In this document: positions 1-4,533 of the stretch, in pieces
How the letters are laid out: the number at the start of each line of letters is the position of its first letter
Numbering within the stretch: the stretch's first letter is position 1
Virus record (IMG/VR): IMGVR_UViG_2778261182_000006
DNA: 4,533 nt
Reading direction: 5' to 3' (one strand)
Source of the DNA: a virus
Taxonomy: Duplodnaviria; Heunggongvirae; Uroviricota; Caudoviricetes
The notes under the pieces: generated by a model
Databases searched by the model: none
Told to the model about the DNA's origin: nothing
The model's input: the letters and a program-made list of their open reading frames with translations, nothing else
Made by a program: the position numbers and the translations under genes

Positions 1-370
1 GCTGCATAACTTCGCTTTCCCGGCACTCACGGCAAATCATGTTCTGACGCCTGTCATAGCGGCGTATTTCTCCGTCTGGTAATGAATAAACCAGGTCCGG
101 GTCGCTCTTTTTTTTCACTGCTGCTTTCGACATCTTTTTGCGGGCCTTTATCCAGTCCTTACGTGCCTGTTCAGACGGAAATAACCCGTAGCCGGAGTTG
201 TATAAATCGCCACTGGCAACCAGCTCTCTGGCAAGAACGCTCATCAGATATCTTGTCGCACCTGTTTTAGCTTCCAGTTGCCGTAGCGTCTCTCGCCCAC
301 TCTGGCGTACTAGCTCAACAACCTGCCCTTTAATTTTTTCCCGCTCTTCTTGTGTAAATACTTTTGCCAC
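1..370 (-). CDS. Partial CDS of unknown function (N-terminal 123 codons; continues past the left edge), first gene downstream of the replication initiator
   Basis: Own translation of the minus strand: open frame from GTG (revcomp of 368-370) to the window edge, beginning VAKVFTQEEREKIKGQVVELVRQSGRETLRQLEAKTGATRYLMSVLARELVASGDLYNSGYGLFPSEQARKDWIKARKKMSKAAVKKKSDPDLVYSLPDGEIRRYDRRQNMICRECRESEVMQ. Absent from the ORF track because it has no stop inside the window. AGGAGG (revcomp of 375-380) lies 4 nt upstream of the GTG. Same strand and tight spacing with the upstream rep gene (stop at 411). No Walker A motif in the visible part, so not obviously DnaC/P-like. A CxxC (CRECRE) sits near the edge. 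Confidence 0.5.
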   Translation of the reverse strand, partial: MAKVFTQEEREKIKGQVVELVRQSGRETLRQLEAKTGATRYLMSVLARELVASGDLYNSGYGLFPSEQARKDWIKARKKMSKAAVKKKSDPDLVYSLPDGEIRRYDRRQNMICRECRESEVMQ

Positions 371-410
371 AAGTCCTCCTGAAAATTACCTCATGATCTG
401 AAATAAACTC

Positions 411-1358
411 TTACCCCCTGAAGCCCGGCGGAATTTCGGTATCCGGTTCAGAAATGTGATTCACGCAACGCTGTACAGGCGAACGCCCCAGACGAATAAC
501 CAGCTCATCCCATTTTTCGCGAAGCTTTGACGGGCTCATGACGTTTTTTACCCAGAATGGATCCCGCTGTACCCGACCAAACATTTCGCAAATTTGTCTG
601 TGAGTTCTGCCATCCAGCATCCGCATTGTGCGCACATCATTGGCCCATGCAGTCCAGTTTGGTTCTTTCGGTCGCATGATTTCGCCATCATCGCTGGCAG
701 CCTGCTCGTAAAGACTCACGATTCGTCCCCAGATCCACTGCGCACACGCTAAATCTTCCTGGCTACCCCACTGGCGTTTTTTCGCACTGAACACAACCGC
801 GTCAGGGTGTCGGGTTAAAAAATCCTGTTCAGCCGTCTGCGGGTCCGGTTGCGAAGCGTCCGGACAAGAAGATCTTTTATCTGACGGATCAGGTTTTAAT
901 ACTGACGGATCGGGGCCAACCATCGCCCCCCTATCCGGCTGTTTTTTATCAATGGTTGATCCATCAAAATTTGAGGGGCCAACCGTTGAGAGGTCAATAT
1001 TTGACGGGTCATTTTTTACCGGGTTAATTTTTCTTTTCGGTTTATATGCCTCACGCGCCGCCGCTGCTGCTGCTTCGAGTTTTTCCACATTAAGACGGTA
1101 GATATTGCTTTCATTACGCCCACCGACCTTACGTTCCTCCTTCGTCAGCCAGCCGTTCTTTTCCAGTTCCGCTATCGCAGCTTTAACCGTTGATTCACTC
1201 TTTGCCCCAATCTGACGACGAATGGTCTCCACTGCAGGCCATGACACACCTTCGTCATTGCTGTAATCTGCAAGGCGAGCCATTACTGCCACCCTGGATA
1301 AGATCATGCCGGTGAAGGCACACCCTTCCCAGACAAGACCATGAAGCTTGCTGCTCAT
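411..1358 (-). CDS. Phage replication initiation protein: N-terminal DNA-binding (wHTH-like) region, low-complexity Pro/Asp/Ser linker, DnaT-like C-terminal domain
   Basis: 315-aa ORF from the track; GGAG about 7 nt upstream of the ATG (revcomp of 1365-1368). The C-terminus ...HISEPDTEIPPGFRG matches, by my recollection, the C-terminus of E. coli primosomal protein DnaT (...VSEPDSQIPPGFRG). The N-terminal region (AVETIRRQIGAKSESTVKAAIAELEKNGWL) looks like a winged-helix DNA-binding segment. It lies downstream of the cro-like and cII-like genes, as O/ydaU-type replication genes do. The linker-encoding DNA contains iteron-like repeats, as in lambda O/ori. Confidence 0.8.
   Translation of the reverse strand: MSSKLHGLVWEGCAFTGMILSRVAVMARLADYSNDEGVSWPAVETIRRQIGAKSESTVKAAIAELEKNGWLTKEERKVGGRNESNIYRLNVEKLEAAAAAAREAYKPKRKINPVKNDPSNIDLSTVGPSNFDGSTIDKKQPDRGAMVGPDPSVLKPDPSDKRSSCPDASQPDPQTAEQDFLTRHPDAVVFSAKKRQWGSQEDLACAQWIWGRIVSLYEQAASDDGEIMRPKEPNWTAWANDVRTMRMLDGRTHRQICEMFGRVQRDPFWVKNVMSPSKLREKWDELVIRLGRSPVQRCVNHISEPDTEIPPGFRG
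878..1050. repeat. Iteron-like repeats and short palindromes followed by an AT-rich stretch inside the rep gene; putative phage replication origin
   Basis: Seen directly: CTGACGGATC at 881-890 and 902-911 (21 bp apart) and TTGACGGGTC at 1001-1010; GGGGCCAACC at 912-921 and 975-984; palindromes TTGATccATCAA (956-967) and GTCAAtatTTGAC (993-1005); AT-rich 1011-1050. The region encodes the repetitive linker (PSNIDLST / PSNFDGST). The ori assignment is by analogy to lambda, where ori lies within the O gene linker. Confidence 0.4.
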
Positions 1359-1381
1359 AAAAAACTCCGAACACCGTGCTT

Positions 1382-1807
1382 TTAGTGCATCACCACGGCA
1401 TTTCCCGCCGGACCACCACGATTCATCTGGTTGAAACCAGCGATCGCCACTGCGACAAAATCATCAGCGTCTCTCACCAGTCGTTCCCGCGTCGCCACCA
1501 GCTCCCGAAAATAGGCTGAACTGTGACTGCGCATTCGGGCCACCAGCAGAGGTGGCATTGCTTTTTCGATCGCTGGTAACAGTGCCTGAATTTTTTTAAC
1601 CGCATCAGGAGTGTCTTTCTCTACCCAGCGGAAAATTTTCTGAGTATTGCGAGCCAGGGCTTCCGGATAGCTGTCGTCATACAGTTCCGGGAATGTCATA
1701 CCCAGCTCAAAATAAGCCCGGGTTATTTCAGCTGCCGGAACTTTTTCACCGTCCGGATGCGCCCAGGCACTCATCGCCATGCGGATGTGTTCATGCTTGA
1801 TTTTCAT
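1382..1807 (-). CDS. ydaT: YdaT-like protein (CII-analogue regulator of Rac-type prophages; historically annotated as toxin YdaT)
   Basis: 141-aa ORF from the track beginning MKIKHEHIRMAMSAWAHPDGEKVP, which matches my recollection of E. coli YdaT in length (about 140 aa) and N-terminus. It lies immediately downstream of the cro-like gene, overlapping it by 17 nt (1791-1807). Confidence 0.75.
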   Translation of the reverse strand: MKIKHEHIRMAMSAWAHPDGEKVPAAEITRAYFELGMTFPELYDDSYPEALARNTQKIFRWVEKDTPDAVKKIQALLPAIEKAMPPLLVARMRSHSSAYFRELVATRERLVRDADDFVAVAIAGFNQMNRGGPAGNAVVMH

Positions 1808-2063
1808 GAATCAACTCCGGTGCATTTGATGTGTTAACCTTACATCCAACAGGTAAACCGTCGGTTGGATTAGGATAAATATCAGGGCGAATTTCATGCG
1901 GGGTAACTTCCCACTTCATTAGCTGGCATAACGGAATTACCTGCTTTGGGGGAACGCCAAAGCTAAACCATTGCCAAACAGTCTGTTGAGCGACCCCCAT
2001 ATAACGACCTATTTCAGCTTGAGTGTATTTCTGCCTAATTTTTTCGCGAGTGCTATCTAGCAT
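1791..2063 (-). CDS. ydaS: Cro-like HTH regulator, YdaS family
   Basis: 90-aa ORF with an HTH (YTQAEIGRYMGVAQQTVWQW) and a YdaS-type C-terminal segment (PPKQVIPLCQLMKWEVTPHEIRPD). AGGAGG (revcomp of 2069-2074) lies 5 nt upstream of the ATG. It is divergent from the repressor-like gene at 2173. Confidence 0.8.
   Translation of the reverse strand: MLDSTREKIRQKYTQAEIGRYMGVAQQTVWQWFSFGVPPKQVIPLCQLMKWEVTPHEIRPDIYPNPTDGLPVGCKVNTSNAPELIHENQA
1797..1814. promoter_or_regulatory. Perfect inverted repeat TTGATT-N6-AATCAA centred on the ydaT start codon; candidate binding site for the CII-like YdaT or another HTH regulator
   Basis: Seen directly: TTGATT (1797-1802), spacer ttcatg, AATCAA (1809-1814). 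Its position at the cro-like/cII-like junction mirrors where lambda CII acts at pRE. Function is inferred. Confidence 0.35.
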
Positions 2064-2172
2064 TTTGCCCTCCTCTAAAAAACTATAAGCAAAGCCTACA
2101 ATAAAAAATTGTACACGATCAACAGTTTTTTATTGTGATGCTTTTAACAGTATTTACCTGTAAAATTGAATA
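2064..2172. promoter_or_regulatory. Divergent promoter/operator region (OR-like) between the cro-like and repressor-like genes
   Basis: 109-bp AT-rich intergenic region between divergent start codons. Contains the inverted repeat TACAAT-aaaaa-ATTGTA (2097-2113) and AACAGTTTTTTATTGT (2121-2136), a 15/16 match to a half-site of the palindrome at 3136-3174. A -10-like TAAAAT (2161-2166) ends 7 nt before the ATG at 2173, suggesting a leaderless repressor mRNA. Minus-strand -10 candidates are TATAGT (revcomp of 2082-2087) and TACAAT (revcomp of 2108-2113); their -35 elements are poor. Confidence 0.6.
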
Positions 2173-2574
2173 ATGATGAACGCCCTAGAAGTATCTATGT
2201 ACAGAATCAGCAAGCTTCTTCAGGAAACTGGATGGAGCCAGGCTGAGCTTGCCCGTAGAATTGGTGTGACACAACAAACTGTTCAACAATGGGCCAGCGG
2301 TAAGGCCACCCCTAAAGCCTCAAGTTTGGATAAACTGGTTGAGGTTACAGGGCATCCATTGCATTGGTTTTTATTGCCTCCTGAAGAAGGGGAGCAAATT
2401 TTCACCCCTGACACGATGAAAATTGGTCCTCGCCAACGCGAACTGCTCCAGGCTTTTAGTGCGTTTCCTGAGGAAGACCAAGAAAAAATGCTTCAAGAAA
2501 TCAAAGACAAGAAAAAATCAATGGAAGAAACCATTGCCCGGTGGTTGGCGGCGCAAAAAAGCCGCCGGGCGTAA
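2173..2574 (+). CDS. paaR2: XRE-family HTH transcriptional regulator, CI/DicA-like; regulator of the three-component TA operon and likely prophage immunity repressor
   Basis: 133-aa ORF with an HTH (SQAELARRIGVTQQTVQQWASG) and a C-terminal region typical of the dimerisation part of DicA-type repressors. No Shine-Dalgarno upstream. First gene of an operon with the antitoxin and ParE genes. Confidence 0.8.
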   Translation: MMNALEVSMYRISKLLQETGWSQAELARRIGVTQQTVQQWASGKATPKASSLDKLVEVTGHPLHWFLLPPEEGEQIFTPDTMKIGPRQRELLQAFSAFPEEDQEKMLQEIKDKKKSMEETIARWLAAQKSRRA

Positions 2575-2604
2575 CCACTACTGTACAAAAAGAGGAGTTA
2601 TGCC

Positions 2605-2796
2605 ATGAGTACAGCCCTTTCTCCGATAGTTTCAGAATTCGAAACTACCGAACAAGAAAACAGTTACAACGAATGGCTGCGCGCTAAAGTGGCGTCAAGC
2701 CTTGCAGACCCTCGCCCCGCAATTCCACATGACGAGGTAATGGCTGAAATGGAAAATCTTATTGCTCAAATTGCTGTAACTAACAGGAGCGAGTAA
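2605..2796 (+). CDS. paaA2: Small antitoxin of a ParE-family toxin (PaaA2-like)
   Basis: 63-aa acidic ORF (MSTALSPIVSEFETTEQENSYNEWLRAKVASSLADPRPAIPHDEVMAEMENLIAQ...) with GAGGAG about 7 nt upstream of the ATG. Its stop overlaps the toxin start (TAATG at 2794-2798). Size and position match the PaaA2 antitoxin as I recall it. Confidence 0.8.
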   Translation: MSTALSPIVSEFETTEQENSYNEWLRAKVASSLADPRPAIPHDEVMAEMENLIAQIAVTNRSE

Positions 2797-3083
2797 TGTT
2801 ACCCATTTTATGGCTACCATCTGCTCGCGATGATTTGCGTCAGATCGTAGCCTATATTGCTAAGGAAAATATTCCTGCAGCACGCAGACTAAAAATACGT
2901 ATTGAAACGTCTGTTTTAGCCCTCTCTGAGCACCCATATCTATATCCGCCAAGTGATCGAGTATCCGGTTTGCGGGAAATTGTGGTTCACCCTAATTATA
3001 TCGTTTTGTACCGAGTAGCAACTTCAAGCATTGAAATTGCAAATATTGTGCATGCCCGCCGACAATTTCCCTTCTCTATCTGA
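2796..3083 (+). CDS. parE2: Type II toxin, RelE/ParE superfamily (ParE-like)
   Basis: 95-aa ORF (MLPILWLPSARDDLRQIVAYIAKENIPAARRLKIRIE...HPYLYPPSDRVSGLREIVVHPNYIVLYRV...) of typical ParE size and pattern. AGGAG (2785-2789) precedes it, with translational coupling to the antitoxin; a terminator follows. Confidence 0.85.
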   Translation: MLPILWLPSARDDLRQIVAYIAKENIPAARRLKIRIETSVLALSEHPYLYPPSDRVSGLREIVVHPNYIVLYRVATSSIEIANIVHARRQFPFSI

Positions 3084-3099
3084 GCCGAGCAATTCTCAT

Positions 3100-3125
3100 A
3101 CTCCCTCATTCGAGGGAGTTTTTTT
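3100..3125 (+). terminator. Rho-independent terminator ending the regulator-antitoxin-toxin operon
   Basis: Seen directly: stem ACTCCCTC (3100-3107), loop ATTC (3108-3111), stem GAGGGAGT (3112-3119), overlapping a run of 7 T (3119-3125), 17 nt after the parE stop. Confidence 0.75.
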
Positions 3126-3135
3126 GCTCAAAGCC

Positions 3136-3179
3136 ACAATTAAAAACTGTTGACACAAAACAGTTTTTAATTGTAGATT
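3136..3179 (+). promoter_or_regulatory. pL/dicBp-like early promoter embedded in a 39-bp perfect palindromic operator
   Basis: Seen directly: ACAATTAAAAACTGTT (3136-3151) and its exact reverse complement AACAGTTTTTAATTGT (3159-3174), separated by GACACAA. Consensus -35 TTGACA at 3150-3155; -10 candidate TAGATT at 3174-3179 (18-bp spacer). The half-site recurs at 2121-2136 in the OR-like region. Confidence 0.55.
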
Positions 3180-3362
3180 GTTTTCACCGCCCCACCCCGT
3201 CCCACAGAACGCAGGGCAATACTTCGAGTTACCAGGCAGTGGTCAGGGGTTAAGTAGCCAGCCCGAGGCGTAAGAACATGACGGCAGGGTTCAACTTTAA
3301 TAACTATGCAGCAGGTTTTTGTTCCGCTACCCCGGCGTTAAGGGGAAACAGAGGATTTCTCA

Positions 3363-3719
3363 GTGGGCGAAGTCAAACATCAGAATGGAAGGCATCCCGG
3401 GATCGGCAAAGAAGCAGCAATGGCGCTTTATATTGACATCAGCGCCATTGCCGGACAGGTAAGAGTTATTAGAGCGGTAACTAAGCAGTATGCGCCTTTA
3501 CTTCAGAAAGTCTCTGGTGAGTGCACCGAAGATATTGTCAACGATTTCGTCATCGAACTGCGAGGACTCATCTTCAGTTACAAGGTGACCACAATTTTTG
3601 CAGATGGCTCCCGCGAAACTGTCAGAGCCCTGCGGCTTAAAGGATGTGTCAAAGACTTCGCCACCACATTCTGGGCAAGAAAACTTGATTGTATTCATAA
3701 CCAATTTCCTCTCGAGTAA
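3363..3719 (+). CDS. Alternative hypothetical protein (118 aa, GTG start), mutually exclusive with the antisense zinc-ribbon ORF
   Basis: Plus-strand ORF in the same direction as the early operon; GAGGA (3351-3355) lies 7 nt upstream of the GTG. It uses only AGA/AGG arginine codons in its unique 5' part and has no recognisable motif. Its openness over 3498-3698 may be an antisense in-register artefact of GNC-rich coding on the other strand. Confidence 0.3.
   Translation: MGEVKHQNGRHPGIGKEAAMALYIDISAIAGQVRVIRAVTKQYAPLLQKVSGECTEDIVNDFVIELRGLIFSYKVTTIFADGSRETVRALRLKGCVKDFATTFWARKLDCIHNQFPLE
3498..3698 (-). CDS. Small 4-Cys zinc-ribbon protein (about 66 aa), unknown function
   Basis: Minus-strand ORF (track 3498-3704, TTG start; more likely ATG at 3696-3698) with C-P-E-C ... 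C-K-N-C spaced about 21 residues apart, a classic zinc-ribbon signature, plus an acidic C-terminus. GAGAGG (revcomp of 3708-3713) lies about 9 nt upstream of the ATG. It conflicts with the plus-strand ORF 3363-3719; at most one is real. Confidence 0.45.
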   Translation of the reverse strand: MNTIKFSCPECGGEVFDTSFKPQGSDSFAGAICKNCGHLVTEDESSQFDDEIVDNIFGALTRDFLK

Positions 3720-3790
3720 CAGACCCCTCAGAGGATACCACCTCGCCTGACGTGGTTAAAAGCAGGCAACGCTAACCACAAGGAGCCGAC

Positions 3791-4006
3791 ATGCAGAAAC
3801 GAGAACCCGTCATCATCGCGCCAGACTATACCGATGATGAAATTTACGAATGGATGTGCGGGAAGATACGCGCCATTAATGACCTGAAGCAGGCTGCTGA
3901 CTATAAAGAGCGCCTCTCTAAAGAACTGGCGTCAGCGGAGCAGGATATTACCACTCTGGCAAAAAGCGCGGCTTTAAACGTTTCGCGAGTGACTGAAAAC
4001 CACTGA
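3791..4006 (+). CDS. Hypothetical small protein (71 aa) of the early rightward operon
   Basis: Strong SD AAGGAG (3780-3785) 5 nt before the ATG. Plausible, non-repetitive protein (MQKREPVIIAPDYTDDEIYEWMCGKIRAINDLKQAADYKERLSKELASAEQDITTLAK...). Occupies the position of the small ydfA/B/C-type genes upstream of DicF in Qin-type prophages. Confidence 0.6.
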   Translation: MQKREPVIIAPDYTDDEIYEWMCGKIRAINDLKQAADYKERLSKELASAEQDITTLAKSAALNVSRVTENH

Positions 4007-4009
4007 CTG

Positions 4010-4396
4010 ATGAGGTTGATGATGGAATTTAAAGATTTACCAATGCCATTCCAGGAAATGGCAGCGAATATAGTTCGTTCCCAACTGGCGACTCTTGACC
4101 TGAGTACCGTAGAAAAAGAAACCATCGATAATATATCCGGTAACGTGCGTCGCGCCTTTATCGGGTTGTACGAAGAGAAGCAACTCTCTGATAACCAGGA
4201 TTTACATGAAAAATACTTCCTGGAATTAATGGACATCATTGATAAGGGATTTGGCTTGTTAATGAAACAGAAAGGGATTCGAATGAACCCCCTTGAAAAT
4301 TACTTCGTAACAAGAAGCATTAATTCCTGTGATTTAAAGCATCCCGCCACAGACGGGAGTGTTACAGTTAGCCATAAGATTTCGATTAATCATTAA
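4010..4396 (+). CDS. Hypothetical protein (128 aa by track; true start may be ATG 4019 or 4022)
   Basis: ORF begins 3 nt after the upstream stop. GAGG (4012-4015) would serve an ATG at 4022 (6-nt spacing). No recognisable motif. Followed by the DicF-like element. Confidence 0.6.
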   Translation: MRLMMEFKDLPMPFQEMAANIVRSQLATLDLSTVEKETIDNISGNVRRAFIGLYEEKQLSDNQDLHEKYFLELMDIIDKGFGLLMKQKGIRMNPLENYFVTRSINSCDLKHPATDGSVTVSHKISINH

Positions 4397-4464
4397 AATC
4401 AATAACTATTTCAATAAGTGATGCCATCTCGTTGCATTTTGTTGAATTCATCTTACGTAATACT

Positions 4465-4526
4465 TCATGTTGATTAGCACCTTTGGCGGCATCAGTTTTC
4501 ATTGCTGGCTGATGTCCGCCCTTTTT
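4465..4526 (+). ncRNA. dicF: DicF-like small RNA with its intrinsic terminator (5' end is processing-defined and approximate)
   Basis: The segment ...CCTTTGGCGGCATCAGTTTTCATTGCTGGCTGATGTCCGCCCTTTTTAAAGTGA resembles my recollection of E. coli DicF (...GTTTGGCGGTATCAGTTTTACTCCGTGACTGCTCTGCCGCCCTTTTT). Shared blocks are TTTGGCGG-ATCAGTTTT and CCGCCCTTTTT. It lies at the end of an early operon under an operator-controlled promoter, as DicF does in the dicB operon. Confidence 0.5.
4485..4526 (+). terminator. Rho-independent terminator (3' hairpin of the DicF-like RNA)
   Basis: Seen directly: stem GGCGGCATCAG (4485-4495) pairs with CTGATGtCCGCC (4509-4520, one bulged T), 13-nt loop, then a run of 5 T (4522-4526). 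Confidence 0.6.
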
Positions 4527-4533
4527 AAAGTGA

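Follow-up and report, generated by a model that had tools for sequence, protein, structure and literature searches.

The locus analysed here raises one question: is the perfect palindrome that lies over the ydaT start codon, at the junction with a ydaS-like gene, an operator for the YdaT protein itself, and if so, which promoter does it serve? The window was the whole stretch of viral DNA under study (4,533 nt, IMGVR_UViG_2778261182_000006), and all positions were counted from its first letter.

Genes of the window and the palindrome at ydaT

The window contains a lambdoid prophage immunity region of the CP-933P type, and the positions, strands and supporting matches of its features are specified in Table 1. 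YdaT_toxin was the sole Pfam match of the 141-aa YdaT protein, and its top matches in the PDB were 3c4r (E 1e-87) and 8bt1 (CP-933P YdaT, E 6e-79). The YdaT protein of CP-933P forms a tetramer and carries POU-like helix-turn-helix (HTH) domains (PMC9986795); its toxicity was not seen in CP-933P, where YdaS and YdaT are regulators (PMC8630535). This literature argues against the reading, taken from the Pfam names, of YdaT as a toxin that is neutralised by YdaS. By the protein families assigned, the real toxin-antitoxin pair of the window is PaaA/ParE.

Table 1. Features of the immunity region in the window, with the evidence for each.
Feature	Position	Strand	Evidence
ydaT, CII-analogue activator (POU-like HTH, tetramerisation helix), 141 aa	1382..1807	-	Pfam PF06254 YdaT_toxin, E 4e-10
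ydaS-like Cro analogue, 90 aa	1791..2063	-	Pfam PF15943 YdaS_toxin, E 8e-10
YdaT operator (OM / 'YdaT-box')	1797..1814		TTGATTTTCATGAATCAA; half-sites 1797-1802, 1809-1814
Predicted extended -10, TGtTAACCT	1832..1840 (hexamer 1835-1840)	+	Comparison; hexamer 20 nt past the box
Predicted transcription start	1847 (+/- 2 nt)	+	Inferred from -10 hexamer position
OR-like operator unit, ydaS/repressor gap	2098..2136		15-nt inverted repeat ACAATAAAAAATTGT / ACAGTTTTTTATTGT; repeat search
CI-analogue repressor, PaaR-like, 133 aa	2173..2574	+	Pfam HTH_3, E 4.5e-13; Phage_CI_repr, E 1e-5
PaaA-type antitoxin, 63 aa	2605..2796	+	Pfam PF21217 PaaA2, E 3e-22
ParE-family toxin, 95 aa	2796..3083	+	Pfam PF05016 ParE_toxin, E 4e-16

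The repressor gene occupies the position of paaR2 in CP-933P, and comparison with the published primer indicated a different allele (the protein starts MMNALEV... in the window versus MQKKEIR... in CP-933P). At its 5' end (2173-2200), the repressor ORF begins with ATGATG, has no obvious upstream Shine-Dalgarno (SD) sequence and contains a second in-frame ATG (Met9) just before the HTH. Given that the paaR2 mRNA of CP-933P is leaderless (PMC8630535), it is uncertain where translation of the window repressor starts and what leader it has. Directly after the parE stop codon, a hairpin resembling an intrinsic terminator (ACTCCCTCATTCGAGGGAGT followed by TTTTTTT; 3100-3125, plus strand) would end the repressor-paaA-parE transcript.

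The OR-like unit of Table 1 is one of two copies of a 39-nt unit (77% identical), each made of the 15-nt inverted repeat ACAATnAAAAAnTGT. The other copy (3136-3174) lies past parE, around a TTGACA-18-TAGATT promoter (3150-3179, plus strand), in an OL/PL-like arrangement. The two units are probably operators for the PaaR-like repressor and the YdaS of the window allele, analogous to those of PaaR2/YdaS in CP-933P (PMC8630535).

Three further parts of the window were annotated. The 315-aa protein encoded 3' of ydaT matched HTH_36 (Pfam), and in related loci it is annotated as a helix-turn-helix domain protein, a hypothetical protein or a phage replisome organizer. The 68-aa protein encoded at 3498-3704 (minus strand) has two CxxC pairs, and none of its Pfam matches reached the threshold (DUF5795 was best, at 23.5 bits versus a cut-off of 27); a putative zinc-binding protein of the ECs_2282 family, annotated in CP-933P at about the same place, may be similar to it. 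In the region 3791-4396 (plus strand), two small ORFs of 71 and 128 aa had no match in the Pfam search, and ydfC is annotated nearby in CP-933P.

The palindrome at 1797-1814 was read as TTGATT, TTCATG (1803-1808) and AATCAA, an inverted repeat whose 6-bp arms match perfectly around a 6-bp spacer. The ydaT ATG (complement of 1805-1807) falls within the spacer, so that the site straddles the start codon, as the initial annotation had described. That annotation had also placed the palindrome inside a 17-nt ydaS/ydaT overlap: the overlap is real (1791-1807), but only 1797-1807 (11 of the 18 nt) lies within it and 7 nt extend beyond. The left half-site corresponds to the ydaT codons AAA-ATC-AAG. 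The right half-site is ydaS-only sequence and lies within the SD-to-ATG spacer of ydaT; both half-sites are encoded by the last codons of the ydaS-like gene (..E L I H E N Q A, stop).

The motif TTGATTN6AATCAA had a single match in the window, even when up to 2 mismatches were tolerated, and the broader form (T/A)TGATT-N6-AATCAA was matched at 12/12 positions, versus 9/12 for the runner-up in the whole window. The exact motif is rare: 4e-4 occurrences are expected per window (analytical), and 2000 shuffles produced it 3 times. When any sequence was allowed in the arms, perfect 6-N6-6 inverted repeats were more frequent: the window holds 5, one of which is the terminator stem 3' of parE, versus 1.28 +/- 1.15 expected (2000 dinucleotide shuffles). 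The palindromic shape by itself is therefore weak evidence for function. Secondary sites comparable to the weak flanking sites of CP-933P were searched around the box, and only 7-8/12 matches were obtained, all overlapping the main site and at chance level.

Published YdaT operators and the distribution of the box

In CP-933P, YdaT protects from DNase I a 25-bp zone with 5'-TTGATTN6AATCAA-3', the operator OM at the ydaS/ydaT border; binding was also demonstrated by EMSA, ITC and native MS, with sub-micromolar affinity, weak sites (OL and OR) flank OM and are occupied at higher YdaT concentration, and the tetramer is able to hold two duplexes (PMC9986795). The initial annotation had given a motif of this form as a reported YdaT recognition sequence, and this was correct. 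The PRE933P fragment is silent without YdaT and gives YdaT-dependent GFP expression toward the repressor operon, and YdaT was concluded to be a CII analogue (Jurenas et al. 2021, PMC8630535). In Rac, the YdaT footprint covers the ydaT ATG and has the sequence ATGATTCATGAAAATCAA (the "YdaT-box"), and mutation of this box abolishes a 29-fold YdaT-dependent activation of reverse transcription toward racR; the Rac and CP-933P proteins cross-react on, and cross-activate, each other's boxes (NAR 2025, PMC11879457). Additional sites of Rac YdaT were reported in the racR-ydaS intergenic region over PydaST and in the host rcsA promoter (PMC11879457).

For comparison with the window, the CP-933P locus (L014) was retrieved via the published paaR2 primer sequence. 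Its OM is identical to the window site over all 18 bp, spacer included, and has the same place over the ydaT ATG; the same register was found in the Rac-type loci. The CP-933P YdaT is 84% identical to the window protein, with an identical recognition helix (ARNTQKIFRW). The ydaT side of the junction is the same, and in both loci a CI-like repressor is followed by the same paaA/parE-type toxin-antitoxin pair. To the right of the box, however, the sequences are unrelated: by the junction alignment and the published primer sequences, ydaS is a different allele, and the ydaS/ydaT overlap is 17 nt in the window versus 4 nt in CP-933P. The whole window was not found in any one complete E. coli genome at a coverage of at least 80% (best 75% coverage, 94% identity), and a scan of GTDB yielded 8 loci only (E. 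albertii, Shigella and others). A second O157:H7 prophage locus (L001) has the allele type of the window, with 92.7% identity over the junction. On these alignments, the window is a mosaic relative of CP-933P and not CP-933P itself. The Rac box (ATGATT-N6-AATCAA) differs by 1 nt from that of the window and is likewise an inverted repeat with a 6-nt spacer holding the ydaT ATG, and when YdaT binds it, reverse transcription in the direction of the repressor gene is activated (PMC11879457), as is proposed for the window; the Rac YdaT is only ~32-34% identical to the window YdaT.

All the sequence-level marks of the YdaT operator family were present at the window site: the box, its position at the junction and a cognate YdaT with the recognition helix. 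The site itself is a further allele of the published operator and is already known, the feature having been shown for identical DNA. By analogy with these homologues, binding of the box by the YdaT of the window allele and activation toward the repressor are supported. The initial annotation had read the palindrome as a YdaT site in a CII-like switch, with a YdaT-dependent promoter reading rightward through ydaS to the repressor; such a promoter matches the reporters of CP-933P (PMC8630535) and Rac (PMC11879457), and the reading as a whole is supported by analogy, and is in the literature already.

A 221-bp query around the box gave matches in 3316 of 5426 E. coli genomes (at most 7 places per genome, median 1). 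The box variants among 108 close relatives were TTGATT..AATCAA (48 loci), CTGATT..AATCAA (21 loci), ..AATCAT (16 loci), ..AATCCC (11 loci) and ..AATCAC (6 loci): the core TGATT-N6-AATCA was kept in most of them, and the outermost base pair of each half-site was variable. The box was retained at the ydaT start beside at least 17 unrelated cro-type partners. A further 165 loci were collected from three other YdaT branches (ZF40-type, Serratia type and Klebsiella type), whose query proteins share 31-43% identity with the window YdaT, and a perfect 10/10 core was found in 161 of them (search from -150 to +30 of the gene start). In the ZF40-type phages and a Stenotrophomonas phage, the box is located between cro and cII, at a distance of 35-72 nt from the ATG on its upstream side, and because it is intergenic there, its conservation is not a coding artefact. 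The recognition-helix residues N54, Q56, I58, R60 and W61 were invariant in 10 diverse homologues, which, at the level of protein comparison, fits the half-site shared across homologues.

A predicted promoter next to the box and the competing readings

The published reports differ in where the activated promoter is placed. For CP-933P, Prolic-Kalinsek et al. 2023 (PMC9986795) described OM as lying "downstream from" PRE933P and stated that it "contains an alternative transcription start". In Rac, activation was assigned to PracR4, ~190 bp from the box, which is a BPROM/EcoCyc prediction made without start-site mapping (PMC11879457). No mapping of a PRE start site was found in the CP-933P and Rac studies (PMC9986795, PMC8630535, PMC11879457).

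For the analysis of promoter spacing, 274 loci were pooled and the sequence past the box (antisense to ydaT) was clustered into 52 types, which are not fully independent in evolution. The pattern nAnnnT was present at an offset of 20 or 21 nt from the box in 51 of the 52 types (background 5.6% per position), and the lone type without it is a singleton locus that looks rearranged. The stricter TAnnnT was present at the same offsets in 44/52 types (background 1.3% per position), and the mean score of a -10 position weight matrix (PWM) was +2.2 bits at offset 20, versus -3.4 +/- 0.7 at other offsets. A TG at -15/-14 was found in 19/52 types (background 6.8%). The hexamers of TG-extended promoters scored lower than those of the others (mean 4.0 versus 4.6 bits), which is the expected trend only (Mann-Whitney p = 0.13).

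The window hexamer (TAACCT) is weak, with 3/6 matches, and depends on its TG extension; within the ydaS type of the window, the TG and the T1, A2 and T6 of the -10 were invariant, and positions 3 and 5 varied, altering the YdaS protein. Because a hexamer at -12 to -7 puts the start at about 1847, the box centre (1805.5) would lie at -41.5 (-42.5 for the offset-21 types), which is the geometry of a class II activator. The right half-site would overlap the -35 region, which has no consensus. Class II sigma-70 promoters are known with CRP or FNR at -41.5 and with lambda CI at OR2/PRM. The likeness of the window to them is one of geometry, with the start predicted from the -10 hexamer: a dimer-symmetric site 41.5-42.5 bp upstream, a -10 that is often TG-extended and no -35 consensus.

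The published fragments were examined for the same architecture. The PRE933P primers, mapped onto CP-933P, delimit a fragment of 120 bp, of which the first 18 bp precede the box; the YdaT-dependent promoter of CP-933P must therefore lie at the box or at most 84 bp past it; TACAAT is found there 21 nt past the box, versus the offset of 20 in the window. In Rac, TATGAT is present at offset 20 past the YdaT-box, within the published reporter region. The PracR4 hexamers TTGACG and TACGCT were located 189-221 nt past the box in the Rac-type loci (L028/L019), where they are 21 nt apart, an unfavourable spacing, and the PracR4 pattern with a 15-19 nt spacer had no match in the Rac sequence. A scan for the sigma-70 consensus on the plus strand of window positions 1600-2300 returned no promoter, including none near the box or within ydaS, and the scan of the whole window likewise gave none near the box; no terminator-like site was found on the plus strand between the box and the repressor gene. 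The consensus scan is uninformative on a PRE-like promoter, because an activator-dependent promoter without a -35 cannot pass its filter, but its empty result counts against a PracR4-like promoter inside the window ydaS.

The circuit proposed for the window is as follows. A rightward, PR-type ydaS-ydaT transcript would give YdaT, and the two GATT half-sites would be bound by POU-like HTH domains of the YdaT tetramer, paired as a dimer. Binding would turn on an otherwise silent promoter reading the plus strand, whose transcript would run antisense through ydaS into the repressor-paaA-parE operon, as from PRE under lambda CII. This promoter would be box-proximal, with the predicted extended -10 of Table 1, no usable -35 and a predicted start at about 1847; with its box at -41.5 over the -35 region, YdaT would be an activator of class II and stand in for the absent -35 contact. 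The binding and activation steps are taken from the homologous CP-933P and Rac systems (PMC9986795, PMC8630535, PMC11879457).

We consider it likely that the palindrome is the operator (OM/YdaT-box) of the adjacent YdaT and that it activates a box-proximal, class II plus-strand promoter toward the repressor. The extension of this arrangement to the whole family (phages of Escherichia, Klebsiella, Serratia, Pectobacterium, Stenotrophomonas and Actinobacillus), in which the box would be the -41.5/-42.5 site of a class II-type PRE with its -10 at 20-21 nt, irrespective of the cro gene present, is favoured on balance by the comparison of loci. The box-proximal model is consistent with all the reported data, and conflicts with the interpretations that invoke PracR4 or place OM downstream.

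In lambda, the tetrameric CII is encoded after cro and turns on a promoter that is otherwise silent, opposes cro in direction and supplies the repressor gene with transcript (PMC8630535, PMC9986795). The YdaT box has the same place in the circuit, at a cro/cII junction and overlapping the start of the activator gene, and the arrangement in the window is lambda-PRE-like because of the gene order, the strands and the path from the box to the repressor gene, on which no terminator-like site was found. The protein families are unrelated, however: YdaT belongs to Pfam YdaT_toxin and has a POU-like fold (PMC9986795). The sites differ as well, since lambda CII recognises a direct repeat (TTGC-N6-TTGC) that flanks and straddles the -35 hexamer, whereas the window has the inverted repeat TTGATT/AATCAA, predicted at -41.5, on the upstream edge of the -35 region. 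The YdaT box is thus lambda CII/PRE-like in circuit logic and is not a member of that family.

Other explanations of the palindrome were weighed against these data. That it is a by-product of coding (the conserved YdaT MKIK N-terminus together with the C-terminal ydaS codons), with no function at the DNA level, has next to no probability: the half-sites do coincide with ydaT AAA-ATC-AAG and the last ydaS codons, and palindromes of the general 6-N6-6 form are no rarity there, but the same core box occurs in the non-coding cro-cII DNA of the ZF40-type and Stenotrophomonas phages, the right half-site is retained beside many unrelated cro genes in different frames, and the identical sequence was directly footprinted (PMC9986795). 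A function in RNA, by which a hairpin in the ydaS-ydaT mRNA would sequester the ydaT start for translational control or coupling, would accord with an AUG in the loop and the SD-to-AUG spacer in a possible stem. The predicted stem reaches only -1.8 kcal/mol (z-score -0.44 versus shuffles), its 46-nt context -4.3 kcal/mol (z +0.64), and the ZF40-type phages carry the box well upstream of the start codon; the hairpin is very improbable and was rejected as too weak.

Two other readings accept YdaT binding but assign it a different effect. YdaT at the box could mainly repress ydaT or block its transcription as a roadblock, since the DNA of the box spans both the ATG of ydaT and its ribosome-binding region, the protein was termed a 'repressor' in PMC9986795, and Rac YdaT also binds over PydaST. 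Such autoregulation is improbable as the main role: Rac ydaT-lacZ activity remained nearly constant across a YdaT gradient with either the wild-type or the mutant box (PMC11879457), activation was observed in both published reporters (PMC8630535, PMC11879457), and a pure roadblock leaves the strictly spaced -10 on the opposite strand unexplained. Activation of a distant promoter deep in ydaS, like that assigned to PracR4 ~190 bp away, is the stated model for Rac (PMC11879457), unlike the box-proximal reading of the window, and a tetramer on two duplexes (PMC9986795) would permit looping. We regard it as unlikely, because no sigma-70-like plus-strand promoter was found in 1600-2300, the 120-bp CP-933P fragment suffices, PracR4 is a software prediction with its hexamers 21 nt apart in the Rac sequence, and the Rac reporter also held the box-proximal TATGAT. 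The data do not require an effect over such a distance.

Mosaic boundary, possible cross-talk and significance

Many alignments of the 221-bp query end at window positions 1812-1818, directly past the box, and a few cover 1784-1818 only. In some genomes, this 35-bp island (1784-1818) alone is shared, and the ydaT and cro-like genes on its two sides are otherwise different. On the pattern of these alignments, the box marks a mosaic boundary that recurs where the ydaT module meets cro-type modules, which are interchangeable; the operator appears to serve also as the joint at which cro/repressor modules are exchanged next to ydaT by recombination. O157:H7 strains were found to carry a CP-933P locus and a window-like locus with an identical box (L001 and L014 come from two different strains).

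What is added to the literature is only the box-N20/21-(-10) architecture across the family, together with the class II reading that it implies. If true, the published model of Rac PracR4 (at 190 bp) and the placing of OM at or downstream of the CP-933P start would be corrected. The fixed spacing between box and -10 gives a concrete, testable architecture for non-CII activators of lysogeny establishment, and predicts start sites in CP-933P, Rac and the window; the case also indicates that a known regulatory site is recoverable from sequence alone. Because the YdaT proteins of Rac and CP-933P cross-activate (PMC11879457), cross-talk between prophages may occur through the box. If so, the YdaT of one prophage could fire the establishment promoters of coexisting box-bearing prophages, and such cross-activation of repressor expression, and here also of the ParE toxin-antitoxin pair, would bear on prophage stability in pathogenic E. 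coli.

Follow-up and report, generated by a model that had tools for sequence, protein, structure and literature searches.

On its ORF listing and Pfam scans, the 4,533-nt stretch of DNA analyzed here (the window) is the immunity region of a lambdoid prophage (Table 1). A gene for a PaaR-type repressor, the analogue of lambda cI, is followed on the same strand by the antitoxin gene paaA and the toxin gene parE; the gap between the repressor gene and paaA is 30 nt, and paaA and parE overlap. A scan of the window found no terminator between the repressor gene and position 3100. With a PaaA2-family antitoxin and a ParE toxin directly 3′ of the regulator, the locus has the composition of a PaaR-PaaA-ParE three-component module. 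Divergent ydaS and ydaT genes, a replication gene beyond them, and a copy of pL/OL downstream are all present as well.

The control region between ydaS and the repressor gene contains predicted operators that recur at pL. When we searched for ACARTN5AYTGT with up to one mismatch, we found 5 sites in the window compared to 0.52 expected, and none of 200 shuffles reached 5. The centers of the three sites in the control region lie at -68, -44, and -19 relative to A2173, 24 to 25 bp apart, and the half-site bases ACA and TGT of the OR3-like site are conserved across the alleles described below. OL/pL, a 77% copy of 2098 to 2136 that forms a palindrome with 16-bp arms right after the operon terminator, has two operators, not three. 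The position of the OR2-like site is analogous to that of lambda OR2, and by this analogy it may have an activating role; autorepression at high repressor levels via the OR3-like site may be expected on the same grounds.

Table 1. Genes and predicted regulatory elements of the window (SD, Shine-Dalgarno; dG, free energy of anti-SD pairing in kcal/mol)
Feature	Position	Strand	Basis and remarks
O-like replication protein gene	411-1358	minus	ORF and Pfam; SD dG -6.1
ydaT (CII analogue)	1382-1807	minus	PF06254; SD dG -6.1
ydaS (Cro analogue)	1791-2063	minus	PF15943, E = 8e-10; SD GAGGAGGG, dG -12.5
YdaT operator TTGATTTTCATGAATCAA, predicted	1797-1814		Exact TTGATTN6AATCAA match, 0.01 expected
Control region, 109 bp	2064-2172		Between ydaS and the repressor gene
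pR-like ydaS-ydaT promoter, putative	2093-2122	minus	TTGATC 2122-2117, 18 bp, TAGGCT 2098-2093; placed by register with pL
OR1-like palindrome ACAATAAAAAATTGT, predicted operator	2098-2112		Exact ACARTN5AYTGT match; in the spacer of the ydaS promoter
OR2-like site ACAGTTTTTTATTGT, predicted operator	2122-2136		Centered at -44 relative to A2173; immediately 5′ of the weak -35, abuts both -35 regions
Putative weak -35, ATGCTT	2138-2143	plus	17-bp spacer to the -10; 2/6 to TTGACA; placed by position only
OR3-like site ACAGTATTTACCTGT, predicted operator	2147-2161		1 mismatch; fills the pRM spacer; T2161 shared with the -10
-10 hexamer TAAAAT, predicted pRM-like repressor promoter	2161-2166	plus	5/6 to TATAAT; ends 7 nt before A2173
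Discriminator tgaata, 6 nt	2167-2172	plus	Separates the -10 from the start codon; holds in-frame stop TGA 2167-2169
PaaR-type (cI-analogue) repressor gene, 133 aa	2173-2574	plus	HTH_3, E = 4.5e-13
paaA antitoxin gene	2605-2796	plus	PF21217 PaaA2, E = 3e-22; SD GAGGAG 2592-2597, dG -8.6
parE toxin gene	2796-3083	plus	PF05016, E = 4e-16; SD AGGAG 2785-2789, dG -6.6
Intrinsic terminator of the repressor-paaA-parE operon	3100-3126	plus	8-bp stem with 5 GC pairs, then TTTTTTT
OL/pL	3136-3179	plus	Operators 3136-3150 and 3160-3174; promoter TTGACA-18-TAGATT 3150-3179

The closest DNA match of the window is an E. coli chromosome (98.4%). Among 5426 complete E. coli genomes, 510 contain the repressor-specific part, including many O157:H7 strains. 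In O157:H7 strain EDL933 (3,563,000 to 3,579,000), the lambdoid prophage adjacent to ssrA ends after an HNH endonuclease gene beside nin-region genes, at an IS30 fragment, and seems to be without an early or immunity region; other O157:H7 strains carry a window-type allele there. Downstream of pL, a segment of about 180 nt (3180 to 3360) has no convincing ORF and could correspond to an untranslated leader or to RNA of an antitermination type. The primer R-CP933P-Sal, designed for the immunity region of prophage CP-933P, matches positions 3336 to 3360 with a few mismatches; in CP-933P, no function could be assigned to the region downstream of PL933P (PMC8630535). On the opposite strand, also downstream of pL, positions 3498 to 3704 encode a zinc-ribbon protein of 68 aa that contains two CxxC pairs, and the corresponding position of the CP-933P locus holds a gene annotated as "ECs_2282 family putative zinc-binding protein." At 4474 to 4521, on the plus strand, there is a DicF-like small RNA (Rfam RF00039, 38.5 bits where the gathering score is 48, E = 5.5e-6, full model length), which would suit a pL operon of the Qin type (ydfA/B/C-dicF-dicB).

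Sequence context of the repressor start codon

An earlier, sequence-only reading of this DNA had proposed that the repressor mRNA is leaderless, as for lambda cI transcribed from pRM. It located the end of the hexamer TAAAAT exactly 7 nt ahead of the start-codon A, and reading the sequence directly (TAAAAT at 2161 to 2166, tgaata at 2167 to 2172, ATG at 2173 to 2175, a second ATG at 2176 to 2178) confirmed this placement. Because of the in-frame TGA at 2167 to 2169, a start of the repressor ORF upstream of 2173 is impossible; the earliest start available is ATG 2173, which supplies the AUG that E. coli needs for leaderless translation. In the minimum free energy fold of the predicted mRNA, the first 13 nt (AUGAUG...) are unpaired, and an Rfam scan at the repressor start returned no match.

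We looked for SD pairing in the 20 nt preceding each of the three candidate start codons and obtained best anti-SD dG values of +0.4 (ATG2173), +0.4 (ATG2176), and -0.5 kcal/mol (ATG2197). The values for the other genes of the window range from -6 to -12.5 kcal/mol, including -7.7 for orf3791. Irrespective of where its transcription starts, then, the repressor gene is the sole gene in the window without a ribosome-binding site. The sequence-only reading was correct that no SD motif precedes the repressor ATG, and also in its statement that the downstream antitoxin and toxin genes do have SD motifs: GAGGAG of paaA lies 7 nt before the ATG at 2605, and AGGAG of parE lies 6 nt before the ATG at 2796.

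In the AT-rich intergenic region (28% GC, 72% A+T), a hexamer resembling a -10 element can arise by chance. Over 200,000 shuffles of this region, a hexamer with at least 5 of 6 matches, including A2 and T6, occurred at the exact spacing with a frequency of 1.7% and within ±1 nt with a frequency of 5.1%. The position of the hexamer in the window, taken alone, is therefore weak evidence and only suggestive (p about 0.02 to 0.05). A generic sigma-70 promoter scan called no promoter at 2138 to 2166, a miss that results from the poor -35. We rejected the missing call as a sign that no promoter is there, because pRM-type promoters have a poor -35 and the active PRM933P promoter of CP-933P has an equally weak layout; ATGCTT in the window occupies the slot of TTGCTT in PRM of CP-933P (TTGCTT-17-GATAAT). 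An extended -10 element was also considered and rejected, since the TG at -14/-13 is one base off and is part of an OR3 half-site.

CP-933P paaR2 and other leaderless repressor genes

[quoted passage not shown] The transcription start of PRM933P, mapped by 5′ RACE, is the predicted translation start, the N-terminus of PaaR2 is MQKKE, and the intact mass agrees; in reporter assays, PRM933P was activated 4-fold at low PaaR2 and repressed at high PaaR2 (PMC8630535). The paaR2 locus and the window have the same gene order (O, ydaT, ydaS, repressor, paaA, parE, terminator, pL), and their C-terminal repressor domains, ydaT genes, and YdaT operators are homologous. They also share the -10-N6-ATG arrangement, with TTGCTT-17-GATAAT-taccac-ATG in CP-933P and ATGCTT-17-TAAAAT-tgaata-ATG in the window. 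Both repressor genes are without an SD motif and have a weak -35 in the equivalent slot.

Other parts of the two loci differ. Residues 37 to 133 of the window repressor align with PaaR2 at 42% identity (98 aligned positions, E = 4e-20), with the closest similarity at the C-terminus, and the N-terminal DNA-binding helices gave no alignment with PaaR2; the window repressor thus looks like a PaaR2 scaffold with a different specificity domain. The YdaS proteins are unrelated, the intergenic region measures 109 bp in the window and 97 bp in CP-933P, and the ACARTN5AYTGT palindromes of the window (three at OR, two at OL) contrast with GTTTAGTAA-type repeats in CP-933P. Given that the DNA-binding domain, YdaS, and the operators are all unlike, we infer that the window carries a heteroimmune allele of the CP-933P-type module. 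This allele is probably the second O157:H7 paralogue of Hallez et al. 2010, which is reportedly the original paaR-paaA-parE paper; the name "paaR1" for it is a guess. We found no published transcription start for the window allele in the literature.

When lambda cI is transcribed from pRM, the mRNA begins at the AUG and the -10 lies six bases upstream (TAGATT-TAACGT-ATG). Lambda and the window have in common a tripartite OR with a spacing of about 24 bp, a divergent pR-cro arrangement, a second promoter of the pRE type (predicted in the window), accessory genes cotranscribed downstream of the repressor (rexAB in lambda, paaA-parE in the window), and an OL/pL copy. They have no sequence similarity, and the CII analogue of the window is YdaT. 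Unlike the lambda repressor, the window repressor is without an S24 peptidase (RecA-cleavable) domain (Pfam; PMC8630535, discussion).

Two further prophages provide documented cases. For racR of the Rac prophage in E. coli K-12, primer extension showed that the strongest promoter, PracR3, gives a leaderless transcript (PMC9638921). Like the window repressor gene, racR is a cI analogue divergent from ydaS-ydaT; unlike it, racR has three promoters, two of them leadered, encodes a different family member, and is without a PaaA-ParE module. In the telomere phage PY54, RACE detected a single leaderless cI mRNA (PMC4488713). PY54 differs from the window in being a linear plasmid prophage with unrelated operator logic and in having a leaderless cro as well.

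Promoter-to-start-codon geometry across repressor alleles

We compared the region upstream of the repressor start codon among homologues with 45 to 98% protein identity to the window repressor, fetching the DNA via contigs that encode them. The sources were Salmonella, Serratia, Klebsiella michiganensis, K. spallanzanii, Pluralibacter, Morganella, Pectobacterium, Arsenophonus, a second E. coli allele, and several metagenomic contigs. A contig search combined with protein alignment yielded only 4 true relatives among 80 loci; the remainder were generic HTH proteins and were ignored. Alleles were anchored on the first in-frame ATG, without gaps. As a control set, we used 212 distinct ATG-first ORFs of at least 80 aa from about 20 enterobacterial loci.

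A -10 hexamer with at least 5 of 6 matches ends exactly 7 nt before the first ATG (d = 7), without any indel, in 15 alleles: the window, its O157:H7 copy, Salmonella, Serratia, K. michiganensis, Pluralibacter, Morganella, two E. coli B-type alleles, three metagenomic alleles, K. spallanzanii, Pectobacterium, and CP-933P paaR2. These constitute 14 distinct repressor alleles plus paaR2, which is the mapped reference and not an independent test; since the alleles share ancestry, the counts are not fully independent. All 15 start with ATG, and the hexamers are TAAAAT, TAGAAT, TATTAT, and GATAAT. The 6 nt between hexamer and ATG differ in almost every allele (tgaata, cgagaa, ttacgc, ttacca, ttattt, ttacgg, gaatgc, tcacgt, tcggat, gaatac, tttcac, ttaggt, ttagga, taccac). 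For the 12 window-type alleles, the information content per position was 1.86 bits in the hexamer, 0.44 bits in the gap, and 2.0 bits in the ATG. Anti-SD dG values among the homologues ranged from 0.9 to -3.3 kcal/mol.

The geometry did not occur elsewhere in the control set. A 5/6 hexamer at d = 7 was present in 14 of the 212 ORFs, each of which is the repressor gene, and in none of the other 198. In K. spallanzanii and Pectobacterium (both TATTAT) and in CP-933P (GATAAT), the operators are unrelated and the geometry is retained, which indicates that the hexamer is a promoter element, not an operator remnant. Three exceptions were found: in Arsenophonus, TATAAT sits at d = 8; in one metagenomic allele, d is 9 and an AGG lies 5 nt before the ATG; and in Citrobacter braakii (locus L005, 2141 to 2893) the repressor is fused in frame behind an extra N-terminal HTH within a 250-aa ORF, where the geometry is absent. 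The alignments thus suggest that selection keeps a -10 element 6 to 8 nt upstream of the start codon. A leaderless gene, unlike a leadered one, needs a fixed distance from -10 to ATG, with free sequence between them; the pattern therefore supports a leaderless reading. We regard these comparative data as decisive in raising the -10/ATG geometry of the window well above what chance would be expected to produce.

Protein conservation points to the same start. In an alignment of 24 homologues, residues 2 to 8 (M-x-A-L/I-E-V/I-S) are conserved and Met9, encoded by ATG2197, is Thr or Ala in several alleles, which implies that translation begins at the N-terminal Met pair and not at ATG2197. In alleles with two ATG codons (ATGATG, ATGaaaATG, ATGaagcgaATG), the first is always the one at d = 7 from the -10. 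Gene callers often picked the second ATG in relatives. The annotation is inconsistent in five of the loci that we inspected, starting either at the first ATG or at a second one 6 to 9 nt downstream, and the result is 132-, 133-, and 135-aa versions of the same repressor.

Transcript model and alternative explanations

We estimate a probability of about 85% that the maintenance transcript of the window repressor gene starts on or next to A2173 and is leaderless. The proposal of a leaderless, pRM-like repressor mRNA thereby gains support from the ATG as the first possible start, the lack of an SD motif, the conserved -10/ATG spacing, the three operators, and the paaR2 precedent. In the model that we favor, a weak pRM-like sigma-70 promoter would transcribe the repressor gene together with paaA and parE up to the terminator. 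The -10 hexamer would direct transcription to begin on A2173, the A of the ATG, so the maintenance mRNA would begin with AUG and would be translated, free of SD pairing, by the 5′-terminal-AUG (70S-type) route known for lambda cI (cited in PMC8630535, refs 28 to 31). The paaA and parE cistrons would use ordinary SD-dependent initiation, and it is a reasonable inference that the leaderless repressor cistron is translated less efficiently than these SD-led cistrons.

The regulatory part of the model follows lambda and the CP-933P reporter data. Repressor bound to OR1 and OR2 would silence the divergent ydaS-ydaT promoter, and from OR2 it would probably assist RNA polymerase at its own promoter, where the -35 is poor. 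At higher repressor levels, binding to OR3, a site that takes up the spacer and reaches the -10, would close that promoter.

The window also has signs of a second route to the repressor gene. The YdaT operator motif is known from PMC9986795, and in CP-933P the promoter PRE933P and the YdaT footprint were mapped at the ydaS/ydaT junction (PMC8630535, PMC9986795); PRE933P is active with YdaT, and its basal activity is undetectable (PMC8630535). The predicted YdaT operator of the window spans the start codon of ydaT and the stop codon of ydaS, and the 5′ end of ydaT is matched by the CP-933P ydaT primers. This exact operator match implies a pRE-like promoter region reading toward the repressor gene, and when YdaT is present the first transcript likely coexists with another whose leader measures about 350 nt. 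On such a long transcript, AUG2173 would still be without an SD motif.

This second route could be taken further, to the point that the sole or main source of the repressor is a leadered transcript originating far upstream, for example at a YdaT-activated pRE-like promoter near 1797 to 1830 and running antisense through ydaS. AUG2173 would then be an internal start without an SD motif, served by the A/U-rich sequence upstream of it, and TAAAAT would be inactive as a promoter. The exact YdaT operator, the activity of PRE933P with YdaT, and the poor -35 of the proposed pRM all fit such an arrangement. We nevertheless consider it quite unlikely, as it leaves unexplained why the alleles conserve the -10 and hold it exactly 6 nt from the ATG amid drifting neighbors. 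In CP-933P, moreover, basal pRE activity is undetectable and 5′ RACE places the start on the ATG, so a pRE transcript most likely coexists with a leaderless one and does not replace it. A smaller departure from the leaderless model would be a transcription start 1 to 3 nt off A2173, or use of the second ATG (2176), giving a leader of 1 to 3 nt and an mRNA that is not strictly leaderless. Start-site choice commonly varies by ±1 to 2 nt, positions 2172 and 2173 are purines, many alleles carry a pair of ATGs, and Arsenophonus and one metagenomic allele have d = 8 to 9. The first ATG nevertheless sits at d = 7 in every two-ATG allele, and the CP-933P transcript was mapped to begin on this A, with the corresponding Met as the first residue of the protein, which makes this variant very unlikely; the class of mechanism would be unchanged in any case, as no SD is present.

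It is extremely improbable that TAAAAT is a chance AT-rich hexamer or a part of an operator and that the real start is ATG2197, preceded by the weak purine run AGAAG. The base composition of the intergenic region, the 1.7 to 5% chance frequency, and the sharing of T2161 with the OR3-like site are compatible with this view. We rejected ATG2197 as the start on protein conservation (variable Met9, conserved residues 2 to 8), and its SD dG is only -0.5 kcal/mol; the hexamer, for its part, is retained where operators are unrelated, in a geometry seen in 0 of 198 control ORFs. None of these alternatives explains the conserved distance from hexamer to ATG.

The leaderless mechanism is already proven for the paralogue paaR2 and documented for other prophage repressors, and the case of the window is, in this sense, right but ordinary. 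Our results extend the published paaR2 mechanism to a heteroimmune allele, together with relatives from at least eight genera. With them, annotators can assign the start codon and promoter for a repressor that roughly one in ten complete E. coli genomes carries, many O157:H7 strains included, and they yield a signature for such repressor genes: a 5/6 -10 hexamer, 6 nt, and an ATG without an SD motif.

A more speculative idea, which we think rather unlikely to hold, is that leaderless initiation is itself under selection in this PaaR-type repressor family. It is suggested by the strict retention of -10-N6-ATG while operators, DNA-binding domains, and Cro partners were swapped. Such selection could hold the repressor low relative to its cotranscribed, SD-driven cargo. 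It could also sustain repressor synthesis when stress or toxins compromise canonical 30S initiation, linking prophage maintenance to the translational state of the host. If the idea is true, the pRE-type long transcript, which has no SD motif, would serve repressor synthesis poorly, in contrast to lambda.

Similar arrangements appear in two other repressor genes. That of phage Gifsy-2 has TAAAAT-gtgaat-ATG, with d = 7 provided that translation really begins at the ATG located 6 nt downstream of the annotated GTG, and dicA of PPompW has TAGAAT at d = 9, without an SD motif. Leaderless repressor genes may be common among distant relatives such as these.

Follow-up and report, generated by a model that had tools for sequence, protein, structure and literature searches.

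What is a ParE-type toxin–antitoxin (TA) pair doing immediately behind a phage regulator gene, and does it belong to the immunity switch of the prophage or only lie beside it? The locus that raises this question sits in a 4,533-nt stretch of DNA from a tailed phage (Caudoviricetes; IMG/VR record IMGVR_UViG_2778261182_000006), which was analysed as a whole and is called the window here. Our answer, to which we give a probability of about 0.85, is that the region is the immunity module of a lambdoid prophage of the Rac/Qin/CP-933 type and that a PaaA–ParE pair is part of its repressor operon. Features of this kind are already known, and so, in essence, is the locus itself, a common allele of the TA system that Escherichia coli O157:H7 carries as its second copy; an earlier reading made from the sequence alone was right to call the layout not novel: the wiring of CP-933P, a paralogue of this locus, was published in 2021 (Jurenas 2021, PMC8630535).

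The sequence-only reading had described three same-strand open reading frames joined by a 30-nt gap with a Shine–Dalgarno site and a TAATG overlap, divergent from a cro-like gene and ending at a strong terminator, and each of these elements was found again (Table 1). The gap between regulator and antitoxin, 2575–2604, contains AGAGGAG at 2590–2596, 8 nt 5′ of the ATG. The antitoxin TAA (2794–2796) and the toxin ATG (2796–2798) have one base in common, and AGGAG at 2784–2788 lies 7 nt upstream of the toxin start. Together with its context (47 nt), the terminator has a folding energy of −21.5 kcal/mol (z = −6.4), which 0/200 shuffles equal. The order regulator–antitoxin–toxin on a single strand, with short gaps and one terminator, is that of a three-component paaR–paaA–parE operon. 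From this anatomy and from the paralogous paaR2–paaA2–parE2, the three genes would be co-transcribed and the TA pair would be under the control of the regulator.

Table 1. Features of the window, with positions counted from its first letter; promoters, operators and activator sites are predictions.
Feature	Position	Strand	Remarks
ydaT, CII-like activator gene	1382–1807	−	Pfam YdaT_toxin, 4.2e-10
ydaS, Cro-like, divergent from regulator	1791–2063	−	Pfam YdaS_toxin, 8e-10
YdaT site TTGATT-N6-AATCAA, PRE-like, at ydaS/ydaT junction	1797–1814		single exact match, 0.03 expected
PR-like promoter for ydaS–ydaT	2093–2122	−	−35 TTGATC (2122–2117), 18-nt spacer, −10 TAGGCT (2098–2093)
OR site 1, ACAATAAAAAATTGT	2098–2112		motif ACART-N5-AYTGT; predicted operator
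OR site 2, ACAGTTTTTTATTGT	2122–2136		same motif; kept in 4/4 loci with this regulator type
OR site 3, ACAGTATTTACCTGT, one mismatch	2147–2161		adjoins regulator −10; identical in loci L002, L003 and L006
PRM-like −10, TAAAAT	2161–2166	+	6 nt 5′ of regulator ATG
Putative immunity repressor, DicA/PaaR-type	2173–2574	+	133 aa; ORF coordinates exact
PaaA-family antitoxin	2605–2796	+	63 aa; matches Pfam PaaA2 and PDB 3zbe
ParE-family toxin	2796–3083	+	95 aa; matches Pfam ParE_toxin and PDB 5cw7_B
Intrinsic terminator, operon end	3100–3126	+	8-bp stem at 3100–3119, 5 G–C pairs, then T7
OL, two predicted operators (3136–3150, 3160–3174)	3136–3174		39-bp copy of OR1–OR2 module
PL-like promoter, TTGACA-18-TAGATT	3150–3179	+	directed away from operon; overlaps OL sites
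ECs_2282-family CxxC zinc-ribbon ORF	3498–3704	−	NCBIfam 1.1e-15; 100% identical to Sakai ECs_2282
DicF-like small RNA	4474–4521	+	Rfam RF00039, 38.5 bits, below gathering score of 48; E = 5.5e-6

The pair had been taken for a ParE toxin with its antitoxin, and profiles, structures and global alignments all agree. The antitoxin reaches 78.7 bits (cut-off 27; 3.1e-22) with the Pfam family PaaA2 (PF21217), matches PaaA2 in the PDB at 5.2e-23 and has 66.7% global identity to PaaA2 of Sakai prophage Sp12 (ECs_2280). PaaA2 is its only Pfam match, with no HTH, RHH or AbrB domain at E ≤ 0.01; unlike ParD/RelB-type antitoxins, it is thus without a DNA-binding domain, consistent with the paralogue PaaA2, which also has none (PMC8630535). 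The toxin belongs with ParE_toxin (PF05016) in the RelE/ParE superfamily (59.7 bits, cut-off 23, 4.4e-16), the match spanning positions 1–89 of the 89 in the profile. It matches crystallised ParE2 at 2e-38 and has 68.5% global identity to ParE2 of Sp12 (ECs_2281). By homology with this paralogue, we infer that the 95-aa protein is toxic.

The regulator has a more composite ancestry. Residues 13–66 form an HTH_3 domain (4.5e-13), its only domain match in Pfam, and the 133-aa protein has no S24 self-cleavage domain. Residues 86–133 are a PaaR-type C-terminal domain, identical to PaaR2 (ECs_2279) at 30/48 positions (62.5%), against 37% overall. The N-terminal DNA-binding part is unrelated to that of PaaR2 (24% identity over 33 aligned residues), and neither this domain nor the operators described below are of the PaaR2 type, which goes with GTTTAGTAA repeats. 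DicA of E. coli K-12 aligns with the regulator over its full length, C-terminal domain included (BLASTP, 28% identity, E = 1e-12), and the C-terminal part of PaaR2 can likewise be aligned to DicA; with the DicA subfamily model (NCBIfam NF007257), however, the regulator scores 53.2 bits against a cut-off of 101. Among solved structures, the C-terminal domain has no sequence match and the N-terminal domain matches only HTH domains of the 434-repressor type. Judged by these alignments, the regulator is a protein of PaaR family architecture with another specificity and a DicA-like DNA-binding domain. The similarity of all three proteins to PaaR2, PaaA2 and ParE2 that had been anticipated therefore holds for antitoxin and toxin, and for the regulator only at its C-terminus.

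Where, then, would such a regulator act? The window has five sites of the 15-bp near-palindrome ACART-N5-AYTGT, against 0.52 expected, and 0/200 shuffles reach five. All five sites fall within two control regions: three at OR, between the divergent genes and spaced 24–25 bp apart, and two at OL, beyond the terminator. OR and OL are paralogous modules of 39–42 bp, linked by the repeats D1 (77% over 39 nt), I2 (21-nt arms, 90%) and I1 (inverted, 42 nt, 79%). The PL-like promoter within OL has the top score in the window (10/12 consensus positions) and is analogous to the published PL933P (PMC8630535). Its mirror image at OR, leading into ydaS, scores 8/12, under the threshold of the scan, and is a putative PR-like promoter by virtue of its homology with the PL module through I1. 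At the predicted PRM the −35 is poor, and no Shine–Dalgarno site precedes the regulator start at 2173. The TAAAAT-6 nt-ATG geometry found here is that of GATAAT-6 nt-ATG at paaR2 (L001), whose mRNA is leaderless by 5′ RACE (PMC8630535); the regulator mRNA is probably leaderless too, starting near 2173.

The two genes on the other side of OR complete the resemblance to lambda. YdaS is 100% identical to its counterpart in the Sp4-type copy of O157:H7 strain SS52 and 23% identical to YdaS of Sp12. YdaT has 83.7% identity to the characterised YdaT of CP-933P/Sp12, which has been footprinted on the same motif at the same position (PMC9986795), so that YdaT and the exact motif together provide a CII-type activator with its site beyond the cro-like gene, as in lambdoid phages. 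The other hallmarks of a lambdoid immunity region are likewise present, namely a repressor gene and a cro-like gene that diverge, operator repeats in the interval and further copies of these operators at a distal PL-type promoter. The window would accordingly hold a complete lambda-style switch, with a repressor, analogues of Cro and CII, OR and OL, and PR-, PRM-, PL- and PRE-like elements; given the operators at OR and OL and the YdaT site, the TA pair therefore appears to lie within a full lambda-style immunity region. YdaS and YdaT are to be read as Cro- and CII-like regulators and not as a toxin pair, the real TA pair being PaaA–ParE.

That the regulator serves as the immunity repressor of the prophage, at OR as well as at OL, is supported most strongly by its variation among eight E. 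coli loci of this layout, the window included. By their N-terminal parts, the regulators of these loci can be sorted into four types: A (the window, A31, SS52/Sakai Sp4 and OkiPb01678), B (PaaR2), C (166-aa proteins) and D (strain GF60). The C-terminal domain is common to all of them, at 62–100% identity, and a comparison of seven loci shows it conserved in each. ACART-N5-AYTGT is present at OR and OL in 4/4 type-A loci, whereas types B, C and D are without it and each has its own motif repeated at both sites. Because one of the type-A loci, L006, is a hybrid with the other TA type (A+2), the operator motif tracks the DNA-binding type of the repressor and not the type of the TA pair. We also considered the regulator as a split-off DNA-binding domain of the antitoxin, an idea that is not favoured because its operators recur at the distal promoter of PL type and vary together with the cro-like gene.

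The TA pairs of these loci vary in a pattern of their own. Antitoxin residues 1–45 are about 90% identical in all compared loci; residues 46–63 switch jointly with the N-terminal ~40 residues of the toxin, giving two specificity types, which occur with the regulator types in the combinations A+1, A+2, B+2, C+1 and D+2. At the nucleotide level, mosaic junctions lie at about 1819, right of the YdaT site, at about 2444–2509 in the domain linker of the regulator, and at 3191, after the PL-like promoter. The window is itself mosaic: as far as 3348 it is 94% A31-like, and 3191–3856 is 98% Sp12-like. In none of the complete E. coli genomes does a single place match 80% or more of positions 1–4533. 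GF60 (L007) shows a further arrangement at its positions 2316–3626, with tandem regulators, a PaaR2-like one of 123 aa and then the type-D protein of 132 aa, ahead of paaA–parE; its OL region carries GTTTAGT repeats of the PaaR2 type.

Which of the known systems does the window represent? Its layout had been equated with paaR2–paaA2–parE2 of CP-933P/Sp12, and gene order, spacing and the position between OR and OL do agree, as do the neighbours of that locus: ydaS, ydaT, an O-like gene, the zinc-ribbon gene ECs_2282 and a ydfC-like gene. The attribution to the PaaR2/PaaA2/ParE2 set itself, however, gives way to another. O157:H7 has two paralogues according to a review, and two places in O157:H7 genomes match the locus, Sp12/CP-933P and Sp4. 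The Sp4 copy, which adjoins yccA (Sakai ECs_1069/1068/1067; SS52 RS05575–05565), has the same operators at OR and OL as the window. With the Sp4-type copy of SS52, the window shares 97%, 92% and 86% amino-acid identity in regulator, antitoxin and toxin, respectively, and 91% nucleotide identity over positions 1401–3348. By contrast, Sp12 has operators of the GTTTAGTAA type, with GTTTAGT-type repeats in place of ACART-N5-AYTGT, and differs in TA specificity type in the C-terminal 18 residues of the antitoxin and the N-terminal ~40 residues of the toxin. Because operators and DNA-binding domains differ between the two, the window and CP-933P are predicted to be heteroimmune. The window departs from Sp4 in the early region downstream, which is ydfA–ydfB in Sp4 and a segment with the Sp12-like zinc-ribbon gene here. 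The window is thus presumably an allele of the second O157:H7 system, paaR1–paaA1–parE1, a name that we reach by elimination, as there are two O157:H7 paralogues and Sp12 holds the paaR2 set. Hallez reportedly named a paaR1 set in 2010; our search of literature text for paaR1 matched only papers on PAAR proteins of type VI secretion.

Two better-known switches help to place the locus further. In lambda, cI–rexA–rexB follows the same logic, with a repressor promoter by OR, co-transcribed accessory genes, a terminator and an outward OL/PL, and the window also resembles lambda in having three operators at OR and a CII-type activator site beyond cro. It differs in that the TA proteins have no sequence relation to RexAB, the repressor has no S24 domain and OL shows two sites as against three. 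That the TA pair occupies the cI–rexAB position of a lambdoid immunity region, as the sequence-only reading had it, agrees with what has been described for CP-933P/Sp12 (PMC8630535; PMC9986795), in which paaA2–parE2 takes the place of rexA–rexB and PaaR2 that of CI (PMC9986795). The DicA–DicC region of the K-12 prophage Qin shares with the window a divergent cro-like gene and, downstream, a ydfC-like gene and a DicF-like RNA; unlike the window, it has no TA pair between dicA and the downstream promoter.

Several observations concern the flanks of the operon. The ydfC-like ORF (3791–4006) is 60% identical to K-12 YdfC, and the DicF-like RNA downstream of it has the same relative position as dicF of Qin; when the whole window was scanned with Rfam, neither the operon nor the conserved PL leader gave a match. 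Just past the PL-like promoter, about 110 nt (3191–3300, + strand) are nearly invariant across all four repressor types (L001–L007), although the TA cassette beside them is only 68–80% identical. This block shows no unusual folding (z = 0.27) and no Rfam match, and its end is marked by a possible start codon of a short ORF (ATG, 3278). The zinc-ribbon ORF is antisense to what the PL-like promoter would transcribe, and transcription of the two would converge. An ORF at 4010–4396 (128 aa) has no family match. On the other side, the O-like replication gene (411–1358, − strand) contains short repeats in 880–1020, with a 15-nt period at 964–1004, which correspond to a repeated DPSN peptide region with a 5-aa indel relative to the Sakai and A31 proteins; they are candidate origin iterons inside an initiator gene, as in lambda.

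The pair could instead be an autonomous two-gene module whose own promoter is concealed in the regulator gene near its 3′ end and whose expression does not depend on the immunity switch. Elsewhere it does live alone: in species-representative genomes of other bacteria, among them Pseudomonas, Burkholderiales, Serratia and other Proteobacteria, PaaA lies directly upstream of ParE in 78 of 80 related loci (toxins 43–63% identical). In these 80 non-E. coli loci tblastn found no homologue of the regulator, YdaS or YdaT, and a profile of the regulator C-terminal domain found no counterpart near the PaaA–ParE pairs of other genera. The sole DicA-like HTH ORF that a profile search found among the neighbours in the 80 loci, at 2747–3166 of L041 from a Polaromonas metagenome-assembled genome (25% identity, pairwise E = 9e-5), may represent an independent three-component arrangement. 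Such stand-alone pairs fit the published suggestion that the immunity region of a prophage acquired a two-gene PaaA–ParE module by insertion (PMC8630535). Two further points favour autonomy, the constant company that the coding region of the regulator C-terminal domain keeps with the TA genes and a TA reporter that is on in both states of CP-933P. We nevertheless consider it unlikely in the window, where the gap of only 30 nt has no terminator, the antitoxin is without the DNA-binding domain that autoregulation would require, and a consensus scan of the + strand found no σ70-like site of at least 9/12 in 2173–3083; the paralogue, moreover, needs PaaR2 for full repression and addiction. Neither the scan nor inspection by eye found an internal TA promoter in 2430–2604, and a weak one is possible towards the 3′ end of the regulator gene, where it is conserved.

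The sequence-only reading had offered prophage stabilisation and abortive infection as roles for the pair. In the latter case the TA genes would form an exclusion system that replaces rexAB and is triggered by a superinfecting phage; they occupy exactly the rexAB position, 3′ of the repressor and 5′ of OL/PL, and TA systems can act in phage defence. Yet neither protein has sequence similarity to RexA or RexB, and neither fits any PADLOC defence model, that search having returned only generic HTH matches, so this role is possible but unsupported. The literature consulted on the paralogue supports post-segregational killing and gives no phage-defence phenotype; we regard abortive infection as improbable, and of the two roles it is stabilisation, through addiction, that is supported for the paralogue. 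Very improbable, in our view, is that the module is a decaying cryptic-prophage remnant with no current function. Its studied relatives do lie in cryptic prophages, and a related ParE occurs in only 1 of 50,697 phage records, that of phage Evi, which has the same layout in the B+2 combination. But the three ORFs are intact, the operators are conserved, and dN/dS is 0.03–0.13 in 10 of 11 pairwise comparisons of the three genes, even at dS above 1 (0.05–0.13 for the toxin), so all three genes are under purifying selection; the eleventh value, 0.68, comes from a pair of very low divergence. The locus is also widespread, with 793 of 5,426 complete E. coli genomes (~15%) matching positions 2064–3180, 507 of them over at least 80% of this query in a single place.

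If the pair belongs to the repressor operon, the observed gene identities, anatomy, operator repeats and co-variation of operator with repressor type can be joined into a working model, in which repressor binding, toxicity, addiction, co-transcription and the leaderless start are carried over from paaR2–paaA2–parE2. The 133-aa repressor, translated from a leaderless mRNA, would bind the 15-bp operators at OR and OL and keep off both ydaS (cro)–ydaT (cII) with the replication genes and the early genes of the ydfC/DicF/dicB type. The same transcript would cross the 30-nt gap into paaA and, by translational coupling at TAATG, parE before reaching the terminator, and YdaT at its PRE-like site could open a second route into the operon. 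PaaA, protease-labile, would neutralise ParE by direct binding; were the operon lost or replaced, ParE would be freed and the cell killed, an addiction that would stabilise the immunity region and with it the prophage.

We assign this scheme to the window by homology and anatomy, with another operator specificity; its experimental basis is the paralogue. There the part of CI is played by PaaR2, that of Cro by YdaS and that of CII by YdaT. PaaR2 is a repressor of PR and PL that, when its level is low, activates its own promoter; YdaS and PaaR2 are competitors for the same DNA; and YdaT activates a PRE-like promoter. Both the stabilisation of an unstable plasmid by the paaR2–paaA2–parE2 operon and the killing that follows loss of the operon depend on ClpAP/ClpXP. 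The paralogous locus is bistable, with TA genes transcribed in both states and ParE2 activity undetected at steady state. TA expression had been proposed to be coupled to the lysogenic state, which is thus partly true: since the TA genes are transcribed in both CP-933P states, the coupling to lysogeny is loose, and activation of the toxin has been unseen.

The main value of these results lies in a correct reading of the locus, in which the PaaA–ParE pair belongs to the repressor operon. To the published picture they add the operators predicted for a repressor of this type and a modular reassortment of repressor, C-terminal domain and TA specificity. Repressor specificity and TA specificity reassort independently, with junctions in the repressor domain linker and inside the antitoxin gene, which points to antitoxin residues 46–63 and the N-terminal ~40 residues of the toxin as determinants of cognate recognition. 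A rather unlikely extension is that the regulator C-terminal domain, paaA and parE form one cassette that moves among heteroimmune prophages, with the C-terminal domain functionally tied to the TA pair; the block occurs here with at least four types of DNA-binding domain and operator and with two TA specificity types. If so, that domain could be where the PaaA–ParE complex, which has no DNA binding of its own, docks to exert feedback on transcription; or else the cassette could police swaps of the immunity region by killing recombinants that lose it. The mosaic also bears on a published proposal in which the TA pair protects the immunity region from recombination.

Follow-up and report, generated by a model that had tools for sequence, protein, structure and literature searches.

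We analysed a stretch of 4,533 nucleotides (hereafter the window) from a virus of the Caudoviricetes (IMG/VR record IMGVR_UViG_2778261182_000006). Positions 3136-3179, with which this work is concerned, lie between the end of a repressor operon and the start of a conserved leader. The genes and transcripts recognised in the window are the following.

411-1358, minus strand: replication-initiator-like gene (ORF and Pfam)
1382-1807, minus strand: gene for YdaT, the CII analogue (ORF and Pfam)
1791-2063, minus strand: gene for the Cro analogue, YdaS family, 90 aa (Pfam YdaS_toxin, 8e-10)
Between the Cro-analogue and repressor genes: divergent control region of 109 bp
2173-2574, plus strand: gene for the repressor (CI analogue), 133 aa (Pfam HTH_3, 4.5e-13)
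2605-2796, plus strand: gene for a PaaA-type antitoxin (Pfam PaaA2, 3e-22)
2796-3083, plus strand: gene for a ParE toxin (Pfam ParE_toxin, 4e-16)
3100-3126, plus strand: intrinsic terminator of the repressor-toxin-antitoxin (TA) operon, ACTCCCTC-ATTC-GAGGGAGT followed by T7 (3100-3119 plus T7)
3187-3350, plus strand: conserved non-coding leader of the early-left transcript, common to heteroimmune prophages
3' of the leader: antisense zinc-ribbon gene
3' of the leader: YdfC-family gene
Early-left region, downstream of the leader: ORF of 128 aa
4474-4521: DicF-like RNA (Rfam, 38.5 bits)

The window contains a PaaR-type three-gene operon (repressor, PaaA antitoxin, ParE toxin), in which the paaA-parE pair (2605-3083) is co-transcribed with the repressor and separates its gene from OL as an accessory insert. 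The terminator of this operon stops about 10 nt short of the palindrome described below. Beyond repressor, TA pair and terminator, a promoter fires away into the early-left genes (ydfC, DicF-like RNA). This is the layout of lambda and Qin, with the promoter corresponding to PL and to Qin dicBp; it drives ydfC and the DicF-like RNA, and presumably dicB as well. Of 5,426 complete E. coli genomes, about 500 carry the module; an O157:H7 prophage is one of the carriers.

Positions 3136-3151 (ACAATTAAAAACTGTT) are the exact reverse complement of positions 3159-3174 (AACAGTTTTTAATTGT), separated by a 7-nt spacer, GACACAA (3152-3158). With its 16-bp arms, this 16+7+16 palindrome is the longest perfect inverted repeat of the window. 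The longest inverted-repeat arm in 300 first-order Markov shuffles of the window was 11 bp, and about 2e-5 repeats with 16-bp arms would be expected by chance, given the size and composition of the window. These values bear out the first-pass annotation, a reading of the sequence that preceded this analysis and had called the palindrome perfect and far beyond chance. It had also described a recurrence of one arm at 2121-2136, where we indeed found AACAGTTTTTTATTGT, and a degenerate partner at 2098-2112 (ACAATAAAAAATTGT). This second recurrence is real, but the site is not degenerate, being the most symmetric of all (ACAAT-AAAAA-ATTGT).

Each arm of the palindrome is itself dyad-symmetric (ACAAT-TAAAA-ACTGT). 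The motif ACART-N5-AYTGT, with at most one mismatch, occurs in five copies in the window, against 0.52 expected, and no shuffle reached five. The copies are confined to two control regions, two at the early-left promoter and three in the divergent region, with start-to-start spacings of 24 bp at PL and of 24 and 25 bp in the divergent region. All ten half-sites read ACA(A/G), four of them ACAA and six ACAG, and the operator centres in the window are purely A/T. From the internal dyad and the five-copy 15-bp motif, we conclude that the former 16-bp "half-site" is a whole operator and that the palindrome consists of two mirror operators. The 39-bp cassette that they form is duplicated at 2098-2136 (77% identity as a direct repeat; 79% over 42 nt as an inverted repeat), which the earlier annotation had overlooked. 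It had also overlooked the third site of the divergent region (ACAGTATTTACCTGT, 2147-2161), which is not part of any 39-bp unit.

The description of the palindrome as one 39-bp operator with 16-bp half-sites is therefore not supported, since the arms are complete 15-bp dyads and a lone copy stands at 2147-2161. The relatives presented below also speak against it, as they carry two separate 13-15-bp dyads, and the operators of one of them, L041, are non-mirror. The idea of a two-locus operator set survived in part: OL-like and OR-like regions served by the regulator encoded at 2173-2574 are retained, and the 16-bp half-site as their unit is not. The operators and the promoters that they overlap are listed here.

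2093-2122, minus strand: PR-equivalent promoter of the Cro/CII-analogue operon, -35 TTGATC (2122 to 2117), 18-nt spacer, -10 TAGGCT (2098 to 2093)
2098-2112: OR1-like operator, ACAATAAAAAATTGT, set within the -35/-10 interval of the leftward promoter for the Cro analogue
2122-2136: OR2-like operator, ACAGTTTTTTATTGT, overlapping the PR -35 from its upstream side
2147-2161: OR3-like operator, ACAGTATTTACCTGT, one-mismatch match, overlapping the putative PRM -10, TAAAAT (2161-2166)
3136-3150: OL2-like operator, promoter-distal, ACAATTAAAAACTGT, exact motif match, its final T being the first base of the -35
3150-3179, plus strand: PL-equivalent sigma-70 promoter, -35 TTGACA (3150-3155), 18-nt spacer, -10 TAGATT (3174-3179)
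3160-3174: OL1-like operator, promoter-proximal, ACAGTTTTTAATTGT, exact motif match and exact reverse complement of 3136-3150

The best sigma-70 match within the window is TTGACA-18 nt-TAGATT (10/12), with a +1 predicted at about A3186. This promoter is the counterpart of lambda PL, Qin dicBp and CP-933P PL933P. The operators overlap its core: the -35 begins at the last base of the distal operator, and the proximal operator fills the spacer between -35 and -10, its final T being the first base of the -10 hexamer. As had been proposed, the -35 TTGACA lies inside the palindrome (3150-3155), and bound repressor would cover both the -35 and the spacer. No third operator with at most one mismatch was found at PL, nor was anything dyad-like present at +/-24 bp (3111-3125, 3184-3198).

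The same register (operator, -35, operator, -10) is found on the minus strand in the divergent region; the two cassettes are therefore inverted copies, divergent from the repressor gene, like PR and PL of lambda. The PR equivalent was read off the sequence by its register with the PL cassette, being a weak consensus match that the promoter scan missed. Its -10, TAGGCT, matches the consensus poorly. Both halves of the OR1-like operator are ACAAT in the window, and both halves of the OR3-like operator are off-consensus (ACAGT, ACAGG). The centre of the OR2-like operator lies about 44 bp upstream of the repressor ATG (2173), which follows TAAAAT (2161-2166) by 6 nt. We found no description of operators of this immunity type in the literature.

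Scanning viral contigs for the exact pattern gave 47 loci, most of them close relatives and hence non-independent. About 40 carry two cassettes, at a distance of 1,032-1,037 bp (the arrangement of the window) or of 683 bp. The search pattern fixed 20 of the 30 operator positions, so that the invariance of the operators is partly ascertainment; the centres and the partner cassettes alone are free of this bias. Among the 21 unique PL cassettes, 27 of 40 flank positions were polymorphic and 1 of 10 free operator-centre positions; the -35 was invariant, and the next 2-4 bases were hypervariable. Similarly, the first five -35 bases of the PR cassettes were conserved and the following 3-5 bases hypervariable, whereas the operators were not. 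The OL2-like operator (3136-3150) was invariant across the collected loci except for one centre variant, and essentially all loci of the window immunity type have an OR3-type site at 10 bp from OR2 (43 pair matches, 45 loci). Two contigs found through one cassette had the partner variants ACAAG and ACAATAAATAACTGT, which remain within the ACA(A/G) family.

The TA pair is dispensable. In two loci (L028 and L038), paaA-parE is missing and the repressor gene stands directly between the two cassettes, which are 683 bp apart; this indicates that the TA pair is an insertion at the rex position. A divergent lineage, L041, encodes a 146-aa repressor with VTQQTVQQW and a Cro analogue with QQSVAQW. Its OR contains ACAAGAAAATATTGT and ACAAGATGATCTTGT, and its PL reads ACAATAAAATACTGT-TGACATAA-ACAATTATTTATTGT. 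Compared with the window type, the half-sites and the helix are kept (ACAA[T/G]-N5-...TTGT around TTGACA), but the operators are non-mirror and 23 bp apart.

The leader is conserved in many more genomes than the module, about 3,700 of the 5,426, and was used as an anchor to fetch heteroimmune modules. In at least five heteroimmune relatives, K-12 Rac and CP-933P among them, the same leader is preceded by dyads of the relative's own type, arranged as operator, -35, operator, -10 like those of the window. Every fetched module has two dyads in the same register, and each dyad type recurs in the OR of its own locus. The PL cassettes of several of these modules read as follows.

Rac: TTAGGCATAGCCTA, TTGACA, TTAGGCATTACCTA, TAGTTC
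L004 and L009: ATAGCAnnGCTAT, TTTACA, ATAGyAnTGsTAT
L008, L011 and L012 (HK022-like): GTACTAAAAGTAC, TTTACA, ...GTAC, ATTATA
L010: CTCACATATTGAG, TTGACA, CTCACGATATGTGAG

For Rac, footprints of RacR in the racR-ydaS region cover three dyads, (T/A)TAGGC-n3-GCCTA(T/A) (PMC9638921). The dyad co-varies with the repressor within a fixed promoter architecture, and no other evidence speaks as strongly for each arm of the palindrome being an operator in its own right.

The leader itself starts C-rich (CCCACCCCGyCCCACAGAACG...), ends in ...CCCCGGCGTTAAGGGGAAA and is non-coding over about 160 nt. It is common to all the immunity types compared, with the mosaic joint at the predicted transcription start. 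An Rfam search of the window at E<=1 gave no match at the palindrome or the leader; the sole match was DicF at 4474-4521. We considered whether the leader is an HK022 put-like antiterminator RNA and rejected this, as it has no sequence similarity to putL. A structured RNA was also rejected, its minimum free energy (MFE) being no better than that of shuffles (z=+1.2); RNAalifold on 15 leader variants gave 0 compensatory pairs. A small ORF was discarded as well: relatives retain an ATG at 3278, but they differ by ACCCCGG/ACCCGG indels that change the reading frame.

The window is about 91% identical to an O157:H7 locus and 98% identical to one in strain A8. The identification of this O157 locus with the published paaR2-paaA2-parE2 of CP-933P was rejected, because the published primers and the PaaR2 N-terminus (MQKKEIRRL) mismatch the window. 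The published PaaR2 operator/primer sequences (GTTTAGTGTTTAATAA...) are likewise absent from the window. The window type probably corresponds to paaR1-paaA1-parE1, a paralogue to which Hallez et al. 2010 gave this name. CP-933P was located through a published primer. Its PL933P occupies the exactly equivalent position, with its own -35, -10 and repeats, and from about 3190 on the window matches the leader and downstream genes of CP-933P at about 98% identity. A PL933P-gfp fusion was repressed about 100-fold by PaaR2 and by YdaS, the precise binding sequences being, according to the authors, still to be determined (PMC8630535). In Qin, DicA represses dicBp, which drives ydfABC-dicF-dicB, and deletion of dicA derepressed dicBp 22-fold (PMC10448788). 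The repression of PL933P, by homology of context, validates where the window promoter lies and what it does; on the window operators it says nothing direct.

The best PDB match of the repressor helix-turn-helix (HTH) was the 434 repressor's DNA-binding domain (1.6e-5). Helix 3 aligns as TQQSIEQ in 434 and TQQTVQQ in the window repressor, which places Q34, Q35 and Q39 on Gln28, Gln29 and Gln33 of 434. In the 434 co-crystal structures, these three glutamines read the operator sequence ACAA-N6-TTGT, and the 434 OR3 carries a weaker ACAG half-site variant. The window operators (ACAA-N7-TTGT) are 15 bp long, one central bp more than the 14 of 434, so the geometry of the dimer must differ from that of 434. 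The 434 operators are 14-bp dyads in which the outer 4+4 bases are conserved and the outer 5+5 contacted, and the non-contacted centre tunes affinity (PMC1636474).

The C-terminal 98 aa of the repressor show 42% identity (E 4e-20) with CP-933P PaaR2 and include the PaaR2-like signature ...ARW(L/I)AAQKxRRA; the N-terminal 36 residues and the HTH regions of the two proteins fail to align. Pfam detected no peptidase/autocleavage (LexA-like S24) domain in the 133-aa repressor. Judged by its sequence, the repressor is a PaaR/DicA-type CI analogue with a 434-like HTH. The Cro analogue is 42% identical to the repressor across the HTH (E 3e-8), with AQQTVWQW for TQQTVQQW. Its match in the PDB was a marginal one to Cro (E 0.15), and the argument for a shared helix therefore rests on the pairwise alignment of the two window proteins. 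With the QQTVxQW helix in common, both should read the same sites, as the 434 repressor and Cro do. The first-pass annotation had mentioned neither the recognition helix shared with the Cro-like protein nor the competition for sites expected from it.

Taken together, positions 3136-3179 very probably serve a lambdoid prophage immunity module as its OL/PL control region, with two 15-bp dyad operators that are predicted sites of a 434-type repressor. The sequences, their statistics and conservation, the protein similarities and the architecture kept in relatives are established directly, and the experimental support is drawn entirely from heteroimmune siblings with different HTH domains and operators. 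In the switch that we propose, binding by the window repressor, cooperativity, the order of site occupancy, the +1 positions and leaderless translation are all predicted. Repressor dimers would read each ACA(A/G) half-site through the 434-type helix (Q34, Q35, Q39), and dimers at OL1 and OL2 would together extend over the -35 and the spacer to the edge of the -10, excluding RNA polymerase and blocking PL. Binding at OL1 and OL2 is probably cooperative through the PaaR-type C-terminal oligomerisation domain; we consider this probable because of that domain and of the 24-bp, lambda-like spacing.

The same repressor, at OR1 and OR2, would switch off PR and the Cro/CII-analogue operon, and when bound at OR2 it would probably stimulate its own leaderless promoter. 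OR3, which overlaps the putative PRM -10, would serve auto-repression at high repressor levels. The Cro analogue would compete for all five sites. The affinity order predicted for the repressor is OR1 >= OR2/OL1/OL2 > OR3, and the Cro analogue would prefer the sites in the opposite order. The distance of 6 nt from the -10 to the ATG, together with the position of OR2 about 44 bp upstream, suggests a leaderless mRNA and activation from OR2, both of which have been reported for PaaR2 and lambda CI; the repressor mRNA is probably leaderless. The module is a conventional phage immunity switch with 434-like specificity, a heteroimmune addition to a familiar class.

The symmetry of the palindrome raises the question of whether its two operators work as separate sites. 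Exact mirror symmetry between the two operators holds for 36 of the 45 PL cassettes and for 44 of the 45 PR cassettes (OR2 being the mirror partner of OR1), and the asymmetric features are mirrored too: at both promoters the consensus ACAAT halves face outward and the weaker ACAGT halves inward, and the polarity of the A-tracts is mirrored. One way to read this is that the mirror pairing is needed by a PaaR-type dimer of dimers or octamer with 434-type reading heads, whose two-fold axis falls on the -35, the cassette acting as one unit. We regard this as unlikely. L041 and the other immunity types are without mirror symmetry, which argues against a general requirement for it. The symmetry may instead be inherited, because the loci are closely related and the two cassettes are copies of each other.

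Still less probable, in our judgement, is a single 39-bp operator whose 16-bp arms are half-sites for one repressor oligomer. The frequency of exact mirror images and the mirrored asymmetry speak for it, as does the report that PaaR2 is octameric in solution (PMC8630535). However, each arm is already a dyad that fits a 434-type dimer site, and OR3 (2147-2161) stands alone as a 15-bp site. The O157-type variants have an 8-nt central spacer and one mismatched arm; in L041, the recognition helix is the same but the operators are non-mirror and lie 23 bp from each other; and the mirrored asymmetry is missing from other immunity types.

A role for the palindrome as an RNA hairpin for back-up or bidirectional termination or for processing, instead of as a protein-binding site, appears very improbable. 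It would fold as a 16-bp RNA stem (-17.4 kcal/mol, z = -4.9), and it appears in the terminator scan listing, where it is followed by AGATTGTTTT. The stem has just 3 G-C pairs, however, and a poor U-tract, a canonical terminator with T7 already lies about 10 nt upstream, and the PL transcript starts downstream of the palindrome. Moreover, a terminator would not be expected in the divergent promoter region, yet the same sequence is found there, and the heteroimmune relatives swap in other dyads that match their own OR. The least credible reading, a LexA (SOS) box formed by the inner CTGT...ACAG that would tie a non-cleavable repressor system to DNA damage, draws on the CTGT (3147-3150) and ACAG (3160-3163) that flank the -35, on the same arrangement in the PR cassette and on the lack of a peptidase/autocleavage domain in the repressor, but the spacing is N9 (N10 in O157-type variants) against the LexA consensus CTGT-N8-ACAG, the centre (TGACACAAA) is unlike the AT-alternating LexA core, and the CP-933P and Qin promoters of this class are reportedly unresponsive to mitomycin C.

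With the palindrome read as two 434-type operators, the element would control the expression of cell-division inhibitors (DicF, DicB) and of other early-left genes in a widespread E. coli prophage module, and it would also set the expression context of the ParE toxin-antitoxin pair. The value of the analysis is modest: it provides an explicit operator map, five sites with a predicted affinity order, and an instance of the PaaR/DicA scaffold combined with a 434-like reading head. It also corrects a natural but wrong assumption, in that the published PaaR2 operator data do not apply to the window sequence. Our understanding of phage switches is unchanged.

With lambda, the window shares the divergent PR/PRM region with three operators, the repressor gene, an accessory module at the rex position and an OL/PL that fires away; in both, the operators overlap the -35 and the spacer, and neighbouring operator centres are 24 bp apart. 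In contrast to lambda, the window operators are 15 bp rather than 17 bp long, the repressor is without a RecA-cleavable C-terminal domain, no N gene or nutL was recognised in the window, and a different conserved leader follows the promoter. The number of operators at PL also differs, since two are detectable in the window and three are present in lambda, 434, Qin and, as claimed, CP-933P.

Phage 434 provides the closest solved DNA-binding domain, and its QQxxxQ helix is found in both the window repressor and the Cro analogue. The ACA(A/G) half-sites and the A/T-rich, presumably non-contacted centre of the window operators are also 434-like. However, these operators are one central bp longer, the C-terminal domain of the repressor is unrelated (PaaR type), and the identity across the HTH is only about 40%, so the window module is not a 434 immunity allele.

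In Qin, as in the window, the promoter lies 3' of the CI analogue, the repressor is of similar size and non-cleavable, and it forms a bistable switch with the Cro analogue (PMC10448788). The window has ydfC and a DicF-like RNA downstream, comparable to ydfABC-dicF-dicB of Qin. The operator sequences are different, though; three operators are reported at dicBp, and no TA module follows dicA. In Rac, two further copies of the dyad bracket TTGACA upstream of the same leader, in the register of the window palindrome, but the dyad is of 13-14 bp and of another sequence, RacR is a different HTH protein and the PL operators are non-mirror.

CP-933P (Jurenas et al. 2021, PMC8630535) has the same order of repressor, paaA, parE, terminator and PL, a homologous repressor C-terminal domain, and a YdaT (CII analogue) that is near-identical to that of the window, as is its box. 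It differs in the HTH domain and in the operators, the published GTTTAGTAA-type repeats being unmatched in the window. The window and CP-933P are heteroimmune, so the published repression data serve as an analogy to the window element rather than as a measurement of it.

The operators on both sides of the −35 hexamer are invariant in the compared loci of viral contigs L013-L059. Sharply unlike them, the short stretch from the hexamer to the promoter-proximal operator (window 2113-2116 and 3156-3157, and the matching positions in these otherwise near-identical loci) is hypervariable. A divergent immunity region in viral contig IMGVR_UViG_2744054871_000024 (locus L041, 2054-2638) encodes a 146-aa repressor whose helix, VTQQTVQQW, is as in the window's type. 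Its putative operators are ACAA[T/G]-N5-...TTGT dyads around TTGACA and the mirror-image relation is absent, making this locus a useful natural control on whether operator mirror symmetry matters. On another viral contig (L052, 3246-3284), a pair of divergent HTH genes, with helices that start VTQQA, is separated by a region holding two identical copies of ACAATTTTTAATTGT; an unrelated phage lineage thus appears to combine a TQQ helix with the ACAAT-N5-ATTGT dyad.

Two viral contigs carry the window's immunity type without the paaA-parE pair (L028, 7487-8208; L038, 5136-5857). In both, the distance from the PR to the PL cassette is 683 bp versus approximately 1,035 bp, and the repressor gene alone occupies the interval. 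This arrangement suggests that the toxin-antitoxin pair, which looks like a moron, was inserted at the rex position. On the other side of the immunity module, we located an exact copy of a known regulatory site:

window 1797-1814, YdaT box TTGATTTTCATGAATCAA (TTGATT-N6-AATCAA), across the ydaS stop and the ydaT start

YdaT, the CII analogue, has this motif as its published binding site, and the motif marks the PRE933P region. The window likewise contains the primer sequence published for PRE (approximately 1779-1798), so the ydaS/ydaT flank is common to the window and CP-933P, the heteroimmune sibling prophage.

Transcripts from the palindrome's promoter are predicted to begin with a conserved segment:

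window 3187-3350, non-coding leader of approximately 160 nt, starting at the predicted +1

This leader, which is unannotated and has a C-rich 5′ end, is 87-98% conserved in approximately 3,700 of 5,426 complete E. coli genomes, where at least five different repressor/operator modules sit upstream of it, including those of K-12 Rac and CP-933P. A search of the leader for an Rfam match, similarity to put, covariation or a conserved ORF found none of these; possible roles are those of a rut site, an antitermination signal or a processing signal. Further downstream, a DicF-like sRNA (window 4474-4521, + strand) matched Rfam RF00039 with 38.5 bits (E 5.5e-6), under the gathering score of 48. The palindrome's promoter probably drives this DicF copy, since the sRNA occupies the expected place, 3′ of a YdfC-family gene. 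The early-left transcription unit contains, on the opposite strand:

window 3498-3704, − strand, zinc-ribbon ORF of 68 aa, ECs_2282 family
window 3715->3688, − strand, promoter-like site of this ORF, TCGAGA-16-TACAAT

Transcription of this ORF would be convergent with PL.

Regarding known systems, at both promoters the operator half-sites that face inward make up a CTGT-N9-ACAG element spanning the −35 (window 3147-3163 and 2109-2125). This element resembles a LexA box, but its spacer exceeds that of a LexA box by one base, and by two in the O157-type variants. The arrangement of the antisense zinc-ribbon ORF is identical in CP-933P. The RefSeq annotation of this stretch of the prophage in O157:H7 (L060, 2496-4195) lists ydfC and dicB; therefore, its early-left promoter, PL933P, heads a dicB-type operon, as the promoter of the window presumably does.

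Follow-up and report, generated by a model that had tools for sequence, protein, structure and literature searches.

Antisense reading frames conserved together in a lambdoid prophage cassette, with proposed expression in alternative prophage states

An antisense ORF pair in the prophage immunity region

We analyzed a window of 4,533 nucleotides from the Caudoviricetes record IMGVR_UViG_2778261182_000006, in which two ORFs on opposite strands share one segment of a CP-933P/Qin-type immunity region downstream of a PL-type promoter. A sequence-only reading had placed a plus-strand ORF at 3363-3719 and a minus-strand ORF at 3498-3698, each with a Shine-Dalgarno (SD) motif, and both were found there; its figure of about 35% G at codon position 1 in both frames was also reproduced (0.34-0.37). 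The two ORFs overlap codon for codon, such that position 1 of a plus codon is position 3 of a minus codon. The features discussed below are as follows.

3150..3179, plus strand: predicted PL-type early promoter, TTGACA-18-TAGATT, 10/12 consensus matches
3186..3362, plus strand: conserved 5' leader of the early-left operon, ending in the SD GAGGA (3351-3355)
3363..3719, plus strand: plus ORF, GTG start, 118 aa, with a conserved core of 99 aa from ATG 3420; PHROG 21318
3415..3453, minus strand: terminator-like hairpin of the putative zinc-ribbon transcript, 13-bp stem and 13-nt loop, then CUUCUUUG
3498..3698, minus strand: putative zinc-ribbon gene of the ECs_2282 family, 66 aa plus stop, with CPEC...CKNC ahead of an acidic C-terminal helix
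3707..3713, minus strand: SD of the zinc-ribbon gene, GAGAGGA, 8 nt before the ATG
3732..3768, minus strand: promoter-like element with an extended -10 TGgTATCCT (3732-3740), a -35-like TTTAAC (3755-3760) and two interleaved inverted repeats

The early promoter lies inside a palindrome (3136-3174, 16-bp arms) that is presumed to be an operator. Its position corresponds to that of PL933P of CP-933P, which has been experimentally found to be repressed approximately 100-fold by PaaR2 and YdaS (PMC8630535). Because the window carries a different repressor allele from CP-933P, we treat 3150-3179 as a predicted promoter. The pair had been described as lying directly downstream of this promoter; in fact, a conserved leader of about 175 nt (3186-3362) separates them. 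Within it, 3327 of 5426 E. coli genomes share positions 3300-3348 at 98-100% identity, and what follows is either ydfA or the plus ORF. The leader has no Rfam match, and it was rejected as a structured RNA, since it folds no better than shuffled sequences (z = +1.25).

The cassette (at least 80% of query 3300-3790) is present in 937 of the 5426 complete E. coli genomes (~17%), including EHEC prophages, and is inherited as a unit. In some contexts it opens the PL operon, and in others it comes after cro in the PR operon. The claim that the minus gene runs antisense to an early PL-type operon held in every context examined, the zinc-ribbon gene being always antisense to the early operon; in one lineage (L094), it follows sieB on the same strand. 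In lambdoid prophages this is the decision point, and the dicF/dicB cell-division inhibitors lie downstream of the pair. Annotation of the locus is split: RefSeq/PGAP gives the minus gene only and GenBank phage records give the plus ORF only, so that every current annotation of these prophages omits one of the two proteins. We found no description of this pair in the literature on ECs2282 and lambdoid antisense ORFs.

Coding and control signals on each strand

The minus ORF starts at an ATG at 3698 (the ORF listing extends the frame to a TTG at 3704), and its protein contains two CxxC pairs, C8-P-E-C11 and C33-K-N-C36, as found in a putative zinc ribbon. Residues 6-61 align with profile positions 1-56 of 60 of NCBIfam NF047912 (ECs_2282 family putative zinc-binding protein; 57.2 bits versus a cutoff of 37, E = 1.1e-15), and PGAP gives the same family name to the identical-length 66-aa homologue WP_001092153.1. 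Homologues at 60-70% identity share 29 invariant columns, including all four Cys; in 10 sequences, C8, C11, C33, and C36 are invariant or nearly so, and L111 keeps them as CQKC...CSNC. The zinc-ribbon ORF is intact in L111, opposite the most distant plus homologue, and equivalent SDs (AAGGAGG or AAGAAGGA) precede it in all distant lineages. The family match above cutoff, the retention of four Cys, and a level of conservation that exceeds the plus protein's in 35 of 36 lineage comparisons all support the minus gene, earlier raised as a possibility, as a real one. Apart from NF047912, searches of Pfam, NCBIfam, PADLOC, and PDB sequences with this protein returned just generic zinc-ribbon noise. 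A scan of genome contigs with the zinc-ribbon alignment gave nothing useful (two spurious matches, in a Bacteroidota MAG and an archaeal MAG), and a scan of metagenomes and scans of viral contigs with P0038, P0039, and the zinc-ribbon protein of L111 gave no matches. We rejected a Lar/Ral-type restriction alleviation protein (TIGR03655) as its identity, because the score (15.6 bits, E = 0.015) is below the cutoff of 39.6 and the likeness is limited to the CxxC pairs. Its AF2 model has low confidence (pLDDT 55.0) and is therefore too poor for a structure search.

On the plus strand, the SD GAGGA lies 7 nt before GTG 3363, and residues 20-118 match PHROG 21318 over its full length (E = 1.9e-66, profile positions 1-99 of 99); because PHROGs are built from called ORFs, this membership alone is no proof of coding. 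GTG 3363 was rejected as a family-wide start: the 18 codons at 3366-3419 have no periodicity (12/9/10 variable sites), and distant homology begins at 3420, upstream of which distant lineages cannot be aligned (~0.68 differences per site). Thus, the ORF from GTG 3363 stands, but the start conserved in the family is ATG 3420 (99 aa). GTG 3363 may be the start used in this clade, having a better SD here than ATG 3420; the SD before ATG 3420 is weak in this window, and strong SDs precede the plus start in distant lineages with non-homologous flanks. The plus-only stretch 3423-3497 is stop-free solely in the plus frame in all 42 sequences, its substitution events fall 40/29/73 by codon position (p = 1.5e-5), and its dN/dS of 0.27 (dS 1.11) is the lowest among the six frames. 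Codons 12-26, which separate the hairpin from the zinc-ribbon stop, show the same bias on their own (24/21/49, p = 5e-4), and the sole indel in the plus-only stretch is one whole codon.

AF2 predicts a folded alpha/beta plus protein (mean pLDDT 75.7, pTM 0.56). Searches of Pfam and NCBIfam with it returned no match, those of PADLOC and PDB sequences offered no hint of function, and we found no relatives or structural neighbors outside the cassette. The statement that neither protein belongs to a characterized family is roughly correct, yet both fall in named, uncharacterized families, NF047912 and phrog_21318. The idea of an unrecognized first gene in the position of lambda N is strengthened by coding signal outside as well as inside the overlap, which points to a real promoter-proximal gene. 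A lambda N-type antiterminator was rejected as its identity: the N-terminus MALYIDISAIAGQ contains no arginine-rich motif, the protein is predicted to be folded, and the leader has no obvious nut element or Rfam match.

The minus gene is flanked by candidate control signals. Upstream, the inverted repeats of the promoter-like element are ACCAC-N10-GTGGT and GCCTG-N13-CAGGC. Four deep lineages conserve the element ahead of the zinc-ribbon gene, and L111 retains both repeats via compensatory changes. The same 37-bp element recurs in phage HannyBb, E. coli NRG857C, and a Salmonella P22-like phage, where it lies 35-66 nt ahead of unrelated minus-strand ORFs. TGgTATCCT and TTTAAC are spaced by 17 nt in seven of eight aligned copies, the Salmonella copy having no -10; the consensus scan, whose thresholds need a better -35, was silent here. 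From the consensus-like motif and its comparative position, we infer promoter activity for 3732-3768. Downstream, a 45-nt spacer separates the zinc-ribbon ORF from the hairpin (fold z = -2.55), one arm of which contains the plus ATG 3420. Thirteen lineages conserve its inner 8 bp; one pair is compensatory (CG in 5, UA in 5) and another is G.U in 9 of 13, a pairing possible on the minus strand only. The covariation score is 0.222 versus 0.152 for shuffles, and none of 500 shuffles reaches 0.222. As a candidate intrinsic terminator, it has a stable stem, a loop of 13 nt, and an interrupted U-tract (CUUCUUUG), and it is absent from the consensus-scan list.

Purifying selection on both frames of the overlap

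Long "shadow" ORFs arise most readily in the in-register antisense frame. The sequence-only reading had regarded the two ORFs as mutually exclusive and proposed that stops in related prophages would show which one is an artefact. When applied to related prophages, this stop test does not discriminate between them, as both ORFs are open in every distant lineage whose DNA was compared; with neither ORF resembling an artefact, the either/or framing is unsupported. Across about 15 lineages (Escherichia, Citrobacter, Klebsiella, Enterobacter, and metagenomes), the overlap aligns without gaps, the two frames remain open, and each retains its SD, down to protein identities of 45%/41%. Of the distant lineages located via the zinc-ribbon protein, 5/5 have an open plus frame; of those located via the plus protein, 7/7 have an open zinc-ribbon frame. 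In the P0038/P0043 lineage, the zinc-ribbon motif VTEDESSQFD cannot survive given its plus sequence. Within E. coli, two nonsense alleles, both recent events, interrupt the minus ORF in 20 of 109 loci, and a single 2-nt frameshift allele, also recent, breaks both frames, giving totals of 21/109 interrupted for the minus and 1/109 for the plus ORF. A natural allele at codon 14 (GAA>TAA) truncates the zinc-ribbon protein and changes the plus protein merely by Phe80Leu.

Substitutions in the overlap rank by position in the order expected of the zinc-ribbon frame (3 > 1 > 2 = 0.31/0.23/0.10). Synonymous divergence, 1.11 in the plus-only part, is lower in the overlap, at 0.73 for the zinc-ribbon frame and 0.41 for the plus frame. 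OLGenie-style ratios have bootstrap intervals below 1 (dNN/dSN 0.34 [0.21-0.52]; dNN/dNS 0.19 [0.11-0.30]), and dSN (0.161) is lower than dNS (0.289). These ratios are not trusted alone, because the NN class here consists mostly of second codon positions and could lower dNN/dSN without selection on a second frame; therefore, a cross-frame BLOSUM test with 11 control ORFs was added. The 110 events that are synonymous in the zinc-ribbon frame have a mean plus-frame BLOSUM62 score of 1.29 versus 0.31 +/- 0.19 expected (z = 5.0; z = 3.3 when each distinct variant is counted once), and for the 71 plus-synonymous events, the zinc-ribbon-frame score is 1.31 versus 0.22 expected (z = 4.9). The 11 control ORFs give z values of -1.8 to 2.2. 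With 15 representative lineages, z is 4.1 and 3.9, and with ascertainment-controlled subsets, it is 3.58 and 2.57. Synonymous events that create a stop number 0 versus 4.9 expected among 15 lineages (P = 0.007; 3.8-5.6 expected across data sets), a test that is low-powered alone because few Leu and Ser codons are at risk. The data are modest (about 15 independent lineages and 66 overlapping codons), and events were counted by parsimony on a neighbor-joining tree of recombining phage DNA. Taken on this comparative footing, the tests show both frames to be under purifying selection across enterobacterial phages, the constraint on the plus frame being the weaker one because the zinc-ribbon protein is better conserved in 35/36 pairs. 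We rejected the plus ORF as a shadow ORF on the basis of codon periodicity outside the overlap and the excess of conservative replacements inside it.

Explanations that need only one coding frame were weighed against these results. If the minus zinc-ribbon gene alone were real, the plus ORF would be its shadow, which would stay open because in-register antisense stops arise only from TTA, CTA, and TCA codons, and the plus-only conservation would stem from the zinc-ribbon gene's 3' UTR and terminator. We consider this unlikely, though it is the strongest of the alternatives. It agrees with the RefSeq/PGAP annotation, the better conservation of the zinc-ribbon protein (with dSN < dNS), the location of the hairpin within the plus-only region, the weak SD at ATG 3420 in this window, and the isolation of the plus protein beyond the cassette. 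However, a 3' UTR should not yield a third-position bias in one frame, and this bias is present even in the 45 nt between hairpin and stop; nor would it account for the whole-codon size of the lone plus-only indel, the strong plus SDs in non-homologous flanks, the reduced zinc-ribbon-frame synonymous divergence in the overlap, the absence of stop-creating events, or the preference of zinc-ribbon-synonymous changes for conservative plus replacements (z = 3.6-5.0), which the controls do not show. The converse, that only the plus ORF is real as the first early gene and the zinc-ribbon frame is a chance antisense frame, appears very improbable. GenBank phage records annotate the plus ORF alone, its frame is interrupted far less often (1 versus 21 of 109 loci), and its AF2 confidence is higher (75.7 versus 55.0), but the nonsense alleles represent just two recent E. 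coli events. Against it also stand the four Cys with 25 further invariant columns at 60-70% identity, the curated NCBIfam match above cutoff, a substitution order that fits the zinc-ribbon frame, conservative changes in that frame among plus-synonymous events (z = 3.9-4.9), the zinc-ribbon SD kept in all lineages, and hairpin G.U pairs that form on the minus strand alone.

It might also be argued that the principal role of the minus unit is to regulate the early operon through a cis-antisense RNA, comparable to lambda OOP or P22 sar, and that apparent dual coding is nucleotide-level constraint laid over one real frame. Its orientation, always antisense to the early operon and promoter-proximal, the conserved hairpin, and long near-invariant nucleotide stretches (such as CTCATCTTCAGTTACAA.GTGACCACA in six lineages) would fit this idea. 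However, nucleotide constraint does not predict amino-acid-conservative changes in both frames, nor kept Cys codons, kept SDs, and stop avoidance in both frames, and cis complementarity is automatic and requires no sequence conservation. We regard this explanation as doubtful, somewhat more so than a minus-only gene. Dual coding is preferred: the segment 3420-3719 is probably a compact mobile cassette with two real protein-coding genes on opposite strands, best modeled with alternative-state expression.

A proposed two-state model and comparison with known systems

We propose a nested antisense gene pair whose members are expressed in alternative prophage states, a reading that, from the comparative evidence, we think has the better chance of being right. 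The minus strand would form a complete small transcription unit nested in the plus ORF (promoter-like element, SD, 66-codon ORF, spacer, and hairpin). Because the early promoter would be silent in a repressed prophage, the minus unit alone is proposed to be transcribed there, and the zinc-ribbon protein would be a lysogen-state ("moron"-type) product. Upon derepression, strong early transcription would run head-on through the cassette, the plus protein would be made, and the zinc-ribbon gene would be silenced by promoter occlusion, polymerase collision, and about 300 nt of fully complementary RNA. In the reverse direction, minus transcription might damp leaky early transcripts toward dicF/dicB-type toxic genes. 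Such collision or exclusion, already raised in the sequence-only reading, is plausible.

A bolder and distinctly more tentative extension is that the cassette is a two-state coding device: one stretch of about 200 bp would give a zinc-ribbon protein when repressed and an opposite-strand protein once the early promoter fires, enforced by head-on transcription and RNA complementarity, with products that are perhaps antagonistic and a fixed antisense orientation that would be a selected feature. If so, the lysogen-state protein might guard against or neutralize the early protein or downstream DicF/DicB-type toxic functions, and the antisense orientation beside PL or PR in every lineage would keep both frames together. 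A strand-switching cassette upstream of dicF/dicB could affect prophage stability, induction, or exclusion. Long antisense overlapping genes in bacteria and phages are rare and disputed, and annotation pipelines forbid them. This locus is unusually suited to settle the dispute, being short, common in E. coli, conserved in both frames, and provided with a natural zinc-ribbon knockout allele.

Several known systems resemble parts of the proposed arrangement. Lambdoid "morons", such as sieB, rexAB, and bor (Hendrix/Juhala), are autonomous promoter-gene-terminator cassettes expressed from a repressed prophage. The zinc-ribbon unit is moron-like in having its own promoter-like element, SD, ORF, and hairpin, and the 37-bp element is also found ahead of other small minus-strand ORFs that occupy the same slot; however, morons sit between genes rather than inside a conserved ORF of the opposite strand, and are mostly co-directional with the flanking operon. 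Counter-transcription is also familiar in temperate phages (lambda OOP versus cII and PaQ versus Q, P22 sar versus ant, and pR/pL interference in 186). There, as proposed here, a counter-transcript opposes an early or lytic transcript near the switch, which allows mutually exclusive expression and RNase III-dependent decay, but those are short non-coding RNAs or face-to-face promoters, whereas the putative counter-transcript here encodes a conserved protein and spans nearly the whole opposing ORF. Lambda N and HK022 Nun occupy the first position after PL. The plus gene shares this promoter-proximal slot with N, and the zinc-ribbon protein could, like Nun, be lysogen-expressed from it. Unlike N, the plus protein is predicted to be folded rather than disordered, and has neither an arginine-rich motif nor a Pfam/NCBIfam match; Nun is co-directional with PL and unrelated in sequence.

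Antisense ORFs kept open by selection have been described for the narnavirus reverse ORF and for HIV-1 asp/env, the latter by overlapping-gene-aware dN/dS (PMC8316113, PMC7531306). The likeness lies in long ORFs on both strands being kept open; those are eukaryotic RNA viruses and retroviruses, and the narnavirus reverse ORF is genome-wide, with debated protein-level constraint. Closer in host are the antisense pairs proposed in E. coli O157:H7, namely ano/ECs2385, nog1/citC, laoB, pop/ompA, and oloz0137/4542/5029, the three oloz genes being explicitly outside phage regions (PMC5960689, PMC9927249). They resemble the present pair in comprising a short ORF embedded antisense with its own promoter, SD, and terminator, translation of both partners being proposed. 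They are supported by RNA-seq, Ribo-seq, and phenotypes in one strain, and are mostly young, taxonomically restricted ORFs in well-known "mother" genes (PMC5960689, PMC9927249). In contrast, the case made here is comparative, with purifying selection on both frames down to ~41-45% protein identity seen in sequence comparison. No known gene is involved as a partner; the two frames overlap totally, in exact register, and travel together as one cassette.

The early-left region and its opposing reading frames

The window corresponds to the immunity/early-left region of an E. coli lambdoid prophage of the Qin/CP-933P type.

Features of the region (coordinates, strand, description)
411-1358, minus, O-like replication gene
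1382-1807, minus, YdaT/CII-like gene
1791-2063, minus, YdaS/Cro-like gene
2173-2574, plus, HTH repressor
2605-3083, plus, PaaA2/ParE toxin-antitoxin pair
3100-3119, plus, terminator
3150-3179, plus, predicted promoter TTGACA-18-TAGATT, within a palindrome with 16-bp arms
3186-3362, plus, 5' leader of the early-left operon (~175 nt), between the promoter and the ORF pair
3732-3768, minus, 37-bp element with an extended -10 (TGgTATCCT) and a weak -35 at 17 nt, 5' of the zinc-ribbon Shine-Dalgarno (SD) motif
3791-4006, plus, ydfC, after the ORF pair
4010-4396, plus, phrog_6937 gene
4474-4521, plus, DicF-like RNA (full-length match to Rfam RF00039, E = 5.5e-6; 38.5 bits, below the gathering score of 48)

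The DicF-like RNA occupies the position expected in a dicB-type operon, and in related phages an annotated minus-strand ORF overlaps this region (Evi, locus L001, 3727-3960). Positions 3300-3348 of the leader show 98-100% identity in 3327 of 5426 complete E. coli genomes, and the leader is conserved across different repressors and operators, whether ydfA or the plus ORF comes first. The leader (3186-3362) has no Rfam match, and its predicted fold does not surpass that of shuffled sequences (z = +1.25); its role might be that of a nut- or put-like site or of a translational leader.

The two ORFs proposed from the sequence alone were recovered as described, namely a plus ORF at 3363-3719 (GTG start, 118 aa, GAGGA 7 nt before the start) and a minus, zinc-ribbon ORF at 3498-3698 (ATG start, 66 aa, CPEC and CKNC motifs, GAGAGGA 8 nt before the start), which overlap in exact antisense codon register and have similar codon statistics (position-1 G of 0.34-0.37 in both frames). 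Their annotation is in conflict: three GenBank phage records call the plus ORF only, whereas RefSeq/PGAP calls the minus ORF only, as 'ECs_2282 family putative zinc-binding protein'. The minus ORF scores 57.2 bits against NCBIfam NF047912 (cutoff 37) and residues 20-118 of the plus ORF match PHROG 21318; as the sequence-only reading held, neither protein can be assigned to a characterised family, both families being catalogued as uncharacterised (NF047912, phrog_21318). No match was found for the plus protein in Pfam, NCBIfam, PADLOC, PDB or by fold, and the minus protein showed only generic zinc-ribbon similarity. An N-like identity of the plus protein was rejected, as was Lar-family membership of the zinc-ribbon protein (15.6 bits; cutoff 39.6). 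AF2 predicts a moderately confident alpha/beta fold for the plus protein (pLDDT 75.7, pTM 0.56, from 12 sequences only); the predicted model of the zinc-ribbon protein is poor (pLDDT 55), which would be no surprise for a small fold that depends on metal and has a shallow alignment.

The module (3300-3790, at least 80% covered) is present in 937 of 5426 complete E. coli genomes. Across lineages, the cassette containing both ORFs (3420-3719) occupies either the first gene position behind PL, beside the repressor, or a position after cro in the PR operon (loci L089, L090, and L108). The minus gene, if real, had been expected to run against the early operon, and it is indeed antisense, with the plus ORF co-directional, in every context seen. 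Because the same leader precedes ydfA-ydfB in Qin-type prophages, the cassette is regarded as an alternative occupant of this slot.

Conservation and selection in both frames

Protein searches identified zinc-ribbon homologues with 60-70% identity in Citrobacter, Klebsiella, and Enterobacter, and plus-ORF homologues down to ~60% identity. A profile search run exhaustively over 1.84 billion cluster representatives yielded just nine members of the plus family, of which two (P0038 and P0039) are more distant. Stops in one frame of related prophages had been suggested as a way of exposing an artefact, but this criterion did not separate the two ORFs. When the DNA of 109 loci was compared, both frames were open in distant lineages: the plus frame in 5/5 found via the zinc-ribbon protein, and the zinc-ribbon frame in 7/7 found via the plus protein. 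The 66-codon overlap aligns without gaps in every lineage, and the whole region bounded by the two start codons is gapless in all but the most distant one, L111 (61% nucleotide, 45% zinc-ribbon protein, and 41% plus protein identity to the window), where a single whole codon is inserted into the plus-only part. Frame interruptions among the 109 loci are recent E. coli alleles only, comprising GAA to TAA at zinc-ribbon codon 14 (3657-3659) in 19 of 80 IMG/VR loci (L071 group), a second zinc-ribbon nonsense allele in one further locus, and one 2-nt frameshift that disrupts both frames. On the opposite strand the codon-14 change is only Phe80Leu in the plus protein, making this allele a ready-made natural knock-out of one strand.

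The zinc-ribbon frame is real and is the more constrained of the two. Its alignment has 29 invariant columns, all four Cys among them, an SD motif precedes the gene in every lineage, and its protein identity exceeds that of the plus protein in 35 of 36 lineage pairs. Per-site divergence in the overlap follows the order of this frame (0.31, 0.23, and 0.10 at its third, first, and second codon positions), and the wobble class is well under the 0.49 of the plus-only stretch. An OLGenie-style calculation for the overlap in the sas13 frame (PMC7531306) gave dNN of 0.055, dNS of 0.289, and dSN of 0.161, with dSN below dNS (ratio interval 1.1-3.0); the resulting dNN/dSN of 0.34 (0.21-0.52) and dNN/dNS of 0.19 (0.11-0.30) were not used as the sole basis because NN sites are mostly second codon positions.

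For the plus frame, the 25 plus-only codons (3423-3497) are informative: plus is the sole stop-free frame of six in 42/42 unique sequences, the first, second, and third codon positions account for 40/29/73 parsimony events (chi-square p = 1.5e-5), and dN/dS is 0.27, the lowest of six frames (dS 1.11). A conserved hairpin occupies part of this stretch; in the 15 codons from the hairpin to the zinc-ribbon stop the events are still distributed 24/21/49 (p = 5e-4). Homology among distant lineages starts at the plus start codon, 5' of which there are ~0.68 differences per site (unalignable), and GGAGG, AGGAG or GAGGTG is found there at proper spacing in flanks that are otherwise unrelated.

Cross-frame tests examined whether changes synonymous in one frame are random for the other, with transition/transversion-matched random synonymous mutations as the expectation. 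The 110 zinc-ribbon-synonymous events, parsimony counts on recombining sequences from a modest number of independent lineages, had a mean plus-frame BLOSUM62 score of 1.29 vs the expected 0.31 +/- 0.19 (z = 5.0, or 3.3 with each distinct variant counted once), and plus-synonymous changes scored in the zinc-ribbon frame gave z = 4.9. The in-register antisense frame is where shadow ORFs arise most readily. Eleven control ORFs of the same loci, each compared with its own in-register antisense frame, gave z values from -1.8 to 2.2. The outcome persisted when L111 was included and when 15 representative lineages were used (z = 4.1 and 3.9), among which 0 stop-creating events were observed vs 4.9 expected (P = 0.007), and tests restricted to loci found via the other protein gave z = 3.58 and 2.57. 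The nucleotides of CTCATCTTCAGTTACAA.GTGACCACA, read as LIFSY.VTT on the plus and as CGH.VTEDE on the minus strand, are nearly invariant in six lineages in which 25-30% of positions differ elsewhere, and the few doubly synonymous sites (CTG/TTG, CGA/AGA) are free to vary. The sequence-only reading of a mutually exclusive pair, in which one ORF is an artefact, does not agree with these comparative tests, in which both frames are open and under selection. The reading best supported by the alignments is that two real genes are nested in antisense orientation, and dual coding is probable.

The minus-strand unit and its candidate control elements

The hairpin lies ~45 nt 3' of the zinc-ribbon stop, where 3415-3427 pairs with 3441-3453 around a 13-nt loop (fold z-score of 3415-3453, -2.55). 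Its inner 8 bp are kept in 13 lineages, with one pair alternating between C-G (five lineages) and U-A (five) and another being G.U in 9/13 and able to pair in minus-strand RNA only; covariation is above all 500 shuffles. The U-rich run that follows is complementary to the stretch separating SD and AUG in the plus gene, whose family-conserved ATG (3420) is located in one stem arm. This hairpin is an unproven candidate terminator of the zinc-ribbon unit.

Within the 37-bp element, two inverted repeats (GCCTG-N13-CAGGC and ACCAC-N10-GTGGT) are interleaved and mutually exclusive. The element is conserved in four deep lineages, with both repeats maintained via compensatory changes in L111. Copies outside the window lie at 2001-2037 of L109, 2001-2037 of L115, 1501-1537 of L116, and about 4335-4375 of L111. 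A consensus promoter scan of the window did not report this site. The copies in phage HannyBb, E. coli NRG857C, and a Salmonella P22-like phage (the last lacking the -10) have no zinc-ribbon gene beside them; they lie 35-66 nt 5' of different, unrelated minus-strand ORFs, whose product is a multi-pass membrane protein of 91-106 aa or a protein of 93 aa. We infer that it is a portable promoter/control region serving 'moron' genes in antisense orientation; both a promoter combined with an operator and an RNA structure, formed from one or the other strand, are conceivable.

A second sense/antisense conflict exists at the same genomic slot in HannyBb (L109), where an annotated 205-aa plus CDS (1367-1984) is opposed by the 106-aa multi-pass membrane ORF (1646-1966, minus) downstream of the element; the equivalent 91-aa ORF of NRG857C (L115; 1691-1966, minus) has no annotation. 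In an Enterobacter hormaechei prophage (L094), the zinc-ribbon gene (3100-3300) is directly 3' of the superinfection exclusion gene sieB (2323-2823) on the same strand, which could indicate that it is co-expressed with an exclusion gene of the lysogenic state.

Proposed operation and comparison with known systems

The anatomy of the cassette, together with convergent transcription as known from temperate phages (lambda OOP and PaQ, P22 sar, and 186 pR/pL), suggests how the pair might operate. While the early promoter is repressed, the minus unit alone would be transcribed and the zinc-ribbon protein would be a product of the lysogenic state. Upon derepression, head-on transcription and ~300 nt of complementary RNA might silence the minus unit while the plus protein is made. 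Conversely, minus-strand transcription may buffer leaky early transcription toward DicF/DicB-type toxic functions.

The repressor-PaaA2-ParE module (2173-3083) resembles paaR2-paaA2-parE2 of CP-933P. The equivalent promoter of that closely related prophage, PL933P, is repressed ~100-fold by PaaR2 and YdaS, as determined experimentally (PMC8630535). However, its repressor is a different allele (123 aa in the O111/O157 loci vs 133 aa in the window) and its operator palindrome differs from that of the window (3136-3174); the immunity type is different and the architecture is shared. Antisense overlapping genes are a known but contested kind (PMC5960689, PMC9927249, PMC8850804). We found no report in the searchable literature of NF047912 and phrog_21318 pairing on opposite strands, and the apparent novelty is that the two families form opposite strands of one cassette, both under selection, at a prophage switch.

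Follow-up and report, generated by a model that had tools for sequence, protein, structure and literature searches.

A YdfC orthologue and a MEFKDLP-head protein, related to the two parts of natural fusion proteins, in the early-left operon of an Escherichia coli lambdoid prophage

The window, by which we mean the whole stretch of 4,533 nucleotides analyzed here (viral sequence IMGVR_UViG_2778261182_000006), covers the immunity and early-left region of an E. coli lambdoid prophage of the Qin/Rac/CP-933P type. Its minus strand carries a replication organizer (411 to 1358), a YdaT-family gene (1382 to 1807), and a YdaS/Cro-like gene (1791 to 2063). On the plus strand, a DicA/PaaR2-like helix-turn-helix repressor (2173 to 2574) is followed by a PaaA2 antitoxin (2605 to 2796) and a ParE toxin (2796 to 3083), with a terminator after parE (3100 to 3126). 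In alignments, the PaaA2 and ParE proteins of the window prove homologous to, but clearly diverged from, the solved O157:H7 PaaA2-ParE2 proteins, and they are 75% and 68% identical, respectively, to the copies in L015, a true CP-933P-type locus whose ParE2 is 100% identical to the crystallized protein (PDB entry 5cw7_B). The repressor shares 99% identity with that of IHE3034-type prophages and 42% (residues 37 to 133) with that of L015. Judged by these identities, positions 2173 to 3083 represent a second immunity and toxin-antitoxin allele of the three-gene PaaR2-PaaA2-ParE2 arrangement. The window is a mosaic whose segments are widely shared; none of the complete E. coli genomes carries it in one piece, and no place in them covers 80% of it.

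Downstream of the toxin gene lies a PL-type sigma-70 promoter of an early-left (dicBF-type) operon, TTGACA-18-TAGATT (3150 to 3179, plus strand; 10/12 matches). It is overlapped by an operator palindrome made of two inverted copies of ACAGTTTTTAATTGT (3136 to 3174, located by 15-mer matches), and an inverted repeat with 16-bp arms was found at the same place (about 3136 to 3179). The 15-mer ACAGTTTTT(T/A)ATTGT forms inverted pairs both here and in the repressor/cro intergenic region (2098 to 2136), and the operator half-site has four matches in the window versus 0.02 expected by chance. These two pairs are likely to be the operators of the window's immunity type. The promoter is the positional counterpart of PL933P in CP-933P, for which ~100-fold repression by PaaR2 and by YdaS has been shown (PMC8630535), and we infer that the window copy is active. 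An earlier note on this DNA had placed two small ORFs in a repressor-controlled early operon, between the toxin-antitoxin module and a DicF-like RNA. Both statements agree with the present analysis: operator pairs stand at the repressor/cro region and at the promoter, the homologous PL933P is strongly repressed, and the ORFs have PaaA2/ParE upstream and a DicF match downstream (4474 to 4521). The authors of the CP-933P study could assign no function to the ORFs 3' of PL933P (PMC8630535). In L015, the order ydfA-ydfB-ydfC-ORF2-dicF-dicB is found 3' of the toxin-antitoxin module, where PL933P sits; from this gene order, the two ORFs of the window, here ORF1 and ORF2, are therefore homologous to the unassigned ORFs of CP-933P.

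Several features lie between the promoter and ORF1. The ~160 nucleotides right after the promoter (3186 to 3348) are 86 to 100% identical across ~56 related loci, although the promoters, operators, and repressors of those loci differ; K-12 Qin retains only the last ~28 nucleotides of this leader. Within it, an ATG at 3278 opens a frame that continues into ydfA in ydfA-type loci. A structured RNA was considered for the leader and rejected, as the predicted fold is no better than that of shuffled sequences (z = +1.0), and an Rfam search of the window (E ≤ 1) matched DicF as the sole family, with no match in 3186 to 3348. Further along, and still within the plus-strand leader, a minus-strand ORF (3498 to 3704) encodes a 68-residue CxxC...CxxC zinc-ribbon protein of the NCBIfam ECs_2282 family (57 bits; cutoff, 37 bits), with a promoter-like site at 3715 to 3688. 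Opposite to it runs a 118-residue ORF (3363 to 3719, plus strand) that matches phrog_21318 (E = 1.9e-66) and is annotated instead in some phage records. Because the available copies are 99 to 100% identical, substitution patterns cannot tell which of these two strands is the coding one.

ORF1 (3791 to 4006, plus strand) encodes 71 residues, from an ATG at 3791 to a TGA at 4004 to 4006, and is preceded by an AAGGAG Shine-Dalgarno sequence 5 nucleotides before the ATG (3780 to 3785, as read from the sequence). Its product is 60% identical to K-12 YdfC over 67 residues (BLASTP, E = 1e-28), and a profile search aligned residues 1 to 66 with phrog_1744 (E = 7e-28). The similarity to the YdfC family extends over the whole ~71 residues and includes the N-terminal MQKREPVIIAPDYTDDE(I/L)YEWM; ORF1 also shares the location of the family, ahead of dicF and dicB in a dicBF-type operon under repressor control. 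Syntenic RefSeq loci name the gene ydfC, while the RefSeq label for the window's allele is "hypothetical protein" only. By similarity and position, ORF1 is an orthologue or allele of YdfC from the K-12 Qin prophage (b1573). Of 5,426 complete E. coli genomes, 2,992 contain the conserved 5' part of ydfC, and homologues occur in the isolated temperate phages Evi, Tritos, Kati, and SfIV. In SfIV, a viable Shigella phage, the YdfC-like ORF (L096, 3486 to 3707, plus strand) is 42% identical, unannotated, and the first after a CI-like repressor. Published work assigns no function to ydfA, ydfB, or ydfC (PMC5069750, PMC10448788, PMC11551758), with K-12 YdfC still given as uncharacterized in one such listing (PMC11551758), and a 2026 preprint used YdfC merely as raw material for directed evolution.

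An alignment of 16 YdfC sequences contains 19 invariant columns. Residues 1 to 22 (MQKREPVIIAPDYTDDEIYEWM) are acidic and almost invariant between alleles, and the remainder differs by up to 45%. AlphaFold modeled ORF1 (pLDDT 89) as one long amphipathic helix (residues 15 to 70). Consistent with this shape, one heptad register (positions 25, 28, 32 ... 67), an a/d stripe without breaks, is 73% hydrophobic across the 16 sequences, against 18 to 19% in the least hydrophobic registers, and both the length and the heptad pattern are retained between alleles that are only 55 to 60% identical. The protein is acidic (pI 5.0), and its highest 19-residue Kyte-Doolittle mean is 0.43, i.e., it has no membrane segment. 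The dN/dS ratio of ydfC is 0.47, compared with 0.43 for the wobble-aligned antisense frame, a frame that typically scores near the sense frame but is not open in homologues. Because the two score about equally, dN/dS alone is weak coding evidence for YdfC. A 112-residue antisense ORF (3901 to 4239) was dismissed as spurious, since it is broken by two to four stops in 37/37 distinct homologous segments. We also set aside the idea that YdfC mimics the tail of FtsZ through its PDYTD (PDYLD at the C terminus of K-12 FtsZ): the likeness spans five residues, is equaled in 2.9% of shuffled sequences, and was picked post hoc.

ORF2 (4022 to 4396, plus strand) encodes a phrog_6937 protein of 124 residues. 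The longest ORF in this frame runs from 4010 to 4396, and the 128 residues and 3-nucleotide gap given by the earlier note appear to be an artifact of choosing the first ATG. Every ORF2 homologue starts with MEFKDLP; the phrog_6937 profile (E = 4.6e-81) aligns its positions 1 to 124 of 124 with residues 5 to 128 of the 128-residue form; and RefSeq holds 124-residue proteins, labeled "hypothetical protein," at the homologous place. A GAGG Shine-Dalgarno sequence stands 6 nucleotides before ATG 4022 (4012 to 4015) and is conserved in both junction types among 82 loci, and one of those junction types (32/82 related loci) has no in-frame start ahead of that ATG, which led us to reject the start at 4010. 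The most likely start of ORF2 is thus ATG 4022, for 124 residues; the gap between ORF1 and ORF2 would accordingly be 15 nucleotides rather than 3.

The coding status of ORF2 is clear: 33 distinct DNA versions contain no stops, and the dN/dS ratio (0.245) is the lowest of the six frames, with regional values of 0.16 in the head, 0.23 in the middle, and 0.29 in the tail. Taken together with a YdfC that keeps its length and heptads at a ratio of 0.47, these values bear out the assumption that both ORFs are genuine genes. ORF2 homologues are 83 to 99% identical, and the full-length gene is present in 717/5,426 complete E. coli genomes. The structural model has low overall confidence (pLDDT 61), with helices at residues 8 to 23, 32 to 53, and 59 to 83 scoring ~70 and a low-confidence tail (residues 90 to 124) that is left unmodeled. 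ORF2 has a pI of 5.5 and a highest 19-residue Kyte-Doolittle mean of 0.53, with no hydrophobic segment. YdfC and ORF2 are thus both predicted to be soluble, acidic, helical proteins.

Only the N-terminal part of ORF2 is widely shared. This head module (residues 1 to 55, MEFKDLP...NVRRAF.GLYEE; 4022 to 4186, plus strand) accounts for the matches to phrog_1363, 2151, 9419, and 33007, which cover only residues 5 to 59/69 of the 128-residue form. An exhaustive profile search against 1.84 billion representative proteins (E ≤ 0.001) retrieved only 55 clusters, nearly all of them matching only the first ~50 to 65 positions. The tails of these proteins differ in length and sequence and are unrelated to one another (phrog_25397, 23433, 30817, and others); a Pfam search of the longer members for an informative fused domain returned none. 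ORF2 has the motifs EFKDLP, IAA, and NVR.AF.GLY of the head group in its ~55-residue N-terminal module and, in addition, matches the phrog_6937 profile over its full length. On these motifs and profile matches, ORF2 is assigned to an unnamed family of small lambdoid phage proteins, which we refer to as the MEFKDLP-head family. The head is kept as a protein, at 26 to 44% identity, in loci with different DNA. Even the genes for the most distant members follow a CI-like repressor, in first or second place, and precede KilR or DicB, RecE/RecT, and an integrase; those of Stx phages lie in the exo-xis region, between DUF2303 and ea22-like genes.

The slot occupied by ORF2 ends downstream at a DicF-type small RNA with a terminator hairpin (4474 to 4521, plus strand; Rfam RF00039, E = 5.5e-6), which starts 78 nucleotides after the ORF2 stop and scores 38.5 bits, below the Rfam gathering cutoff of 48 bits. 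Across loci, the distance from ORF2 to dicF is 78, ~305, or ~545 nucleotides, with ~305 or ~545 in most. Two loci (L014 and L007) carry a DicF sequence identical to that of the window, followed by dicB. Relative to K-12 DicF, the terminator hairpin and the 3' half are kept, while the sequence 5' of TTTGGCGG reads UUAGCACC and not UUUCUGGUGACG. This difference explains the score below the cutoff, and the target range of the window's DicF, to go by the altered 5' sequence, may differ from that of K-12 DicF. A 38-residue minus-strand ORF (4386 to 4502) resembles, at residues 5 to 38, the C-terminal part of a 73-residue phrog_7249 protein (WP_000202161.1) whose gene, in other strains, runs toward ORF2. 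Because it is cut short at the start of the DicF segment and overlaps DicF in antisense, this ORF looks like a remnant.

The earlier note described the two genes as a tightly linked pair, which is at odds with their distribution: the linkage is not obligate. The gene preceding full-length ORF2 is ydfC in 32 of the 82 loci and ydfA, directly and without ydfC, in the other 50. Conversely, ydfC occurs without a head protein in K-12 Qin, strain GB089, and phage SfIV, and head proteins occur without ydfC in Stx phages. ORF2 alleles are found in free combination with either type of YdfC allele and with several immunity types, and there is thus no sign of coevolving partners. On its left, the ORF2 cassette ends sharply at the stop codon of whichever gene comes before it, and it carries its own Shine-Dalgarno sequence. 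Positions 3995 to 4021 (the last YdfC codons, the stop, and the spacer) differ little from the ydfA-ORF2 junction of other prophages (compared with L010, 3470 to 3487), a likeness that marks the recombination border of the cassette. The slot between ydfC or ydfA and dicF varies in content; it is empty in K-12, holds a 148-residue minus-strand gene in GB089, and in SC407 and PPompW contains ORF2 and a convergent ORF that is unrelated. Minus-strand genes of 144 to 148 residues, unrelated to ORF2, occupy the slot before dicF in E. coli GB089 (L095, 3306 to 3752) and phage SfIV (L096, 3679 to 4113) and could, by their orientation, be expressible in a lysogen. The convergent small ORFs found after head-family genes were examined as a conserved partner and rejected, as they belong to unrelated families. 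A type II toxin-antitoxin pair formed by ydfC and ORF2 was also rejected; the genes are apart in most loci and have no Pfam, NCBIfam, or PADLOC match.

A connection between the two proteins is suggested by natural fusions. Three clusters of 149-residue proteins (P0228, P0238, and P0239; 62 to 87% mutual identity, 10 member sequences), known from metagenome assemblies only, match the YdfC profile at residues 1 to 69 (hhalign probability, 97.2%; E = 3e-11) and the ORF2 head at residues 92 to 141 (probability, 96.5%; E = 7e-10). In P0239, a start codon is absent at the fusion junction. The fusion gene follows a CI-like repressor and is part of an early-left operon. The isolated phage Evi (LR597642) and PPompW prophages likewise have ydfC followed by a head gene, an order retained at 26 to 44% identity. 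Recurrent fusion of proteins that are neighbors elsewhere is a classic sign of a shared function or complex, and the fusion of a YdfC-like helix to the ORF2 head points to such a shared function.

Searches for recognizable domains and folds were largely silent. Pfam, NCBIfam, and PADLOC scans of both proteins gave nothing above threshold; at E ≤ 0.1, Pfam returned no match for ORF1 and only a subthreshold VLPT match for ORF2, and PADLOC-DB returned no defense-system component for either protein. Profile searches of both proteins against the PDB gave only matches with E > 0.1, with YdfC drifting to GCN4 coiled coils (a likeness of shape only), and a Foldseek search of the YdfC helix against the PDB gave no match. 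Against viral models, the best Foldseek match was a 52-residue phi191 protein (42% identical, E = 0.54), which is probably in the same family. The claim that neither ORF has a recognizable domain is therefore upheld for Pfam, NCBIfam, and PADLOC but has to be qualified for ORF1, which belongs to the named YdfC family. The same applies to its description as uncharacterized: the 71-residue ORF is real and its function unassigned, but the family (60% identity, E = 1e-28) already had a name. That the function is unassigned agrees with searches by structure and sequence, which yield only generic helical matches, and with the literature, which lists ydfC as uncharacterized.

The specific roles that the earlier note had raised by analogy with kil, dicB, and sieB find no support in these proteins, which have no membrane segment and no defense-system match. 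Neither is a member, by sequence, of the DicB, Kil, or KilR families of cell division inhibitors, and in relatives DicB and KilR have genes of their own, located further downstream. SieB proteins span the membrane, and we rejected a SieB-type exclusion protein given the Kyte-Doolittle maxima of 0.43 (YdfC) and 0.53 (ORF2). The position of the SfIV YdfC-like gene as the first ORF after the repressor brought up a lambda N-type antiterminator. Lambda N has a basic, arginine-rich N-terminal RNA-binding motif, and this candidate was rejected for YdfC, with its pI of 5.0 and acidic N terminus. In K-12, the toxicity associated with the operon is due to dicF and dicB. A strain with Plac-ydfABC-ydfD in which dicF and dicB were deleted had normal growth and morphology without filamentation (PMC5069750), and the lambda resistance conferred by the operon was reported to be DicB dependent (PMC6832061). 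These data concern the K-12 YdfC allele and those phenotypes only, and ORF2 lies outside them.

What is observed of the two genes, namely their family identity, coding status, operon position, modular architecture, and natural fusions, leads us to a reading that we regard as the most plausible one while holding it tentatively: YdfC and ORF2 may act together, providing accessory, nontoxic early functions through protein binding. Both would be made only once the prophage repressor releases the promoter at 3150 to 3179, and for that reason they would be active early during induction or infection but not in the lysogen. The head of ORF2, a predicted helical hairpin, would pack onto the YdfC helix, and the two would make up a small helical bundle. 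An amphipathic helix of 56 residues should not be stable by itself and needs a partner; because the head is a helical hairpin, a bundle of YdfC and head is the arrangement that we favor. The invariant N-terminal peptide of YdfC and the exchangeable tail of ORF2 would then be the contacts for a host or phage protein. Under this reading, in which the physical association and the mode of action are both inferred, neither protein would be a toxin, a membrane protein, or a cell division inhibitor. A more specific version, which we think unlikely, has YdfC and the head as two halves of one helical effector that acts on a conserved host or phage target, with the tails setting specificity. If so, E. 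coli prophages would encode the effector in two genes, and a different phage lineage would make it as one fused protein; temperate phages of E. coli and Shigella would widely share this unstudied early function, encoded right after the repressor gene; and the effector might, for example, tune the lysis-lysogeny decision as lambda CIII does or counter host defense.

The distribution of the genes could also be explained by independent cargo, with a variable slot before dicF, ORF2 as one of several exchangeable cassettes, acting alone on its own target, and YdfC as a separate function. The loci with ORF2 but no ydfC (50/82), the ydfC genes without ORF2 in K-12, GB089, and SfIV, the differing slot contents (nothing in K-12, the 148-residue gene in GB089, the extra ORF in SC407 and PPompW), and the sharp left border and own Shine-Dalgarno sequence of the cassette are all in keeping with this view. 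We nevertheless consider it somewhat unlikely, as recurrent and diverged fusions of the YdfC helix to the head are hard to explain by unrelated functions, and the gene order is the same at 26 to 44% identity.

Host-takeover, division-inhibitor, superinfection-exclusion, or defense cargo, the reading proposed by the earlier note, seems improbable to us; such proteins would damage or reprogram the host or shut out other phages. It draws on the company the genes keep, since the operon also holds DicF and DicB (with KilR and YdfD in relatives) and gives lambda resistance in K-12 (PMC6832061), and on allelic mosaicism and exchangeable tails, which are typical of conflict genes. Against this stand the DicB dependence of the resistance, the attribution of toxicity to dicF and dicB, the normal ydfABC-expressing strain, the PADLOC search without matches, the Pfam search with one subthreshold ORF2 match at E ≤ 0.1, and the absence of a membrane segment such as SieB-type proteins have. 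Moreover, as the genes are repressed in the lysogen, their products cannot be a standing defense. A role in cis, in which translation guards the polycistronic RNA or tunes DicF processing or read-through and the proteins are dispensable, would fit the invariable placement of ORF2 directly upstream of dicF (at 78, ~305, or ~545 nucleotides). It strikes us as very improbable given the purifying selection on amino acids along ORF2 (dN/dS, 0.16 to 0.29), the conservation of the head as protein (26 to 44% identity) despite different DNA, and the head proteins of Stx phages, which sit between DUF2303 and ea22-like genes and not directly before dicF.

Returning to the joint action of YdfC and ORF2, the fusion with the head is the first lead for two genes that previously had none. 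YdfC is among the remaining uncharacterized K-12 genes and shares its operon with DicF and DicB, which affect cell division, metabolism, and phage resistance, DicF also having a part in O157:H7 virulence regulation. Should no partner or phenotype emerge, YdfC and ORF2 would stay ordinary small accessory phage genes; both belong to catalogued but uncharacterized families, and nothing suggests a new kind of system.

Among known systems, lambda CIII, a small inhibitor of FtsH with an amphipathic helix, made from the pL operon, offers a likeness of kind only, as another small helical early-left protein; it is a lead and not a finding, as the lengths differ and ORF1 is without any Pfam match. In phages of this type, the role of CII is taken over by YdaT (PMC8630535, PMC9986795). 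Within the phrog_6937/head group (e.g., ArgO145 gp22 and PPompW_070), ORF2 is a full-length phrog_6937 protein and shares ~55 residues with the other groups, and the genes of all of them lie in the early-left operons of lambdoid phages from E. coli and Shigella. Their tails, in contrast, are unrelated to that of ORF2, and every member is unnamed, belongs to no Pfam family, and lacks a described function. YdfC of K-12 Qin is the closest known relative of ORF1 (71 versus 72 residues, 60% identity, the first 17 residues identical) and is likewise encoded upstream of dicF in an operon controlled by a DicA-type repressor, whereas the helix region of the window's protein is a different allele. In Qin, moreover, ydfA and ydfB precede ydfC, where the window has the minus-strand zinc-ribbon gene instead, and ORF2, present in the window, is absent after ydfC. 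CP-933P of O157:H7 (Jurenas et al. 2021, PMC8630535) differs from the window in its repressor specificity (42% identity, residues 37 to 133), its diverged toxin-antitoxin proteins, and the genes between PL and ydfC. It nonetheless has the same succession of repressor, PaaA2-ParE2, PL, and small ORFs, and the CP-933P-type locus L015 carries both ydfC and an ORF2 that is 90% identical to that of the window.

Follow-up and report, generated by a model that had tools for sequence, protein, structure and literature searches.

An allelic variant of the prophage small RNA and terminator dicF in a minority of Escherichia coli

DicF is a textbook prophage small RNA that blocks cell division, and it is usually treated as one sequence. 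The last nucleotides of a 4,533-nt stretch of viral DNA (Caudoviricetes; IMG/VR record IMGVR_UViG_2778261182_000006; the whole stretch is called the window hereafter) raise the question of whether an element that looks like DicF is a DicF, and whether it would act on the same host messages. An earlier note, made from the sequence alone, had read positions 4465-4526 as a DicF-family RNA with a divergent 5' region and possibly an altered set of targets. The features that it described were all found in place: a GGCGG block, a hairpin and the end of the window 7 nt past the terminator, which closes with a T5 run. The analysis below indicates that the element is an uncharacterised allelic variant of a known prophage sRNA/terminator, present in a minority of E. 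coli.

A permissive cmscan of both strands of the window returned a single Rfam match, DicF (RF00039) at 4474-4521, which spanned model positions 1-52 of 52 with a score of 38.5 bits (E 5.5e-6). The curated Rfam gathering score for this family is 48 bits, and by that criterion the element is therefore not a called DicF family member. The covariance-model check suggested earlier gave a significant, full-length match with a score under the threshold; the resemblance to DicF is well beyond chance. Copies of the K-12 type scored 75-77 bits (K-12 itself, 76.7), and since all other locus alleles tested scored 28-44 bits, only the K-12 type passes the threshold. The element has a terminator hairpin built on a GGCGG/CCGCC base and followed by a U-run, and the proposed family identity is borne out by the full-length match together with the same place in the same operon. 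The element is homologous to dicF, mainly on the basis of its position.

The window is the immunity/early region of a Qin/P22-immC-like lambdoid prophage, and its gene order is that of K-12, dicA-ydfA-ydfB-ydfC-dicF-dicB. Genes for an HTH_36 replication-organiser, a YdaT-like and a YdaS/Cro-like protein are on the minus strand. The DicA/CI-like repressor is presumed to control a promoter located in a palindrome whose perfect 16-bp arms, ACAATTAAAAACTGTT...AACAGTTTTTAATTGT, enclose the TTGACA -35 box. This palindrome is likely to be the operator/promoter of the early-left operon and would then be the analogue of dicBp; no sequence similarity to K-12 dicBp was found. A promoter scan of the plus strand showed no promoter-like site after 3179, and no terminator-like site was listed on that strand between 3180 and the hairpin. 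Between the repressor gene and the early-left promoter lies an inserted PaaA2/ParE-type toxin-antitoxin pair (2605-3083), after which comes a terminator of its own at 3100-3119. Further along, an ORF on the plus strand (3363-3719) matches phrog_21318 (E 1.9e-66), and an ORF on the minus strand (3498-3704) that matches an ECs_2282-type zinc-ribbon family overlaps it fully and antiparallel; annotations differ in calling one, the other or both.

From the stop codon of the 128-aa ORF that precedes the element to the end of the U-run is a distance of 130 nt. In every copy examined, this ORF occurs together with the junction described below and with this dicF allele; an exact-protein look-up of its product gave no match, gene callers starting it later, and the same look-up succeeded for the ydfC-like product. 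The position recalls the Hfq sRNAs of the CpxQ, SdhX and SroC class, which derive from 3' UTRs by RNase E processing (PMC9438474). From the sequence, the RNA of the window would likewise lie in the 3' UTR of an ORF (4010-4396) and share its terminator, and here too a promoter-like site of its own was not seen on the plus strand after 3179.

Because the window stops short of it, a dicB-like gene downstream had been set aside earlier as not assessable. That gap is closed by L190 (GCA_012789555.1, a 74.7-kb contig; L numbers designate related loci), which is 100% identical to window positions 791-4533 and extends beyond them. After the U-run it reads AAAGTGAATTTTGTGATGCGGTGAATGCGG..., nearly base for base the K-12 dicB leader. 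This leader (GTGAATTTTGTGATGCGGTG ... CACCGCATCACAAAATTCAT, then the dicB ATG) forms a long inverted repeat, the 5' arm of which begins with the AAAGTGA that closes the window and the 3' arm of which ends just before the start codon. The ATG is 183 nt after the U-run, and a DUF1482 gene and a YdfE-like exonuclease gene come next. All fuller copies of the exact junction have dicB downstream, as do all related loci of E. coli that share the hairpin, at ~170-180 nt; K-12 dicF likewise stands after ydfC-like genes, ~175-185 nt before dicB. The 3' end of the 72-nt DicF of K-12 is set by RNase III, which processes the transcript downstream of the terminator. The whole window equals contig NLPG01000070.1 (GCA_002230665.1; 4,533 bp), which breaks 7 nt past the terminator, probably because the dicB leader is repeated in several prophages per genome. 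Separately, the dicB/kilR leader 3' of the hairpin gave sub-threshold matches to STnc100 (RF02076; 31-42 bits against a gathering score of 47) in every locus examined, for example L005 3433-3642 and L010 1246-1422.

Table 1. Positions of the dicF-like element, its parts and its neighbours in the window
Feature	Position	Strand	Basis or remark
DicA/CI-like HTH repressor gene	2173-2574	+	Pfam HTH_3, Phage_CI_repr
39-bp palindrome around TTGACA-18-TAGATT	3136-3179	+	consensus match only; candidate operator/promoter
ydfC-like gene, phrog_1744	3791-4006	+	same rightward operon; named ydfC in related records
128-aa ORF, phrog_6937	4010-4396	+	hairpin RNA in its 3' UTR
Remnant (C-terminal ~25 codons) of a WP_000202161-like hypothetical gene	4387-4461	-	homology to L002 3007-3081
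Chimeric 38-aa ORF, ATG in hairpin loop	4502-4386	-	ORF scan; in all junction copies
Junction	4459-4462		comparison with L002, L001 and L007
Single-stranded 5' tail CAUGUUGAUUAGCACCUUU	4466-4484	+	allele table, cmscan alignment, folds
Terminator hairpin	4485-4520	+	fold; inside the Rfam DicF match 4474-4521
Hairpin 5' arm GGCGGCAUCAGUU	4485-4497	+	sequence
Hairpin loop, 9 nt, UUCAUUGCU	4498-4506	+	sequence
Hairpin 3' arm: GGCUGAUG, bulged U, CCGCC	4507-4514, 4515, 4516-4520	+	
U5 tract of intrinsic terminator	4522-4526	+	sequence
AAAGTGA, first bases of conserved dicB leader	4527-4533	+	L190 continuation

The hairpin reads as an imperfect inverted repeat that opens with GGCGGCATCAGTTTT (4485-4499) and is followed by a C and the U5 tract (Table 1). 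Its predicted RNA energy is -20.1 kcal/mol (z = -3.4), which none of 200 dinucleotide shuffles matched. Hairpins with a U-tail commonly serve as Hfq-binding modules, and the U5 tract would be the 3' end of the RNA and its likely Hfq-binding tail. Upstream of the hairpin, the 5' tail, with TGTTGATTAGCACC at 4468-4481, was unpaired or weakly paired in the folds.

Alignment with K-12 DicF, which has the same Rho-independent terminator architecture, showed what has been kept. The common part is UUU-GGCGG-(Y)AUCAGUUU ... CCGCCCUUUUU and everything downstream, the stem base GGCGG.AUCAGUUU...CCGCCCUUUUU being retained, and the CCGCCCUUUUU tail is the same in K-12 DicF and in every allele at the dicF locus. 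The 5' segment does differ, as the earlier note had proposed: the K-12 seed UUUCUGGUGACGUUU is replaced by the 5' tail of the window, where AGCACC, with CAUGUUGAUU before it, stands for the K-12 5' seed UUUCUGGUGACG. The view that the divergence is limited to this segment, however, was wrong. Loop and distal 3' arm read UUUUCAUUGCUGGCUGAUGU in the window and UUUUACUCCGUGACUGCUCUG in K-12, with CAUUGCUGGCUGAUGU for K-12 ACUCCGUGACUGCUCUG across the loop and 3' arm and, in the alignment, UCAUUGCUGGCUGAUGU for UACUCCGUGACUGCUCUG; the helix is continuous in the window, whereas that of K-12 has an internal loop and folds at -15.9 kcal/mol. The CUCCG of the K-12 loop, the anti-Shine-Dalgarno sequence for ftsZ, is missing. 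The likeness of the hairpin to DicF therefore holds for the stem base but not for the loop and 3' arm, through which K-12 DicF pairs with ftsZ and pykA. According to Balasubramanian et al. 2016 (PMC5069750), K-12 DicF is an Hfq-dependent regulator whose 3' region pairs with the ribosome-binding sites of ftsZ and pykA and whose 5' end pairs with xylR. Since 5' tail, loop and 3' arm have all been replaced, both functional pairing regions of K-12 are altered, and not the 5' region alone.

A copy from a Shiga toxin-producing strain (L009, strain 2014C-4423), prophage-borne and 5' of dicB like that of the window, has the K-12 hairpin and differs from K-12 solely at G39. Match statistics for the O157:H7 records sampled were those of this copy, and within the O157:H7 records listed the window RNA was matched at 82.1% at best (positions 18-72), so that the window allele is not one of those O157:H7 copies.

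To assess host pairing we calculated ViennaRNA duplex energies in sliding windows, together with the opening energies of both RNAs, for four K-12 targets: ftsZ, xylR, pykA and manX. Plain full-length RNAduplex was set aside as uninformative; it gave long looped duplexes with z near 0 even for known K-12 targets. The accessibility-aware calculation recovered the K-12 DicF sites: ftsZ at -28..-7 (hybrid -22.7 kcal/mol), xylR at +9..+21 with the tail alone (-13.7 kcal/mol, equalled by 0 of 150 shuffles), the pykA ribosome-binding site and manX at +35..+53. For the window RNA it predicted no pairing at the ftsZ ribosome-binding site. The best ftsZ site of the short form was at -94..-83 (hybrid -7.4 kcal/mol, total -3.9), and that of the long form was at +31..+38 (total -3.9 kcal/mol), off the ribosome-binding site. 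On xylR the window tail reached -3.7 kcal/mol, and 71% of shuffles did as well; its 19-nt and 45-nt forms were no better than shuffles on either ftsZ or xylR. These models make it unlikely that the window allele silences ftsZ in the K-12 way.

On pykA the 5' tail alone was no better than shuffles and the short form did not pair. Segment 4456-4476, by comparison, was predicted to pair with pykA -18..+1 at -14.9 kcal/mol total, equalled by 1 of 100 shuffles, with several targets and forms having been tried. This is the site that K-12 DicF uses; the pairing applies just to an RNA that starts upstream of 4456, and the segment is partly derived from the junction. The pairing is a hypothesis, by which the pykA ribosome-binding site may serve as a lead for the long RNA form. 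A pairing of the window tail with the manX 5' UTR (-10.4 kcal/mol) was dropped, as 11% of shuffles equalled it. The altered target set suggested earlier is a prediction only; in silico, the K-12 sites are lost.

We also considered a partner for the loop. The loop has no complement elsewhere in the window. In related prophages it is complementary to a GCCAGCAAUGGC mini-hairpin, but this candidate was rejected because the site is equally common with K-12-type alleles (39 of 72 against 22 of 37). The mini-hairpin is itself conserved: it has a 4-bp stem and a GCAA loop, lies ~50 nt upstream of the exonuclease gene and downstream of the DUF1482/ydfD gene (L005 4019-4050, L002 ~4175, L003 ~9059), and is compensated in L001 (GUCA...UGAC).

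A conserved stretch of ~330 nt separates the last ydf gene from dicF in K-12 and in most window-type loci. The K-12 leader holds an RNase III site that yields a 190-nt precursor, from which RNase E makes the 53-nt form (bioRxiv 10.1101/2023.04.14.536235), and DicF biogenesis there combines termination with cleavage by these two enzymes (bioRxiv 10.1101/2023.04.14.536235; PMC9438474). The leader is not present in the window, and a search of the window for dicF leader motifs found none. Comparison with related loci placed a junction here (Table 1), to the left of which the sequence is homologous to the region past the 128-aa ORF and to the right of which the dicF-variant locus begins; relative to L002-type loci, ~470 bp are gone, comprising most of a minus-strand gene and the conserved dicF leader. 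Without the processing leader, the sRNA could be made inefficiently.

No complete E. coli genome contained this junction. The same junction was found in L030, L039/L064, L065-L067, L186, L187 and L189-L191; with the identical RNA it occurs in four contigs from metagenomes, two from IMG/VR and several NCBI/ENA/Logan assemblies. The copies are 98.5-100% identical and their upstream neighbours differ, a recurrence which indicates that the junction circulates and did not arise as an error of assembly. In L031/L059 (IMG/VR), an independent deletion joins the 5' coding part of a ydfC-like gene to a point 4 nt before the same hairpin, suggesting that the 5' edge of the hairpin is a module boundary.

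The allele is uncommon but not isolated. Whereas the K-12 hairpin type was present, nearly invariant, in 4,011 of the 5,426 complete genomes of E. coli (with as many as 7 places in a genome), the window hairpin type was found in ~93 of the 5,426 at >=80% coverage, with a best identity of 95.8%, and in 41 IMG/VR contigs. Bar a U3/U4 length difference, the window hairpin was recovered from 51 loci. AGCACC is a linker allele specific to the window type, and CAUGUUGAUU was present in 49 of 51 variant-A copies, the other two being the L031/L059 junction. Near-identity within an allele class may reflect recent spread only. When GTDB species representatives were scanned with a pattern for non-K-12 hairpins, the Rac type alone was found, the window allele being absent, and the phage GenBank collection contained no close match to the RNA region.

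A loop-agnostic pattern, constrained at the stem base, U-run and leader alone, retrieved at least 120 IMG/VR loci. Among those listed, ~68% were of the K-12 type, ~20% were of a Rac type upstream of kilR, ~7% had the window loop core AUUGCUGG (the window hairpin type itself was in only 2 of the 120), and several had rarer hairpins. The Rac-type hairpin shares its stem base, U-run and downstream leader with the window but precedes kilR instead of dicB, differs in its loop (UUUUUUCUUGAAGUUCGG) and 5' tail, and is also under the Rfam cut-off (41.4 and 35.6 bits). Each of the 24 distinct locus hairpins folds as a terminator, at -13.6 to -24.1 kcal/mol, and compensatory changes occur directly above the GGCGG base, at stem positions 6-7; these comparisons used per-allele folds, as the MAFFT allele alignment puts the K-12 3' arm one column off. 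Tails and hairpins have been reassorted: a K-12 tail is joined to a different hairpin in L074, a window-type tail to another hairpin in L112 and L152, and a Rac tail to a window-like hairpin in L008 and L175. Reportedly, Faubladier and Bouche had noted in 1994 that dicF-related sequences are widespread in prophages; relatives of dicF have thus long been known and the general phenomenon is not new. No description of non-K-12 dicF alleles was found in the literature searched.

Two side observations arose from these loci. The octamer CAUUGCUG occurs both in the window-type loop and in the single-stranded 5' tail of the Rac type (L017, L010), and L008 has near-copies in both places, CAUUGCUG in the tail and AAUUGCUGG in the loop; the octamer may be a seed common to both types or a leftover of recombination. 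In some phages, genes for isrK and C4 antisense RNA (P1/P7-type immunity RNAs) lie less than ~300 nt after a dicF-like hairpin (L136 894-1359 and L113 2972-3433), and both RNAs score above their Rfam cut-offs.

Together, these observations appear to favour a dicF allele that is both a terminator closing the ydf-like block and the source of a trimmed Hfq-type sRNA without the K-12 ftsZ/xylR pairing, a reading that we hold to be reasonably probable. The repressor-controlled promoter near 3150-3179 would drive transcripts across the ydfC-like ORF and the 128-aa ORF, some of which would stop at 4526; the hairpin would thereby limit dicB expression, and the allele probably still ends transcription ahead of that gene. 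The terminated 3' UTR would then be trimmed, presumably by RNase E alone, to release a small RNA of ~45-70 nt, as with K-12 DicF. As it has neither the CUCCG loop nor the GGUGACGUUU seed, such an RNA would not be expected to silence ftsZ or xylR through the pairings used in K-12.

The element might instead be a terminator or attenuator only, which gates read-through into dicB and marks the boundary of a recombination module while having no role in trans. This is possible, if doubtful. What stays constant among alleles, namely the GGCGG/CCGCC base, the U-run and the leader that follows, is what termination requires, the loops and 5' tails are highly variable and have been exchanged, as expected if the loop is not constrained, and several independent deletion or recombination junctions stop just 5' of the hairpin; the loss of the leader holding the RNase III site and the want of significant pairing to K-12 targets also fit. 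Yet the same architecture in K-12 DicF belongs to a proven Hfq-dependent regulator (PMC5069750), a hairpin with a U-tail is a typical Hfq-binding module, and a pure terminator would need neither the loop core AUUGCUGG, which is kept across otherwise different alleles, nor the recurrence of CAUUGCUG in the Rac-type tail. At the opposite pole, the allele could be functionally equivalent to DicF, still repressing ftsZ and the metabolic targets through alternative pairings. Its position beside dicB, another division inhibitor, the retained CCGCC base of the 3' arm, able to pair with GGCG, and the predicted contact of the long form with the pykA ribosome-binding site speak for this; the missing CUCCG loop, a best ftsZ energy of -3.9 kcal/mol off the ribosome-binding site against the -22.7 kcal/mol hybrid of K-12 at that site, and 5' tails that did no better than shuffles on ftsZ and xylR make it improbable. 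Least credible of all is that the functional unit is the 38-aa ORF on the minus strand. Although it begins with ATG and recurs in all junction copies, its C-terminus is the leftover of a truncated gene, its N-terminus is antisense to the terminator hairpin, and no Shine-Dalgarno-like sequence was seen at the usual distance before the ATG; the ORF is probably spurious.

To return to the allele as terminator and trimmed sRNA, a broader and more tentative proposal, which we think rather unlikely, is that the dicF position is a polymorphic 'seed cassette' in which a constant terminator base and dicB/kil leader are combined with interchangeable, recombining tails and loops, the window allele being a retargeted version without the RNase III leader. 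If this were true, different prophages would aim an Hfq sRNA at different host messages, and the window allele would have given up ftsZ control and gained other targets, possibly the pykA ribosome-binding site by way of sequence derived from the junction.

The window element represents an allele that circulates in nature and is found in ~2% of complete E. coli genomes. Both of the pairing regions of DicF that experiments have defined are replaced in it, and annotations that call DicF at the Rfam gathering threshold would overlook it. Should it act as a terminator only, it illustrates the extent to which the dicF hairpin can diverge and still serve its purpose before dicB. If the RNA is expressed, strains that carry it would have a different regulatory link from prophage to host. 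The allele offers a specific case in which to test whether dicF variants are directed at new host genes.
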